A stretch of 62,800 nt of DNA, taken from contig JABIGM010000037.1 in assembly GCA_018650165.1 (NCBI GenBank), forward strand, positions 1-62,800, written 5' to 3'. Below, one piece after another: positions 1 through 62,800 of this stretch. Every line of letters starts with the position of its first letter. Position 1 is the stretch's first letter. The notes under the pieces are model-generated. The model was given only the letters and a program-made list of their open reading frames with translations. It ran no database searches and was not told the origin of the DNA. Origin of the DNA: Methanobacteriota archaeon (GTDB lineage Archaea > Thermoplasmatota > Poseidoniia > Poseidoniales > Poseidoniaceae). Both the position numbers and the translations under genes were made by a program.

Positions 1-154
1 ACCCAACAATCGGAATTAGAGATAATTCAACTCCAGTGAAAAAAGTCCAAAATGCGTATTTGGAATTTCTTTCCTCACGAGCATAAACCTGGACCATTTT
101 TATTAGAACTAATTGGATAAGAATACCAATTATCACATATCCAGAAGTTTGCAC
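1..154 (-). CDS. Partial (runs off left edge) putative membrane protein
   Basis: Manual translation: open minus frame VQTSGYVIIGILIQLVLIKMVQVYAREERNSKYAFWTFFTGVELSLIPIVG with two hydrophobic segments, just downstream of the 196-870 gene; GTG start assumed. Confidence 0.4.
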   Translation of the reverse strand, partial: MQTSGYVIIGILIQLVLIKMVQVYAREERNSKYAFWTFFTGVELSLIPIVG

Positions 155-195
155 AATTAATGTTTCAACACAACCGAAATAAATCTATTCCCGAT

Positions 196-870
196 TCAAA
201 CCAGAAGGCCTGCAATTAGTGACATTAATGCTGTTCTGAAGGGAACTAGAGGCCTCCATCCGTCACCAGTCAAATCCAAAAGTAAGTCGTGGAGAGGGGC
301 TAAATCAGGCCTATTACCACTAATCTCAGAAATTGGTTTAGCATCCATCCCTGCAATTTCATGACCAAACAAAGTTTCTGCAGTGAATTTACCGCTCGTT
401 CCTTGATGAGTGCGTTGCCATAACATTTCAAATTCAGATTTTGAATCTTTGGCCAACCACTCACGACGACCGCACATGTCGATTCGATTGATTTTCTTCT
501 CGGCCCTTAGGATATGCGCTATTGCATTAGCGGCATCGATTACACTCAACCAATAACGTGGACTGCTATTCATGTCCTCTCCATTAGCCCACCGAATTAT
601 TTCGGGAGCTAGCCATTTATCTGCTCGTGATGGAATCAGATCATGAATTATCAAATCCTTGCCCACCACAAGGTTCGCATCACTGCCATCAAATGATATC
701 GAATACCCATCGCCTTCGGAATACAAATTTGCGGTTGAGTATTCCAATAGGGTGGAGTTTCTCTTGTAATGGCTATCCTCTGCAGCGATTACGTCAATAT
801 CCATAGAAAGGAGTTTGTCGACTACTGCCTCACCAAGTGAACATGTCGCCCCCAGGATCAATATTGCCAT
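196..870 (-). CDS. NAD(P)-binding Rossmann-like protein (degenerate extended SDR/epimerase-like)
   Basis: N-terminal ILILGATCSLGEAVV resembles the GxxGxxG beta-alpha motif; later V.D.A.A motif (SVIDAANAI); no YxxxK seen. Confidence 0.5.
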   Translation of the reverse strand: MAILILGATCSLGEAVVDKLLSMDIDVIAAEDSHYKRNSTLLEYSTANLYSEGDGYSISFDGSDANLVVGKDLIIHDLIPSRADKWLAPEIIRWANGEDMNSSPRYWLSVIDAANAIAHILRAEKKINRIDMCGRREWLAKDSKSEFEMLWQRTHQGTSGKFTAETLFGHEIAGMDAKPISEISGNRPDLAPLHDLLLDLTGDGWRPLVPFRTALMSLIAGLLV

Positions 871-920
871 TATTGTAAGCCGAAGGTTCTCTCTTGATGA
901 GGTTTCTCTTAAGCATTTTT

Positions 921-946
921 CAATTGGGTTTTTAAATATTCAATTG
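921..946 (-). promoter_or_regulatory. TATA-like box flanked by CAATTG boxes, upstream of the 196-870 gene
   Basis: Minus strand reads CAATTG-AATA-TTTAAAAA-CC-CAATTG. Confidence 0.55.
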
Positions 947-1084
947 ATAATTTTACCTAGATGTGTTTTTTACTCTATGATTATGCGACACCAATTGAAA
1001 GTAAACTTTTACACCCTTTGTTAAAAATGAAATAAGTATGCTTTTCCAATTGGAGATAAATGGATTATGCGTCAAACTCAATTG
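921..1084. repeat. Cluster of five CAATTG palindromic boxes in an AT-rich divergent intergenic region
   Basis: CAATTG at 921, 941, 992, 1047 (inside the 10-bp palindrome TCCAATTGGA, 1045-1054) and 1079. Confidence 0.9.
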
Positions 1085-1173
1085 GAAATACATTATTTGA
1101 CGGGGGCAAGTATAAGAGTCGTCACTGTAGAGGATAGAATGGCCAAGAGTCACAAGGCCGAGGAGATGGGAAA

Positions 1174-1764
1174 ATGCCAAACAACGATTATGACATCCAG
1201 GAGTTACTCCAGAGGGATGTATACGTGAATGATACAAAGGTGGGGACGATCGTAGGAGAACGTCACCATCCGAACGAAGCGAGGGTGCGCTCGATGCGCA
1301 TAATGGTGGAGCCTGAGGTTGCAGATGAATTCATGCGCAAACCTGCAGAACTTGCACCACTACACAAGGAGTTAATCCACAGCATCAGAAATGATGGTGC
1401 GGTAAAACTCTCAAAATCAATGCGTGAACTTCAGCGACGCTGGAGAAACACAGTCCGTATCGATGAGAAGCTATACGCCCCTGATGAAATGGTCGACAAA
1501 GCAGTACTAGATAATCAAGGAATGGAAATTGGAGTAATTACCGATTTGGTGAAATTCAAGCGAACTTACCGCGCCATAGTTGTCAAGACACGTATTGGAG
1601 TTCAGATCCAACATGGTGTTGAAAGTACGATTAATATTCCAATTACAGCACTAGCACGTACACGTGAGCGCCTGGATGAAGTAGTTCTGTCACGAACTCT
1701 CGACAAGTTGCTTGGCCTGCCATCTTACATGCAGGTCAACGACCCTGCTGCAGAAGTAGAGTGA
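1174..1764 (+). CDS. Tandem (double) PRC-barrel domain protein
   Basis: Two similar halves: LLQRDVYVNDTKVGTIVG...VKLSKS and MVDKAVLDNQGMEIGVITDL...VVLSRT, matching the PRC pattern GxxVxxxxGxxxGxVxD. Confidence 0.7.
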   Translation: MPNNDYDIQELLQRDVYVNDTKVGTIVGERHHPNEARVRSMRIMVEPEVADEFMRKPAELAPLHKELIHSIRNDGAVKLSKSMRELQRRWRNTVRIDEKLYAPDEMVDKAVLDNQGMEIGVITDLVKFKRTYRAIVVKTRIGVQIQHGVESTINIPITALARTRERLDEVVLSRTLDKLLGLPSYMQVNDPAAEVE

Positions 1765-1813
1765 AGCACACCGTCGTCTTTATGATGGGATGGCCGGTCG
1801 CCGACTTGCCTTT

Positions 1814-1887
1814 GCGCGGGTAGCTTAGTCGGCTGGAGCACCCGGCTGATAACCGGGAGGTCGCAGGTTCGAGTCCTGCCTCGCGCA
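1814..1887 (+). tRNA. tRNA-Ile(GAT), intronless
   Basis: Acceptor GCGCGGG/CTCGCGC, anticodon arm CCCGG-CT GAT AA-CCGGG, T-arm GCAGG-TTCGAGT-CCTGC; full CCA not encoded. Confidence 0.97.
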
Positions 1888-1999
1888 CCTTAGAACTGCT
1901 TAGGGTGCCATTGCGTCGCAATAATTGTGAAAAACTAGCAATATACAATTGTTGATTTGATGATAACCCTCATGTAGCCCCCTCACAGGCCCTTGTAAC

Positions 2000-2935
2000 A
2001 TGGTAGTGGTTTCGGGTAGCAATTCCCGCGCCCTCGCTATCGACTTAGCAACACACCTGGGATGGGAACACCATTCTCTCGAGGCACGGAGATTTCCCGA
2101 TTCAGAAGGATACATTAGAATTCCTGAAGAAGCGATAGAATCTGTTCGTAAAGAGCCCGTTGTATTGGTCTCAAATACATTCCCTGACTCGGGGATTGTA
2201 GAAACCCTCCTCCTCCTCGAAGCCCTAAGAGATGTTAGAGCAGGACGTACTGATAACCTAAATGAAATCGGACCTCAGTCGATGGAACCAGTTGGCGCTG
2301 GTGTGATTGTTGCGATTCCTTACTTCGGCTATTCTCGCCAGGATAAAAGATTCCGTCCCGGGGAGGCAATTAGTGCAAAGGCGATCGGTCGTTTGTTAGC
2401 CGCTCATTGTGATGGCATTGTTGTATTCGATTTACACGCACCTGCTGCCCTGGAGGAAATGCCGATTCCTGTGGAATTCACATCTGCTATGCCTGAGATT
2501 GCATCTTACCTACAAACCACTGTGAAGCCTGATTTTATACTCTCTCCTGACAAGGGCGCTATTGAACGTGCAAAAGCAGTTGCTGATTCGATTGGCCTTC
2601 CATTCTCATACCTAGAAAAGACACGTATTGATGCACACACTATCATTCACAAGGCGAAAGACCTCGATGTTGAAGGCAAGATTGTTGCAATCGTCGATGA
2701 TATGATTGCTACTGGAGGCACTATTTGCAAAGCCGCTGATGCATTACGAAGTCAGGGCGCCACAGGAGTTCATGCTGCATGTACTCACGGATTATTCACC
2801 GGTGGGGCCATCATGCGATTGTCAAATCATGTCGATGGCGTGTATGCAACCTCTAGTCTGGCCAATAACCGGGCTGTTATCTCCGGCGGGGCCGCATTGG
2901 CTCGTGGTGTGCGTAAAATACTGGAAGATTTGTGA
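2000..2935 (+). CDS. prs: Ribose-phosphate pyrophosphokinase
   Basis: RRFPDSEGYIRI, PYFGYSRQDKRF, FDLH, SPDKGA, PRPP-binding IVDDMIATGGT, CTHGLF. Confidence 0.95.
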   Translation: MVVVSGSNSRALAIDLATHLGWEHHSLEARRFPDSEGYIRIPEEAIESVRKEPVVLVSNTFPDSGIVETLLLLEALRDVRAGRTDNLNEIGPQSMEPVGAGVIVAIPYFGYSRQDKRFRPGEAISAKAIGRLLAAHCDGIVVFDLHAPAALEEMPIPVEFTSAMPEIASYLQTTVKPDFILSPDKGAIERAKAVADSIGLPFSYLEKTRIDAHTIIHKAKDLDVEGKIVAIVDDMIATGGTICKAADALRSQGATGVHAACTHGLFTGGAIMRLSNHVDGVYATSSLANNRAVISGGAALARGVRKILEDL

Positions 2936-3004
2936 ATCTCTCCACGGGCTCTCTATCCGTGGCGTTTATATTCGAGAGGTCGTGCGCAACATTGCTTCAC
3001 ATAA

Positions 3005-3029
3005 GCATGAGAGTGATTTCAATGAGTGC
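3005..3029 (+). promoter_or_regulatory. Kink-turn in the rpl7ae mRNA leader containing the SD and start codon
   Basis: GCAU-GA-GAG-[UGAU]-UUC-AAU-GA-GUGC: tandem G.A/A.G, 3-nt bulge AAU, C-G at the -1 position; AUG (3022-3024) lies in the bulge and first G.A pair. Confidence 0.8.
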
Positions 3030-3393
3030 ACACGTGTCATACGAAACCCCTAATGATGTCGCAGATAAAATCTACGAGATGATTCAGGCGAACAACAACG
3101 GACGAATGAAAAAAGGATCTAATGAGGTAACTAAGGCTGCGGAACGCGGTACTGCAAAGTTCATCATTATGGCAGAGGATGTTAACCCGCCAGAATTACT
3201 GGCACACATCCCGCTAATCTGCGCAGAGAAAGGTATCCCATTCGGATACGTTCCTAGCCAAGAATTCCTAGCTAAAGAAGCAGGTATGCCTGGTGGCGTA
3301 AAAACTGCATCTCTTGCCTTTTTAGAAGTATCAAAAGGTGCTCAAGAAAAATTCAACGAAGTTGTAGAGCTTGTCAAGGGGCTTTCCAACTGA
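3022..3393 (+). CDS. rpl7ae: 50S ribosomal protein L7Ae (eL8)
   Basis: KKGSNEVTKAAERG, IMAEDVNPPELLAHIPLICAEKGIPFGYVPS; start moved to ATG 3022. Confidence 0.96.
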   Translation: MSAHVSYETPNDVADKIYEMIQANNNGRMKKGSNEVTKAAERGTAKFIIMAEDVNPPELLAHIPLICAEKGIPFGYVPSQEFLAKEAGMPGGVKTASLAFLEVSKGAQEKFNEVVELVKGLSN

Positions 3394-3422
3394 AGTTTTT
3401 ACTGAACTCGGAGGAATAAGAA

Positions 3423-3647
3423 ATGTCTGAAGAACTCGGAGGATGGCCTGCAGAGGTTGTCGAAGTAGTAGGAAGAACTGGTATGACTGGTGAGGCTACT
3501 CAAGTAAAGGTGCGTGTCAATGATGCACCTAACCCACGTGACGTGGGCCGTATTATTACAAGAAACGTGATTGGACCTGTCCGTATCGGAGATATTCTGA
3601 TGCTACGTGACACTGGTCGTGAAGCACGTAAGCTCAACTATAGGTGA
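3423..3647 (+). CDS. rps28e: 30S ribosomal protein S28e
   Basis: [42 protein letters not shown]; SD GGAGGA. Confidence 0.97.
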
Positions 3648-3652
3648 TCAAT

Positions 3653-3841
3653 ATGCCAGAACAGAGAATTTGTAGCTTCTCCGGAGAGATAATCGAACCG
3701 GGAACAGGATTGATGTTTATCCGCAGAGACGGGACAGTACAATGGTTCGCGAACAGTAAGTCTCGCAAAAATGCAGTCAAACTAAAGAGAAACTCTCGCC
3801 GTGTTAAATGGACTCGCCATTACGTTAAAGGCGGCGCTTAG
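3653..3841 (+). CDS. rpl24e: 50S ribosomal protein L24e (Zn-ligand-poor variant)
   Basis: CSFSGEIIEPGTGLMFIRRDG...RRVKWT; SD AGGTGA before ATG 3653. Confidence 0.95.
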   Translation: MPEQRICSFSGEIIEPGTGLMFIRRDGTVQWFANSKSRKNAVKLKRNSRRVKWTRHYVKGGA

Positions 3842-3914
3842 TACTAGAAAGCCTGTATTTTCAATCGCTGCGCTCAAATAGGGCTTGCCAGTCGGCCACA
3901 CTGGTGGAAATAGT

Positions 3915-4361
3915 ATGCAGACTACCTATGTCATGGTAAAGCCGGATGGTGTACAGCGCGGACTGGTTGGAGAAATCATTCAGAGATTCGAACGAAAGGG
4001 ACTACAATTGGTTGGACTAAAGCAAGTCATTGCGAGTGAAGAGATTGCAAAAACACACTATGCAGTTCACGCAGAAAGACCATTCTTCCCTGGACTAATC
4101 AAGTTCGTAACTAGTGGGCCTGTTGTTTGTATGGCTTGGCAAGGTAAAGATGCAATCAGTGTAGCTCGAAATTTAATCGGCCCAACAAATGGTCGTGAAG
4201 CCGCCCCTGGAACTATTCGTGGTGACTTTGGCATGGACATTGGTTACAATATGATTCATGGATCAGATGCTCCTGAAACCGCTGAATTCGAATTAGGACT
4301 TTGGTTCCCTGAAGGCGTTAACGAATGGAAACAAGACAGTCAGTCTTGGGTTTATGAGTGA
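3915..4361 (+). CDS. ndk: Nucleoside diphosphate kinase
   Basis: [31 protein letters not shown], active-site NMIHGSD. Confidence 0.97.
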
Positions 4362-4369
4362 TTATTTAT

Positions 4370-4395
4370 CAATTGTAAATTTAAAAAAGCAATTG
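4370..4395 (+). promoter_or_regulatory. TATA-like box flanked by CAATTG boxes; probable internal leaderless promoter of infB
   Basis: CAATTG-TAAA-TTTAAAAA-AG-CAATTG; TATA about 23 nt before ATG 4407. Confidence 0.55.
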
Positions 4396-4406
4396 GGGTT
4401 TTACAT

Positions 4407-6245
4407 ATGTCTGAAGAGGGAGATGGTTCCGAAACCATTCCTGAAGAGGTGGTGAAAGACCTCGGCTGGCAACGCCAACCTATTGTTGCAGTTCTTGGGC
4501 ATGTAGACCATGGTAAAACTAGTGTTTTAGATCATTTTAGATCACTTGGTAACGAGAGACAAGCTAGTGTGATGGATCGTGAAGCAGGGGGCATAACCCA
4601 ACACATTGGCGCAACCGAAGTTCCTGCGAAAATTCTCAATGAGACTTGTGCAGCCATGACTGGTGGAAAGGATTTCAACAGTCCAGGATTACTGTTCATA
4701 GACACCCCCGGTCACCATTCTTTCACAAGTTTGCGAAGTCGTGGCGGGGCTTTAGCTGATATCGCAATCCTTGTTGTCGATATCATGGAAGGGTTACAGC
4801 CTCAAACAATCGAAAGTCTTCGAATCCTTCGTGATAAGAAGACTCCATTCGTAATTGCTGCCAACAAAGTTGACCGCTTACACGGATGGAGGACCGAAGA
4901 TGGTCGTTCGTTCATTGAATCATGGGCTAACCAACGAGATGATGTCAAGCAGTACTTCGAAGATCGCTATTGGAAACTACTTGGTCAATTCAGCGAACAT
5001 GGATTCAACATTGAGCGCTATGACAAGATTAGGGATTTCAAGTCGAACCTCGCATTGGTTCCATGTTCTGCAAAAGACGGTGAAGGGTTGCAAGATTTGC
5101 TAACGGTTACTGTTGGACTGGCAGAAAGGTTCCTTGAAGAGCGACTTCGAGACACATTAGGTGATGGCGAAGGCACGGTTCTTGAAATGAAAGATGAGAG
5201 GGGGCTAGGAAAAACCATTGATGTTATTCTAAATCGTGGTGAATTAAATGTTGGCGACACTATCACACTTGTTGGAGCAGATGGGCCATTTTCTACTCAC
5301 ATCAAGGGTATGTTCAGACCAAAGGGTATGTCTGAAATGCGCGATGCGGGCGATAGATGGGAATCCTGCGATAACGCAATTGCAGCGTGTGGCTTGAAAA
5401 TCGTTGCACCTGGGCTTGAAAAGGTTCTTGCTGGCACCACCTTACGCCAAACAAACAACTCTGAATCGAAAAAGACCGCTGAGGCTGAAGCGCGTAAAGA
5501 AGCAACAATCTCAGTCGATATCGCAGAAGAGGGGGTGGTTATCAAAGCGGATACCATTGGTGGCCTTGAGGCTCTAGCCTTTGAGTTAAACAAGTTGGAA
5601 ATACCGATTCGCATGGCAACGATTGGGCCTGTTAACAAAAGAGACATCATTACTGCACAATGTGCAGAGGACCCTCTGAATCAAATTATTCTCGCATTTT
5701 CAGTAAAAGGCAATTCTGAAGTCCAGCCTCGTCTTGAAGGCCCGGATGCTGAAATTAAATTCATTAGCGCCGACATCATATATCGTATTCTTGAGGACTT
5801 TGAAGAGTGGAGAGATGCCACGAAGGCGGAAATGGAAGCCGCTGCAAGAGAAAATCTTGTTTATCCGGGTCACTTACTGTACCTTGCAGATCACACCTTC
5901 CGAAATAAAGGTCCAGCAATTGTTGGAATGCGAGTGGTTGGGGGTCGTGTCCATGTTGGCCAACGAATCATGAAATTGGATGGAACTCAAATCGGGCAAA
6001 TCAAGAGTCTTCGTACTAGGTCCAGTGAAGAAGTAAAGGAAGGACGCCAGGGAGATGAGCTCGCAGTTGCAGTAATGGGTCCTACAGTTGGACGTCATAT
6101 CGATGAGGGGGATGAGTTCTGGGTAGACATTCCAGCGGCTCATGCCAAGAGATTGCGAAAAATCGATTTAACGCCTATCGAAGAAGAAATTCTAGATGAA
6201 ATCACCCGTCTTCACAGGAAGAATGACCACTTTTGGGGTCGCTAA
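4407..6245 (+). CDS. infB: Translation initiation factor aIF5B (IF-2)
   Basis: GHVDHGKT, EAGGITQHIGA, DTPGH, NKVD; follows ndk as in the conserved archaeal operon. Confidence 0.97.
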   Translation: MSEEGDGSETIPEEVVKDLGWQRQPIVAVLGHVDHGKTSVLDHFRSLGNERQASVMDREAGGITQHIGATEVPAKILNETCAAMTGGKDFNSPGLLFIDTPGHHSFTSLRSRGGALADIAILVVDIMEGLQPQTIESLRILRDKKTPFVIAANKVDRLHGWRTEDGRSFIESWANQRDDVKQYFEDRYWKLLGQFSEHGFNIERYDKIRDFKSNLALVPCSAKDGEGLQDLLTVTVGLAERFLEERLRDTLGDGEGTVLEMKDERGLGKTIDVILNRGELNVGDTITLVGADGPFSTHIKGMFRPKGMSEMRDAGDRWESCDNAIAACGLKIVAPGLEKVLAGTTLRQTNNSESKKTAEAEARKEATISVDIAEEGVVIKADTIGGLEALAFELNKLEIPIRMATIGPVNKRDIITAQCAEDPLNQIILAFSVKGNSEVQPRLEGPDAEIKFISADIIYRILEDFEEWRDATKAEMEAAARENLVYPGHLLYLADHTFRNKGPAIVGMRVVGGRVHVGQRIMKLDGTQIGQIKSLRTRSSEEVKEGRQGDELAVAVMGPTVGRHIDEGDEFWVDIPAAHAKRLRKIDLTPIEEEILDEITRLHRKNDHFWGR

Positions 6246-6341
6246 ATACGAAATATTTGCCTAATTGTTTCGACTTACTGACGCAATACCTTGAAGTATG
6301 GAATGGACTGGTTCCAATTTGTACCAAGGGATGTAATTACC

Positions 6342-7349
6342 ATGAATGCAGGATTCCAAGCAGGCGCACCAGCAGGTGACCACCGCACTAAAGACCTCAT
6401 TGCAACCGTTTCTTCGATTGCAAATTCGCTAATGGGCGAGGTTTCAAAAGTTATTATTGGTAAGAATGAAAATCTACGTAGAGTAACTGTTGGAATTCTA
6501 TCAAACGGTAACATGCTGCTAGAAGATTTCCCTGGACTTGCAAAAACACTGCTTGCAAATACTTTCGCTCAAGCCCTTGGTTGCAAGTTTAAGCGTGTTC
6601 AATTTACTCCCGATTTGCTTCCGAGTGACATTATGGGGACATACATGTATGACCAGAAGTCCGGTGAATTCAAACTGCGTGCAGGTCCACTTTTTGCTAA
6701 CATACTACTAGCAGACGAAATTAACCGTGCACCACCTAAGACACAGGCAGCATTGCTTGAAGCAATGGAAGAAAAGCAGGTTACAATCGAAGGAATTACT
6801 CACAAGTTGCCAGCGCCGTTCGTGGTTATTGCAACTCAGAACCCTATCGAGCAAGAAGGAACATATCCGCTTCCAGAAGCACAGATGGACCGTTTCTTGA
6901 TGAAGATGAGTATGGGATACCCAGATCGTGCCGAAGAAAAAGCAATTCTGGCTCGTCGAAAGCTGCGTGGAAAAGATGGTCACGATGTTGAACAGATCAC
7001 TTCACCAAAGAAGGTCGTTGCAATGCAAAAGGCATTGGAGACTGTCCATGTAGACCCTGCAATTTTGTCTTACATTATTGAAATCGTACAGCGTACACGT
7101 GAAGACCACCGTGTAGTAAACGGTGCATCTCCTCGTGCATCTCAAGCATTATTCAAGTCGGGACGTGCGGCTGCTGCTATCGATGGCCGTGATTATGTAA
7201 TTCCAGATGATATCAAAGGGATTTCACTTCAGATTATCTCACACAGAATCAATATGAAGCCTGAGGCTAAGATTCGTGGAATTACTGGAATGCACATTGT
7301 TCGAAAGATTCTTTCTGAAGTTCCAGTTCCTGTCATCCAACAGGGCTGA
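6342..7349 (+). CDS. MoxR-family AAA+ ATPase
   Basis: LLEDFPGLAKT (Walker A variant), RVQFTPDLLPSDI, LADEINRAPPKTQAALLEAMEE, ATQNPIEQEGTYPLPEAQMDRF, GASPRA; start may be 6291. Confidence 0.93.
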   Translation: MNAGFQAGAPAGDHRTKDLIATVSSIANSLMGEVSKVIIGKNENLRRVTVGILSNGNMLLEDFPGLAKTLLANTFAQALGCKFKRVQFTPDLLPSDIMGTYMYDQKSGEFKLRAGPLFANILLADEINRAPPKTQAALLEAMEEKQVTIEGITHKLPAPFVVIATQNPIEQEGTYPLPEAQMDRFLMKMSMGYPDRAEEKAILARRKLRGKDGHDVEQITSPKKVVAMQKALETVHVDPAILSYIIEIVQRTREDHRVVNGASPRASQALFKSGRAAAAIDGRDYVIPDDIKGISLQIISHRINMKPEAKIRGITGMHIVRKILSEVPVPVIQQG

Positions 7350-7428
7350 TTACCACTCGGTTAATGCCATTCTTTACAGAGGGGAGACTCCCTCGTATGA
7401 TTCGGCAGTGGCCGTTGAGGAGTGAAAG

Positions 7429-8397
7429 ATGAACCCTTACAAGATGGTAGTGGCAGTAGCAAACCAGAAAGGTGGCTGTGCTAAAACAACTACTGCGGTC
7501 AATTTAGCCACCGCACTTGCCAAAGGTTCAACTAAATTCAAAGTACCTCCGGCCAAAGTTCTACTAATCGATTTAGACCCACAAGGTAATTGTGCAACAT
7601 CTTTTGGTGTTGAAAAGAAAAAAATTCGAAAAACAGCATACGATTTACTAGTTAATGACGGCGGCGAAGATTTACCATTAATGGAAGAATACCTGATTTC
7701 GCCTCAGGCTTTGACTGATTCGATGAGGAAAGCCTGGGCAAAGCGTAATGAAAATTCGAAACGAATTCCAAATGATTTAGGTATTGATAACCTATGGCTT
7801 CTGCCTAGTGACATACACCTCTCTGGAGCAGAGATTGAACTCAGTCACCGTATTGGCCGGGAAACCCGGCTTCGAGAAGCTCTCGCTCCTATCATCGATA
7901 ATTTCGACCATATCATTATCGATACACCACCTTCCCTCGGATTATTATCGATAAATGCATTATGTGCTGCAAATTGGGTATTTATCCCAGTACAGGCTGA
8001 ATACTATGCATTGGAAGGATTCAGTATGCTGATGAATAGTGTAAAGATGATCCAAAAGAGAATCAATAGAAACTTGAAGATTTTTGGAGTTGCCATGACT
8101 ATGGTGGACCAACGTTCAAAATTATCGCTCCATGTATGTGATGAAGTTCAATCAAAAATACCGAAAAAAGTATTCAAAACCCCAATTAGAAGGTTGGCAA
8201 AGGTTGCCGAAGCAGCCTGGACTGGTGCGCCAACTGTGATTCTGAACAAACCAAGTAGCAGTGGAGCAGGGGCTGGAAGTCGAGAATATTGGTCACTTAC
8301 AAAGGAATACCATGAGCGAGTACAAGAAATGAGACGACGATTTGGAGTCACAGAACACCCGCGTCTTTTGCTTGAAAAACAAGGGCGGACTTTCTGA
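7429..8397 (+). CDS. ParA/Soj-family ATPase
   Basis: VANQKGGCAKTTT deviant Walker A, IDLDPQGN, IDTPPSLG, PVQAEYYALEG. Confidence 0.93.
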   Translation: MNPYKMVVAVANQKGGCAKTTTAVNLATALAKGSTKFKVPPAKVLLIDLDPQGNCATSFGVEKKKIRKTAYDLLVNDGGEDLPLMEEYLISPQALTDSMRKAWAKRNENSKRIPNDLGIDNLWLLPSDIHLSGAEIELSHRIGRETRLREALAPIIDNFDHIIIDTPPSLGLLSINALCAANWVFIPVQAEYYALEGFSMLMNSVKMIQKRINRNLKIFGVAMTMVDQRSKLSLHVCDEVQSKIPKKVFKTPIRRLAKVAEAAWTGAPTVILNKPSSSGAGAGSREYWSLTKEYHERVQEMRRRFGVTEHPRLLLEKQGRTF

Positions 8398-8488
8398 GAC
8401 TGAGTTGAATTTGTTAGATTGATTGCACTATTGCGCGTGATATTCAAGTAGTCAACAGGTGCCAAGGCTTACTATGACTGGCGAAGGT

Positions 8489-8716
8489 ATGACCTCGGTA
8501 AGTGTAAGTTACGAAATCCGAAGGCAATTGAATACGCTGCGAACGATGGATGGGCATCGTAGTGTCGACACATTTCTCGGAGAGTTAATTCGTGCGCATA
8601 AATTAGCAAAAATGAATGGTGAACTCGAGAGTTTACGTTCACAGATGAAAGAAGTAGCAGATGTCAATGCGGAACATTTAGTTCAACGATTGAATCTATC
8701 TCCATTCAAGGTATGA
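8489..8716 (+). CDS. Small protein with probable N-terminal ribbon-helix-helix DNA-binding domain and C-terminal helix
   Basis: MTSVSVS (alternating strand), YEIRRQLNTLR (helix), SVDTFLGELI (S-x-D-capped helix); alternative starts 8459 and 8474. Confidence 0.55.
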   Translation: MTSVSVSYEIRRQLNTLRTMDGHRSVDTFLGELIRAHKLAKMNGELESLRSQMKEVADVNAEHLVQRLNLSPFKV

Positions 8717-8726
8717 GGTGTTCAAT

Positions 8727-8984
8727 ATGGACTGGCGACCATCGGGATATTTGCTTTCAACCAAAGATTTAGTTCATGCAGTATTTGATTCCAATAGCGA
8801 TGCTGGTAAATTACTCGTAAAAGCGACCATGGGTGAAATTGAACTATTTGCAAATGCTAAAAGTTGGAATGCGATTTTGTGGTTAATCACTAATACACTC
8901 AAAGCAGATGGTGCACCAATCTATTCTGGAAAGCAATTAGGCAATCTGAAATCGTGCTTGCCAATTGTTTGGCGTTCCGATTAA
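8727..8984 (+). CDS. Small degenerate PIN-like protein (N-terminal half only, acidic residues lost)
   Basis: YLLSTKDLVHAVF...LLVKATMGEIELFANAKSWNAI parallels VVLDTNVLVSAL...LLxxxxxGxxxLxxSxxxxxEL; SD GAGGTG before ATG 8727. Confidence 0.45.
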   Translation: MDWRPSGYLLSTKDLVHAVFDSNSDAGKLLVKATMGEIELFANAKSWNAILWLITNTLKADGAPIYSGKQLGNLKSCLPIVWRSD

Positions 8985-11432
8985 TCACTTGTCTTGCCTA
9001 GCAAGCCATTCTGCCCCATACCATTTCCACTGGTCCATAGTCCAACCTTCAGGTAATCCTTCAGCAGGAACCGGTGGAGCCTCTACTTCAGCCTGTTTTG
9101 GCTCTAGGTTTTCGTCGACTTCGCTGGACTCTGTTTGTTCAGGTAGTCCTGCGAGTTCTTCCAATGAGGCTGATTCTTCCATAACTTCAGAATTCTCAGC
9201 GGTTTCGGAAATGTCTCCTTTGAGGTCAATATCATCAAACCCACCACCCAATTCGTTTCCATCATCGCCTACTTCCATAGGTTCAATTTCATCTTCCCAA
9301 TATTTGTCAGAGTCAACTCCTCCAACTGCAGAAAGGCCTGCTTTTCCTTCCAGTGCTTCAGTTTCAGCACTATTCTCTTCAGGTACGAATGGCACGCCGT
9401 ATGTCTTTACCAATGCTTTACGGCGACGTGCACGCCCGATGCCAGCATAAATCAATAGAACTGCAACAATAGCTGCAAAGCCGGCGCCAAGGAAGGGCCC
9501 TATTTCTGCGGCTGTCGACCAATATTGGTCACTAGTTGTTTCTTCTTCTTCGGCTGACTTAAGGGAGTTTTTCCATGCATTATATCCCAATGCAGAATCT
9601 CCAGAATCCTTGCTATTCACATAATTTTGATAATCAGCGTCCCTTACTCCAAGGCACATTTCTGATTGGTCTGTGGGAACTCTGTCACAATGATCTTCTC
9701 TGGTCTGAACCAATTTGTTAGAATCGTTGTAATCTTGACTATATCCTATTTCATCGCCATCTGAATCAATGTAGTCACGTGGGTCATCAGGTAAGTCATC
9801 ACCATAGTCGTAGAATCCATCACCATCTGAATCTATGCAACCAAACTTATCAATTACAACATAGGTAAGTGTTAGCGTTCCATCATTTGCAATTTCTGGA
9901 ACATAAGTGCTAGTTGAATTACCCCATGCTAGCGGACATGCGTCAGGGTCGTTACCAGATAAATTGTCACCATAGCCATCACCATCGTTATCTATCCATT
10001 GTGTTTTATCATAAATTGCATAATCTGCCCCATCAGCAACTGTCCAATCATCAGTCGGGTCTGAGTAACCATCAGTGTCTGTATCTTTACATCCTCTTCG
10101 GTCAACTGTTGAGAAACCATTCAATTCGGGGCAGTGGTCTCCATTAGTTCCTGTGGTCTCATCACCATAGCCATCAAAATCCTGGTCGGACCATTGTGTT
10201 GGGTCATCGGGGAACCGATCTCCTCCTTCGGAATTAGTGTTGTCACCATAGCCATCACCATCGCTATCTACCCATTGTCCTGAATTGTTAATGAAAGCGT
10301 CAGAATCATTCCCATCAGGATTATCGCCATAGCCATCACCGTCGCTATCAAGCCATTGTGAAAAATCAGTAGGGAACGCGTCAGAATTATTTCCGTGGGG
10401 GTCATCTCCATAACCATCACCATCTGTATCCTCGTCTTGACTAGAATCTAGAGGGAAGGCATCGACACTGTCTGTGACTCCATCGCCATCACTATCTAAA
10501 TCATATAATCTAACTTTTGAAGCCAATGAGAAAGAAGTAATGATGTATAATTCACCATTTGTCCCGAACACTCCCATCATGACCCTACCTGCAGATGAAA
10601 AACTCTCTTCTTCGACTAGTGAGGTTCCATTCATGATGTGCAGCATACCATTTTGGGTGCCAACTAAAACTCTACCATCAGCGGCTAAGTTTATCGAAAG
10701 TATGCTTTGACCACTTGAGATTGCAGATGAAGTGTATGTCCAATCTGTGAAATCATATCTGAATAAGTCGCCATTACTGCATCCAACAATAATATTGCCA
10801 TTACCATCGTTGATGATCTTTGTTGGGTATGCTGAGAAATCTGAAATTGATTTTTCCAAGACACCATCTTGGGTTGTTACTTTGACTAGGTTATCTCTAC
10901 CGCCAGTTACCAGTCTGTCCTCTGAAATAATTGTCATCGCTGTCATTGCGGTATTGTGAGCCGGAGTCGCTGCATTTGTCCAGCCAGTAGTACCATACTC
11001 CTTGGCACGGCGTTCTCCACCAAAGTGGCCAAACCATAATTCACCATCTGTATCCCAAACAACTGAATCAACTGAACTACTAGTGTTGTATGATGTTGCA
11101 ATTACCCGCAATTCTGTATTTACAACATACACGCCACCGGTATGTGCAACTGCAATTTGCAAACCTGTGTAATCAGGTGTCGCCGAATTTGCAGTTATAT
11201 TCAATTCGATTGACCATTGAGTAATTAATTCACCACTACCCCAAAAATGTTCAGACAAATTTCCGGCAGTTGTCAGCGTCAATAAGGTTGAGGATGAAGA
11301 AAAGGAAGTATGAATAAATCGTCCATCAACAGAATCAATAATGCCAACATCCAATAGATTAGATTCGGCTTCAGTTAATGGAATCGCTGGTACCAATAAT
11401 ATTGCAAGGAGTACTGCAAGTGCCTTCCTCAT
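8985..11432 (-). CDS. Membrane-anchored surface protein: beta-propeller + TSP3-like Ca-binding repeats + TM + acidic tail + Trp-rich C-terminal motif
   Basis: Signal peptide MRKALAVLLAILLVPAI; WD40-like segment (LVTGGRDNLVKV); repeated DSDGDGYGDN...DAFPxDxxQW; TM FLGAGFAAIVAVLLIYAGIG. Confidence 0.8.
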   Translation of the reverse strand: MRKALAVLLAILLVPAIPLTEAESNLLDVGIIDSVDGRFIHTSFSSSSTLLTLTTAGNLSEHFWGSGELITQWSIELNITANSATPDYTGLQIAVAHTGGVYVVNTELRVIATSYNTSSSVDSVVWDTDGELWFGHFGGERRAKEYGTTGWTNAATPAHNTAMTAMTIISEDRLVTGGRDNLVKVTTQDGVLEKSISDFSAYPTKIINDGNGNIIVGCSNGDLFRYDFTDWTYTSSAISSGQSILSINLAADGRVLVGTQNGMLHIMNGTSLVEEESFSSAGRVMMGVFGTNGELYIITSFSLASKVRLYDLDSDGDGVTDSVDAFPLDSSQDEDTDGDGYGDDPHGNNSDAFPTDFSQWLDSDGDGYGDNPDGNDSDAFINNSGQWVDSDGDGYGDNTNSEGGDRFPDDPTQWSDQDFDGYGDETTGTNGDHCPELNGFSTVDRRGCKDTDTDGYSDPTDDWTVADGADYAIYDKTQWIDNDGDGYGDNLSGNDPDACPLAWGNSTSTYVPEIANDGTLTLTYVVIDKFGCIDSDGDGFYDYGDDLPDDPRDYIDSDGDEIGYSQDYNDSNKLVQTREDHCDRVPTDQSEMCLGVRDADYQNYVNSKDSGDSALGYNAWKNSLKSAEEEETTSDQYWSTAAEIGPFLGAGFAAIVAVLLIYAGIGRARRRKALVKTYGVPFVPEENSAETEALEGKAGLSAVGGVDSDKYWEDEIEPMEVGDDGNELGGGFDDIDLKGDISETAENSEVMEESASLEELAGLPEQTESSEVDENLEPKQAEVEAPPVPAEGLPEGWTMDQWKWYGAEWLARQDK
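9760..10500 (-). repeat. Thrombospondin type-3-like DxDGDGYGD repeats
   Basis: Near-identical DNA units (t)caccatagccatcacc recur near 9968, 10164, 10243, 10328, plus a variant near 10408. Confidence 0.85.
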
Positions 11433-11490
11433 ACCTACTGCCAAGTATAGGTGCCCTATGAATCGAACGGAGTAACGCGTTTGAGTAGAA

Positions 11491-14121
11491 TCACTCTTCT
11501 TCACTGCTTGGTGCAATATTTAGAGTCACATTTGGAGACCTAACAGGAGTCAATGTCTTGACCGGTATTAGAACCGCAGTCTCCTCTTTAACCTCTTTTT
11601 CATCAGGTCTAATTCCTGGCGCAGAAGATGGCGGTGGGCCTCTTCTAGCAACCGGAGTAAGCACCTTAACCGTAACTGGCTTCAATACTGCAGTTTTTGG
11701 TTCTACAACAGACTCAAGTTTCTTAATCGGAGTTAGCAATACTACTTCCTGAACCTCTTTGAATTCTTCTTCCATTGACTCATCTAGAGCTTCTTCAAGA
11801 AGATCATCCATTGATTCTTCTTCAATAATATCCGGAACTAATTCTTCCACAATCGATTCGGTTGGAGTGATGGTTGATTCAGGAATCAATAACTCAGTGA
11901 CTTCTGTTTCTACAACATCTTCTACTTCTAGACCTTGGATTTCGAGTACTGGTTCTTTAACCAACAGTTCAGGTTCTGGTATTACTTCAGGTGCTAATGC
12001 CATTGGTGTTTGTACCACAGGGGGACTGACTGGTTGTTGTGTAATTGGTTGTCTTACAACTTTAGGCACAATTGGTTGTGGTAAAGCGGCTATAGGTGAT
12101 GGAAGGTTAGTTCCACCGATAGGTGCTTTTACCGGCCTAGCCATTGGTTGTGCTCCGCTAAGTGACTGTGCGGTTGAACGAGGTGCCCTCATTCCAGATA
12201 ATCCCATTGAAGGTGTGTGCTGTGCTGCTGCTTGTGCCATGGCCCCACGCATTTGTCTACCTGCATTCGAGCCGATTGTACTAGGCCTTGCACCTAGAGC
12301 ACTGGGGTCCATTCCCATCTGCGGAGCCTGTTCCTTTGTTCCCTGCCCAGATATTGCCTGTAACCAAGATTGGCGCTTTTCAACACGGCTGTCTTGTGAC
12401 TTTAGAGTATCAAACTCAGATTGTTGTTGAGTAAGACGTTCACTATCTGCATCGATTTGATTCTGGACCTTGCCTTCGATAGATTCTCTCATCTTGACTT
12501 CGGCCATTGCGCGGAAGTCATCCATCTGTTGGGTCAGGGAGGAGAGACGATCTCTAATCTCTGCTCGCTTGACGCCGAGTTGAGCTTCAATTTCTGCACG
12601 GATATTTGCTTCACGCTTGCGTACCTCGATGAGGGCCTTGTTACGCATGATCTCCTCACGCTTATCCAGTTGCCTTTCCAGTTGTGTTGCGACTTCGTCT
12701 TCCTTGCGAGTTCTGAATTCTGCCAGGCGGTCTTCCATTTCTACCTCTAATTCGAGAACTGTTTCTTCCTTCAGGAGATCCAAATCCGTTTCATGGGTGA
12801 TCCTTTCATTCCTTAGACGACCGTCTATCTCGGACATTATCGCCTTACGTGCAGCTACTTCGCGCGCATTGAATTCCAATTCTAGGCGTTCAGACCAATC
12901 GGTCTTCTTTGAATCATAGCGTTCTGAAAGTTGATCGTGAAGTTCGGCTTCGCGCTCATAACGGAAACGAGCTAGGCGATTTTGAATCTCTGCTTCTCGA
13001 GCGTTTCGGTAGGATGCAAACTCTTGGTCCATTCGTGCTTCTAGTTCAGTTTCTATTTCCCCTTCTAGTGAGCGTGATATATCATCGACTGCTTTGGAGA
13101 AAGTGAGGTCATATTTCTCACGCAATCTACTCTTCCTTTCAGATAACTTCTCTGAGTGCTGCGATTCCAATTGTTTTTCAACTTCAACTCGTAATTCTTC
13201 TCTGCGTCGTGCGACTGCAAGTTCGATATCTTGTCGCATTCTCTCTTCGAGTTCTTTAGTTTCTGCTGTCAACTTTGATTCCAATTCTTCTTGGATTGAA
13301 ATTGCAATATCTTCTTCCAATCTCAAACTACGGCGTTCATATTCTGAACGCATAGTTGCTTCTCTCTGCTTGAGGCGGAGTTTTAGTTGCTGTTCTAGAC
13401 GTGTACGGATTCCTCTGCGAAGTGCTTCTTCTCTTTCAGCAAGTTTTTGATTTTGAGATTCCTCTAAGCGTTCAATTTCTTTAGATTCCATTTCTTCGAA
13501 ACGGTTTTCCATTTGGTTTTGGATTGTTGCCTCCAAGTCGCGAATCTTTCTCTGCAGTGCCTGATTGAATTCTAATTCGAGTCGTTCTCTCTGAAAAGAG
13601 AGTCGGCGGCGGTGTTCTTCGGAAAGTTGACCTTCTAATTGAGAAATAACTGCGATTCTATGCTCCTCGACTTTTCTCTCCTGTTCGATATCTAGAGATT
13701 CTTTGAGTGTTTGAATTTCTCTTTCAAGACGCATTTCATGCATCTCTCTAAGGCGAATTTCTTCGCGGGTTAATGTTTCACTTTCTAATTGTGATAATTC
13801 CTCTTCCATTTGATTACGTAAATCATTTTCAAATGCATTTAGAGTCATTTCATGTTGTCTTGAAATGTCAGTTGCCATGTGGTCTTGCATTAACGAAATT
13901 CGTTCTGCCAATGCTTCTCTGCGTAATTTGTTATCCCTGCGAAGTTTTGCACGTAACTTCTCTTCTTCTCGGAATCTGGAACTCTGCATCATAGTTTGGT
14001 CTAACGATGGGGATGGTGTTGACGTGAACTGAGCGCGTAGTGCAGAAAGATCGGTTTGGCCTTTATCGCCACTTCTTCTCAATCCTGTACCTGTTCCTGA
14101 CTTGCTTTCGCTAACACTCAT
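11491..14121 (-). CDS. Long E/R/L-rich coiled-coil protein with Pro-rich linker and acidic low-complexity tail
   Basis: About 530 aa of uninterrupted helical E/R/K/L/Q sequence with very few Pro/Gly, then P/Q/A/M-rich and V/E-rich segments; no signal peptide or TM. Confidence 0.75.
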   Translation of the reverse strand: MSVSESKSGTGTGLRRSGDKGQTDLSALRAQFTSTPSPSLDQTMMQSSRFREEEKLRAKLRRDNKLRREALAERISLMQDHMATDISRQHEMTLNAFENDLRNQMEEELSQLESETLTREEIRLREMHEMRLEREIQTLKESLDIEQERKVEEHRIAVISQLEGQLSEEHRRRLSFQRERLELEFNQALQRKIRDLEATIQNQMENRFEEMESKEIERLEESQNQKLAEREEALRRGIRTRLEQQLKLRLKQREATMRSEYERRSLRLEEDIAISIQEELESKLTAETKELEERMRQDIELAVARRREELRVEVEKQLESQHSEKLSERKSRLREKYDLTFSKAVDDISRSLEGEIETELEARMDQEFASYRNAREAEIQNRLARFRYEREAELHDQLSERYDSKKTDWSERLELEFNAREVAARKAIMSEIDGRLRNERITHETDLDLLKEETVLELEVEMEDRLAEFRTRKEDEVATQLERQLDKREEIMRNKALIEVRKREANIRAEIEAQLGVKRAEIRDRLSSLTQQMDDFRAMAEVKMRESIEGKVQNQIDADSERLTQQQSEFDTLKSQDSRVEKRQSWLQAISGQGTKEQAPQMGMDPSALGARPSTIGSNAGRQMRGAMAQAAAQHTPSMGLSGMRAPRSTAQSLSGAQPMARPVKAPIGGTNLPSPIAALPQPIVPKVVRQPITQQPVSPPVVQTPMALAPEVIPEPELLVKEPVLEIQGLEVEDVVETEVTELLIPESTITPTESIVEELVPDIIEEESMDDLLEEALDESMEEEFKEVQEVVLLTPIKKLESVVEPKTAVLKPVTVKVLTPVARRGPPPSSAPGIRPDEKEVKEETAVLIPVKTLTPVRSPNVTLNIAPSSEEE

Positions 14122-14222
14122 TGGATCCCCATCCAATTGCACATCCCGTTCTCATGATAGATAAGGGGCGCGATACCAGATATATCACGCGAGGCGGTTT
14201 ATACGACAAAAGATGCTTGCCG

Positions 14223-15110
14223 TTATTCATTTTCTTCAGGTATTGAAACTTCAGAAACTAATCGAGGCCCGCCGACCACATATACCACTGTCCAGAACAG
14301 TGAAAATATGAATAAAAACATTGTAAATGAAGTTCCAGAAAGATTCTCGCCAGCATCAGAAGGGTGTGTCAATGTCATTGCATGAATAATTGCAAATAAT
14401 AATGCTGCGAATTGAATTGATGAAATTCGAAGTTGCATACTTGATTTTAATTTGGACATTTTACGATCTGAAATCATCAATCCACCACAAACCAACAGTA
14501 GTGGGAGTATCAAGAAATCAAAAAATGGCTTTACTTGCCCTTTACCCCAGCACATTGAACAATCCCAGGTAGTCAAATCTGGTCCGATATTAGAAGATGG
14601 TTGGAGCCAGATAATCCCTGCCGCAGATAGTAAAATTAAGGCACTAGCGGGTGAGGACAGGCCATAGAAATATGGAACGTAACCTCCTTTTTCGTGTTGG
14701 AATCTAGCTAACCTTAGCATACCACAAGCGATTAACCAAAAGCACCCTATTGCCAGAGAGACCGTCCATAGGGGAGATGCTTCCCCCATTCTACCAAACA
14801 TTGCAAATATCATCAAGGCTGGTGCAACACAGAATGATATGCAATCAGACATTATATCTAGAGAGCCGCCCAAGAGTTGGCGCTTTGAATATTTTCGAGC
14901 AATAGGCCCGTCAATGATATCGCCCAAGGCAGATAACATCACACAAAGCATTGCAGCCCAGATGTAATCAGTTAGCACTCCTCCCTCATAGTATGGTTTT
15001 CCCATATCTTCAACTGCCAGCAATACAAATACTACGGCCATTACACCTAGTAATCCATTGGCGATTGTAATGAAGTCTGCAATTCCCATCATTCGGAATG
15101 TTGTTTTCAT
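14223..15110 (-). CDS. CDP-alcohol phosphatidyltransferase (archaetidylserine synthase/PssA-like)
   Basis: ADFITIANG, DIIDGPIARK, GGSLDIMSDCISF (DG-xx-AR...G-xx-LD-xxx-D), RLARF, multiple TMs. Confidence 0.9.
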   Translation of the reverse strand: MKTTFRMMGIADFITIANGLLGVMAVVFVLLAVEDMGKPYYEGGVLTDYIWAAMLCVMLSALGDIIDGPIARKYSKRQLLGGSLDIMSDCISFCVAPALMIFAMFGRMGEASPLWTVSLAIGCFWLIACGMLRLARFQHEKGGYVPYFYGLSSPASALILLSAAGIIWLQPSSNIGPDLTTWDCSMCWGKGQVKPFFDFLILPLLLVCGGLMISDRKMSKLKSSMQLRISSIQFAALLFAIIHAMTLTHPSDAGENLSGTSFTMFLFIFSLFWTVVYVVGGPRLVSEVSIPEENE

Positions 15111-15119
15111 GGTAAAACC

Positions 15120-15518
15120 TCAGAATTTTATTTCAAACTCGTTCTCACACGCTGGACAAGAAATAGACCTCGTTCCTGGTCGCTTATTCATACGTAACTT
15201 ACGCTCGCATGAAGGGCATGAAACTTCTAACTTGGGACGATGTGGCTTTAGAACAAAATGTGTTTCACAGGAACTACACTGAAGATTAGCAGGGCGTTTA
15301 TCAACACCACAAATCAGTACTTTAGAGCATTCGGGGCAGCTAACTTTCTCTTCTCTCCAGTCGCGCCTAGTTCCTTCGTGTTCAACCTTCACTTCTGACT
15401 TACACATTGCACATGTAATTACACCTAATCCCGTTGGTAGGAGATTGTCACAACGTGGACAAGATAAATCTGGAGTTGCAATTCTTGATTCGATGCCGGG
15501 TGTTTCTTCATCTGACAT
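15120..15518 (-). CDS. Tandem zinc-ribbon protein (six CxxC)
   Basis: CPRC, CAMC, CPEC, CSSC, CPSC, CPAC; SD AGGTGA. Confidence 0.8.
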   Translation of the reverse strand: MSDEETPGIESRIATPDLSCPRCDNLLPTGLGVITCAMCKSEVKVEHEGTRRDWREEKVSCPECSKVLICGVDKRPANLQCSSCETHFVLKPHRPKLEVSCPSCERKLRMNKRPGTRSISCPACENEFEIKF

Positions 15519-15557
15519 TTTTAATCTCACCTTGTATAATTTAACGAACTTTGGTAA

Positions 15558-15977
15558 TCAATTTCTTCGACCGGTGATTTCAAGATTCTCTAATGTTGCA
15601 GAATCAAGGTTTAGATTGCCTCCAGACATTTGTGCAAGTTCTCTAAGCATTGTTCTTGCGGCTGCTTGGACTCTTGGATTTGAGAGATCTATGGTGCCTA
15701 ACGAATTCTCACTAGATTGTGCACTTCCATCGTTTGGTAGAGGCACTCTGTCAATTACACACCACCAGCGAGTCCGCCCTTGGTCTCGATGGTTCATCAC
15801 TAGCCCTAGTGATTCCAACTTCCTCAAATGATGATATAGATTGTAACGGTCTACACTAACTATTTCCTGAAGTTGAACTGTCGTATACTCATCAGCCCCT
15901 AAAAGGGCTACGTAGAGGGCGCGGCGTGTGGGATGCATCAAAGATGTGCTGACCGGGTCTGCATGGATTCTAGTCAT
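15558..15977 (-). CDS. ArsR-like winged-helix transcriptional regulator
   Basis: LMHPTRRALYVALL, LYHHLRKLESLGLV. Confidence 0.8.
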   Translation of the reverse strand: MTRIHADPVSTSLMHPTRRALYVALLGADEYTTVQLQEIVSVDRYNLYHHLRKLESLGLVMNHRDQGRTRWWCVIDRVPLPNDGSAQSSENSLGTIDLSNPRVQAAARTMLRELAQMSGGNLNLDSATLENLEITGRRN

Positions 15978-16039
15978 CTAAGTCCACCGTTAAACAGCCC
16001 TTAGCACCCATTTGGCTTGAAGGTAGCGTTTGATTTGCC

Positions 16040-18670
16040 TCAGGGCGGAGACAATAAGGCCTTGAATGAATCAATGGTTCCAGTCCAAATGGATTTACCA
16101 ATTTCTAAGATCAAACGTAGAGTTCCCCCACTACCAGAAAGGCGTGCGCCATTAATGATAACACCAATTACACTTAGTTCATGAACCAATACTCCAATGG
16201 CAAGATTATCATTAATTCCTGCTAATACCATGTATACTAAGGCCATTGTAATCATTACAGAATAAGCAATGTTCCAGACCAGTATAGAGCGGGTGCGCTT
16301 TGCAAGGGTCACTAACTCCGAAATTAATCTAGGATCATCTCCCGGAATTAGAACATCTGCCGCTTCTAGATTAGCAGATTCCCCAGTTCCGATTGCTATT
16401 CCGATATCTGCTGCTGCCATTGCGGCTGCATCATTGAAACCATCACCGACCATCATTGTAATGTGAGTCACTGAACGGTCTTGAACCCATTTCACCTTTG
16501 CTTCGGGAGTCATCTCTCCATGGGCCGACTGTGCTGGAATGCCGATTTTCTCTGCTAAAGCGTTGACAGCATCTTGATTGTCGCCAGATAATATCTCAAC
16601 ATTTACACCTTGCGCGTGAAGGGATTTTACCAAATCGCCTGTACCTTTTCTTATGTCATCATGAATGAATGTAAATAACGCAACCGGCTTTCCATCCTTT
16701 AACAGAAGGCTTGCTCCGTGGCCGTTACTAAGCGCTTCTTCCAATGCTTTTAGCAAATGGCCAGAGAGCATTGATTGTTCTGCCCTGACTAAGGCTACTT
16801 CCGAATTCATCATCTTCCCATATACTCCATCTTCACCATCGGATAGTTGGTTTATCTTTACTGGAATTATTTCTTCACTCTTAGCCAAATCGATAATTGC
16901 TTGGGCATAGGGATGGTTAGAAGACACTTCTAGGCCTGCTGCAAGTGCAATTGCAGGGTTTCGACGACGCCCTTTACCCAGAGTGGTTTTTCCAAGTCGT
17001 GGCTTGCCAGAGGTTAGAGTGCCCGTCTTGTCTAGTAATGCAAGATTTACTTTTGATAAGGATTCTAGAACATCGCCACCACGGGCAATAGCCCCCGATT
17101 TTGCAGCTTGTGATAAACTTGCAGCGTGAGGCACAGGTGCAGCGAGTAATAGAGCGCAAGGGCACGCTACTACCCAGAGGAGTAGAATGATTTTCCAATC
17201 AGCCTCTGGTTGAACAAGCCATGCTAGTACTGCGCCAAGTAATACAACTGGCACCCAAATTGCTGTAAAATTCTCTAGTACACCTTGTAGCCTAGTTGGT
17301 TTTTCTTTGAATGAATGGACCTTGTCAATTAATCCTGAAAGCCTCGTATCTTCGCCAACCGCAGTTACTTCGAGATTTACTGGACCACGGGATAATGTGA
17401 GTCCCGCTTGGAGTTCATCTCCAATTGATACTTCGATTGGGGCCGATTCACCAGTAAGTGGTGCGCGATTAACAGAACCCGCGCCTGACACAATTAATCC
17501 ATCAGCAGGAATCAATTCCCCACTACGTATTTCTAAATGGTCACCTTTCATTACCAATCCAATTGGAATCTCTTCTGAATTAGAGGTACTTGATGCCATA
17601 GGAGCCATAGGAAGAGAAACTGAAACTAGAGATATTTTTCCTCCAATTTTCTTCGTTATACGGCGGGCAGTACGTGGAAGTCGGTCAAGTCCTCCTTGCA
17701 TTGCCTCTCTAGCCTTAATCAGCGCCTCGCCTTCCATATGTTCAGTCCATGAAACCAAGATTAAAACCATCAAAGCTTCTTCCCATGCTTGAAGATATGA
17801 AGCACCCAACACTGCAAAGGATGTTAAAACTTGAAATCCAAGTTGTCTGTTTTGGATTGAAGCCCATCCTTGATTGAACATTTTGAATCCCCCAATCGAG
17901 ACTCCAACAATTCCAAAACTGCCAATAATCCATGGGTTTTCAGTAAGCATCTCGCAGATAAAGACTGCGATTAGCATTACAAACGCAAATCCTGAACCTA
18001 TCATTCTCCATTGACCAGAAGACAGCCTTTTGGTTGAGGTTGCAACTAAACGGTATTCGCCTCCAATAACTGCTTTTAGTGAATTCTCCATCGCGATTCG
18101 CAGTTCAGTTACTGGGTTTGGTACCACTTGGAGAATAATAATTCCTTCTTTGTCGACTTCACAATCCAAGATTCCGGGTTGACGGCGAAAAATTCGAGGT
18201 AGACCTTTGACTGGAACTGAATGTCTCGTTGCAATTGCGCTAGCCTCTACACCGGATATTTCCATGAATGGAAGATCGGGGGCATTGCCAAGCGAACGCA
18301 AAATCGCAGAAGCTTCGGATATATTTCCAATTTCAAGATTAACATCAATGGTCACTGTGCCTTCAGTGGCACTGACTACTGATGAACTAACTTGGTTTAA
18401 TCGATTTAGAGCACTCATTGCTTTAGAAGCGCAGTCCGGACAATCCATGTCTTGAATTGGCCAACAAATATTGTGGCTCCCGCCGTATTCTTCTAATACT
18501 TCCATATCGATACTCTCTGCATCGATTGTAAGGCTCTTGGAACTCTCAATCTTGGGTGTCGAACGGCGAGAACGAGGTTTCACCTTTACAGGTGGGGAGT
18601 CCTCGCCTTCGAGGGATAGGAATTCCTCTGAATCACCCTGCACAATTCTTGGCGGCAATTCATCGCCCAT
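16040..18670 (-). CDS. Heavy-metal P1B-type ATPase
   Basis: DMDCPDC metal-binding domain, LTGES, CPC, DKTGTLT, HP, GDGFND. Confidence 0.95.
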   Translation of the reverse strand: MGDELPPRIVQGDSEEFLSLEGEDSPPVKVKPRSRRSTPKIESSKSLTIDAESIDMEVLEEYGGSHNICWPIQDMDCPDCASKAMSALNRLNQVSSSVVSATEGTVTIDVNLEIGNISEASAILRSLGNAPDLPFMEISGVEASAIATRHSVPVKGLPRIFRRQPGILDCEVDKEGIIILQVVPNPVTELRIAMENSLKAVIGGEYRLVATSTKRLSSGQWRMIGSGFAFVMLIAVFICEMLTENPWIIGSFGIVGVSIGGFKMFNQGWASIQNRQLGFQVLTSFAVLGASYLQAWEEALMVLILVSWTEHMEGEALIKAREAMQGGLDRLPRTARRITKKIGGKISLVSVSLPMAPMASSTSNSEEIPIGLVMKGDHLEIRSGELIPADGLIVSGAGSVNRAPLTGESAPIEVSIGDELQAGLTLSRGPVNLEVTAVGEDTRLSGLIDKVHSFKEKPTRLQGVLENFTAIWVPVVLLGAVLAWLVQPEADWKIILLLWVVACPCALLLAAPVPHAASLSQAAKSGAIARGGDVLESLSKVNLALLDKTGTLTSGKPRLGKTTLGKGRRRNPAIALAAGLEVSSNHPYAQAIIDLAKSEEIIPVKINQLSDGEDGVYGKMMNSEVALVRAEQSMLSGHLLKALEEALSNGHGASLLLKDGKPVALFTFIHDDIRKGTGDLVKSLHAQGVNVEILSGDNQDAVNALAEKIGIPAQSAHGEMTPEAKVKWVQDRSVTHITMMVGDGFNDAAAMAAADIGIAIGTGESANLEAADVLIPGDDPRLISELVTLAKRTRSILVWNIAYSVMITMALVYMVLAGINDNLAIGVLVHELSVIGVIINGARLSGSGGTLRLILEIGKSIWTGTIDSFKALLSPP

Positions 18671-18718
18671 GAAGGCTTGTATCGCAAGCGTATTGAATAA
18701 TACCTTCGAGGGAGGTTT

Positions 18719-19441
18719 ATGCAGTGGATTCCAAAAGGGTGGGTTCCAAAGGCCATTGCTGTTGATATTGATGGCACAATCACCGATTCAAATAAAGAAA
18801 TCAATTTGGGTGCAATCGCTGCATTGCGTCGGCTTGAGGACTTTAATATTCCAATCATTTTGACTACTGGGAATGTACGTGCTATCACCTATGGGTTATG
18901 GCGATTTATCGGAGCCACAGGGCCAATGGTCTGTGAAAATGGCGGAGTAGTATGGCACCCTAAATGGGGTGAACCAATTGTTCGCGCTGATGGAAAACGG
19001 GCAAAGGATGCGGCTTTGATGCTAGGAGAAAAATTGAATTTAGATTCAGAAGGTATCACTACAAATGCTTGGAGAGAATCGGAATGGTGCCTATTCCCTG
19101 ATGAAAACTTGGAGATGATTAACGATTTGATTTCGAAGAGTGCTTTTTCGGATTTATCTGTAGTGAAAACTGGTTTCGCGATTCATCTAATGGAGCCACA
19201 AATCTCCAAAGCCCAGGGCTTGACAATCGCACTAGAGAAGATGGGGATTCTTCCTGCTGACGTCTTAGCAATTGGGGATGCACCTAATGATATTTCGATG
19301 TTTAATTTAGTCGGACATAGCATCGCAGTAGGCGGTTGTTTCGAAGAGTTAGCCGCTGTTGCAAAGGTGATTTCGCCATTCGAACGCGGTGATACATTCG
19401 AGCATGTTTGTGAAGCAATTATCAATAATATATCACAATAA
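18719..19441 (+). CDS. HAD/Cof-family phosphatase (archaeal phosphoglycolate phosphatase-like)
   Basis: AVDIDGTIT, LTTGN, CENGG, SKAQG, IGDAPND. Confidence 0.9.
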   Translation: MQWIPKGWVPKAIAVDIDGTITDSNKEINLGAIAALRRLEDFNIPIILTTGNVRAITYGLWRFIGATGPMVCENGGVVWHPKWGEPIVRADGKRAKDAALMLGEKLNLDSEGITTNAWRESEWCLFPDENLEMINDLISKSAFSDLSVVKTGFAIHLMEPQISKAQGLTIALEKMGILPADVLAIGDAPNDISMFNLVGHSIAVGGCFEELAAVAKVISPFERGDTFEHVCEAIINNISQ

Positions 19442-19449
19442 AGTTGAGA

Positions 19450-19531
19450 TGCCGGAGGTAGGATTTGAACCTACGAAGCATTTCGCAGCGCATCTTGAGT
19501 GCGCCCCCTTTGACCACTCGGGTACTCCGGC
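19450..19531 (-). tRNA. tRNA-Leu(CAA), intronless, long variable arm
   Basis: Minus strand GCCGGAG...GCGCA-CT CAA GA-TGCGC...GTAGG-TTCAAAT-CCTAC-CTCCGGC-A. Confidence 0.97.
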
Positions 19532-19560
19532 TACAGCCCCCCCGCCGAGTTCATCAAACA

Positions 19561-22500
19561 TCATTCTTCCTCATCGGAGGTAGCCTGGTGTTTACGATGA
19601 GTATTTGCAGTAATCAGTAATAATCCGGCAATGAATACCGATAAAATTGACAGTCCCAGCAAGACCGTTTCTGAACTAGAAGAATGGTCACTATTGGTCT
19701 GAACATTCGAGAGTGGTATCGGCACCGGGGGCTGATTATCAATTTGAATTTTTAATCCGAGGTCCCCTTCAGCCCAAGCTTCGATTTCAAATGTGTGAGA
19801 TAATTCCATATCGACTAGTAAAGTAAGATTGTATTCTTCTAACAATATCCCGTCACCATCTAACAATGATATCTTTGTATTTCCATCCAATAATCCTGTA
19901 TTGGAAAGTAAGCACTCAATGGTAATGATGTCGCCAACATTTGGCCTATAGGGAGTCGTTATTATTTCATCCAATACTGGCTCATAGGCAATCCAGCGAA
20001 TTAGTGTATGAATTGGATCAACGGCACTGGTTCCATTTCCTTGAATTTCTCGACCAGAGGCATCTTTCCCATCAAACCAGATAAATATTGAGTCGCCCTT
20101 CTGTAAATCTGGTGAAGTATCCATGTCAATAATTCCCGAATAGAGGTTACTTCGAACACTTTCGAATTGGATTGGAATCGATATAGTGCCGCCTGAGTTT
20201 TCGATCAAACGACCTTGCCGAATAAATGTCCAATGCATATTTACCGAATCGGTATCTAAGCCATGCCCATCTTGGATTGTGACTTCTACCGGCACTTCTC
20301 CCAACTTATCTGAATCTATACTGACCAATGAGCCACTTGATATCGAAATAGTTGGGATTGAATCATCGATGACAATATCGATTGAATCACCTGTGACACT
20401 ATGGCCGAAGATAGAATTAAGATTTACAACTACTTTGATTTGTGAACCATAAAACGCAGAATCCAAAACTTCTCTACTGGTAGAACTACCATCACTATTG
20501 AATGAATTGACTGTTTCAGAAGAACCGAGGTCACCGAATAATTGCATCAGATATGTCGTGCTAAAAGGCATGTTGTTGACTGGAATATCATATCCCATAT
20601 GGTAAGCAATAACTTCGATATCAATGATATCTTGGGCATGAATGTAAATTATTTTATCATTAAAAGAGCCCAATGGAGCGACCTTATCTTCAACATCAAC
20701 AACCCGTAAATCAATCCCACTATGAATCATCCATGATAGATGATTTATCGCTGTGAATGCAGCCCCTAGTGGGGCGTTTTCATCCCACAACTTTAGAGCG
20801 GGGATATTTTCATCTGAGCCGATATCTTCCTCTAGGTCCCATCGTAACTCAAAATCAACCGTTACATCCCAAGTATTGGTCTGCCAGTGTTGGTTGTGTT
20901 CTATTTTAGGCGGTTTGATGAAGCATCCTACATCATGAATTATCTCGTTGCTCCATGGCATCCATTCAATCGCACACCAATCTTTATTTTTGGCCATGTC
21001 AATTCGTACTAAATCAATTGATTCAATTCCGTTATCATCTGATAATGTGAAATTAAACCTGTGAGTATTTCCCGGCAATAGATAATCATCTACTCGGTCA
21101 AGTCCAATTGAATCTCCACTTATCCAAGTCGCATATCTCGGCTGAACAAAAATTGTTGCATATGGTTCATTCATGTTGCCACCAGTCACTATTGGATTTC
21201 CTGCTAAATCCGTACCCTGAATGAAAACATCCAGCCAACCCTTCTCTTCGTTTGATAGAGGGACTGATGATTCATCGATTAAAGGTAGATCGATTATTGC
21301 TGATGTTGCACCCACCGGAGTCAGGAAGTCGATTGACTCCCAGCCTCGTCCGCTTCGATTGTAAAATAGTTCCATCTTACTGGGTAGTCCATTATCATCG
21401 GCAATATTCAATTGAAGTGGAATATCTTGACCGGGATGCCATACATGGCCATCTGCGGGCTGATTTCCACCTGGCGCATTTATTTCAAGTGAAATTATTT
21501 CAGCATTACCTGTGTCAAAGATGAATTTGATTTCTTGAGCATATGAAGTCGCATCATTGGCAGTACTGGATTGTTGACCTATATTCATTAGGCGAGGAGA
21601 AATTGTCAACTCTTGCCCACTCAATGTTTCTAAATTCGGGCTGTAAATTGTAGTATTAAACTGGCCATTGCCATCGATATTAATCGTTGTTGATGAGAGT
21701 ACATCGCTATCCTCTGATAAAGAAATTTCAACATCGACATCTTGTGAAAGAGGATTTATTCCTGCAAGACCGGAAAATCTTACTTCACCTGAGATTACAA
21801 TCTCATCGCTTGCTTTTACATTCAGTGGCCACAATGGGTTTCCAATATCATGTAATGAACGATTATTGGACCAAGCTTTGAGAGCGATAACTTCGAGGTC
21901 ATTGGTAGATGCAGCATACTGTCCCGACCCGGAAAGTCCCATTATTGGTCCAAGGGAGAAACCATCGGAGTTTATTCCTGTAGCAAACCAATACAAACGC
22001 TGATTATCATCTAATAGCCACTTTGATTCAAGTGACCAAGTTACATTTTCACCATCCCAACTACTGTTTGTTGTATCAAGAGATAGCACTCCTGCACCAG
22101 AGTTTTGAATGAAACGCCCTCCGTTTTCGAGATTATCGATTGTTACTTCAGCAACCGTACCTGAAATTTGAGGTGTGGTGGAAATTTTCAAATTTACTGC
22201 TGCTAATGCAGGAGAATTTTCCAATATCTGGTGATTAGAAGTTGCTTGCTGGATATAACCTGGTCTGAAGGTATCATTGGGCAGGGAGACCCAAGTATCG
22301 ATTATCGATTTTTCATGTATAATTTCTCCATTGAAAATTATCCCCCCTCTTTGAACTCTGATATTTACAGGTAGAGTTGAAGACCCATCTCCATTCATAA
22401 CCAACTGTTCAGTCAATGAGTTATTGATATTTATCGAATGATTAAATCCTGAAATATAATTTATTGATAATAAAGAAAATGAAGTTATATGGTTTGTTGT

Positions 22501-25500
22501 AAATGAGAATTGATATTCAACCATGTAATGCGAAAATCCAGAATTATTTATCCAAATTTGTTCCTCGCTCATCATTGCTATCTGTGACCCATTTGTAAGG
22601 AAATTTAGGCCACCATTATAACAATGGAAATTTGCACCACAATCCCATGAATCAGTACTTAAATTTCTAGCAGGCATCAGAATTGAGAATTTAAGGTTGT
22701 TAGAATAATTAGTTACAAATCCTCCTAATTGAGAAATTGGAGTTACAATATTATCGATTTCAAGAGAATACAATTCAGTAGTATGGTGGAATGTCCCATT
22801 CCATTTCCAATCAACAATTCCATCATCACCTATGTCGATTTCAGGATCTATCGGTGCACGTAATGTAATCGGTTCTAATTTGAACCAACCAAATGTTTCT
22901 CCGACTTCGATATCTAGATGCAATGTAATCGCTTGGGCTGGTCCAAATGAATTTTCCAAGACCTCGCCACATTCTTTCTCATCCATTGCCGTTGGCATCC
23001 CTCCACCTCCAGGTACTGGATAGCCCGGGCCCAATATTGGAACTCTATGTAAAATTGGATGAATACTAGCCGAGGCATTTCCATCACAATCTACGCGTAT
23101 GTCTGAGTATGGGCGCCATGAAGGGAGATTTATCATTACACTATACTTGAGGGAGTTTGTTGGAGCTAATGATGGGTCTGTGACCCAATCTGGCATTGTA
23201 GGATTAGTCTGTTTCAGGAGATCAAATGTGAAATATTCGGTTATTCCGTGGTGAATAATTTTTATTCTGGGAGTAATTGTTTCATTCTCCGTTGATAATT
23301 CAACTCTAAATTTCAGTTGGGGGTATTGCCATGCTGCAATGTTGAGGTCGAAAGGTAATTGCAAATCCTCGTGCCCAGCAATTACATTATCATTGATATC
23401 AAGCACATCTACTGTAATATTGGTTTCATCGGGTTGCCAATATAGTGAACTTAATCTTGCCCAACCAGATTCATCTGCATCTATTACAGGACTTATCCAT
23501 GTACCATTCATTTGAAATCTGTCAATTTCAATCCCGGCATCATCGATATACCAGCCATCTTCTTCGAGATATTGGTCTGAAAAGAATGAGAATCTGATTC
23601 TCACATCATTTCCCGCTAAACTAGAGATGTCTCCACTAACTCGATTAAAAGTCTGGTTAGAATTCGAGTTCCCGCAGCCACCATTCACCGTTGAGCCGTC
23701 AAAAATTCCTTTCCCATGGAACGGCGAATTAGTATTAACTTGAGATAATCTTTCATAAAATCCAGAAATGTTTCCACCAAAGTGTTGCCATGTAATGCCA
23801 TCATCGATTGAAGAATAAATTGAGCCACCGTCCCATGCAGCCTCTGTACAAATCCAATGATTGAATGTTAATCTGGCAGTTGAGCCGAGAGGAATATGGT
23901 AGATTGGTGAAACTAAATGGGTATAAACATCGTTTGAATAAACTCCATCTAAATTGATTCCCATGCCCTTTGAACCACTTGGCCACATTGTAGAATTAGG
24001 ACCATACCCGCTATTTGTAGAAATTTGACCTATTTCCCAAGGGGTTGCTCCTCGCTCATGGTCGATACGCCACCCAGTAGGGAGTGCTTGTACTTCCTCG
24101 AATGAGTCGGTGGCTGACCATGGCCCATTATGGCCCTCCCATGTCGCATATTGCCACTCATTTGCATTTCCTTGAACTGAAACTAGCGTTTGACCTGATT
24201 GATTGGTGAAATTTGCAAGCATACGTGTTTGCATACTGGGAAGGCCTACGCCTGAAAGAACCCTGAGATCGTCGATCATTATGCCTTCCCAGCCATCTAT
24301 TGCACTACCACCGTAATTCTTGTTACCATCAGTAGTCACTCTAAATTTCAGTAATGCACTAGATGCATTGACATGCCCTACTGCCCATGAGGGGAAGGGG
24401 TGCTGGACTTCACGCCAACCATATGTTTGCTGAACGAAAGTCGCACCTCCAGAGGGCACTCCTAGCCCAGGAACGCCAGGTAATGGGCTCATTATTGTCC
24501 ATGTTGAATTATTATCCAATGAGATCATCACAACCAAATTATCATGATTGCCTGCCTCGATATCCCAGTTTGCCCAATACATAAATTCGAGAGGGCCATT
24601 AAGTCCTGAAATATCGATTGGTACTATCAGTGAACCGTCGGCATTCGCAGAATATTCTCCGCTTGTATTGCCATGAAACCATGTTCCGAGAGGCTCTCCT
24701 TGATTTGATAGATTGAATGAATCAATGAATAAACCTACATCGTTTGAAGAAGAGTTTGAAGTTTTTATGAAGTAGCGAAACCCAATGCTGTTGGCATTAC
24801 CTACAATAGAATCAAGCGGGTATGACTCACTTACCCAATCGGCTGTAACTCCAGACCAGTTGTCCAAAGTTTGCCAATTCTGACCATTATTGATTGAATA
24901 CTGAACTTTTGATTCATCATCAGAATCGAAGGAATTCCAACGGTCGAATGAGACATTGAAGTATCGAACTACATTTGGAATTGGCCAGAATTGTGAGCGG
25001 ATATATCCTTCAGAGCCAGGTATGATAGTCCCATTACTGCCAGCAACCATGTTTCCAGATGTTGTATTGGATGGACCATAGGTCACATTTGAGAGATTTA
25101 CTGGCATCCAAACTGGGTCGCCATGAGGAGACCATGTGGAAAATTGTGGGCTATTAGATTCAAAATCGGTCATTTGGCCATAACTGGAGACCGGTGCAAG
25201 GGTAAGTTCTCCACTTGAAGTAAGATATGACGTTCCATTAGAACTTCCCACAGAAAATCCTCCCGGAGAATCTGCTGCCCAATAGGTTCCATTATCTTCG
25301 GATTCTGTCCATTCCGGAGACAGTTCGAAGCTCGAATCGGTAATTGTATGATTAGTCGGTAAAGTGAAGCCATCATATGATGAATTTGAAGGGCTAAGGC
25401 CCGAAGAATCGGGTGATGAAATAGGACCTTCCCATGTCGCAATATCCGCTGCAGCCCACGGTGTGAGCAGCATTAGGAAAGCGATGAAGAAAGCCTGTCT

Positions 25501-25527
25501 AATTGGGTCCACCGGTAGTGGACCCAT
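19561..25527 (-). CDS. Giant (~1990 aa) secreted, C-terminally anchored surface protein with three tandem beta-sandwich (immune-inhibitor-A/MAM-like) modules, Ig-like domains and a CARDB-like domain
   Basis: Signal peptide MGPLPVDPIRQAFFIAFLMLLTPWAAA; three repeats of L.F..W...E...D...V..S.D.G..W ... G..IDD; C-terminal TM VLLGLSILSVFIAGLLLI; tail ends DEEE. Confidence 0.8.
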   Translation of the reverse strand: MGPLPVDPIRQAFFIAFLMLLTPWAAADIATWEGPISSPDSSGLSPSNSSYDGFTLPTNHTITDSSFELSPEWTESEDNGTYWAADSPGGFSVGSSNGTSYLTSSGELTLAPVSSYGQMTDFESNSPQFSTWSPHGDPVWMPVNLSNVTYGPSNTTSGNMVAGSNGTIIPGSEGYIRSQFWPIPNVVRYFNVSFDRWNSFDSDDESKVQYSINNGQNWQTLDNWSGVTADWVSESYPLDSIVGNANSIGFRYFIKTSNSSSNDVGLFIDSFNLSNQGEPLGTWFHGNTSGEYSANADGSLIVPIDISGLNGPLEFMYWANWDIEAGNHDNLVVMISLDNNSTWTIMSPLPGVPGLGVPSGGATFVQQTYGWREVQHPFPSWAVGHVNASSALLKFRVTTDGNKNYGGSAIDGWEGIMIDDLRVLSGVGLPSMQTRMLANFTNQSGQTLVSVQGNANEWQYATWEGHNGPWSATDSFEEVQALPTGWRIDHERGATPWEIGQISTNSGYGPNSTMWPSGSKGMGINLDGVYSNDVYTHLVSPIYHIPLGSTARLTFNHWICTEAAWDGGSIYSSIDDGITWQHFGGNISGFYERLSQVNTNSPFHGKGIFDGSTVNGGCGNSNSNQTFNRVSGDISSLAGNDVRIRFSFFSDQYLEEDGWYIDDAGIEIDRFQMNGTWISPVIDADESGWARLSSLYWQPDETNITVDVLDINDNVIAGHEDLQLPFDLNIAAWQYPQLKFRVELSTENETITPRIKIIHHGITEYFTFDLLKQTNPTMPDWVTDPSLAPTNSLKYSVMINLPSWRPYSDIRVDCDGNASASIHPILHRVPILGPGYPVPGGGGMPTAMDEKECGEVLENSFGPAQAITLHLDIEVGETFGWFKLEPITLRAPIDPEIDIGDDGIVDWKWNGTFHHTTELYSLEIDNIVTPISQLGGFVTNYSNNLKFSILMPARNLSTDSWDCGANFHCYNGGLNFLTNGSQIAMMSEEQIWINNSGFSHYMVEYQFSFTTNHITSFSLLSINYISGFNHSININNSLTEQLVMNGDGSSTLPVNIRVQRGGIIFNGEIIHEKSIIDTWVSLPNDTFRPGYIQQATSNHQILENSPALAAVNLKISTTPQISGTVAEVTIDNLENGGRFIQNSGAGVLSLDTTNSSWDGENVTWSLESKWLLDDNQRLYWFATGINSDGFSLGPIMGLSGSGQYAASTNDLEVIALKAWSNNRSLHDIGNPLWPLNVKASDEIVISGEVRFSGLAGINPLSQDVDVEISLSEDSDVLSSTTINIDGNGQFNTTIYSPNLETLSGQELTISPRLMNIGQQSSTANDATSYAQEIKFIFDTGNAEIISLEINAPGGNQPADGHVWHPGQDIPLQLNIADDNGLPSKMELFYNRSGRGWESIDFLTPVGATSAIIDLPLIDESSVPLSNEEKGWLDVFIQGTDLAGNPIVTGGNMNEPYATIFVQPRYATWISGDSIGLDRVDDYLLPGNTHRFNFTLSDDNGIESIDLVRIDMAKNKDWCAIEWMPWSNEIIHDVGCFIKPPKIEHNQHWQTNTWDVTVDFELRWDLEEDIGSDENIPALKLWDENAPLGAAFTAINHLSWMIHSGIDLRVVDVEDKVAPLGSFNDKIIYIHAQDIIDIEVIAYHMGYDIPVNNMPFSTTYLMQLFGDLGSSETVNSFNSDGSSTSREVLDSAFYGSQIKVVVNLNSIFGHSVTGDSIDIVIDDSIPTISISSGSLVSIDSDKLGEVPVEVTIQDGHGLDTDSVNMHWTFIRQGRLIENSGGTISIPIQFESVRSNLYSGIIDMDTSPDLQKGDSIFIWFDGKDASGREIQGNGTSAVDPIHTLIRWIAYEPVLDEIITTPYRPNVGDIITIECLLSNTGLLDGNTKISLLDGDGILLEEYNLTLLVDMELSHTFEIEAWAEGDLGLKIQIDNQPPVPIPLSNVQTNSDHSSSSETVLLGLSILSVFIAGLLLITANTHRKHQATSDEEE

Positions 25528-25611
25528 GGTCGGTAGGTTTGAAACTTCGTTCGCGATGTTTGGTATTGTTGGCTGAAGGGTTGATAGGTGACCCGCGCCA
25601 CGGCAATAAGC

Positions 25612-26613
25612 ATGGCCGAGCGGACCTTCCTCAACCCTGCTCAAGCCAAAGAGGTTGAAGAGCAACTTTTCTCAACCCTGAGACAGCAAGTTGGTAGAAG
25701 TGTACCAATGCCACTTCCGCGTAAAGATTTCTGGGTAAAGGTCGGCCAGTTGCTTGATACTGTCGAAATTGAAATTCATGAAGTATACAAAACAGTAGGT
25801 CCTTCGATGAAAATGCAAACGATGCAGAAGCGACAGGCCAATATTCGTAGAACTGCTTCAGAACTTGCACGTAAGAGATTGGTTGCTATGATGCAACACT
25901 CTGCAACCATGGCACTTCGTAGTGAAGGAGGAAAGGATGGACAAGTCCTTGCTAGTCTCGATTGGACACGCCATGACCCATCGGAGCGTGAATTCTATTC
26001 GAATGCAACTGAACAGTTGAATCGATTCAAACAAACGGTAAATTGGAATGCTATGCAAAAGGGTCTTGCTTCCGAAGAGTTTGCAGAAAATTTCACTATG
26101 GCTGCAGGAACCACTCAGTTGGATGAATTTATCCCAGAAAGTGGAGGATTAACTGGCCAAGGTCCACCAACAATTGCGTTGGAAGAGAATAACAAACCCT
26201 TGCCAGAAATGGAAATTGATGAAGAAGAAGTCCTTGCTAAAGCAGATGCTTATCCTGAGTTAGAGGGCCTCCAGTCCGTTGAAGAGCGGCCTATCGCAAG
26301 TTCGATGGATGAGGGTAGTAGCCATGCAGCAGCAATGGAACTCGCACCTTCCAAAAAGAAGGAACAGATGGACTTTGATGCTTGGGCTGCTGCAGAAGCG
26401 GTTGTTGATGCACCTGTTGATGTTGTTCCAGATGTTTCAGAACCTGCAGATGACGGCCAGATGTTGAGGATACGAGTCTTACAATCTATGGATGATCCAA
26501 TTATCACCGCAGATGGTGAAATTGAACTTGGTGCCGGAGATGTACTATTCCTAGATGAAACTACAGCGAATTATCTTGTAGACTCTGGTGTGGCAGAGAT
26601 AGCTGCTCTGTGA
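25612..26613 (+). CDS. gins: GINS51 (AB-type) DNA replication protein with long acidic linker
   Basis: Helical A domain (LPRKDFWVKVGQLL...NIRRTASELARKRL) and C-terminal B domain (RIRVLQSMD..ITADGEIELGAGDVLFLDETTANYLVDSGVAE). Confidence 0.75.
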   Translation: MAERTFLNPAQAKEVEEQLFSTLRQQVGRSVPMPLPRKDFWVKVGQLLDTVEIEIHEVYKTVGPSMKMQTMQKRQANIRRTASELARKRLVAMMQHSATMALRSEGGKDGQVLASLDWTRHDPSEREFYSNATEQLNRFKQTVNWNAMQKGLASEEFAENFTMAAGTTQLDEFIPESGGLTGQGPPTIALEENNKPLPEMEIDEEEVLAKADAYPELEGLQSVEERPIASSMDEGSSHAAAMELAPSKKKEQMDFDAWAAAEAVVDAPVDVVPDVSEPADDGQMLRIRVLQSMDDPIITADGEIELGAGDVLFLDETTANYLVDSGVAEIAAL

Positions 26614-26697
26614 ATGAACAAGCATTTGTTGATAACACAAAAGGTAAACCTGTTATTCATAATTGGCGTTTAACGCCATCATGCCTGTAGATGTCCT

Positions 26698-27027
26698 TCA
26701 ATTCATCGAACGCATCGATAATTCAATGCTAACGGTATCTGGGATAGGGATACGAGCGACCTGTCTTAGAGCGCTTTCATCCTTTCCGCTAGTGATATCC
26801 ATTTCTAGAAGACGCTTGTGAATTCGCATCTCCCAATGATCGTAGGTTTCGACTCCTTCACCATCAGGTGCTTTGCGGCATGGTACCACAAGACGACGTG
26901 TTGGTAGGGGGATCGGACCACGTAGACTGATTCCACCATTATCACAAATCGTTTTGATTTGAGATGCGACGGCATCGATGTCACGATGATTTTCGCCTGT
27001 TAACTTGATGATGGTCACTGCTGCCAT
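26698..27027 (-). CDS. rps10: 30S ribosomal protein S10 (uS10)
   Basis: GPIPLPTRRL, RKAPDGEG, WEMRIHKRLL; SD AGGTGA. Confidence 0.97.
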   Translation of the reverse strand: MAAVTIIKLTGENHRDIDAVASQIKTICDNGGISLRGPIPLPTRRLVVPCRKAPDGEGVETYDHWEMRIHKRLLEMDITSGKDESALRQVARIPIPDTVSIELSMRSMN

Positions 27028-27068
27028 GATATTCACCTATTCCATTCGGATCGTAGTCCAGTCGGATC

Positions 27069-28367
27069 TCAAGCCTTCTTGTCAATCTTTAGACAAACGC
27101 CAGCAGCGACGGTCTTACCCATGTCACGGATAGCGAAACGAGACAATTCAGGGAATGTGTCCATCTGTTCGATAGCCATTGGCTTAGTAGGCTGGAAGCG
27201 GATCAAACATGCATCACCGGTCTTCAAGAAACTAGGGTTAGCCTCTTTTCCAGACTTGTTGGTTTTCTCAAGTAGTTCCATGAACTTCACAGCAACTTGT
27301 GCGGTGTGAGCGTGGAATACAGGAGTGTATCCGATTGAGATTGCCTTTGGAATATCCATAAGTTGGATTTGGCCAACGAAAGTTTCGTCGTGACGAACAA
27401 AGGTAGGTTGTGTGTCTGTGTATCCTGCAACGTCACCACGGCGGATTTCGTCAGCAGCAAGTCCACGAACGTTGAATCCAACGTTGTCTCCAGGTTCTGC
27501 CTTAGGTACCATTGTGTGGTGCATCTCGATTGACTTGACTTCAGCAGACTTCTGTGAAGGGTTGAACATTACTGTCTTACCAACGTTTAGAGTTCCGGTT
27601 TCAATCTTACCAACTGGCACTGTTCCAATACCGGAGATCTTGTAGACATCCTGAATTGGTAGGCGGAGTGGCTTGTCTGTAGGCTTCTTTGGCATTGCTG
27701 CGGAATCGATAGCCTCGAATAGTGTTGGTCCACTGTACCATGGGCACTTGTCAGACTTGGTGAAGACGTTGTCTCCGTTAAGGCTGGATGCTGGAATCAT
27801 TGGGATACGGTCAAGTTGCTTGCCGAATCCTGCTGTCTTTAGAAGTCCTGTAACTTCAGCACATGCTGACTTGTACTTGTCTTCTGACCAGTCGACACCA
27901 GAGATGTCCATCTTGTTAACGTGAATAATTAGTTCTGCAACACCTAGAACCTTTGCTAGGAAAGCGTGTTCCTTAGTCTGAGCGTTGACACCATCGTTTG
28001 CAGCACAGAGTAGAACTGCTGTGTCTGCTTGGCTAGCACCAGTAATCATGTTCTTGACGAAATCACGGTGACCTGGAGCATCAATGATAGTCCAGTAGTA
28101 CTTTGGTGTAAAGAATTCTTTGTGAGCAACGTCGATGGTGATACCACGTTCGCGCTCTTCCTTTAGACCATCCATAACATATGCAAGTCCGAATCCGGCC
28201 TTACCAGATTCTGCAGCTAGCTTTTCGTTCTTTTCAATAACGTGTTCTTCGATGTGACCGGAGTCCAGAAGAAGACGACCTACTGTGGTCGACTTTCCGT
28301 GGTCAACGTGTCCAATAAACACAATGTTTCGGTGGTCTTTACTCTTATCTTCCCATTGAGATCCCAT
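27069..28367 (-). CDS. tuf: Elongation factor 1-alpha
   Basis: GHVDHGKST, EERERGITID, DAPGHRDFVKNMITGASQAD, NKMD, RFAIRDMGKTVAAG. Confidence 0.98.
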   Translation of the reverse strand: MGSQWEDKSKDHRNIVFIGHVDHGKSTTVGRLLLDSGHIEEHVIEKNEKLAAESGKAGFGLAYVMDGLKEERERGITIDVAHKEFFTPKYYWTIIDAPGHRDFVKNMITGASQADTAVLLCAANDGVNAQTKEHAFLAKVLGVAELIIHVNKMDISGVDWSEDKYKSACAEVTGLLKTAGFGKQLDRIPMIPASSLNGDNVFTKSDKCPWYSGPTLFEAIDSAAMPKKPTDKPLRLPIQDVYKISGIGTVPVGKIETGTLNVGKTVMFNPSQKSAEVKSIEMHHTMVPKAEPGDNVGFNVRGLAADEIRRGDVAGYTDTQPTFVRHDETFVGQIQLMDIPKAISIGYTPVFHAHTAQVAVKFMELLEKTNKSGKEANPSFLKTGDACLIRFQPTKPMAIEQMDTFPELSRFAIRDMGKTVAAGVCLKIDKKA

Positions 28368-28477
28368 AATGCTCACTCCTTTAGCAAGTCGCCGACATAA
28401 CTCCCCTATTTGAAGACCGCGACGCGGTAACCGGTTATTTATGTGAGAATACTAGGGCGTTAATGCTTCCCAGTGCC

Positions 28478-29647
28478 TCATTTGTAAGTAAGCCGGATAG
28501 TCATAGATTCAATATCCAAATCATTAACCTTCTCGTTGCGCAAAGTCATAGTCCATTCCCCATCTTTCCAATTGCCTTCACTGAAATGGTAGGAACCGCT
28601 TAATGAGAATATTACACAATCAGTATCTGAATCACAATCGCCACTCTGGCGCTGATCTAAGCCGATTGCACTGGTATTTCCAGCTTCTTCATCGGTAGAA
28701 TTGAAACCATAGAGGTCGAGTTTAGCTCGGCAATTATTGGTATTTGGAATAACGGTACAATCTGAATCTTCCTTGAGATACACTAATTCTCCTTTCGCCC
28801 ACCTAATTGTGTTTCCAGAATCTTGCTCTTGGGTTACTGGGAAACTGAAATCGATATCTACAGGGCTGTTTGATGTATTTCCTGCAATAGAGAAGTCGTT
28901 CCATGTTCCTACATAATTGACATACACTGTGGTTTCATCAGTATTAGACAGACCTGCGCCATTGGTGACCGTTAGAGCGATTTTATACTCGCCTGGTTTT
29001 ACTTCTTTCCAATCAACTGTTTCTCCAGTCAAATCTGCATCATTAGTATAGTCTCCGTCACCATCTTCATCGCGCTCTAGGTCCAAGTCCCAATCCCAAG
29101 TGGAGATGTATTCGCCAGTTCCACCGGCTTCGGAATCTGAGCCATCAAGAGTAATTGTAGTAGTTGCTAGAATATTTTTACTTGACAAACTCCTATCCAT
29201 TTCACAAATATATGCTAAATAGAAACTTCCTGAATTTACATTTTCTCCTTCACAGTCACTCATCGGAGCGTCAGAGCCTGCATCTGCGTTTGGCTCTTCT
29301 GCATCTGCATCGATAATATTGATTGTACGAGTCTGTGTATCTGAAGTAATTGAGTCAGATACTGTGAGAGTTACATCATATGAGCCTGAATCTGGATAAG
29401 ACCAAGTCGCGGTCCTACCTGTTTCATCATAATCTCCATCATTATCGAAATCCCACTTGTAGGTGAGTGATGAACCTGGAGGCAGGGATGCTCCTCCATC
29501 GAATTCAACATCCTCGCCCGAACGAATGTTTTTAGTCGGTTCAAACGAGAAAATTGCTTCTACCTCGCCAGAGGTGGAATCTTCACTAACCGTACAGCCT
29601 GCTAGGCTGGCTGAAATGAACAACAGGGCCATCAATAGGGGCTTCAT
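28478..29647 (-). CDS. PKD-domain lipoprotein
   Basis: Lipobox SLAGC; two PKD-like domains (YKWDFDNDGD...GSYDVTLTVSD; WDWDLD...GEYKIALTVTN). Confidence 0.8.
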   Translation of the reverse strand: MKPLLMALLFISASLAGCTVSEDSTSGEVEAIFSFEPTKNIRSGEDVEFDGGASLPPGSSLTYKWDFDNDGDYDETGRTATWSYPDSGSYDVTLTVSDSITSDTQTRTINIIDADAEEPNADAGSDAPMSDCEGENVNSGSFYLAYICEMDRSLSSKNILATTTITLDGSDSEAGGTGEYISTWDWDLDLERDEDGDGDYTNDADLTGETVDWKEVKPGEYKIALTVTNGAGLSNTDETTVYVNYVGTWNDFSIAGNTSNSPVDIDFSFPVTQEQDSGNTIRWAKGELVYLKEDSDCTVIPNTNNCRAKLDLYGFNSTDEEAGNTSAIGLDQRQSGDCDSDTDCVIFSLSGSYHFSEGNWKDGEWTMTLRNEKVNDLDIESMTIRLTYK

Positions 29648-29702
29648 CACCACAGGGAGGAAACCTCGTCCCATTCAACCCTTGCCCTTCCTGACCCATC
29701 AA

Positions 29703-32177
29703 TTAGAACGAGAATAGGTCTGTTTGGCGATTTCCGGAGAGCAAATCCTTCGCATTCCAACCAAAAGCCTCTGTAACTCTGCCAAAAGCGGTTGCTAATC
29801 GGTCGGCATAGAACTGTCCGTCGTAATTGGTAACGGGTGATTCTTCTAGCCAAGGTTCTATTTCCATAGGCCGGTTTCTTGCATTGGTAACAATGTATGC
29901 TATCTTCATTCCAGGGGTAAATGGGAGTCCTTTGTCGATTAGTGCTCTTGCAGCCCTAACTTGGATCATCGAATCCGGATTTGAATAATCTTTAGTGAAA
30001 TCCCATTTGGCTCTTTTTTTATCCCATCGGCCTTTGCATGATTTACTCATTATCAAATCTCTAACTGGAACATTACCATCCTTAGCTGCTGCTATCGTCT
30101 CGATTGCCAAAGTGATGGCCGCCTCTGAGTCATCCGAAAGCACATATTCGAACATCTGCTTCATTCCATCTGTCAAATACCTGAATGAATCTGTGCGTTG
30201 GGTTTCATAACCCTTGATCATCATCTTTTCTTTAGGCCATACAACTTGTCCGACATACCTCTTCTTGGCACCATGGCTAAAGAAAACCGATAGGCCTGTT
30301 TCAAATTCAAGTTCTGCACTTGCTTCACTGAACCGTTCTGCCGTACTATGGCCAAACTCAATCATCGCCTCTCTGGGATTTTCAACACCTTCAACTGGTG
30401 TCTTAACAAATATTGAATCTGTATCTGAATACACAACATGGTGACCTTCTTCCCCTAATTTATGAATTATTTTTTTGATGTTTTGTCGCGCCCAAGCGGT
30501 AATGGATGAACCTAAATCACGGTGAGTGAAACGATAAAAACCGCTTGCGAATACGCCATAAAATGAATTCATTAAAATCTTCACAGCATACTGCATTTGG
30601 TCATGATAAGAATGGATTGCATCGTCATTAGCATTACGCATTCCTGCTTTGTGAACATCTCTTTGCGACATCAAATCTTCAAGTAATGTCGGAACCATTC
30701 CGCGTCTGCCTTTTTCGTTTCTAAATTTCGCTCCAGTTGGAGAGGTATAGATTTCCTCACCATCAACCGGTTGGTCTGTACTGCCTTCACCTATTCTAGT
30801 GGTATAACAAATATTCTTTCCAATCATTATTGAGGGGTACATGGATTTGAAATCAAGAATTGCAACCCAGGGGTGTAACCCTGCTTCAACATCGTGAACA
30901 TATCCACCGGTGATCTGCCCTTCTTTTTTATCAGCCGAACCGGTTAATGGGACTCCAATAGCAGTTCTATCTGCCATACGAATTACTAGTGAATCAATCA
31001 GTTGTGAGGTCGTACCATTTGCACTGGTATCAAGTGGAACCTTTGCTACAGCAGCAACTGCTTCTTTCCTTCTGAATGCTTGGATTTTGTGCATAATATC
31101 TAGAGGCAATTCTGCATCTCGTAAACAGTATTCGATGACTACATCGGGCCTAGCCGCCCATTCTTCATCCATCTTGGATGCGTCTACATCCATCTTTTGC
31201 ATGTCTTCATCGTCTGGAAATAATAGTGCTGAAACAAACTTCAGTGTTTCGCGTTGTGGCCTCAGTGCTTGTCTTGCTTGCCACCATGCATCCATTATAC
31301 AACGGCCACCTAGGTTCCAAGCACGTGCTGTTCCTCTAGTCGGATAGAGAGTATCTCTGCGCCTGCCATCTTCTGAAATTGCAACACGGCCCCAGCCCAT
31401 TGTTGCTGCTTTGAGGAATTTATCACGTTTAGAGATGAGATTGGCTCTATCGAAGATTCTACCCATATCGAAATTATCGATATTGTATCCTGTAATAATG
31501 TCAGGGTCGCTGCTTCTTACCAATTCAGTCAAGTCACGAAGTATTGTCTCCTCATCACTAGCAAAGGTATGTCTAGTCCGTTCACCGCTACCCATGTCTT
31601 CGGTTACAACTGCCGCACAGAGTATTGTATCGTGAGCAATGGAGGTCTCTAAGTCAAATGAAAATATCTTGAAAGGGGCTGGGAATGGTTCACAATTACT
31701 CACATCATCCATTGTGATTTCAAGGCAGATGTCTACAGGGTGTTCGGTTACTTCAACCTCCCCTTCTACACTAACATGCATCGAAAAATCACCATCAAGA
31801 AAAAACCGGTTTACAAAGGGAATATCGCCTGATAAAATAGTACATCGGCCAGATAATTCTTTACGGATTTTAGGCACCATGAATGGCTGAGTCACAAAAA
31901 CCTTCCAAACCGGCTTGATTCCCAAATCAGTAAGTTTCATCTCAGGTCCTTCGATTTCTCTAACATCTTCGTGACTTGAGACCCAGTCTAATAAATCGAA
32001 ACTTTGAGACTCGTCCCATCGGCCATTTGGTGTTATCTCGAACCACGGTTTTATTCCATGGACACGCAATAATATGGATTCACCACTACGTGCACGCGCC
32101 CACAGCTCCATGACTGTTGCATCATCTTGAGAGGCGTACCTTCCGGTGATGATTGCCACATCACCACTCCAGCGCAT
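29703..32177 (-). CDS. polB: Family B DNA polymerase with 3'-5' exonuclease
   Basis: ExoI FDLETS, ExoII GYNIDNFD, ExoIII YCLRD; LDFKSMYPS, KILMNSFYG, YSDTDS; no intein. Confidence 0.96.
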   Translation of the reverse strand: MRWSGDVAIITGRYASQDDATVMELWARARSGESILLRVHGIKPWFEITPNGRWDESQSFDLLDWVSSHEDVREIEGPEMKLTDLGIKPVWKVFVTQPFMVPKIRKELSGRCTILSGDIPFVNRFFLDGDFSMHVSVEGEVEVTEHPVDICLEITMDDVSNCEPFPAPFKIFSFDLETSIAHDTILCAAVVTEDMGSGERTRHTFASDEETILRDLTELVRSSDPDIITGYNIDNFDMGRIFDRANLISKRDKFLKAATMGWGRVAISEDGRRRDTLYPTRGTARAWNLGGRCIMDAWWQARQALRPQRETLKFVSALLFPDDEDMQKMDVDASKMDEEWAARPDVVIEYCLRDAELPLDIMHKIQAFRRKEAVAAVAKVPLDTSANGTTSQLIDSLVIRMADRTAIGVPLTGSADKKEGQITGGYVHDVEAGLHPWVAILDFKSMYPSIMIGKNICYTTRIGEGSTDQPVDGEEIYTSPTGAKFRNEKGRRGMVPTLLEDLMSQRDVHKAGMRNANDDAIHSYHDQMQYAVKILMNSFYGVFASGFYRFTHRDLGSSITAWARQNIKKIIHKLGEEGHHVVYSDTDSIFVKTPVEGVENPREAMIEFGHSTAERFSEASAELEFETGLSVFFSHGAKKRYVGQVVWPKEKMMIKGYETQRTDSFRYLTDGMKQMFEYVLSDDSEAAITLAIETIAAAKDGNVPVRDLIMSKSCKGRWDKKRAKWDFTKDYSNPDSMIQVRAARALIDKGLPFTPGMKIAYIVTNARNRPMEIEPWLEESPVTNYDGQFYADRLATAFGRVTEAFGWNAKDLLSGNRQTDLFSF

Positions 32178-32274
32178 ATTGTAATGTAGAAGTCAATAGG
32201 CCAACTACTTGTCGAAAGTGCACTTGATGATAATTTGCGCACAATCATTGAATACCGGCGGGCTCTGGTCCTCT

Positions 32275-33312
32275 ATGATGAGCCAAGCACCGGTCGATTG
32301 GGACTCCCTTACATTCTCGATGACCGAGACTGATAAAATGTATATTGCAAAGACTGCGATTGATGCTCCGTGGCAACCTGGAGAAATGTTTCCTTACGGC
32401 AACATCTCTATCTCTCCTGCTGCAGGAGTAATCAATTATGGTCAAGGATTATTCGAAGGAATGAAAGCATACAGAACGGCTGCAGGAAGAATAGTTCTAT
32501 TCCGTCCTGAAGAAAATGCTCGTCGAATGCAACGCGGTGCTGACCGACTGAAGATGCCCCCAGTTCCAGAATCCATTTTCATCGATGCGGTAGAACAGTG
32601 TGTACAGCAGAATTCCCGATGGGTACCACCGATGGGCAAAGGTGCACTCTATGTTAGACCACTCCTAAATGGAAGTGGGCCGGTGCTTGGAGTTGCGCCT
32701 GCACCAGAATACACTTTCATGATCTATGTAACACCAGTTGGACCTTATTTCAAAGGTGGAATGAGTTGCATCAAGTTGCTAATCAGTGATGAACACCACA
32801 GAGCTGCTCCCGGCGGTTCAGGTGGAGTCAAGGCTATTGGAAACTATGCTCCCGGTATGATGCCTTCTAAGAAAGCGAAAGCCGCGGGATTTGCAGAGGT
32901 AATCTATCTGGATGCTGAAGAGCACAAATATGTGGAAGAAGTTGGCGCTGCTAATTTCTTCTGCTTGAAAGATGGAGTGCTGTATACTCCTGAATTAACT
33001 GGCACTATTTTGCCAGGTATTACACGTGACTCAATAATTCAACTAGCGCGTCACATGGGTTACGAAGTAGTTGAAACAAAGGTTGCAGCCGATTTTGCTA
33101 TGGCGGCTGAAGAAGCATTTTGTTGTGGTACTGCTGCAGTAATTTCCCCAATTGGTTCTATCACATTAGGTGATAATACAGCAACATACGGTGACGGAGT
33201 CACACCTGGGAAGTTAACTCAGCAATTGTATGATGCGCTAACTAATATCCAAAACGAAGTCGATGAAGACCTATTTGGATGGGTTCACCCGGTACCCATG
33301 GAAATGCCATAG
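32275..33312 (+). CDS. ilvE: Branched-chain amino acid aminotransferase (PLP class IV)
   Basis: NYGQGLFEGMKAY, LFRPEENARR, LYVRP, KAIGNY, EEVGAANFF, ILPGITRDSII, GTAAVISP. Confidence 0.96.
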   Translation: MMSQAPVDWDSLTFSMTETDKMYIAKTAIDAPWQPGEMFPYGNISISPAAGVINYGQGLFEGMKAYRTAAGRIVLFRPEENARRMQRGADRLKMPPVPESIFIDAVEQCVQQNSRWVPPMGKGALYVRPLLNGSGPVLGVAPAPEYTFMIYVTPVGPYFKGGMSCIKLLISDEHHRAAPGGSGGVKAIGNYAPGMMPSKKAKAAGFAEVIYLDAEEHKYVEEVGAANFFCLKDGVLYTPELTGTILPGITRDSIIQLARHMGYEVVETKVAADFAMAAEEAFCCGTAAVISPIGSITLGDNTATYGDGVTPGKLTQQLYDALTNIQNEVDEDLFGWVHPVPMEMP

Positions 33313-33363
33313 TTTGCAAGGGGTCCCCTTCCGAATGTCCATGCAAAGCCTAATCAAACTTGA

Positions 33364-34680
33364 TTAATCCTCAGTCATCCAACGTCCTTGGAATGAGTCA
33401 TCGGTATTATCGATGTGAATGAATAGAGAGAAAGCAGTCCAAACTAATGTGTTGAATCCATCTCCAAGTTGATCTTCACCACCGGCCTTTGCAACCATGA
33501 AGTCGAGATTATCAGTGGGGCTATGCCACTCTTGCCAAAATGATGCATCGCCACCTGCACTGAAGAAGTTGAAAGTAGCATAGCCTTGTGTGAAGAATGA
33601 ACAGTGGTCACTTGCACATGATTCTGCGGCTTCCCAATAGATGTCATTAGCAGCGACATCATGGAAATTCATTTCATCCTCGACAACCAAACGTACCCAT
33701 TCTAGCATGGTTGCTAAGTTCTCATCGTTAGCACCTGCTGTTGCGATTGAGAGGTCGTAAGGCCCATAGCCAGGTGGTGGAATGATTGGGTAGTTCAGGG
33801 ACACCATGTCGAAATTCATATACGCCTTTACCGCCTTACCTTCAGGAAGGTGGTTTACGAATGCTGCACTTCCTAACAATCCTTCTTCTTCACAGGCCCA
33901 TAGTGCTGCTACAACTGTATGGTCCCATTCTCTAGAAGCAATCGCTTGTGCAACTTCCATTGAAACGGTGGAGCCACTAGTATCATCATTTGCACCTTCA
34001 GTAGTTCCTCCTCCTGGTGGAGTGAAGGCGTAACCAACATCAAAATGGCCACCCAATACAATGTATTGGTCTGGATACACATTGCCGTATTTGTAGCCAA
34101 CGACATTCAGTTGGTCTGGGTCATCTTCGTATCTTGTTACTTCAACGAAATCAAATCCATAGGTCTCCCATTCGGTTTTCATAGCCTCGGCTGCATTTTC
34201 GTAACTCTGACCGGTATTACCATCATGAGTTGTAGTAGATGCACACCAGCGATTATTGTAATCAGTGGTTAGCATATCGATTGTATCAAATGCTCTGCGT
34301 CCATCTAAGAACATCATTTCACTACTATCCTCGAGCATCATTGTTGCATTCCATACCTCGTTTCCAGCAGTAATAGTTAGTTCAATATCGGTGCGTTCTG
34401 TATCTAAAACAAGAATTTCTAGTGTGGTTTGTGAGGCTGGGAAAGTCATTTCTTGAGCATCTTTGAACACGCCATCCGCATCGACGAAGAATAAACCTGC
34501 AGACCGATTAGCTGTCCAATCTACATTTGAATCAACTTCGATTGAGAGGAATTGTCCCCGTAGGGCTGTTGAAATATCTTCCACACTAAGACTTGGGTCG
34601 GTCTCTTCAGCCCCGTCCTCGCCAAAACATCCACTAAATGATGCAATGAACAATATTGTTACAATGAAAAAAGCGCGCAT
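33364..34680 (-). CDS. M28-family Zn metallopeptidase, lipoprotein
   Basis: Lipobox FSGC; GGHFD, GANDDTSG, EEEGLLGS, NFDMVS, SDH, HSPTD. Confidence 0.9.
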   Translation of the reverse strand: MRAFFIVTILFIASFSGCFGEDGAEETDPSLSVEDISTALRGQFLSIEVDSNVDWTANRSAGLFFVDADGVFKDAQEMTFPASQTTLEILVLDTERTDIELTITAGNEVWNATMMLEDSSEMMFLDGRRAFDTIDMLTTDYNNRWCASTTTHDGNTGQSYENAAEAMKTEWETYGFDFVEVTRYEDDPDQLNVVGYKYGNVYPDQYIVLGGHFDVGYAFTPPGGGTTEGANDDTSGSTVSMEVAQAIASREWDHTVVAALWACEEEGLLGSAAFVNHLPEGKAVKAYMNFDMVSLNYPIIPPPGYGPYDLSIATAGANDENLATMLEWVRLVVEDEMNFHDVAANDIYWEAAESCASDHCSFFTQGYATFNFFSAGGDASFWQEWHSPTDNLDFMVAKAGGEDQLGDGFNTLVWTAFSLFIHIDNTDDSFQGRWMTED

Positions 34681-34684
34681 AATA

Positions 34685-35968
34685 TCACAACTGACATGGT
34701 TCGAGATGAGTTTTACCATTCATCATTGGTACGAGGCATTTTGGAACTCTAACTCGGCCGTCTTCTAACTGGTTTTGTTCCATTATTGCTACTAGAGCAC
34801 GGCTAGTAGCAACTGCTGTAGAGTTTAGAGTATGAACTGCAGCGTTACCTTCACTTGTTCGGTAACGCATTCGTAAACGATTTGCTTGGTAATCTGTACA
34901 ATTAGAACAGGACACTACCTCTTTGAATGCCTCAGCACCAGGTAGCCAAGCCTCTAAATCGTACTTGCGTGCTGCAACCGTGCCCATATCTCCTGTACAG
35001 ATATTTACGACCTCGTAATGTAGGTCAAGTGCATCCCAAAGGTCTACACAATTTTTCAACAAATCCTCATGATGATCCCATGAATCATCGGGGTGTGTAA
35101 TCACAACTTGCTCAATCTTGGTAAATTGATGAACGCGCCAAATACCACGATCAGAAAGGCCGTGTGCACCGACTTCCCTACGGAAACAAGGGCTGACTCC
35201 TACCAGTTTTATTGGAAGTAAACTCGGTTCAATGACCTCATCCATGTACATCGACGTAAGAGGATGTTCGCTAGTTGCAATCATGTATAGTGGGTCGGGG
35301 GTAATTCCATACATTACTGTCTCGAAATCCGATAGATCAGTAACCCCTTCATATGCATCTCTATTCATCATTACAGGAGGTTGGATGAATGTGAATCCGC
35401 GCCCAATTAAGAAATCTACAGCGTAAGTTTGCAAGGCGAGTTCCAGACGGGCAAGATCGCCTTTTAGGAAGAAGAATCGACTGCCTGCAACTTTTGCAGC
35501 GCGCTCCAAATCCACCCATTTATTCATTTCAATCAGTTCATTGTGAGTCTTTGGTTCAAAATCGAATTGTGGTTTTTCACCATGTAAGGAATGCTGGGTA
35601 TTTCCACCTTCGTCGGCTCCAATTGGAACTGCCTCATGTAGTAAATTTGGAATACGCATTCGAATGCTATCTCTTTCTTCAAGGAGAGAATTTGCTTTCT
35701 CATCAAGTTGTGCAATACGGTCGCCTAAGTCTTTGACTTGAGCCATTATCCTGTCAGCATCTTCTTTGCTACCGCTCTTCTTTGCATCTGCGATACCTTT
35801 TGCAGCAAGATTACGTTCGCGGCGACCATCTTCCATAGACTTGAGAGCATTACGCCACTCCTCATCGATGGCGATTACACGATTGATTCTGTCATGAGGT
35901 ATTCCTCGTTTATCGTGATCGGCACGGATTTTATCCGCATCGTTTCGGAATAACTCCATACTTAACAT
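34685..35968 (-). CDS. serS: Seryl-tRNA synthetase (standard type)
   Basis: N-terminal coiled arm, IATSEHP, CFRREVG..., RVHQFTKIEQ, EVVSCSNCTDYQANRL, TLNSTAVATSR. Confidence 0.97.
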   Translation of the reverse strand: MLSMELFRNDADKIRADHDKRGIPHDRINRVIAIDEEWRNALKSMEDGRRERNLAAKGIADAKKSGSKEDADRIMAQVKDLGDRIAQLDEKANSLLEERDSIRMRIPNLLHEAVPIGADEGGNTQHSLHGEKPQFDFEPKTHNELIEMNKWVDLERAAKVAGSRFFFLKGDLARLELALQTYAVDFLIGRGFTFIQPPVMMNRDAYEGVTDLSDFETVMYGITPDPLYMIATSEHPLTSMYMDEVIEPSLLPIKLVGVSPCFRREVGAHGLSDRGIWRVHQFTKIEQVVITHPDDSWDHHEDLLKNCVDLWDALDLHYEVVNICTGDMGTVAARKYDLEAWLPGAEAFKEVVSCSNCTDYQANRLRMRYRTSEGNAAVHTLNSTAVATSRALVAIMEQNQLEDGRVRVPKCLVPMMNGKTHLEPCQL

Positions 35969-35977
35969 ATAATCACC

Positions 35978-38203
35978 TCAGAACGAAATACCAAACTTGA
36001 ATGCTGCACTACCTACGAAGATTAGTCCTCCGACAATGTATCCCAGAATTGCTCCACCGTTTAGCAATGGTAGTCCGGCCTGTGGCCTACCAGATGCAAC
36101 ATACCCCATCAGGACCAAGTATCCTACAAGACCACCGATGAGCGCTGCAATTCCCACCGCCAGCCCATCAGTCGGTATCGAGTCAACACATGATACAACT
36201 AACATGCCAGGGAAGATAACATCTCCAAGACCCATGAACATTGCTTCCTTTGGCTTCTTTCTCTTCGTTGGCATAACGGCAGCAGAACCATTCGATGATC
36301 TGTTTGCCTGTTCTGCATCGGAAGGTGGACGGATGCTCTCCTTTCCTTCAAGCATTGAATAGCCACTTTCTTGCGGTGCGACTAAAAGAATAGGTAAATT
36401 AAGGCCAATCATTGTATCTGCAAGGTCTAGCATATGCTTAGAACGATAAACAGCCCAAGCATCATAAACAGCAGCTAATATCATGAAGATAACTATCAGA
36501 GTTGGAACGAATGTTACTCCAAGCATCACGATTACACCGCCGCCAACAAGGACGCCTACTGTGTTTACCACATACCACTCTGGGTGGAAAATTAGTGCTG
36601 CCATTAGAATAACTGCTAAAATAAATCCAACTAAGAATGCTGTATCAGACCATTGAACACCATAGGTATTGTACATTGTTTCTGAATCAAAAGCTCCAGT
36701 CTGAATTTCCATTGTATATTGGTTCATAGTTTCATTAATTGTTCCAGTATGAATTACTGTAATATCCCAATCCTTTGCTGAGATTATGCTCTCACTGGAA
36801 ACTGCAATATCAAGTGTAGCGTATTCGATTAAGGACGGCCCGAATAGGCCATGTACTCCATCGGCATCTGCAATCCACAATTCATTTTCTTCATTTTTAG
36901 TCAAGTCAAAACTATTGATTGCAGTGATTGGCCCGGAGAATACATCGCCGCCATGGAATTTATCTTCTTCGTCGAATGTTCCGACCGGCTCTTCGATTTC
37001 ATCATCGATAACATATGCCTTGACCGCTCCATCATAATAGCCAATCATTGCCAAGGATTCATCGGTACCCCAGGGGCTACTAATAATTTCAAAGGCGGTG
37101 ATAAGATTGTCATCTTCAATATATTCGACCCACTCAACAGTACACTCATCGACCCAGCCGCTAGGAGCTGGCCCGGGGATATGCGGGTCTGAAGTTTCTT
37201 CCAAATGTATCATTGCCGCCCCTATTGGAGTTACGAGTAGTAAACTATCTTCGTCATATTGTTTCATCTCTAATATTTTCTCATTTAGTTGCAATTGTGG
37301 ATATGACCATTTTGCCTGATGAATTGTAATATTAGTTTGATGGAATGTATTTCGGCGTAGCAATTCATTACCTGGGGTGATAATGTAAATCGCTCCTTTC
37401 GATTCATTCAAATCTCCAACAGGGTTTTCAACAACTTCTAAAGCAGCAATACAACCATTAATTTCGGGATTTGTAGTAATATTATCGACTGTTCCATCCC
37501 ACTCAGAGTCATCAAAACAAGCGTATTTACTGAGGATTTCACCGCTGTCTTTGTCAAAAGACCAAATCCATGCGCCATTGGTAACAGTGTACGCATATGT
37601 TCCTTCAATTACATTGAAAGTAGGGTCTCCTGGTATCGAGTTAAGTTCAAGTGACCATTCTAGAGATGTATCTGCAGAACGTTTTGAGATTACGAAAGTG
37701 TGATTTTCATGGCTATTTCTCCAATTTGTAATTTGCGTAATCATGGTTCCATCAGTATTTAGTGAAACAATTTCTTCTCCAATTTGTTCACTTTCGGTCA
37801 ATACAAAAGCCTCGGTTTCTATTTCAGGGATCAAAAGGATGTGTGCTCCTGGAACAGTAGTATAGCAAAGTGCGAGGAAGAGAACGAAGAGTAATCCATA
37901 CTTGATTACCTTCTCCAAATGTTTTTTTGCCAACCACAAAATGACAAAGGTAAATGCAAAAATTGCCAATAATTCAAGCGCTATCCATCGTGCTTGAGTA
38001 GAACCTGATTCACCAAACGCCTGTAAATTTGCTGCATTGAACCAAGGCTGAAGCCAAATCCCTAATGCAATGGTTATTACGAACATGAAGGCCATGCCTA
38101 ACATGCCTGGAGCCTGCTCCATCATATTGGCAAGAAGACTGTCCTCCTTTGCTAATTCACGCTCTACGCGCTTGATTTGGTCCTCTGGCACAGACTCTCC
38201 CAT
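35978..38203 (-). CDS. Presenilin/SPP-type GxGD intramembrane aspartyl protease with a large inserted soluble domain
   Basis: AVYDAWAVYRSKHM (YD), MGLGDVIFPG (GxGD), PQAGLPLLN; ~400-aa hydrophilic insert between TM3 and TM4. Confidence 0.9.
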   Translation of the reverse strand: MGESVPEDQIKRVERELAKEDSLLANMMEQAPGMLGMAFMFVITIALGIWLQPWFNAANLQAFGESGSTQARWIALELLAIFAFTFVILWLAKKHLEKVIKYGLLFVLFLALCYTTVPGAHILLIPEIETEAFVLTESEQIGEEIVSLNTDGTMITQITNWRNSHENHTFVISKRSADTSLEWSLELNSIPGDPTFNVIEGTYAYTVTNGAWIWSFDKDSGEILSKYACFDDSEWDGTVDNITTNPEINGCIAALEVVENPVGDLNESKGAIYIITPGNELLRRNTFHQTNITIHQAKWSYPQLQLNEKILEMKQYDEDSLLLVTPIGAAMIHLEETSDPHIPGPAPSGWVDECTVEWVEYIEDDNLITAFEIISSPWGTDESLAMIGYYDGAVKAYVIDDEIEEPVGTFDEEDKFHGGDVFSGPITAINSFDLTKNEENELWIADADGVHGLFGPSLIEYATLDIAVSSESIISAKDWDITVIHTGTINETMNQYTMEIQTGAFDSETMYNTYGVQWSDTAFLVGFILAVILMAALIFHPEWYVVNTVGVLVGGGVIVMLGVTFVPTLIVIFMILAAVYDAWAVYRSKHMLDLADTMIGLNLPILLVAPQESGYSMLEGKESIRPPSDAEQANRSSNGSAAVMPTKRKKPKEAMFMGLGDVIFPGMLVVSCVDSIPTDGLAVGIAALIGGLVGYLVLMGYVASGRPQAGLPLLNGGAILGYIVGGLIFVGSAAFKFGISF

Positions 38204-38265
38204 GCTTTACACCGAGAGTGAGGGTGGTTTTCTAATCATTGGAGCGCGTGGCCCCTACGGGGCCA

Positions 38266-39396
38266 ATGACAATGCAAACGCCGAGGGAGTGGTTTTTCGC
38301 TTCAAAAACCAAGGGTATGTCCCTTGGATTATCGCGTGTAAACGTTGCACTGGAAGCCCTTGGCCGGCCTGACAAAAAGATGGACTGCATTCATGTTGCA
38401 GGCTCAAATGGCAAGGGTAGTGCTTGTGCGCAACTAGTTGCGGGACTAGTTAGAGCGGGATACCATGTTGGCATGTTTTCTTCGCCCCATCTTATCCAAG
38501 TTGAGGAACGGGTTAGAATTGATGGAAAATCAATTTCAAATGATGAATTTAATGAAGCGCTTTCTAAGGTTATGAAACTTGAAATCGAATTAACTTTTTT
38601 TGAAATAACCTATCTTGTTTCACTAATTGCTTGCCATAAGGCTGGAGTTTCAATAATGGTATTAGAAACGGGACTAGGTGGCCGATTAGATGCGACTAGA
38701 AGTGCGGATGTTGTCGGTTGTCTGGTGACATCGGTAAGTTTTGAGCATAGTGAGGTTTTGGGAGATACTATTGAGAAAATTGCCCAGGAAAAAGCCGCTA
38801 TTTGGCGACCTGGTGTGCCGATGCTAATTCGAGACCCCGGTTCTGCAAGAATTAGAAATGCGATGCGTGAAGAAGCGATAACTGCCCGATTTTATAATCC
38901 TGAAAAATCTACATTTATGGATGAAGCAGCAGATCTAGCAGAAGTGATGTGTAAAATGCTTGGATACTCGTTTGTCAGAAGACCGATAAACTGGCCGGCA
39001 AGAATGCAATTTATCCAAGGTAATCCAAATTATTTGATAGAGGCTGCTCACAATCCTAGTGGAATGCTAAGAGTAATTCCTGAAATTGCAGCCATACTTC
39101 CTAAAAAATGGTCGCTTTTATTTGGAACCTCGCCACAACAAGAAATGGACCAATTTCTAAGCCCTCTCGATTGGCTAATCAAATCACATCCCCCTGTTGA
39201 AATAATCACAACAGAACCACAAGATGGTAGATACCCGGGGATTGTTGAACCTATTGAAGGCATAATGCATATCCAAAATCCAGTTACTGCGGTTCAATCA
39301 TTCACAAAAAAAACAGATTTGATTTTGGTAACTGGTTCCCTCTACTTGTGCGGAAATATACTTTCGCATCTTGGCCTTAATGCCGACATAGTTTGA
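38266..39396 (+). CDS. folC: Folylpolyglutamate synthase / FolC-family Mur ligase
   Basis: HVAGSNGKGS, FSSPHL, TFFE, LETGLGGRLDAT, HSEVLG..IA.EKA, AAHNP, TGSLYL; start may be 38239. Confidence 0.9.
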   Translation: MTMQTPREWFFASKTKGMSLGLSRVNVALEALGRPDKKMDCIHVAGSNGKGSACAQLVAGLVRAGYHVGMFSSPHLIQVEERVRIDGKSISNDEFNEALSKVMKLEIELTFFEITYLVSLIACHKAGVSIMVLETGLGGRLDATRSADVVGCLVTSVSFEHSEVLGDTIEKIAQEKAAIWRPGVPMLIRDPGSARIRNAMREEAITARFYNPEKSTFMDEAADLAEVMCKMLGYSFVRRPINWPARMQFIQGNPNYLIEAAHNPSGMLRVIPEIAAILPKKWSLLFGTSPQQEMDQFLSPLDWLIKSHPPVEIITTEPQDGRYPGIVEPIEGIMHIQNPVTAVQSFTKKTDLILVTGSLYLCGNILSHLGLNADIV

Positions 39397-39896
39397 TGAG
39401 GCCCTCCCAACTGGCTTGCACGATGAAGGACAAACACCTTGCAATTCGCATCGAACAATGTTTAGCACTTGCAAAAGCTAGTAACTGTCCGCGTCGAAAT
39501 TTTGGTGCGCTATTAGTTGACCCGGAAAGAAATGTTGTACTAATGGATGGATACAACGGAGGGCCACGTGGTGGCGGTGAACTTTGTGGTGGTGATGAAT
39601 GTCTGCGGGATACTATGGACATTAAATCTGGAACTCGTGTAGAAATCGGTTGTCACCATGCAGAAATGAATCTGATTTGTAATGCTGCTGCAAATGGTGT
39701 ACCAACCAAAAATGCTTGGCTATTAGTCACAGGAGAGCCATGTATGATGTGTGCAAAATTAATTCATCATGCAGGTATTGGAAAGGTAATCATTGTTGAC
39801 GGTGGTTTTGGAGGAGAGAACGGAATCGGTTATCTCGATGAACACGGCGTGGAAATTCAACGGACTGATGGACCAAAGGACCCTCGATTTTTGTAG
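39396..39896 (+). CDS. dCMP deaminase-like zinc deaminase
   Basis: SNCPRRNFGA, GYNG, HAEMN, PCMMC; start overlaps folC stop (or lies at 39423). Confidence 0.9.
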   Translation: MRPSQLACTMKDKHLAIRIEQCLALAKASNCPRRNFGALLVDPERNVVLMDGYNGGPRGGGELCGGDECLRDTMDIKSGTRVEIGCHHAEMNLICNAAANGVPTKNAWLLVTGEPCMMCAKLIHHAGIGKVIIVDGGFGGENGIGYLDEHGVEIQRTDGPKDPRFL

Positions 39897-39930
39897 GTAG
39901 TTTCAAGACTGGAACTAGAATCATTAGGAC

Positions 39931-41064
39931 ATGCGCAACCTAAGAATGGTAGTAGTGGCATGTATGCTGCTTCTACCAGGTTGTACTTATTTGGACTCTG
40001 AAGAATCTAAATCTGAAGATACTACTGAAATTGAAGTCGAGATGTTACAAGGTTGTACTGATTCTGAGGCAAATAACTTTGATGAAAATGCTGAAGAAGA
40101 CGATGGGTCATGTGAATATGATGAACCTGAACCTGAACCTGAATTCGGGTGCACTGATTCAGACGCTGAAAATTATAATTCCAATGCGACTGAGGATGAT
40201 GGAACCTGTTGGTTTTTGGAAACAATTCCGTGTAATGGTTTAGTGATTTTATGTCACAGGACCTATGACCAAGTAACCTTCCCCGAAACTCATAACTCAT
40301 TTTCTACTCATGAAGATAACATCTACTATCCCGCTAGTAACCATCGTACTGGTTTCCAAGCGCAATGGAATGCCGGAATGAGGGCTTTCATGTTGGATAC
40401 ACACTATTTGACTACTGCAGATCAAAGTGTCTCCAATGTACGGTTGTGCCATGGTGACTCGGATAGAGGTTTCAGTCCGTGTACATATGGAGCGGTTGAC
40501 CCTTGGAATTGGTTGGGTAATTTAGAATCTGAAATTAATAATGAGGAACGAGATATCGTGACATTGTTGATTGAAAACCATGTTGAAGCAGATCACCTGA
40601 AGGAAATAATGGATGATGTTGGTCTTTCTGACATGATGTATATTCACGAGATGAATGCTGAATGGCCGACCTTGATTGAGTTGATAAATATGGATAAGAG
40701 ACTTGTTGTTTTCTGGGAACAATCTAGTGATTCCACCCATCCCTACTTCCATGATTTCTTAACACATAGTTGGACTACTAATTATGCAGATGAAGATACT
40801 TCATCAATGGACTGTGAACCTTTACGCGGAGATTCTAATCAGGACGCTTTTCATATGAATAACTGGTTAAAGAATCAAGCAGGATTGTCAGACCCCACTC
40901 GTGCGGGTGAAGCAAATAATGTGGACTTCATGGTAGAGAGGGCTATCGAATGTATCGATTCTCATGGAAAGCGCCCGACATTCATTGCTGTCGATTGGTG
41001 GGAAGAAGGCGATGTGGTAGAGGCTGTAAAAAGAGTAAATCTATTGGAATTGGATAGCGACTAG
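39931..41064 (+). CDS. Lipoprotein with two GCTD repeats and a PI-PLC X-domain-like phosphodiesterase
   Basis: Lipobox LLPGC; GCTDSEANNF...DDGSC and GCTDSDAENY...DDGTC; THNSF, MLDTH, LCHG, PTFIAVDWW. Confidence 0.8.
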   Translation: MRNLRMVVVACMLLLPGCTYLDSEESKSEDTTEIEVEMLQGCTDSEANNFDENAEEDDGSCEYDEPEPEPEFGCTDSDAENYNSNATEDDGTCWFLETIPCNGLVILCHRTYDQVTFPETHNSFSTHEDNIYYPASNHRTGFQAQWNAGMRAFMLDTHYLTTADQSVSNVRLCHGDSDRGFSPCTYGAVDPWNWLGNLESEINNEERDIVTLLIENHVEADHLKEIMDDVGLSDMMYIHEMNAEWPTLIELINMDKRLVVFWEQSSDSTHPYFHDFLTHSWTTNYADEDTSSMDCEPLRGDSNQDAFHMNNWLKNQAGLSDPTRAGEANNVDFMVERAIECIDSHGKRPTFIAVDWWEEGDVVEAVKRVNLLELDSD

Positions 41065-44000
41065 CCCCAGAACCTTCTAGTCCTCGCATATTCTATCTCG
41101 GCAATGTGAATTGCTTCAAGTAAGCCTTCAGTATCTCCTCGCTGAACTTTACGCATCAATCGCTGACAAGTTGCTTCACCGATACCTCTGCCCATTAGTG
41201 CAAGTATGGCATCCATCCCCCGGTTTGCAACAGCTTGAGCGTTTTTCATCATGCGATCTCTATCCTTTCCATCATCCGATTTCACCCATTCCAACAATTG
41301 CTTCTCTAATCCTTCGCGCATACATGCCAACATTTGGCCTCCACACTTCAAACACTTCTTCGCATCAGTCATTTCGGGATATCTTGCGACTCTAAAGCGC
41401 TTTACTGAATTACATTTTAAGCAACACAATACCGCTCTTTCATTCATCAAACGACCTTCCAAACGGGCTCTCACCTGCTCATTATCAAAATTCGGAAGAA
41501 GTAAATCCTTCTCGGATTTACTTGAAATTCCTAGTGGGCCAGATGCAGTAACTTCCAATCCGATGAGTCCAGATTGAATTCCACGTAAGACATCCTTTGC
41601 ACCGGTTATATCCATTCTTTCGTGGAATAACTTACCGAGAACTTCTTCCATTACCGGAGTGCCTCGATACTTTTTCAATAACGCCTGGAGGTTTATTTTT
41701 CGAGGGTCGACGCCATGACGTAAAATCCCGAACACTTTTGCAACTTGTGCAAACCTCCATCTTACTTCACGTGAATTTGGTAATGTAACCGATAGAACTC
41801 CTTCCAATGCTTCAGGTGGCGTGTTTGAAATCCATTCGATTATCTCCGAAGGTGTTACTCCGGCGACTTGAAGAGAGATTCTACAAGGCTCTACAATTAG
41901 CCGTCCCCATCTTCCAGAACGAGTACTTGCCATAGCGAGGAGGTAATGTCCTATCGCCTCGTTAATTTTGTTACCTTGGCAGCAATTAATCACAAGTGCC
42001 TCGCCTCTATCTTCGATAGTTATCAGTCGATCGCTTGGAATCATGTTTGCAGAATTGAAATGTGTGGATACAATGTCTGCTAGTATTCCTTTTGCTTCAC
42101 CATTAAGCGGATAATCTTCCAAACTAGAATCTCCATTTAGTAGTCCTGCTGGGTCAATTTCTGTGATTTCTTCATCGTGCATCAATCCCAGATCTATTGC
42201 AAATAATCTCCGCAAACGACCTGCTTCTCTTGCAACATCGGCAGGCGTAGGTGGAAGTTCTCCCACCCATTGAGGTGCGTGTCCTTGGTCAGATACTGGG
42301 GCGACTAACAATTCATTTTGTTCAGGGTCAGCATCTATCACAATCCAGGTCCTTCCAGCCATAACGAAGCGCCTTTGCCGTCCATCGGCTTCTTCGCCGC
42401 CATCATTTAGTGAAAGGACAAATGCCTCGTCGACATTTCCTAGACTCTGGCGCGTTACAGCATCTCTGACACGGTATGATTGTTTATCTGGAATCATTGA
42501 AAGATGATTTGTGACCCATTGCCGTGTTCTACCTGAACGACTAATCCAGCCCTTAGAAAATTTTGGAGGTGCATCAAAGGACAGTGTTGCTAAATCTTTG
42601 CTTGGCTCCTCATCGTAGGCAAGTTTTGGCTGGTCTGGTAATGATTTCTTTGATGTCGCAATCAATTCCTGCCACACATCGTGGGGCCAGCGATACCACG
42701 GTACTGATTGAGGGTCATCTACACAGCGAATAACCCATCCATCAGCAAGTATTTTGCCAATTCCAATGGTATCTTCTCGACGCCATCCTGAAAATTGACC
42801 CGAATTTGAAATCACTTCTGTGACTGCATCAATTGGTAATGCTCCGTGGCTGTGAACCATCATTACAATTTGATTTGCGGCAACTAATAGTGGCTGTTCT
42901 CTCCATTCTACCGGCTCAATCTCTCCTGAAATTGCTTTACGAGCAATTACTGCAGCCTCAATCAAATCGTCACTTTCCCAGCCGAGTAAATGGCCACTTC
43001 CAATACCGCCTAACCGATGGTCTGCTCTTCCAACTCTCTGGAGCATCCGGTCGACAGAACGCGGAGAGCGGATTTGAACAATATGGTTTACACTACCTAC
43101 ATCTATTCCTAATTCAAGACTCGAAGTACATACCAATCCTTCGATGTTACCATTTCGTAAATCATCTTCCATCTGCGTTCTAGTTTCTCTTGCGAGTGAC
43201 CCATGGTGTACTCCAATGTTCAAATCAGGGGCGATTGCTTGGAGGCGTTGGGACACTGTTTCAGCACTGTTTCTAGAATTTACGAAAACTAGACATGGGT
43301 GCTTTTTTGAAATGAGATCTGCTAATCCGCGTAATGTGGCATGCGCTCTTGGTGAAATTGCCAATTCGAGCGACCCTATTTCATCCTCAGGTAATTGAAT
43401 AATAGCATCTACAGATAATTCAGTAGAGCGTGGTGCAACTGCTTTGATAGCTTCTGCTTCATCAGAAAGCCACGTAGCAACTTGTTCGGGATTCCCAACA
43501 GTTGCAGATAGGCCGATTTTTTGGATTTTGGATCCCTTAAACGCCTCGAGCCTTGACAGTCCTAATGCCAATTGCCAACCTCTTTCACCACCTGCCATTT
43601 CATGAACTTCATCGATTACGACTGCTTTCACTGTACGTAATAGTTCACGTAATCTAGAACCTGTGAACATTAACTGGAATGTTTCAGGCGTTGTTATCAT
43701 CACGTTTGGGGGCTTGCGAACATGTTTGTTTCTTTCAGATTGGGGCGTGTCTCCATGCCGTAGACCTAAAGTAAGCCCTACTGCGGAAGTAATTTCATCC
43801 AACCTTCGGTCTACATCACGGTTTAAAGCGCGGAGTGGGGTAATGTAGAGAATTGACATTCCATCCCATTTTTGGCGCAAACAACGGTCGAGCAATGGAA
43901 GCATTGCTGCCATTGTTTTTCCAGAACCAGTAGGGGCTACAATCAATCGGTCATGCCCTGAAGCAATTTCGTCCTGAGTTACTTCTTGAACGGGCGTTGG

Positions 44001-44069
44001 TATCCACTTTCGTTCATCCAGAGCCTTCTGTAAACCCTCGTCGAGTTTGGAGAAGACGCCTTCGGCCAT
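41061..44069 (-). CDS. lhr: Lhr-family SF2 helicase with C-terminal Cys-rich region
   Basis: APTGSGKT, ITPLRALNRD, DEVH, GLSAT, HHGSL, SSLELGID, QRVGR; CLKC...CLKC. Confidence 0.93.
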   Translation of the reverse strand: MAEGVFSKLDEGLQKALDERKWIPTPVQEVTQDEIASGHDRLIVAPTGSGKTMAAMLPLLDRCLRQKWDGMSILYITPLRALNRDVDRRLDEITSAVGLTLGLRHGDTPQSERNKHVRKPPNVMITTPETFQLMFTGSRLRELLRTVKAVVIDEVHEMAGGERGWQLALGLSRLEAFKGSKIQKIGLSATVGNPEQVATWLSDEAEAIKAVAPRSTELSVDAIIQLPEDEIGSLELAISPRAHATLRGLADLISKKHPCLVFVNSRNSAETVSQRLQAIAPDLNIGVHHGSLARETRTQMEDDLRNGNIEGLVCTSSLELGIDVGSVNHIVQIRSPRSVDRMLQRVGRADHRLGGIGSGHLLGWESDDLIEAAVIARKAISGEIEPVEWREQPLLVAANQIVMMVHSHGALPIDAVTEVISNSGQFSGWRREDTIGIGKILADGWVIRCVDDPQSVPWYRWPHDVWQELIATSKKSLPDQPKLAYDEEPSKDLATLSFDAPPKFSKGWISRSGRTRQWVTNHLSMIPDKQSYRVRDAVTRQSLGNVDEAFVLSLNDGGEEADGRQRRFVMAGRTWIVIDADPEQNELLVAPVSDQGHAPQWVGELPPTPADVAREAGRLRRLFAIDLGLMHDEEITEIDPAGLLNGDSSLEDYPLNGEAKGILADIVSTHFNSANMIPSDRLITIEDRGEALVINCCQGNKINEAIGHYLLAMASTRSGRWGRLIVEPCRISLQVAGVTPSEIIEWISNTPPEALEGVLSVTLPNSREVRWRFAQVAKVFGILRHGVDPRKINLQALLKKYRGTPVMEEVLGKLFHERMDITGAKDVLRGIQSGLIGLEVTASGPLGISSKSEKDLLLPNFDNEQVRARLEGRLMNERAVLCCLKCNSVKRFRVARYPEMTDAKKCLKCGGQMLACMREGLEKQLLEWVKSDDGKDRDRMMKNAQAVANRGMDAILALMGRGIGEATCQRLMRKVQRGDTEGLLEAIHIAEIEYARTRRFWG

Positions 44070-44119
44070 GTCGATTGGGCTATGTCACTGGTTCAAGAGG
44101 GCAACGATTCTGACGACTA

Positions 44120-47100
44120 TCAGTCATCATCGTCATAATCATCATCGTCGTCGTCTTCATCCCAGTCTTCATCGTCATCCTCTTCTTCCCATTCATCATC
44201 ATAAAGAGAGCCTTCAGAATGTGTTATAGCGGTGCGATTAGCAGTAATTCCAATCCCCACCAATACTATCACAGATAGAATCGAAAATAACCAAATTAGC
44301 GGTTGTTCACGTATGGAATCAAACCATCCCATGTATGAAACATAAACGATCTCGATCTTATGTTCAGCTGAATTATCTTCATCGTTTACTTCAATGATAA
44401 CATCATCAGGGTCAACGACTACTCTGATTCGGTCAACGCCTTCTTCCGCACTCCAGGTTGTTGAAACTGGAATCAATTCGCCTGCACCGATTTTATTCAA
44501 GGTAGCTGTATCAAATGGAGTAATTGAATCCCCAGCGTAGAAAGAGACCGTGAAGTAAGAATTTGTTTCACCGCCAACGTTTTGAATATCTGCGGTGATT
44601 TCAATTTCTTGGCCTGGTGCAACGTGGTCATCAGAAACTGAAATTGAACTTATCTTCAGTTGTGGGCCAATTGCGCCCAATCTAACCCATTGCCGCTCGA
44701 AATCAGTGTCGTCTGCTGCAACTTCTGCTATTGGGCTTGCTTCCGAGTTAGATACCACTGGGAATTCATTTCCTGCCGAATCATATCCAGTTAGGTAGAA
44801 TCCTACCCAGTCGCCTTCTCGTAAATTGATAATTCCTCCATCGGTCAAATCAACGGTTCCAGTCCAGATTACACTCTGTCCTTCTTGCTGCATTCCGAGT
44901 TTGGCCTTACCAGCCCCCATAGTTAGAGTACGACTTGAATCTCGCATGACCCAATGAACAATTTGTTCTGAGCCAGTCATATCTGCATCTTCTGTTCCAT
45001 GGAATTCTACTGGAACATTTGTTAGGTCGGTCAAAGCCGATATATCGATGGTGTTGAGAGGTGCAGTTCTACTTACAACACGAGGAGCGGTATCATCCAC
45101 AACAACTCTTAGAGTTGTAGAAACCGTTTGTCCAGTCATATCTTCACCCTTGCCCGGAATACCGTCAATTGAGATTAGACATGTTCGTGTAGGTGATGAT
45201 TGGAGGGTTTGTGCGTGTGATAGTGGTACCTCGACTGAATAACTACCATCGTCTCCAAGTGAACCATCAGACCAAATACTCTCGCCATCAAATACTTCGA
45301 TTACAATAGCTGCGTCTTTAGGTGCAGGGACATTGCTTCCTTCGTATACAACTTTACCTGTAAATTCAAGCCTGTCATCATTTCTAACTCTGCTACCGTC
45401 AGCAACAATACCAGTTCTTGGTTCACTGATATCATTAACTTGGAAAGACCCTGCGTCGAGAACTAGATCATTTTCGACAACAAATGTGTGTTCCGCTATG
45501 ATATGGCGAGTTGGATATTCTTCCCCTCTTTCCTTGTAAACTAAAGACAGATCAGAGATGTCTTCATCTGGCCAATCCCAACTAATTGTGAATTGGTAGT
45601 CAATTAAAATCCAGGGCATTCCTGAATCATTCGTAGTCTGAATCATACTAGAACTAGTTGCTAGGTCAATAACATCAGAATTACTTGCAAATATATCATT
45701 TACACCATAGTAAGAGATTATTTGTTGGTCTACTTCACTGTCAGGACCTTCGAAGTCAAAGACCAAATCGATGTACTCGAAGTCTATTGCAGTGTTAGCA
45801 TCAATTAAACCAATTGAAATTGTTTGTTCTGTCCCTGCAAATACTGGTGCGCCATCATTGTGGCCGAACCATTCCAAACCTGTGAAAATTGCAGACGAGT
45901 CCTTTCGGCTTCTGAAAGTAGCATCGTCTGTATCAAACCCTGGTCCTGTTTCCCATGAATAAGACTCTTCGTCGATAATTGTGGTGTGGTGGAGCGGATT
46001 GCCCGCACGATCGCCACCATCCCAATAATATGAGACACGGCCCATGTTTGGATTACGCGAATGGTCGATTGTAGTGGTGAAAGTCTTGGTATCTGCTTCT
46101 GTTTCATTAACTACAATCTTGGTTGCATATTCGCTAGCATCAGCTTCACCATTACGGTTTATATCATGGTCTGCTTCAACCCAGTAAAATAATTTCAATT
46201 CCGTCGGGTCGCCGACTGCATCTGCAACCTTCACGCTAATCTTCTGTGATTCATCAGCTGCTTCGTATGCATCATCAAGCGGGTAGGTCTCAAGTGCTTC
46301 GGGTGGTGTTGCATCGACCTTGTAGGTTCTAAACCAGTCTGAATTAGATGCGAGAACCATAGTTGCATCTCTTTCATTGTAGGTTTGAATTTCATATGAA
46401 AGCCCGCTTTCCACATCGATATCAGGCATTACGATTGAGATAAAGAATGAACCGTTAATGTTTGAAGTATCTCTCCAATTAGCATTTACAAATCCATTTT
46501 GTGAGATTCTGACATCGAATGCACTATCTTTCGGCGCATCGGTCGAATCTGCAAACCACATTGCTCCTTGGAAGTGAAGTGTTTCGCCAGCAGCAACCCA
46601 ACTTCCATCTTCAACATCAGTAGAAGTCGATTCTCCGTCATTATCTCTGATGTTTAGCCAACCAAGTCCGAATGAATTGTTCACACGAAGACCATTTACA
46701 CTCGCTAGAGGCGATGGTTGGAAGCCATTGGTACCAGAAGTGTCTAGGCAATTAGTCGAGAACCGGACATTGTTTTGGTCTGGGAAATTCGAAGTAATGT
46801 GGAATAGCCAATGAATCTCCAAAATTCCATTGCTCAAACTGGACCATGACGAAGAATCGATGTCGACCCAGTCGTCAGGGTCGTTTGGTGATGGGAATAT
46901 ATCCCCATCTTGCCATTCCAATGTTGGAGCACTAGAGGAAGGTGATGCCATGAATGACAAGCTAGCAGATTGGATGTAATTATTTGTTCCATCCCCTACG
47001 ATATGTCTTGTGACAACCTCATAAGGCTCGTTTCTTTCATGAAGAATTTCACCTTCAGGTATTGAGATGTCTAAATTGACAGTATTGATTGAATAAGTCA

Positions 47101-49129
47101 CGCTGAATCTCTCTAATACTACGATTCCTGAACTTTGTGAATTAATTTCAATTGGGATAGTCACTATTCCAGCGCCGGAATCCGGAATTAAATCATTGAA
47201 TGCTTTTACGAAGACTGAGCCACCACGGGTTGTTGTTCCAAGAAGAACACCTTGGCTAACCCATTCATTACTTCCATCTCCTCCTACATCGATACCGACT
47301 TGTTCAGGTGCATTCGAATGCAGGGCTATATTCAAATCATCTAAAGTTGGAGTTGCTGAACCAGTTGATGTGAATCGGACATAAATGTAGATGTATCCAC
47401 TAGTCATTGTTACAGTCTTAGAATCGCCACTGTATTGGAAAATCTTTGTTGAAGTATCTTGGAATTCAACTTGCAAACCTGTACCTGCAGGGGTTGATGC
47501 ATTCCACCATGCTGTAATCGCAACAGGGGCGTTTCCTGAATAATAATTAGAACGTATCTGGAAATATCCACTAGTTTGGAAACTTGTAGAATAGGTTAAT
47601 GAAACGAAATCCAAAACCGGAGTTTCGGTAGATGTTCCGTTGAGATATACTTTCCAAACAATACTAGACCCCGGATTGATAAATGTTAATTTTTGATCGA
47701 AAATACCACTTAGCCATGTCGTTCCACCATCATTTGAAACTTCTAATTCGAGACTTGTATTAGCAGGAACATATCCAACAAGAGCCGATACTGTGATTTC
47801 GGTAACTTGTTTTGTTAATGAAGTGGTTGTACTTGTTACAACAGAAGATGTTGAAGTTGGAGTTCTGTAATCATAAATTGCTCCGATACCTTCCCGTTGA
47901 ATTTTGTTTAACTGTAATGAAGAACAATACTGATAGAAATGGCAATGGAAACCGAATGTATTGTCGCCCAGTTGATCCATTCCATAATGCCCACCGCCAT
48001 TGAGTTCCACCTTACCTGTTCTCTCGACAAAGAAACCATCCATCGTGAAATAGTTGTGATATCCTCTAGAGCTGTAATACTCGTTTGTTGTAATCTTGGG
48101 GAGATCTACGATTAGGCCGCTCGCTTGCGTATTTACATCACCTAATTGCTCTTCGGAGCCCAACAGCCAACTACCATTTATTGAAGTTGGATTGGATGGA
48201 TTAACTTCGTACAGATACCTGTTGTAGTTAGGGTGTGAAGATTCAAACATCAGTAAGAACATACGACCGGTGTCCTCATCGATATCTACCCCCACTGGAT
48301 AGTAATTGCCAGTGTATGCATATGTATTTTGACAGGTCCAAGAACCTGAAGATGAAATTGTCCACTTTACTAGAATTCGATAACTGTATGATACGGTCCA
48401 AACATTGCCATTGCCATCACTTGTAGCATCATATGTGCTGTAAAGTGGTTGCGTATAAGAACAGGAACCTGAACTTACAACTGAATTACCGATATAGCTA
48501 CCAGTAGACATATTGTAACGCTTCATTACAGGGGTCGTATACAATGAAGACCCTGTGTAAGTCGCAGAATGGTATTCGTCACCATGAATGATAACAAATC
48601 CTCTGTAGTTTGAGTTACCCGATGATGAGGTGCCTAGGCTCACAGGGCTTAATTTGCTTGTAGCACCAATAAATCCTAAATCTCCATTTGCAGCAAACCC
48701 GCCAGTATTATTGATTACACCGGTTGATGTTCCATCAGCCGAGCGATCTAATCCGTTTACATTGTTAGTAGGGTTGCCAAGTAACTTAACTTGATTATTA
48801 CCAACCTCTAGATTATTTCTATTTCCATAAGCAAATCCCGGAGGGAGTCCTTGCCATGTGCCACTTCCAGTTCCACCAAAGTCTGAATCATTTGTTAGGT
48901 TACCCCAGGTTGTAGATGAGGGCTTTCCTGCGATATCGAATGTTGCTGAGGACACTTCTGCACCATAGGGGAATGATAAGTTACCAGCGAACCCATTGCC
49001 TGTACCCGAAAATGTATGGGTATAGGACGTTGAACCGTCTTGAAATTGAGTTTCAGTAACGTCTGCCAAGGCCATTGGAGACATCATTGATAGCACGAAT
49101 ATTGCGCTTAAAAATAGAGACTTTCGCAT
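44120..49129 (-). CDS. Giant (~1670 aa) secreted, C-terminally anchored surface protein (propeller-like region, Ig-like domains, CARDB, TM, poly-acidic tail)
   Basis: Signal peptide MRKSLFLSAIFVLSMMSPMALA; CARDB motif IRVVVDPDDVIIEVNDEDN; TM LIWLFSILSVIVLVGIGI; tail DEWEEEDDDEDWDEDDDDDDYDDDD. Confidence 0.8.
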   Translation of the reverse strand: MRKSLFLSAIFVLSMMSPMALADVTETQFQDGSTSYTHTFSGTGNGFAGNLSFPYGAEVSSATFDIAGKPSSTTWGNLTNDSDFGGTGSGTWQGLPPGFAYGNRNNLEVGNNQVKLLGNPTNNVNGLDRSADGTSTGVINNTGGFAANGDLGFIGATSKLSPVSLGTSSSGNSNYRGFVIIHGDEYHSATYTGSSLYTTPVMKRYNMSTGSYIGNSVVSSGSCSYTQPLYSTYDATSDGNGNVWTVSYSYRILVKWTISSSGSWTCQNTYAYTGNYYPVGVDIDEDTGRMFLLMFESSHPNYNRYLYEVNPSNPTSINGSWLLGSEEQLGDVNTQASGLIVDLPKITTNEYYSSRGYHNYFTMDGFFVERTGKVELNGGGHYGMDQLGDNTFGFHCHFYQYCSSLQLNKIQREGIGAIYDYRTPTSTSSVVTSTTTSLTKQVTEITVSALVGYVPANTSLELEVSNDGGTTWLSGIFDQKLTFINPGSSIVWKVYLNGTSTETPVLDFVSLTYSTSFQTSGYFQIRSNYYSGNAPVAITAWWNASTPAGTGLQVEFQDTSTKIFQYSGDSKTVTMTSGYIYIYVRFTSTGSATPTLDDLNIALHSNAPEQVGIDVGGDGSNEWVSQGVLLGTTTRGGSVFVKAFNDLIPDSGAGIVTIPIEINSQSSGIVVLERFSVTYSINTVNLDISIPEGEILHERNEPYEVVTRHIVGDGTNNYIQSASLSFMASPSSSAPTLEWQDGDIFPSPNDPDDWVDIDSSSWSSLSNGILEIHWLFHITSNFPDQNNVRFSTNCLDTSGTNGFQPSPLASVNGLRVNNSFGLGWLNIRDNDGESTSTDVEDGSWVAAGETLHFQGAMWFADSTDAPKDSAFDVRISQNGFVNANWRDTSNINGSFFISIVMPDIDVESGLSYEIQTYNERDATMVLASNSDWFRTYKVDATPPEALETYPLDDAYEAADESQKISVKVADAVGDPTELKLFYWVEADHDINRNGEADASEYATKIVVNETEADTKTFTTTIDHSRNPNMGRVSYYWDGGDRAGNPLHHTTIIDEESYSWETGPGFDTDDATFRSRKDSSAIFTGLEWFGHNDGAPVFAGTEQTISIGLIDANTAIDFEYIDLVFDFEGPDSEVDQQIISYYGVNDIFASNSDVIDLATSSSMIQTTNDSGMPWILIDYQFTISWDWPDEDISDLSLVYKERGEEYPTRHIIAEHTFVVENDLVLDAGSFQVNDISEPRTGIVADGSRVRNDDRLEFTGKVVYEGSNVPAPKDAAIVIEVFDGESIWSDGSLGDDGSYSVEVPLSHAQTLQSSPTRTCLISIDGIPGKGEDMTGQTVSTTLRVVVDDTAPRVVSRTAPLNTIDISALTDLTNVPVEFHGTEDADMTGSEQIVHWVMRDSSRTLTMGAGKAKLGMQQEGQSVIWTGTVDLTDGGIINLREGDWVGFYLTGYDSAGNEFPVVSNSEASPIAEVAADDTDFERQWVRLGAIGPQLKISSISVSDDHVAPGQEIEITADIQNVGGETNSYFTVSFYAGDSITPFDTATLNKIGAGELIPVSTTWSAEEGVDRIRVVVDPDDVIIEVNDEDNSAEHKIEIVYVSYMGWFDSIREQPLIWLFSILSVIVLVGIGITANRTAITHSEGSLYDDEWEEEDDDEDWDEDDDDDDYDDDD

Positions 49130-49208
49130 GTCTTGGTCACCTCGGGCCACTATGGGCCTTTGGCCCACGTGAGTTCTTTACATTTGAACCATGCTCCGTT
49201 AAGTCACT

Positions 49209-49221
49209 TTTAAAAAAGCAA
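49209..49221 (+). promoter_or_regulatory. TATA-like element
   Basis: TTTAAAAAAGCAA, identical 13-mer to 4380-4392, about 45 nt before the next ATG. Confidence 0.45.
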
Positions 49222-49264
49222 ACATCGAATAACAAGGCCGGTATTCGCTAACTGAGTGAGACGC

Positions 49265-49636
49265 ATGGGCTGGTGGGATAATCAACATGGAAACCAACTT
49301 AAAATTTCAGGCATTGCAACATTTGTATCTTCATCGCTAACAGTGATGTCTGCAATGCAATTAATGTTTTTACAAGACAAATCTGATTTCCAAGAATACA
49401 CGCCTGCTTCAATTGTATTGATTGTGATTGGAGTCATTGGTTTAGCCGTTTCAGCACCAGCATTTCTCAATCTCAATGCACGAGCAAAATCACTAGGAGC
49501 AATAATGTCATTGAAATCTACTTCTGAACTTCGCAAACAAAAAGCAAACGGCGATGAAGCGGCCCGCATACTAGGTGGACGCTACGAAGAGTCGTGGAAT
49601 TCCTTCCTTCAAGAGAAGGGATTGAAGAAGCGCTGA
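49265..49636 (+). CDS. Small two-TM membrane protein (DUF3198-like)
   Basis: Two hydrophobic helices, then STSELRKQ...AARILGGRYEE; family recalled from memory, unverified. Confidence 0.5.
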   Translation: MGWWDNQHGNQLKISGIATFVSSSLTVMSAMQLMFLQDKSDFQEYTPASIVLIVIGVIGLAVSAPAFLNLNARAKSLGAIMSLKSTSELRKQKANGDEAARILGGRYEESWNSFLQEKGLKKR

Positions 49637-49652
49637 CTACTGGGTCGTACAG

Positions 49653-50636
49653 ATGGGCGAATCCGATCCGTTGCGCACACTCCTTCGCGAGATTGCTCTA
49701 GCAGCAGGTATGATTTCTCTCTTAGTTCTAGCAATGTGGGCACACACAGGCTCAATGCCCCCTTTGGTCGTAGTAGAATCAAACTCAATGCAACATGACT
49801 CCGATGGTGAAGTCGGCACTATCGATGCGGGTGATCTAGTTCTTGTTCACTCACCCGATAAGAAAAACATCATTACCTTTGCAGAGGCTACTGATTCTAA
49901 TTCTGTAAATTATGGATATGAATCATTAGGTATGGAAGGAGACGTCATTATCTACAAAAGAAATGGAGAAAGTGAAAGTACTCCTATCATTCATCGCGCA
50001 CTATTCAAAATAAATGTTGGAGAAAGTCTTGCACCAAATGAGCAAGGCGAATGTTCTGAAGGCGGTATATTTTGGAATGATGTTTGCGTGATTTCTTGGT
50101 CTGTTCCTGGTTCTGATCAATTAAATGTAGAAAAAATCAATTTGGTTTTTGATGGTGAAACTTTAGGTAAATATCCCTGCAGTGGAGTTGCTGCCCAACA
50201 TGGCTCGGTTTGGTTTAGTGTTGAAAATTATACTCCTGCCAATCCAGGTTTCATCACGCTTGGCGATAACAACAATTGCAATGATGACCAAGGAGTGTTT
50301 GAATTCGCCCAAGGTCTTACATCGATTCATAGCGGCATGATAAAACCGGTTCAAGATGACTGGGTAATCGGTATATCTGGGGCAGAAATTCCTTGGCTAG
50401 GAACTGTGAAATTGATGGTCAGTGGAGGAGATTCTCCCGGCGTTAGTCAAGTTCCAGGATTATCTTTTGTTTATCTTATTGCAGTGATTGGAGTGGTGCT
50501 TCTCATCCCAATGCTAATTCAACCAGTAATCAACAAACTATTACGCAATTCGCCAGAAATGATCGAAGCAGAACGTGAAAATGCAATCGCTAAAATATAT
50601 TCACCAAGTGAACCAGATTTGCGCGAAGAAGAATAA
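49653..50636 (+). CDS. Signal peptidase I, Sec11/S26B-type, with insertions
   Basis: N-terminal TM, VVVESNSMQH (Ser), GDVIIY, IIHRAL (His), TLGDNN..ND, IPWLG, C-terminal TM. Confidence 0.88.
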   Translation: MGESDPLRTLLREIALAAGMISLLVLAMWAHTGSMPPLVVVESNSMQHDSDGEVGTIDAGDLVLVHSPDKKNIITFAEATDSNSVNYGYESLGMEGDVIIYKRNGESESTPIIHRALFKINVGESLAPNEQGECSEGGIFWNDVCVISWSVPGSDQLNVEKINLVFDGETLGKYPCSGVAAQHGSVWFSVENYTPANPGFITLGDNNNCNDDQGVFEFAQGLTSIHSGMIKPVQDDWVIGISGAEIPWLGTVKLMVSGGDSPGVSQVPGLSFVYLIAVIGVVLLIPMLIQPVINKLLRNSPEMIEAERENAIAKIYSPSEPDLREEE

Positions 50637-51161
50637 TCATACTCGTTTACCAGATAAACGGTCATCGGCACTTGTTAAGCGGTTTTCAGTAGTGGTCATT
50701 TCATCTCTGATTGATGTAAGATTAGCTTGGTCGAGTATTCTGGAAACCATATCTCGCTTTCGCATCAAATCAGAAATTCGGCGCTGCCTACCCCTTGGCT
50801 TGTTTGCATCGCCTCGCATATCCATTAGCCATTCTTCCAATAACGCCCCAGCCCATTCTGCAGCCCTTACCCTTGCAGCCAGCATTATTTCGTTTGAGCG
50901 GTGTCTAAACCGCACTAGCCCGTCAGGCATTCTTCGGGTTTGAATTGAACCAGGTTGCCAGTTTACAAGATTTATTACTAGAGATGATTCCTCAACAATC
51001 AGCCCTTCTTCCCATGACAAATCAGAAACTACAACCTTATCTGAAAGACGGATGAGGACTTGGACGATTTCATCTTCATCGGCCCATATTGAAAGGTCGG
51101 TTGGGGCCTCTCCAAACGCCCCCTCTATCCAAACGCGGACTTCGCGATTAGTGTCGTCCAT
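50637..51161 (-). CDS. Hypothetical protein with C-terminal helical/coiled region
   Basis: Open frame filling the gap between S26 and S2P; start MDDTNREV chosen to avoid overlap with S2P. Confidence 0.6.
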   Translation of the reverse strand: MDDTNREVRVWIEGAFGEAPTDLSIWADEDEIVQVLIRLSDKVVVSDLSWEEGLIVEESSLVINLVNWQPGSIQTRRMPDGLVRFRHRSNEIMLAARVRAAEWAGALLEEWLMDMRGDANKPRGRQRRISDLMRKRDMVSRILDQANLTSIRDEMTTTENRLTSADDRLSGKRV

Positions 51162-51234
51162 AGCAGTGCCAAGCAGAGGTACCTCAAGAACTGCACGACA
51201 TGAGGTTGAAGTGTAATCGTGTCTCCGCCAGTAC

Positions 51235-52704
51235 ATGGGAAGCGGCTTTCTTGCTATTGAGGCAGATTGGACCCTCTTCCTGTTTCTAGCCATAGCATGG
51301 TATATTCTTCTCAGGTATTGGGAAAATAGTGGTAAATTAGACGAATGGAATGCATCCCGGGTATTATTTGGCCTCGTACTAATGCTACGGACACCAAAGG
51401 GCAAGAAGATATTAGACAAAATTTCGAAGCCAAGACGGTTTTGGAGAGCCTATGGTGAAGTTTCCCTTTGGGTTTGCTGGTTCGTAATGTTCTTTGTGGC
51501 GTTATCATTGATTGGAATTATCATTTCATCGTTTATGGTCGGTCTTAATCCAGACCCTCCGCCCCCTTCAGAGTTGGTTGCAATTCCGGGAATTAGCCCG
51601 ATGATTCCACTTGGATGGGGTGTGTTATCCCTAGTTATATGCCTGGTAATTCATGAATTTGGACATGGGATCCAAGCTAGAGCGCATGGTATGAGAATTC
51701 GTAACTTTGGCCTCCTGATGATTGGTCCAGTCCCAGCGGGAGCGTTTGCTGAACCGGAATATTCTGAAATCAGTAATTCTCCACGGAGGGAGCGCCAACG
51801 AATGTTTGCAGCCGGTCCAGCTACTAACTTATTTGCAGCCTTCTTTTTGATGATTGTATTGGGACAGGTTGCTGGTCAATTTGTGGCAGCAGATTCTGGA
51901 GTTCATTCAAGTCAAATCATCAAAGATTCTGCGGCAGACGAATCCGGATTACAAGCATGGGATACAATTATTGCAATAAATAATAGCGAAATTATTGATA
52001 CTGAAGATTTTGTGAAAGTTATGGATGACATTTCTGCAGGGCAAAATGTATCGATTGAAGTAATCAGGTTTGAAAGTGGAATCCAAGAGAACTTGACGGT
52101 GAAGATGACTGACAAGCATACCTACTTTTTAGAGTCTGGTTATGATAATGAAACTCTTGCTGCATTAGGTATTGAGAAAGGAGATGCCTTTCTCGGGGTT
52201 CAAAATCTAGATGATGGGACCGCGGGCGTTGACCGATTATCAGGCTGGGCTCATCCTGATTTTGAAGCAAGTCCTCTTGGATATTTAATCGGGTTCGTAG
52301 CAAATGTTGGAACTATCTTAATCACTCCATTTGAGAACCAAGGTGTAGCAATACATTCTGCGCAAGAAGATATGCTTGCTGCAGGAGATGGTTGGCTTGC
52401 TTCTTTGGTTGGATTAGATGGATTGCTATTTTTAGTCAATCTAATGTTCTGGCTAATTTGGGTAAATATTCTGCTTGGATTTACTAATTTATTCCCACTC
52501 GTTCCTTTTGATGGCGGACATTTGTTCCGAGATGTGGTTCATGGAACTATGTCTGGAATTCGAAAATTGGGAAAGAAAACAGGGCTGTATAATTTACATC
52601 CGCTTTGGGTTGAGCACGTGACTAGAAAGGCTTCTTCGATATCTTCTCTCATACTATTTTTTGCTCTTGGAGTAATTATCGTCGGCCCTTATATTATTGG
52701 ATAA
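51235..52704 (+). CDS. Site-2 protease (M50) with PDZ domain
   Basis: IHEFGH, GAFAEP, AAGPATN, PDZ segment AADESGLQAWDTIIAIN, NLFPLVPFDGGH. Confidence 0.95.
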   Translation: MGSGFLAIEADWTLFLFLAIAWYILLRYWENSGKLDEWNASRVLFGLVLMLRTPKGKKILDKISKPRRFWRAYGEVSLWVCWFVMFFVALSLIGIIISSFMVGLNPDPPPPSELVAIPGISPMIPLGWGVLSLVICLVIHEFGHGIQARAHGMRIRNFGLLMIGPVPAGAFAEPEYSEISNSPRRERQRMFAAGPATNLFAAFFLMIVLGQVAGQFVAADSGVHSSQIIKDSAADESGLQAWDTIIAINNSEIIDTEDFVKVMDDISAGQNVSIEVIRFESGIQENLTVKMTDKHTYFLESGYDNETLAALGIEKGDAFLGVQNLDDGTAGVDRLSGWAHPDFEASPLGYLIGFVANVGTILITPFENQGVAIHSAQEDMLAAGDGWLASLVGLDGLLFLVNLMFWLIWVNILLGFTNLFPLVPFDGGHLFRDVVHGTMSGIRKLGKKTGLYNLHPLWVEHVTRKASSISSLILFFALGVIIVGPYIIG

Positions 52705-53317
52705 TATCTGTTATTCGCATTTGTGAGGACTCGTTTTCAGTTACATCTTCGCTAACGTCAATTTTGCTAATTCGTTTATCTAGTGATTCAAGTGTTTCAT
52801 TTGTAGATTTTCTACAGACCAAAGATACGAATAAGTGGAGTGGCATCCCCTGCTCCCAATCGAGAAATGGCTTACCATTTCGGGTAAGTGGTAAGGCTGG
52901 AATCCTTCGAGTTAGCATTCCTAGGCGCCCACTTAAGCGGCCAACATCGACACGGAATATTCGCCAGGAATCACCTCTGACTCCCTTGAGTCTGTATGCA
53001 TATAAAGGCATTAAATCACATCTCTTACCCTCATGAATCATCGCTAGATATTGATCCCATGTACGTCCAGAGAGGTACAGTTTCGGCTTTTTAGAAGACT
53101 TTACTTCAATTGGAAAACATAAATCCCCTCGAAGTGCCAACAAATCTCCACTTCCCTCCATCCCAGAACCTGCTGCCCTAACTACCAAAAATGGGCGTTC
53201 GAGAACTTGTTGTGCTCTTGCTTTAGCAATAGGGTCACAAGATCTAGTTACGGCATCCACTCCTTTAGGAACTCCAGCTAAAACAGCACGGAGTTCTCTT
53301 TCATATTGGCTTGACAC
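52694..53317 (-). CDS. hjc: Hjc-type Holliday junction resolvase (PD-(D/E)xK)
   Basis: YERELR, VVRAAGSG, DLLAL, IEVKS. Confidence 0.85.
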   Translation of the reverse strand: MSSQYERELRAVLAGVPKGVDAVTRSCDPIAKARAQQVLERPFLVVRAAGSGMEGSGDLLALRGDLCFPIEVKSSKKPKLYLSGRTWDQYLAMIHEGKRCDLMPLYAYRLKGVRGDSWRIFRVDVGRLSGRLGMLTRRIPALPLTRNGKPFLDWEQGMPLHLFVSLVCRKSTNETLESLDKRISKIDVSEDVTENESSQMRITDIIQ

Positions 53318-53399
53318 AATAGTGAATCGTTGTCAAGTGCTTTTGATGATATCGCTGATTACGCGTCAGGTTGAAGCGTGATTAGGCCTAGGGCGGCAT

Positions 53400-54116
53400 G
53401 TGCGCCGAATCGCAGTTAGGACCGCGGATTTCCGCCTATCTTTCCATTTAATGCGCGAATTGAAACGGCGCAAATGCAAATTTGTTATGCTTTCTTCTGA
53501 AGATACATGGGACGGTGTTTTACTCACATCGCCTGAAGAAGTAAAAGGAGGAGAAATTCCCGCTATGGAAGAGAATCTTGAGCTCGCTGTTGAAAGAGCG
53601 ATTCAAGCATCTCGTGGATTAGATACTGCGGTGCAACTAGTATTCGGGATTGACCCTGGACCTCGCCCTGGGCTTGCTTGGCTTGCCGATGGCGTAGTGG
53701 TTGGAAGTGCGCAACTAGAGGAAATAGAGAGTGTTACAGACCATGTCATTGCATTATCTTCAGCGGTTAGGCACAAGAAAATGAGCGTCAAAGTTGGAGA
53801 TGGCGCTCCACTGATTAGAGATCGAATAATCAATCAATTAGTACTGAGTGGTATTGAGACATTACAAGTTAGTGAATTTCGAACAAGTTCGGGCTCTCGC
53901 TCCAAAGCTCACATGCATGCAGCAACCCGTATCGCTTTGATGAGCGGTACAAAAATTTACCAAATTAGAAAACTCAACCCTACCGATGGAGATTTGAGAG
54001 AAATCCAACGACAATCTCGAATTCATAGTGAAGGTTACTTGACCATCTCAACCGAACTAGCAAGAATGGTGGCTTGTGGTGAAATTACAATGATTGAAGC
54101 GATTAAGAGAGCCTGA
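53400..54116 (+). CDS. RNase H-fold (YqgF/RuvC-like) protein with N- and C-terminal extra domains
   Basis: VFGIDPGPRPGLAWL, VKVGDG, VSEFRTS, HAATRIAL. Confidence 0.7.
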   Translation: MRRIAVRTADFRLSFHLMRELKRRKCKFVMLSSEDTWDGVLLTSPEEVKGGEIPAMEENLELAVERAIQASRGLDTAVQLVFGIDPGPRPGLAWLADGVVVGSAQLEEIESVTDHVIALSSAVRHKKMSVKVGDGAPLIRDRIINQLVLSGIETLQVSEFRTSSGSRSKAHMHAATRIALMSGTKIYQIRKLNPTDGDLREIQRQSRIHSEGYLTISTELARMVACGEITMIEAIKRA

Positions 54117-54951
54117 CCCTGTATCTGTCACGGCCCTTGGAGTACACTGTGATTATTCCGCTTGAAGAAACACAAATTGCAACGGAGTCAGCCAACTGGC
54201 TAATAGCACGGGCTGCGAGGTGTCTGCCTCCCTCCCCTGATTTTGGACTGATTCCTGAGGGGACTTGCACATATCGACCAGCATCACTTGCGATGCCTTT
54301 AGAGTTGAATAATATCGCTCCGTCCAACCAAGCAAATTCCGCAAGAGTTTCGTGATTATTAGATTCTAATACGCTCTTTTTAGAATCAGAGTGGCCTTTG
54401 AATGGATTCAAAACTAAAGCGGTTGTATATCGGCGTAGTTTGGGAACAGAACCTATTGCAAATAATGCACCAACGGCATGGCCTTCGCGCCCCCGCCCTC
54501 CAATTTGGCGTGCTAATTCCATTAATCGTGCAAGGATTTCAATATCGATATCATGCTCTTGTGCAATAATTGCAAGACGATTTGAAGTCAAATTATTTGT
54601 TTCAATAACAATGACTCCGTTCATAGGCTCCCCAAGGATTGCAAGAATCCGATCGTTCGATTTGAATTTGCCTTCTCCTAATCCTTGCAGAATAATGTCG
54701 TGAAGGCTATTGAGTACAGATAGTCCTTGGGCGGATAATGAATCTTCAAGAGTTTCGACTTCAATTCCAGTCCCTTTCAGGTTTTCAGATACTTTTGCAG
54801 AAGAAGTTAGGGCAACTACTCTCAATTTAGAGGGCAATACTTCTCTCACTTGTCGGACTATTCTAGAATTGTTGGATAGTATTACTGCGGCAGAAAATCC
54901 TGAACGCTCATTGTCAATAGCTGAAGCCACCAATTTTGGCAGATCGACCAT
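54103..54951 (-). CDS. dacZ: Diadenylate cyclase, DacZ-type (pyruvate-kinase-C-like domain + DAC)
   Basis: REGHAVGALFAIG, LNPFKG, LDGA, GGRHLAARAIS, CVSSSG; start may be 54981. Confidence 0.88.
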   Translation of the reverse strand: MVDLPKLVASAIDNERSGFSAAVILSNNSRIVRQVREVLPSKLRVVALTSSAKVSENLKGTGIEVETLEDSLSAQGLSVLNSLHDIILQGLGEGKFKSNDRILAILGEPMNGVIVIETNNLTSNRLAIIAQEHDIDIEILARLMELARQIGGRGREGHAVGALFAIGSVPKLRRYTTALVLNPFKGHSDSKKSVLESNNHETLAEFAWLDGAILFNSKGIASDAGRYVQVPSGISPKSGEGGRHLAARAISQLADSVAICVSSSGIITVYSKGRDRYRVRLS

Positions 54952-54961
54952 ATGCCAAACC

Positions 54962-55588
54962 TCATTCCATTGTTGTATCAATTCCAGGGAGTTGATCTTC
55001 AGACTCCCTGTAAACTGTTCTCATATTGTTGATGAAATTCCTTTGCTTCACAATCATATTGTATTCTTTGATTCCAGGGTCTTCTTCTCCATCAAGAACT
55101 CCTAAAATACACTCAAGGGACAAACGTGCACCTTCACGGTGAGGGTATGCAAAGACGCCCATGGATAAAGGAGGTGCAATCACTGTTTTCACATCTTTCA
55201 TTTCTTTGATGGCCGCAAATAGATTTGCATATGTTTCAGGAAGGAGTTGTCTACGTGCTTCATCTTGATTTGGCCTACGACAATCTGGACTTACAACATG
55301 TATAATGTGCTTATACCGATTCTCTAAATTGTAAGGTTTGCTCAATACATTAGTTGTAACCGGACAAGGTGGAAGATTGAATTTCCTTTGCTCTACACTG
55401 ACTTCACGACAGAATTCTCGTAATTCTTCGCCAGCAGCATTGTGAATTTGTGCATCGAGGCCTTCGCGCCCCGAAAGGCGGTTATTCGCAGGGGTTACTA
55501 AGAGGTCGCCCTCTTGTAAATGGAGTTCCCCTCCTATCACCCGAAGTACACCCCATCGGCAGGTTCGCGCCATATACAATTCGACCAT
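54962..55588 (-). CDS. Macrodomain protein with atypical loops
   Basis: DLLVTPANNRL...IHNAAG, IIHVVSP, PPLSMGVFAYP; TATA-like GTATAT about 30 nt upstream. Confidence 0.8.
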   Translation of the reverse strand: MVELYMARTCRWGVLRVIGGELHLQEGDLLVTPANNRLSGREGLDAQIHNAAGEELREFCREVSVEQRKFNLPPCPVTTNVLSKPYNLENRYKHIIHVVSPDCRRPNQDEARRQLLPETYANLFAAIKEMKDVKTVIAPPLSMGVFAYPHREGARLSLECILGVLDGEEDPGIKEYNMIVKQRNFINNMRTVYRESEDQLPGIDTTME

Positions 55589-55707
55589 GGTTTGGACGAG
55601 GGGGGGCCGACCTTCATATACACATTGACGAAAACAGCAAAATTCGCTTTTTTCCCCGAGGTCAGTCAAGCGAAGTGACTTAGTGTAATAATCCCGCCCA
55701 ATGTACT

Positions 55708-58700
55708 ATGTCCTCTGCTCGACAAGCGCTATTTTTAGTTGCGCTATTCTTGCTAGGGGGGATTCAAATTCCAAATAATCAAGTCAAATTAGATTTAGTT
55801 GCTGGGCCTTCATTTGAAGGTTTTAGTACACCAAATGATGTTTGGAACGAATCTCCGTTTCGTACAACAGCAGTCCCTGGTGGGTTCAATATCTCAACAG
55901 CACTTGATTACAGTGATGTCGTTGTTCTAATTAATAATCAATCTGAAGCAAGCCGAACGATTGGCTGGGCGTTTGTATCCGCCAGGAATATTTCCACAGA
56001 CAGAATTTTTGTGTTCGATAATGAGTCCACACCTACTGCTGAAACAATTAACAGAGACCAGTTCAATACTTATTTCCTTGAGCCTTTCAGAACAATGCTA
56101 TCTTCTTACAATGGTACCGATATTAATTATCTTGTAACTACTAAAGGTGTACCTCTAAGAATAAATGGAGGTAACGACAAGGCTGCTTTCGATCAAGAAA
56201 TTGCTCTAACAGGAGGTACTTTTGATGCTGATATTGGTTCTAACTGGTGGAGCAATCATGGCTATGGCCCTTTGGCTGGTAAGGCAATGAAAGAATTCAC
56301 ACGTGACGAATATGGATTTTTCCTAGTTACTAGACTGACTGGATACACTGTAGATACCGCGCTTGAACTTATTGAAAAGGCGAACAATTCCTATGGTTCA
56401 AGGGGCACTCATGTTCTTGATTTGGCAACAAACAGAAATGGTTCAGGGTACAAGTTCTGGAATGATGATTTATATGTTGCAAACAGCACACTAAATGGTA
56501 CCATGGGCCTCCCCGTCGTTTTTAATGAAGAGACTGAATTCATTACCAATATCAGCAATGTAATTGGATATGCATCATGGGGTAGCAATGATGGAAATTG
56601 GAATAAAAACTATCTCGCTAATGGCGGATTTGATACCACGGATGCTTCTTGGTCTAGTGGTTCTCGCTATTGGAATGCTTCATCGCCTAATGTTTCGAAT
56701 GGTGATGAATTTCATTGGGAGTTTCAAACTGGTACTAAGCAAGGCGGAGCAGGTTCTGTAGAAGCTCAAATTTCCACGGAATGTATCCAAGAATCTGGCG
56801 ATATGCTTCCGGGAGTGTATGCAGAATATTTTGATAATGAGGGGCTTAGTTTCAATTCAGCAACAATGCCTGATTTGATAGATAGAACTCCAGACCACAT
56901 TCGTATTGATTCTAGTATTGCATATTCTTCATCAAATAATCCCTACCCGGGGTTAGACGACCGATTCAAACACAACTGGGGTGCAAGATTTAGTGGGCTT
57001 ATCGAAATCCCAGAAACTGGAAACTGGACTTTGTTTATCAATTCTGATGATGGCTCCGAACTTTGGATTGATGGAGAAAGCGCAGTACAAAACCACGGGA
57101 TGCATGGAATGAGAGAAAACTCCACTACCCTCAATCTGTCAGCAGGGTTTCATGATTTCAGAATCGAGTTTTTCCAAGGCGGGGGCCCTCACGGTTTGTT
57201 ATTTTCTTGGCAAGGGCCTAATGTGAGCAAAGCACATATTCCATCTTCGGCCTTTTTCGTTGCAGGTGATTATATCCCCCAATCAGAGAGTCTAATTCAT
57301 CACTGGAATTTCGAAGAAGGTTCCGGGAATCAAACTAGTGATGAAGTTTCTAATGATTCTAATTTCACTTTGTATGGAATGAATTCAAGCAATTGGAAAA
57401 ATTGTGTTGATGGGGATTGCTTGTGGTATGACGGTTCTAATGACTATTCTAAGGTTGATGTTGATGATTGGCTAGGAAATTTCACCGTGAGTCAATGGGT
57501 TTGGGCTAATTACTCAAACCAAACAACCTATGCTTCCACGTTTGCAATAGATGATGTTGCAGCCTCTTCACAATCATTCCAGCACATGATTTCGAATAGT
57601 AAATGGAATTTACATAATAATCAAACGAATGTATTTGGAGACGTTGTTGCACAACATTGGTCCCATTTGGTTACAGTATTCGAGGACGGAGAAGCAAGGC
57701 AATATCTTGATGGAGTATTGGTAAATTCTAATACTTACTCAAATGGTTCGATGAACAATTTTGACCTATACAAATTAGGAGTTAATAGAGCCGGAAATTC
57801 ATACTTCGAAGGAATGATTGACAATCTCATGATCTGGGATACTGCACTAAGTAACGGCTCTGTAACTGCATTGAATAGAGATATTGTGACTAATTGTTCA
57901 GCGTATTCTGGCAATGGTCAAGGTGTTGCTTATCTCGAAACAGTTCACGATATTCCAACCAATTTTACAAATCACGCATGGGTCATTTATGGCTATGGTA
58001 AGAGAACTGGAGATGTATATGGAGAATACAATATTGAAGTTGATTCTTTGGATGCGAATGGTTCATTGCTAAACACTAACCAATCCTCTAATCAGGCTTT
58101 TACAACTTCTTGGAATTCCAGAACGATGAGATTTAGGCCGCATCAGGATGCAACTTCGTTTCGAATAAAAATTTCATTAGATATTGTTCCCACTTCAACC
58201 GATGGTTCACTATTTGTTGATTCGACGGTACTACGTGTAATCAGGCCCCATATGGAGTGGGTAAATGGGTCGATTGTTGAAACTGCAGTAAGCACAGGTG
58301 CTCGTTCATTCAATTGGGGCACTTCATACGGCCAATCCCTTGTTGCCGATATTCTTGAGGACGGTGCTAGTGGAATCAAAGGTTATGTCTACGAGCCGTA
58401 CCTCACAGCTGTGGCTTCGCCTAGTGTCCTTCTTTCTTCATACTCTAGTGGATATAATTTGGCCGAATCTTATGCAGCAGCGAATACAATGACTAGTTGG
58501 ATGGGAGTTGTAGTTGGTGACCCAAAGATGAGTCCATATGCAGATATTGTACATGATGTGGAAATCATTGATGTTCAAATTGTTGAAAACGTTTCAATAA
58601 ATCAAACCTTTGAGATAAAAATTGCAATCCAAAATCTAGGTCCAGGCGAAGGACAAGGTACATTGAAAGTATTGGATAAATTAGGAAGTATTGTACTTGC

Positions 58701-60828
58701 TAACCATTCGATGGTTATACCAAACGGTTCGATGAATGGTAGCCGGCAAATTTTGACTTTGCAAGTAAATACATCACGTGCAGGATGGAATAATCTAGTG
58801 ATTAAATGGGATGCCACATCGCCTTTACATCCTGAACGGAATATCGAAAATAATCAATTTGATTTCGTACTCTGGGTGAATACTGCACCTGTAATCGAAG
58901 ATGTTTATTGTGATTCTAGCCAATATAGCAGAGGTGATAGATTCGTATGTAGCGTACAATCTGTCGATGATAGTTTTGTTGAGTCCGTTGATATAGCGTG
59001 GCGAATAACTTCAGGCAATAATAGTACAGAGTGGGTCTGGCTGAATACAAGTAGCCAGGGAGGTTATATTTGGTGGGCTTCGATTGATTTACCGTCGGAC
59101 ATCCCGCTGGGGATGTTAGATTTGACTGTCATCTCTAGAGATGAGGCAAATCTAAGTTCAACTGCAAGTTCTATGGCGATTGCACAAATTACAGATGCCC
59201 CCGCGTTTTGGTTTGGAATTCATATTTCAGGAGTTGATGACACAGAATGGGGTGGTGCGTCAGTACTCACTTCTAACCCTTCAATTGGCGTAAAACGTGG
59301 ACATGTTTTAACTTTGAAATCTTGTGTACTCGACCCTGATCATAACCCTGTAAATCAAACCCCGCAATTCATCTCAAGCCGTGGCCAAATAGATGGCCTG
59401 TCACATCGCTCAGGTAGCAGTTCTGACCACCATTGTTACATTGCATCATTTACAATTCCCTCAGCCACGACTCTAGACCCATTCACACTCGAACTTAGAA
59501 CCGATTCTGGAGATTTCCTCACTCGCAGAACCGTTCAGGTAGCCGATCAAGCACCGATTATTAATTTGACACTGATTAATAGTGAAGGGGATTATGCTGA
59601 AAATATACTTGCAGGCGGTGATGAATCACTGAAGGTCACAATTACAGATGTCGATGACCCCGTTGAGGGAGTATATGGTGATATTACAATCAAATGGCCT
59701 GGCCAAAGTGCGTATACATTCCCTCTAAGTTTTGAGTCTGGAGTTGCCGTTATCCCACTATTAACATCTGAAAGTTTAGAGAGCGATAATTTGGTGATTG
59801 ATGTCACTGTTACAGGGGCAAATGGTGCTAGTAATACATCGCACCTCGAAACTCCTATCCTGCTAAGCCCCCCATCAATTCTTTCGATAACTTTGTGCCA
59901 AGAAGGTGCCGAGGTTGAACAATTGATGTTTGGTCAATCCGCAGATGCCGTTGTACGAATTTATTCTTCTCGGCCGTTATCTAGCGTTACTGCAAATATT
60001 GAGCAGCATGGGTGGGTTGTGTCCGCACCATCGCAATCTGCGACTTCTTGTGGAATCGATATTGCAGGGCAAAGTGATGCTATTCATTTCCGGATACAAC
60101 TAGATTCGTCCTTTGTCCCAGGCGAAGGTGCACTAGGAATCAGAGTTGTTGATATAGATGAAATCGGGTCGGTTTCTTACCTTCATTTCGAGTTTATGCA
60201 TTCACCTCCTGTGATTGAAGTAACTCATGCCGCTAATATTTCACATGCGTCTCTTCTAGAAATATTAGTTGAGATGGAAGATGCAGATGGTATTGATGCT
60301 ACATGCTCTGTTGCTTATTCTAAGAATGGCACAGAGATGTTCTCTCGGCCCGATAGTATTGTTGCCGATTTTGATGGCTCAGGAATTTGGACTAGTTCTT
60401 GGCTAGTGCCAGCGGAAATTAATGACAATATTTCACTTGAGATTTCATGTGTTGATTGGAGTGGGAATATGGTGAATTATTCATCGGATATTATCATTGA
60501 ACAGAAATCTGAATGTGAAGCTGAGTGCGAGAGTATCGGAACTGATAGTAAAGAGGTTACTGGGTCGTATAATACTGTACTTATCGGCGGCGTAATTTCA
60601 CTACTTCTTGTTTCGATATTAGTTACCTTGCGCGTGCGCGCGCGAGGCAGTACTAACGAAAATGCCGAAACTTGGCACTTAGATCAAGCCATTCCAGAAA
60701 CCGATAGTAGAATCCCAGAGGGTTGGACTCTAGAGGAATTTTTGAATTGGCTCGATGGTCCAATTCCTGATGAATGGGAAGAAGCCCAATGGGAACAATA
60801 TCGCAATAGTCTAGAAGATCTACGATAA
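55708..60828 (+). CDS. Giant (1706 aa) surface protein: split TIGR03790-like domain, PA14, LamG/ConA-like, Ig-like domains, TM, Trp-rich tail
   Basis: Signal peptide; VVVLINN, YLVTTKGVPLRI, LVTRLTGY, YASWGSND ... GYVYEP, SWMGVVVGDP; PA14 (INSDDGSELWIDG, HDFRIEFFQGGG); LamG (WSHLVTVF, FEGMIDNLMIW). Confidence 0.8.
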   Translation: MSSARQALFLVALFLLGGIQIPNNQVKLDLVAGPSFEGFSTPNDVWNESPFRTTAVPGGFNISTALDYSDVVVLINNQSEASRTIGWAFVSARNISTDRIFVFDNESTPTAETINRDQFNTYFLEPFRTMLSSYNGTDINYLVTTKGVPLRINGGNDKAAFDQEIALTGGTFDADIGSNWWSNHGYGPLAGKAMKEFTRDEYGFFLVTRLTGYTVDTALELIEKANNSYGSRGTHVLDLATNRNGSGYKFWNDDLYVANSTLNGTMGLPVVFNEETEFITNISNVIGYASWGSNDGNWNKNYLANGGFDTTDASWSSGSRYWNASSPNVSNGDEFHWEFQTGTKQGGAGSVEAQISTECIQESGDMLPGVYAEYFDNEGLSFNSATMPDLIDRTPDHIRIDSSIAYSSSNNPYPGLDDRFKHNWGARFSGLIEIPETGNWTLFINSDDGSELWIDGESAVQNHGMHGMRENSTTLNLSAGFHDFRIEFFQGGGPHGLLFSWQGPNVSKAHIPSSAFFVAGDYIPQSESLIHHWNFEEGSGNQTSDEVSNDSNFTLYGMNSSNWKNCVDGDCLWYDGSNDYSKVDVDDWLGNFTVSQWVWANYSNQTTYASTFAIDDVAASSQSFQHMISNSKWNLHNNQTNVFGDVVAQHWSHLVTVFEDGEARQYLDGVLVNSNTYSNGSMNNFDLYKLGVNRAGNSYFEGMIDNLMIWDTALSNGSVTALNRDIVTNCSAYSGNGQGVAYLETVHDIPTNFTNHAWVIYGYGKRTGDVYGEYNIEVDSLDANGSLLNTNQSSNQAFTTSWNSRTMRFRPHQDATSFRIKISLDIVPTSTDGSLFVDSTVLRVIRPHMEWVNGSIVETAVSTGARSFNWGTSYGQSLVADILEDGASGIKGYVYEPYLTAVASPSVLLSSYSSGYNLAESYAAANTMTSWMGVVVGDPKMSPYADIVHDVEIIDVQIVENVSINQTFEIKIAIQNLGPGEGQGTLKVLDKLGSIVLANHSMVIPNGSMNGSRQILTLQVNTSRAGWNNLVIKWDATSPLHPERNIENNQFDFVLWVNTAPVIEDVYCDSSQYSRGDRFVCSVQSVDDSFVESVDIAWRITSGNNSTEWVWLNTSSQGGYIWWASIDLPSDIPLGMLDLTVISRDEANLSSTASSMAIAQITDAPAFWFGIHISGVDDTEWGGASVLTSNPSIGVKRGHVLTLKSCVLDPDHNPVNQTPQFISSRGQIDGLSHRSGSSSDHHCYIASFTIPSATTLDPFTLELRTDSGDFLTRRTVQVADQAPIINLTLINSEGDYAENILAGGDESLKVTITDVDDPVEGVYGDITIKWPGQSAYTFPLSFESGVAVIPLLTSESLESDNLVIDVTVTGANGASNTSHLETPILLSPPSILSITLCQEGAEVEQLMFGQSADAVVRIYSSRPLSSVTANIEQHGWVVSAPSQSATSCGIDIAGQSDAIHFRIQLDSSFVPGEGALGIRVVDIDEIGSVSYLHFEFMHSPPVIEVTHAANISHASLLEILVEMEDADGIDATCSVAYSKNGTEMFSRPDSIVADFDGSGIWTSSWLVPAEINDNISLEISCVDWSGNMVNYSSDIIIEQKSECEAECESIGTDSKEVTGSYNTVLIGGVISLLLVSILVTLRVRARGSTNENAETWHLDQAIPETDSRIPEGWTLEEFLNWLDGPIPDEWEEAQWEQYRNSLEDLR

Positions 60829-60864
60829 CACAGACTTCATCATGTTTGGTCGACTGGGTGAAGC

Positions 60865-61098
60865 ATGGCTGTTGGATACGTGCTCGTGAATGTTTCGCCT
60901 GGTGATGAATTTGAAGCGTTCGAGGTAATCAAAGATATTGAGAATGTTGTCGATACAACCTTGCTTTTCGGTGATTATGATATTATCGTGAAATTAGAAG
61001 CTAAGACCCTTGGAATAATAGCTCAAACGGTTGTTGATATTATTCGGCAAGTCCCCGGAGTTACAGACACAAAAACTCTTGCTGGCGCTGAGTTTTGA
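60865..61098 (+). CDS. Stand-alone Lrp/AsnC ligand-binding (RAM) domain protein
   Basis: GYVLVNV, LFGDYDIIVKLE, IRQVPGVTDTKT; no HTH. Confidence 0.9.
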   Translation: MAVGYVLVNVSPGDEFEAFEVIKDIENVVDTTLLFGDYDIIVKLEAKTLGIIAQTVVDIIRQVPGVTDTKTLAGAEF

Positions 61099-61111
61099 GC
61101 GGGTTTCGATT

Positions 61112-61177
61112 CGCTATACTGCGCTAATATGGCCTTCGAAACGACTCACTGCGTCCAATATGTAGCGCAGTATAGCG
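61112..61177. repeat. Perfect 15-bp inverted repeat with 36-nt spacer (long hairpin/cruciform)
   Basis: CGCTATACTGCGCTA (61112-61126) and TAGCGCAGTATAGCG (61163-61177); inner ATAT/ATAT and GG/CC pairing with bulges. Confidence 0.9.
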
Positions 61178-61184
61178 GTTTGAC

Positions 61185-61228
61185 GGGGGAAATATTATAA
61201 CCTTTAGGAGTTCGTAGCCTGGGTGAGG
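61185..61228 (+). promoter_or_regulatory. Probable BRE-TATA and SD of the MC1 gene
   Basis: GGGGGAA-ATATTATAA, then GGTGAGG 8 nt before ATG 61237. Confidence 0.55.
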
Positions 61229-61236
61229 TATAACCA

Positions 61237-61500
61237 ATGGGTGAAAAGAAATATTTCGTTCTGATGAAGAACGGAGAAGACACAAGCCAAGTTTTTGCGA
61301 GCAGACAACCACGTGGAGCAGCACTAAAAGCAGCTACACGCGGACATACAGATATACGACTACGTGAGCGTGGAACCAAGAGAGTCCACGTCTTCACCGG
61401 ACGTATCGACACTGTACCAAAGCCAGCAAACGGCCCAGCGTGGCTTCCTGACAAGATCAAGAAGGCTAACGTAAGCAAGACTGGAATCGAGCATCTTTGA
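61237..61500 (+). CDS. mc1: Non-histone chromosomal protein MC1
   Basis: YFVL, VFASRQPRGAALKAATRG, IRLRERGTKRVHVFTG, PAWLPDKIKKANVSK. Confidence 0.95.
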   Translation: MGEKKYFVLMKNGEDTSQVFASRQPRGAALKAATRGHTDIRLRERGTKRVHVFTGRIDTVPKPANGPAWLPDKIKKANVSKTGIEHL

Positions 61501-61547
61501 ATAAAAGATGCGATTTTGAATTGCTGATACTCGTTTTGCGGGATTTT

Positions 61548-61586
61548 GCCCTTCTCAGAACCTAGGTTCTGGGAAGGGCTTTTTTT
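61548..61586 (+). terminator. Stem-loop plus T-run terminator after MC1
   Basis: GCCCTTCTCAGAAC-CTAG-GTTCTGGGAAGGGC (14 bp, one G.U), followed by T7. Confidence 0.8.
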
Positions 61587-61654
61587 ATTTTTATGAGCGG
61601 CCCCTAGTGTGCTGCTTAACATTCCTTTATGTCCGATGTTGATTACGGAGAATT

Positions 61655-62632
61655 GTGAAAATCCGTTCTGGAATACGCGCTATGCTCGGATTTGGCCTAG
61701 GTATAGCATTTATTTCTGTAGGAATCGATCACTTCATCCATCCTTCTTGGTATGAACCAATTGTACCGGAGATACTACCTTCGCCTCGGTTTTGGGTCTT
61801 ACTAAGTGGATTATTTGAGGCCGGATTGGGCCTGATGCTTATTATTCCAAAAACAAGATCTCTAGCAGCACTAGGAATTGCATGGATGCTTGTGGTACTA
61901 TATTGGGCCAATTTCAATATGTGGTACAATGATATTCCATTGAATGGCACTCATTATGATGATGTTTGGCACATCTTAAGATTAGTAATACAAATATTCC
62001 TCATTATTCTACTTACATGGATCGGTGAAATCACTCCATTTAAGGGGAAAGAAAGGGCGATTGATTCGATGGATGTATTCCAAGGAAGAATTACTTCTTG
62101 TGGTTTTGAAAGTGGTGACAGAATCGTTGTGGGTGATTGGGTTTCGTCTCCGTTCGGAAAATTTACCGATATAATGTGGGCTACAAAGGAAGGTAAGCGT
62201 ATTCTAATCGCACCAAATAATCAAATTTCAGATTATGTCCAATCATTGTATACGTTCGATGAAATTGTGATTGAAGAAATTTCTGTTACAAATTTTGAGG
62301 GTGGGATGAAATTGACTTCTGAATCTCTTAACTTAGAGTACCGTTGGAGTCGTGGTTGGACTATTCCATTTAGCAGATCATTATTTTTTATCGCTACTGT
62401 AGAGTCACTATTTGCAAAACTATTTTTCGGGACACGTACTCATGGAATTACCAAAAATGGTCGCAAAGAATGGTATGCAATAGACCGCGTTTCGAGTATT
62501 ACCAATGCTATTGCAACAATAAATAGCCAAGATGCAGGGGGAAAAAGAGCGATGAAGGAACCTTGCAAATTTGGATTCAGTGAAGCGCCAAATAAACCTT
62601 CATCGTGTGAAGTAAGAGCTCATATTCTGTGA
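61655..62632 (+). CDS. DoxX-like membrane domain fused to an uncharacterised soluble domain
   Basis: GIDHFIHP..Y..IVP, SGLFEAGLG, WANFNM (DoxX-like); C-terminal FQGRI...SGDRIVVGDW..SPFG.F.DIMW. Confidence 0.7.
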   Translation: MKIRSGIRAMLGFGLGIAFISVGIDHFIHPSWYEPIVPEILPSPRFWVLLSGLFEAGLGLMLIIPKTRSLAALGIAWMLVVLYWANFNMWYNDIPLNGTHYDDVWHILRLVIQIFLIILLTWIGEITPFKGKERAIDSMDVFQGRITSCGFESGDRIVVGDWVSSPFGKFTDIMWATKEGKRILIAPNNQISDYVQSLYTFDEIVIEEISVTNFEGGMKLTSESLNLEYRWSRGWTIPFSRSLFFIATVESLFAKLFFGTRTHGITKNGRKEWYAIDRVSSITNAIATINSQDAGGKRAMKEPCKFGFSEAPNKPSSCEVRAHIL

Positions 62633-62800
62633 CGCAAGGGTAGCGAGTGTACTGGGGGACTGAACACCCATTGTACTTCTCCATAATGTCTTGAGGGGTT
62701 TGATAGAACCCTTGCGGTTTCATGGAAATGATATGTCGGTTGTCTGTAGCAACCCATTAGAGGCGTTGTGAATTTTTGCTCAAAATTTGAGGGTCTTCTG

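Follow-up and report, generated by a model that had tools for sequence, protein, structure and literature searches.

How presenilin-type proteases choose their substrates is a long-standing question, and gamma-secretase needs four subunits. One of these, nicastrin, is a separate chain that brings its own TM helix and has an aminopeptidase-like alpha/beta fold; its large glycosylated ectodomain, on the outer face, has been proposed to keep out substrates whose own ectodomains are long. In the site-2 protease RseP, a tandem PDZ pair placed between TM helices acts as a size-exclusion filter that admits only pre-trimmed substrates, while SPPL2a/b/c, eukaryotic GxGD proteases of the same A22 clan, carry a built-in glycosylated luminal PA ectodomain. 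Among the archaeal presenilin homologues (PSHs), MCMJR1 of Methanoculleus marisnigri (PDB 4HYC, 4HYD, 4HYG, 4Y6K) is a single chain of 301 residues with a short TM3-TM4 loop. Presenilin topology comprises nine TM helices with the N-terminus inside, MCMJR1 cleaves substrates without an ectodomain or cofactor, and physiological substrates are unknown for any PSH (PMC2947513).

Here, we analysed a PSH gene of the Poseidoniales lying in a window of 62,800 nucleotides, that is, the whole stretch of DNA under analysis. Its product belongs to the same family as MCMJR1, with nine colinear helices and the YD, GxGD and PAL-type motifs, and is likewise a single chain without cofactors, but it extends over 741 residues and holds a predicted 394-residue beta-propeller in the TM3-TM4 loop. 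Our literature searches found no description of a presenilin-type protease with a propeller at this position. As an extracytoplasmic domain between TM helices, the RseP tandem PDZ is the closest mechanistic precedent for a gate in cis, although RseP is a metalloprotease of a bacterial host, with a PDZ fold and no homology to PSH. The PA domain of SPPL2a/b/c differs in being N-terminal rather than located in a loop and in having another fold, and the SPP-type topology is inverted relative to that of presenilin and PSH.

A presenilin homologue with an enlarged TM3-TM4 loop

A single ORF of 741 aa on the minus strand fills positions 35978-38203, with its stop codon at 35978-35980. The protein scored 205.7 bits against the NCBIfam model NF041679 (curated cut-off 125) and 160.3 bits against the Pfam model PF06550 (cut-off 23.9; E 9e-47), and it matched the solved PSH of 301 aa (4hyc) with an E value of 2e-29. 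The latter alignment falls into two parts, pairing residues 34-115 with PSH 9-88 and residues 521-731 with PSH 101-294, which places the extra sequence exactly between TM3 and TM4. The features of the locus are as follows.

35978..38203, minus strand: whole gene, encoding the 741-aa PSH with the inserted propeller (ORF list, translation, NF041679, PF06550 and 4hyc match)
37832..38203, minus strand: cytoplasmic N-terminus and TM1-TM3, residues 1-124 (aligned to PSH 9-88; three hydrophobic segments)
36650..37831, minus strand: predicted seven-bladed beta-propeller ectodomain in the TM3-TM4 loop, residues 125-518 (AF2, Foldseek, VIA-align, dN/dS)
37697..37705, minus strand: conserved sequon N167-H-T, whose alignment column holds a sequon in 15 of 21 inserts across three families
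37451..37519, minus strand: Cys229...Cys251 loop of 23 residues around sequon N241, probably a surface loop stapled by a disulfide (conservation and model)
36845..36934, minus strand: FG-GAP-like blade remnant, residues 424-453 (GPI...D-x(8)-ELWIADADG-HGL), where conservation within the insert is highest (near-invariant columns)
36443..36649, minus strand: TM4-TM6, including the first catalytic aspartate (YD, 36461-36466), residues 519-587 (aligned to PSH 101 onward)
36242..36442, minus strand: cytoplasmic TM6-TM7 loop with the basic end KRKKPKE, residues 588-654 (9 K/R in 67 residues; the counterpart of the long cytoplasmic loop in PSH and presenilin)
35981..36241, minus strand: TM7-TM9 with GLGD and the PAL-type AGLP, residues 655-741 (motif residues invariant)
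34685..35968, minus strand: seryl-tRNA synthetase, 9 bp downstream of the PSH gene (Pfam; tblastn synteny)
33364-34719: M28 peptidase with a lipobox-like N-terminus, two genes downstream of the PSH gene

The catalytic motifs, in translated coordinates, are YD (Y580-D581, 36461-36466), GLGD (G658-D661, 36221-36232) and AGLP (A709-P712, 36068-36079). YD in TM6 and GLGD in TM7 align with the same motifs of 4hyc, as does the PAL-type motif P707-Q-A-G-L-P712, before TM9, with PQAGLP, and all ten positions (Y580, D581, G658, L659, G660, D661, A709, G710, L711 and P712) are invariant among 30 homologues. Nine hydrophobic segments are colinear with the nine helices of the solved PSH, and the K/R pattern corresponds to an N-in orientation, the TM2-3 loop (KKHLEKV) having three K/R and the TM1-2 loop none. 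The assigned start codon is supported by the conservation of the N-terminal residues among homologues. Thus, the intact YD, GLGD and AGLP motifs from which a first, sequence-only reading had recognized a presenilin-type protease were confirmed by their coordinates, the profile scores and their invariance among homologues; judged by its sequence, the gene is a true member of the PSH/presenilin family (MEROPS A22), a single-chain protease predicted to be active. Since only one PSH locus was found in the host genome, which is 80% complete, the normal role of the family must fall to the long form.

Fold and location of the insert

The insert, of about 394 residues, replaces a TM3-TM4 loop that usually comprises 5-11 residues in the short orthologues and, across the phylum, 5-21 residues (44 short PSHs). 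It is acidic (pI 4.05; 72 D+E vs 15 K+R) and contains five N-x-S/T sequons (N167, N241, N266, N291 and N490) and three cysteines (229, 251 and 354). The beta-rich acidic insert with N-x-T sequons and three Cys that the sequence-only reading had placed between TM3 and TM4, at about 36660-37850, is therefore present, its bounds now being set at 36650-37831. According to structure prediction and fold search, it is moreover folded as a domain and not a disordered linker. The insert was all-beta in both structure models (full-length and insert alone), and AF2 of the insert alone gave 28 strands with a pLDDT of 82.7 and a pTM of 0.82. Foldseek matched this model to DDB1-BPB, BamB, YncE and Sec12, with E values down to 7.5e-9, and VIA-align superposed about 280 residues, spanning model residues 1-390, on seven-bladed WD40-type propellers (Z 14-16.3; rmsd 4.2-5). 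In its predicted structure, the insert is a seven-bladed beta-propeller with seven four-stranded blades in a closed ring. In the full-length model the membrane core is poorly predicted (pLDDT <50 at residues 545-741), so that it does not show how the propeller is oriented relative to the core.

The best Foldseek match, DDB1 BPB (PDB 2B5N; E 7.5e-9; TM 0.44-0.51; identity 8-9%), is a seven-bladed propeller that is itself inserted into another domain, with the adjacent N- and C-termini that a loop insertion needs; it belongs to a cytosolic eukaryotic scaffold, and its likeness to the insert lies in the fold only. The nicastrin-like character that had been suggested for the ectodomain was, in structural terms, not borne out: the insert had no match to a nicastrin or M28-like family at E ≤1 in Pfam or NCBIfam, and no nicastrin chain was among the Foldseek and VIA-align matches listed for its essentially all-beta model. 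What the propeller shares with nicastrin is position and a possible role only, the propeller being all-beta and in cis, and the idea of a nicastrin-like gate in cis would hold only as a functional analogy between different folds.

Three sequence features bear on the side of the membrane at which the insert resides. Firstly, K+R account for 17 of the 114 residues of the loops predicted to lie inside vs 1 of the 32 residues of the short loops outside. Secondly, in 21 inserts from three families, sequons are enriched 1.9-fold (131 observed vs 70 expected from shuffles). Finally, C251 is invariant (21/21 inserts), and its partner is C229 in 14 rows and an alternative column in the other 7, the two being mutually exclusive; Cys229 and Cys251 flank consecutive model strands (E223-228 and E253-258). 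Based on the charge distribution, the sequon enrichment and the conserved cysteine pair, the propeller is almost certainly outside the cell, where it is probably N-glycosylated and disulfide-stapled. These independent features agree with presenilin topology, on which the TM3-TM4 loop had been called external, and speak against a cytoplasmic insert. Overall, the protein very probably consists of a cytoplasmic N-terminus, TM1-TM3, the propeller held outside on 12-15-residue linkers, and TM4-TM9 with YD/GLGD and AGLP.

Distribution and origin of the propeller

The insert was present in 248 of the 401 Poseidoniales genomes searched, with 183/199 in the host family, 2/2 in family f2 and 62/199 in family f3. 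Seven genera, all of one family, lack it and have a short orthologue at the same syntenic locus; such short forms occur in streamlined genomes of 1.3-1.6 Mb. These genera thrive without the propeller, which is consequently not essential to PSH function as such. The seryl-tRNA synthetase gene adjoins long and short PSH genes alike at 7 of 8 Poseidoniales loci examined by tblastn, the exception being the f2 genome G027, and the syntenic neighbours of the PSH gene are housekeeping genes only. The M28 peptidase encoded two genes downstream was considered as a nicastrin-like partner because the nicastrin ectodomain is M28-like, and was ruled out, as it is not found at the PSH neighbourhood in 10/10 other genomes examined. 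In the free gene tree the short forms are nested inside the long f3 forms (SH-aLRT 85-93). In the AU test, a topology uniting all the long Poseidoniales forms was not rejected (p 0.46). Relying on family assignment and synteny, and not on the gene tree alone, we conclude that a single loss of the propeller, inside one Poseidoniales family, is probable.

Our comparison with other Thermoplasmatota drew on Thermoplasmata and Methanomassiliicoccales MAGs (groups f35, f37 and f42, and proteins P0146-P0222). All 86 further long PSHs (81 database proteins and 5 genome loci) carry an insert, of 252-402 residues, at the identical TM3-TM4 site (86/86), and many of the database proteins have recorded FG-GAP, BBS7 or BBS2 Pfam hits. 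The layout with a built-in ectodomain, described for this gene in the sequence-only reading, is shared by most of the order, and propeller-type inserts fill the same loop in other Thermoplasmatota. The recurrence of a propeller in the same loop across other Thermoplasmatota suggests that its position matters.

The Poseidoniales insert and the FG-GAP-type inserts share their site, are propeller-type (the latter by Pfam) and match in one blade region. With larger alignments, hhalign matched the two with a probability of 67-81% (E 1e-5 to 5e-5), in a region of no more than one or two blades. The matching stretch, residues 424-453, contains the near-invariant columns G424, P425, I426, D433, W443, I444, G449, H451, G452 and L453 and lies inside a sub-threshold match to the Pfam BBS7 propeller (residues 368-464). 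Profile comparisons from small alignments (A2 vs A3, A2 vs A4 and A3 vs A4) gave probabilities <4%, and the f18-type insert (group C), which lies in this loop in another Thermoplasmatota family, resembled neither the Poseidoniales inserts (group A) nor the FG-GAP-type ones (group B). The FG-GAP-type inserts have strong internal repeats (98.6%; period ~46 columns), whereas self-hhalign detected none in the Poseidoniales insert (<1%). No FG-GAP/BBS-type family (PF13517, PF01839, PF23743) reached its gathering score with the latter, the best being PF23743 (17.1 bits vs a cut-off of 27); among the 21 inserts, PF23743 matched 6 at E ≤0.05 and FG-GAP_3 matched 1. The profile match between the two is thus partial and does not establish homology along the full length. 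The Atlas neighbours of the insert were FG-GAP clusters at a score of 0.78, which we take as a lead only. An insert-only search of 1.84 billion representatives gave no free-standing donor, returning only the same architecture or fragments, and beyond the Poseidoniales the insert profile found only two marginal 55-residue matches, in other proteins. The membrane cores of the Poseidoniales PSHs are themselves separated from other Thermoplasmatota PSHs by a long branch (0.82). Together, the data point to the propeller probably being a strongly diverged descendant of an FG-GAP-type propeller from the same loop of other Thermoplasmatota PSHs.

Possible roles of the propeller

In structures of gamma-secretase with a bound substrate, the helix of the latter is seated among TM2, TM3 and TM5. 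Being tethered to the outer end of TM3, the propeller would by comparison with this docking site lie over the substrate-entry side of the protease, where it could decide which type I membrane proteins gain entry to the active site, either through steric exclusion of substrates with large ectodomains, like nicastrin and the RseP PDZ pair, or by offering particular ectodomain stubs a surface on which to dock. From position and analogy, we tentatively favour such control of substrate access to the PSH active site, with somewhat less than even confidence.

Among the alternatives, the propeller might be a module for binding or anchoring (to the S-layer, a glycan or a partner protein) or a sensor of an external ligand, with no part in substrate choice. 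Beta-propellers commonly serve as platforms for interactions, each of the fold neighbours BamB, DDB1-BPB and Sec12 is a scaffold, relatives of FG-GAP type are found in this loop elsewhere, and the fast-evolving surface on a kept fold is what would be expected of a surface tracking its partner; even so, with no conserved neighbouring gene to serve as partner among the syntenic housekeeping genes, and with the recurrence of inserts at one PSH loop left unexplained, we regard this role as unlikely. It is still less probable that the propeller aids folding, stability or oligomerisation in the thin, S-layer-covered envelope of these planktonic archaea without any role in recognition, given that the canonical ~300-aa PSH is stable and active alone (4hyc; PMC2947513) and that a 394-residue domain is a costly stabiliser for small genomes. 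Such a role would nevertheless accord with purifying selection that leaves few surface positions invariant across families (4 columns among 21 inserts) and with the occurrence of short forms in streamlined genomes.

Two further readings would deny the insert any function in the protease. A neutral passenger, that is, a decaying domain without present function, would be in line with the missing internal repeat, the lack of a Pfam gathering score and the loss in seven genera without apparent harm. It is very improbable in view of the dN/dS of the insert (0.08-0.20), from which we conclude that it is maintained by selection, and of its confident fold, a reading frame open in all long forms examined except G044 (possible frameshift or assembly error), and cysteines and a sequon that are kept between families with no more than 16-19% identity. 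The dN of the insert is ~1-4 times that of the core, and this faster rate would fit a looser role as well. For an artefact or selfish element (mis-assembly, sequencing-error fusion, intein or mobile insertion), one could invoke the GC content of the insert, slightly under that of the core (0.396 vs 0.447); this origin is practically negligible in probability, since the in-frame layout is common to hundreds of independent assemblies and to single-cell genomes (934 homologues were scored, and the 120 listed are of similar length), and the fold is not of the Hint or endonuclease type. Seawater metatranscriptome contigs with ≥99% identity also cover core and insert, one of them bridging the insert/TM4 junction, although DNA contamination is possible in such RNA-library contigs and stretches without contig cover carry no weight. 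Inteins and mobile elements were ruled out by the lack of an intein or transposase Pfam match, the propeller fold and the one stable site across the order.

Control of substrate access thus being the role that we tentatively prefer, its joining to a history remains more doubtful as a whole, namely that the propeller was inserted once, early in the Thermoplasmatota, and would act as a substrate gate or exosite in cis, the single-chain counterpart of nicastrin and the PDZ pair. A one-chain PSH with its own ectodomain would make it possible to ask directly whether the access of substrates is set by an outer domain in this enzyme class, and the natural orthologues without a propeller at the same locus provide a ready-made comparison. 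If the propeller does act as a gate or exosite, Marine Group II organisms whose orthologues have or lack it would differ in the ectodomain length or the identity of the proteins that are cut. The host group is among the most abundant archaea of the surface ocean, and the processing of envelope proteins there is unexplored. More broadly, the recurrence of inserts at this one loop across the phylum suggests that the TM3-TM4 loop is a functional hot spot of the family.

Presenilin homologue and the domain in its TM3-TM4 loop

The presenilin homologue (PSH) gene and its features lie as follows.

Features of the PSH region of the window
35978-38203, minus strand: PSH gene with insert, a single uninterrupted ORF of 741 codons
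36650-37831, minus strand: insert, residues 125-518, 394 extra residues exactly between TM3 and TM4
33364-34719, minus strand: M28-family peptidase, 451 aa, lipobox-like at its N-terminus (…FSGC); second gene downstream of PSH

The window ORF scored 205.7 bits against the archaeal PSH equivalog of NCBIfam (cut-off 125) and matched Pfam PF06550 (E 9e-47), while the sole solved structure matched by the 741-aa protein was the 301-aa PSH of Methanoculleus marisnigri (4hyc; E 2e-29). This alignment was split in two (residues 34-115 with PSH 9-88; residues 521-731 with PSH 101-294), and the extra residues therefore fall between TM3 and TM4, where the sequence-only reading had put them. The YD (580-581), GLGD (658-661) and AGLP (709-712) motifs, which it had called intact, were verified at these coordinates and are invariant in 30 homologues; judged by its sequence, the catalytic core is intact. 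No second PSH locus was found in the host genome (80% complete). The PSH N-terminus is conserved across homologues; between its start (38203) and the TTG listed as the start of a divergent FolC-like gene (38239) lie only 35 bp (38204-38238), and the true FolC-like start is probably further downstream.

As the sequence-only reading had described, the insert is acidic and beta-rich and holds sequons and three cysteines; its pI is 4.05, and the sequons number five. Predicted alone, with 21 orthologous inserts, it gave a mean pLDDT of 82.7, a pTM of 0.82 and 28 strands with hardly any helix, the strands being the same in the full-length model. The Foldseek matches listed were all beta-propellers (DDB1-BPB, BamB, YncE and Sec12, with TM 0.4-0.54 and E values as low as 7.5e-9), and those listed from an exhaustive alignment to 48,161 chains were all seven-bladed WD40-type propellers (Z 14-16.3, ~280 residues, spanning model residues 1-390). 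The insert reached no Pfam gathering score (top match BBS7 propeller, 17 bits) and had no detectable internal sequence repeat. Taken together, these results identify the modelled insert as a strongly diverged seven-bladed propeller. The proposed check by structure prediction and fold search thus upheld a folded domain in the loop but not the suggested nicastrin likeness: the predicted fold is a propeller, no nicastrin chain occurs among the fold matches listed, and the insert sequence matched neither nicastrin nor the M28 family.

We found no published description of a PSH with a propeller insert, and in the founding paper PSHs are compact proteins that work free of cofactors and whose substrates are unknown (PMC2947513). 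The architecture is discernible in database domain tables.

Membrane side of the propeller

The helix order of the window PSH is colinear with that of the solved PSH. Lysine and arginine number 17 per 114 residues in predicted inside loops versus 1 per 32 in the short predicted outside loops, the TM2-3 loop being KKHLEKV. Given an N-terminus inside and three helices ahead of it, the insert would lie outside. Across 21 inserts, 131 sequons were observed versus 70 expected from shuffles, and N167 is retained in 15 of them, from three families. Cys251 is invariant in all 21; in the host genus it is partnered by Cys229 and in the other families by a different column, never by both (14 + 7 = 21), which in the alignment is the pattern of a disulfide with a moved partner. 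These indirect, concordant signs point to an exported, modified domain; we strongly infer an extracellular propeller, probably glycosylated and disulfide-bonded.

Four inserts of f3, a Poseidoniales family with both long and short PSHs, carry an adjacent cysteine pair (L012, L014, L015; ADCCSGGSN, columns 394-395 of alignment A2) in an FG-GAP-like blade loop, with 4-8 cysteines per insert overall, which suggests extra disulfides in this lineage.

Distribution and origin of the insert

Of 934 scored homologues, the 120 listed have a similar length; relatives carry the labels Candidatus Poseidoniaceae or Poseidoniales, an MGIIa-K1 bin among them. The distribution check found the insert profile in 248/401 Poseidoniales genomes: 183/199 of the host family (12/12 genera), 2/2 of a second family and 62/199 of f3. 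Six f3 genera account for the last (62/63 genomes), and the profile search found none in the seven others (0/136). In these seven, whose genomes are small (1.3-1.6 Mb at >90% completeness), PSH has 354-465 aa and a TM3-TM4 loop of 7-11 residues, and occupies the same locus as the long form (Lhr ... dCMP deaminase - FolC-like, divergent from PSH - SerRS). On a tree of the membrane core alone, all Poseidoniales PSHs form one clade, within which the short forms all fall into a single starred clade that branches from inside the long f3 forms; an AU test (p 0.46) did not reject the alternative of the short forms as sister group of all the long ones. Since all three families have long forms and only part of one has short forms, a single loss is the most economical reading, of which the gene tree alone is no proof. 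One Poseidoniaceae long PSH (G044:C1:108510-109666) consists of two adjacent open frames (416 + 354 aa) broken within the insert, which may be a frameshift or assembly error.

The Poseidoniales insert profile had no convincing match in ~300 other genomes of the phylum, and sister-class PSHs are short. In four other families the PSH profile is interrupted at the same position (ORFs of 593-753 aa); in the f35, f37 and f42 group, FG-GAP-like motifs occur together with Pfam matches to FG-GAP or BBS7 below threshold. Searching a database for long proteins related to a short PSH gave 584 proteins, many of them 550-750 aa long, from Thermoplasmata or Methanomassiliicoccales MAGs and with recorded FG-GAP, BBS7, BBS2 or Itfg2 matches. 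The insert occupies the TM3-TM4 site in 86 further long PSHs (81 database proteins and five f35/f37/f42 genes), with an internal repeat of ~46 columns (98.6%), unlike the Poseidoniales insert, which these FG-GAP-type inserts match in one blade region (GPI...ELWIADADG; probability 67-81%). On the core tree two changes suffice for the long and short states, the relevant branches having only 89-91 support and the tree being unrooted; a single ancient insertion into the loop is plausible, if unproven.

PSHs of another family, f18 (L064-L070; G423, G433, G440, G445, G450, G455, G465; 593-670 aa), have a 271-338-residue insert in this loop, whose profile resembles neither the Poseidoniales nor the FG-GAP-type inserts. 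Some short-loop PSH ORFs of f28 and f46 (L042, L046, L047) bear 230-400 residues ahead of the loop, suggesting either that the N-terminus is much extended or that the start was called too far upstream.

Possible role of the propeller

Nicastrin has an M28-like ectodomain. The M28 peptidase gene of the window overlaps the SerRS gene end by 35 bp; no such peptidase neighbours PSH in any of the 10 other genomes examined, and the idea of it as a nicastrin-like partner was therefore rejected. A 377-aa protein with a lipoprotein-like signal (39931-41064, plus strand) repeats the motif CTDS-x-A-x-N(F/Y)-x(3)-A-x-(E/D)DDG-(S/T)C, has no Pfam match and has a homologue (62% identity) at the same position in a genome of another genus. 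A PKD-domain surface protein (28478-29674, minus strand) also lies near PSH. To name the single-pass surface proteins of the window, Trp-rich-tail ones included, as candidate type I substrates is pure speculation.

Seawater metatranscriptome contigs (at least 99% identity) cover parts of core and insert, one spanning the insert/TM4 junction, though any of them may stem from DNA carry-over. That the insert is an artefact is scarcely credible. Among pairs short of saturation, dN/dS of the insert (0.08-0.20) compares with 0.05-0.07 in the core; the insert is kept by selection, and a neutral passenger is very improbable. A part in the stability of the protease seems doubtful, and an anchoring or sensing module, somewhat less so, is still unlikely.

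In presenilin, to judge from substrate-bound gamma-secretase structures, the outer end of TM3 adjoins the substrate-docking face, and by analogy a propeller at that end would govern substrate access. Our tentative preference, held at somewhat under even confidence, is that it controls the access of type I membrane proteins to the protease. It might filter them by size, which would make it a functional analogue of nicastrin and of the PDZ pair of RseP, or it might give them a place to dock.
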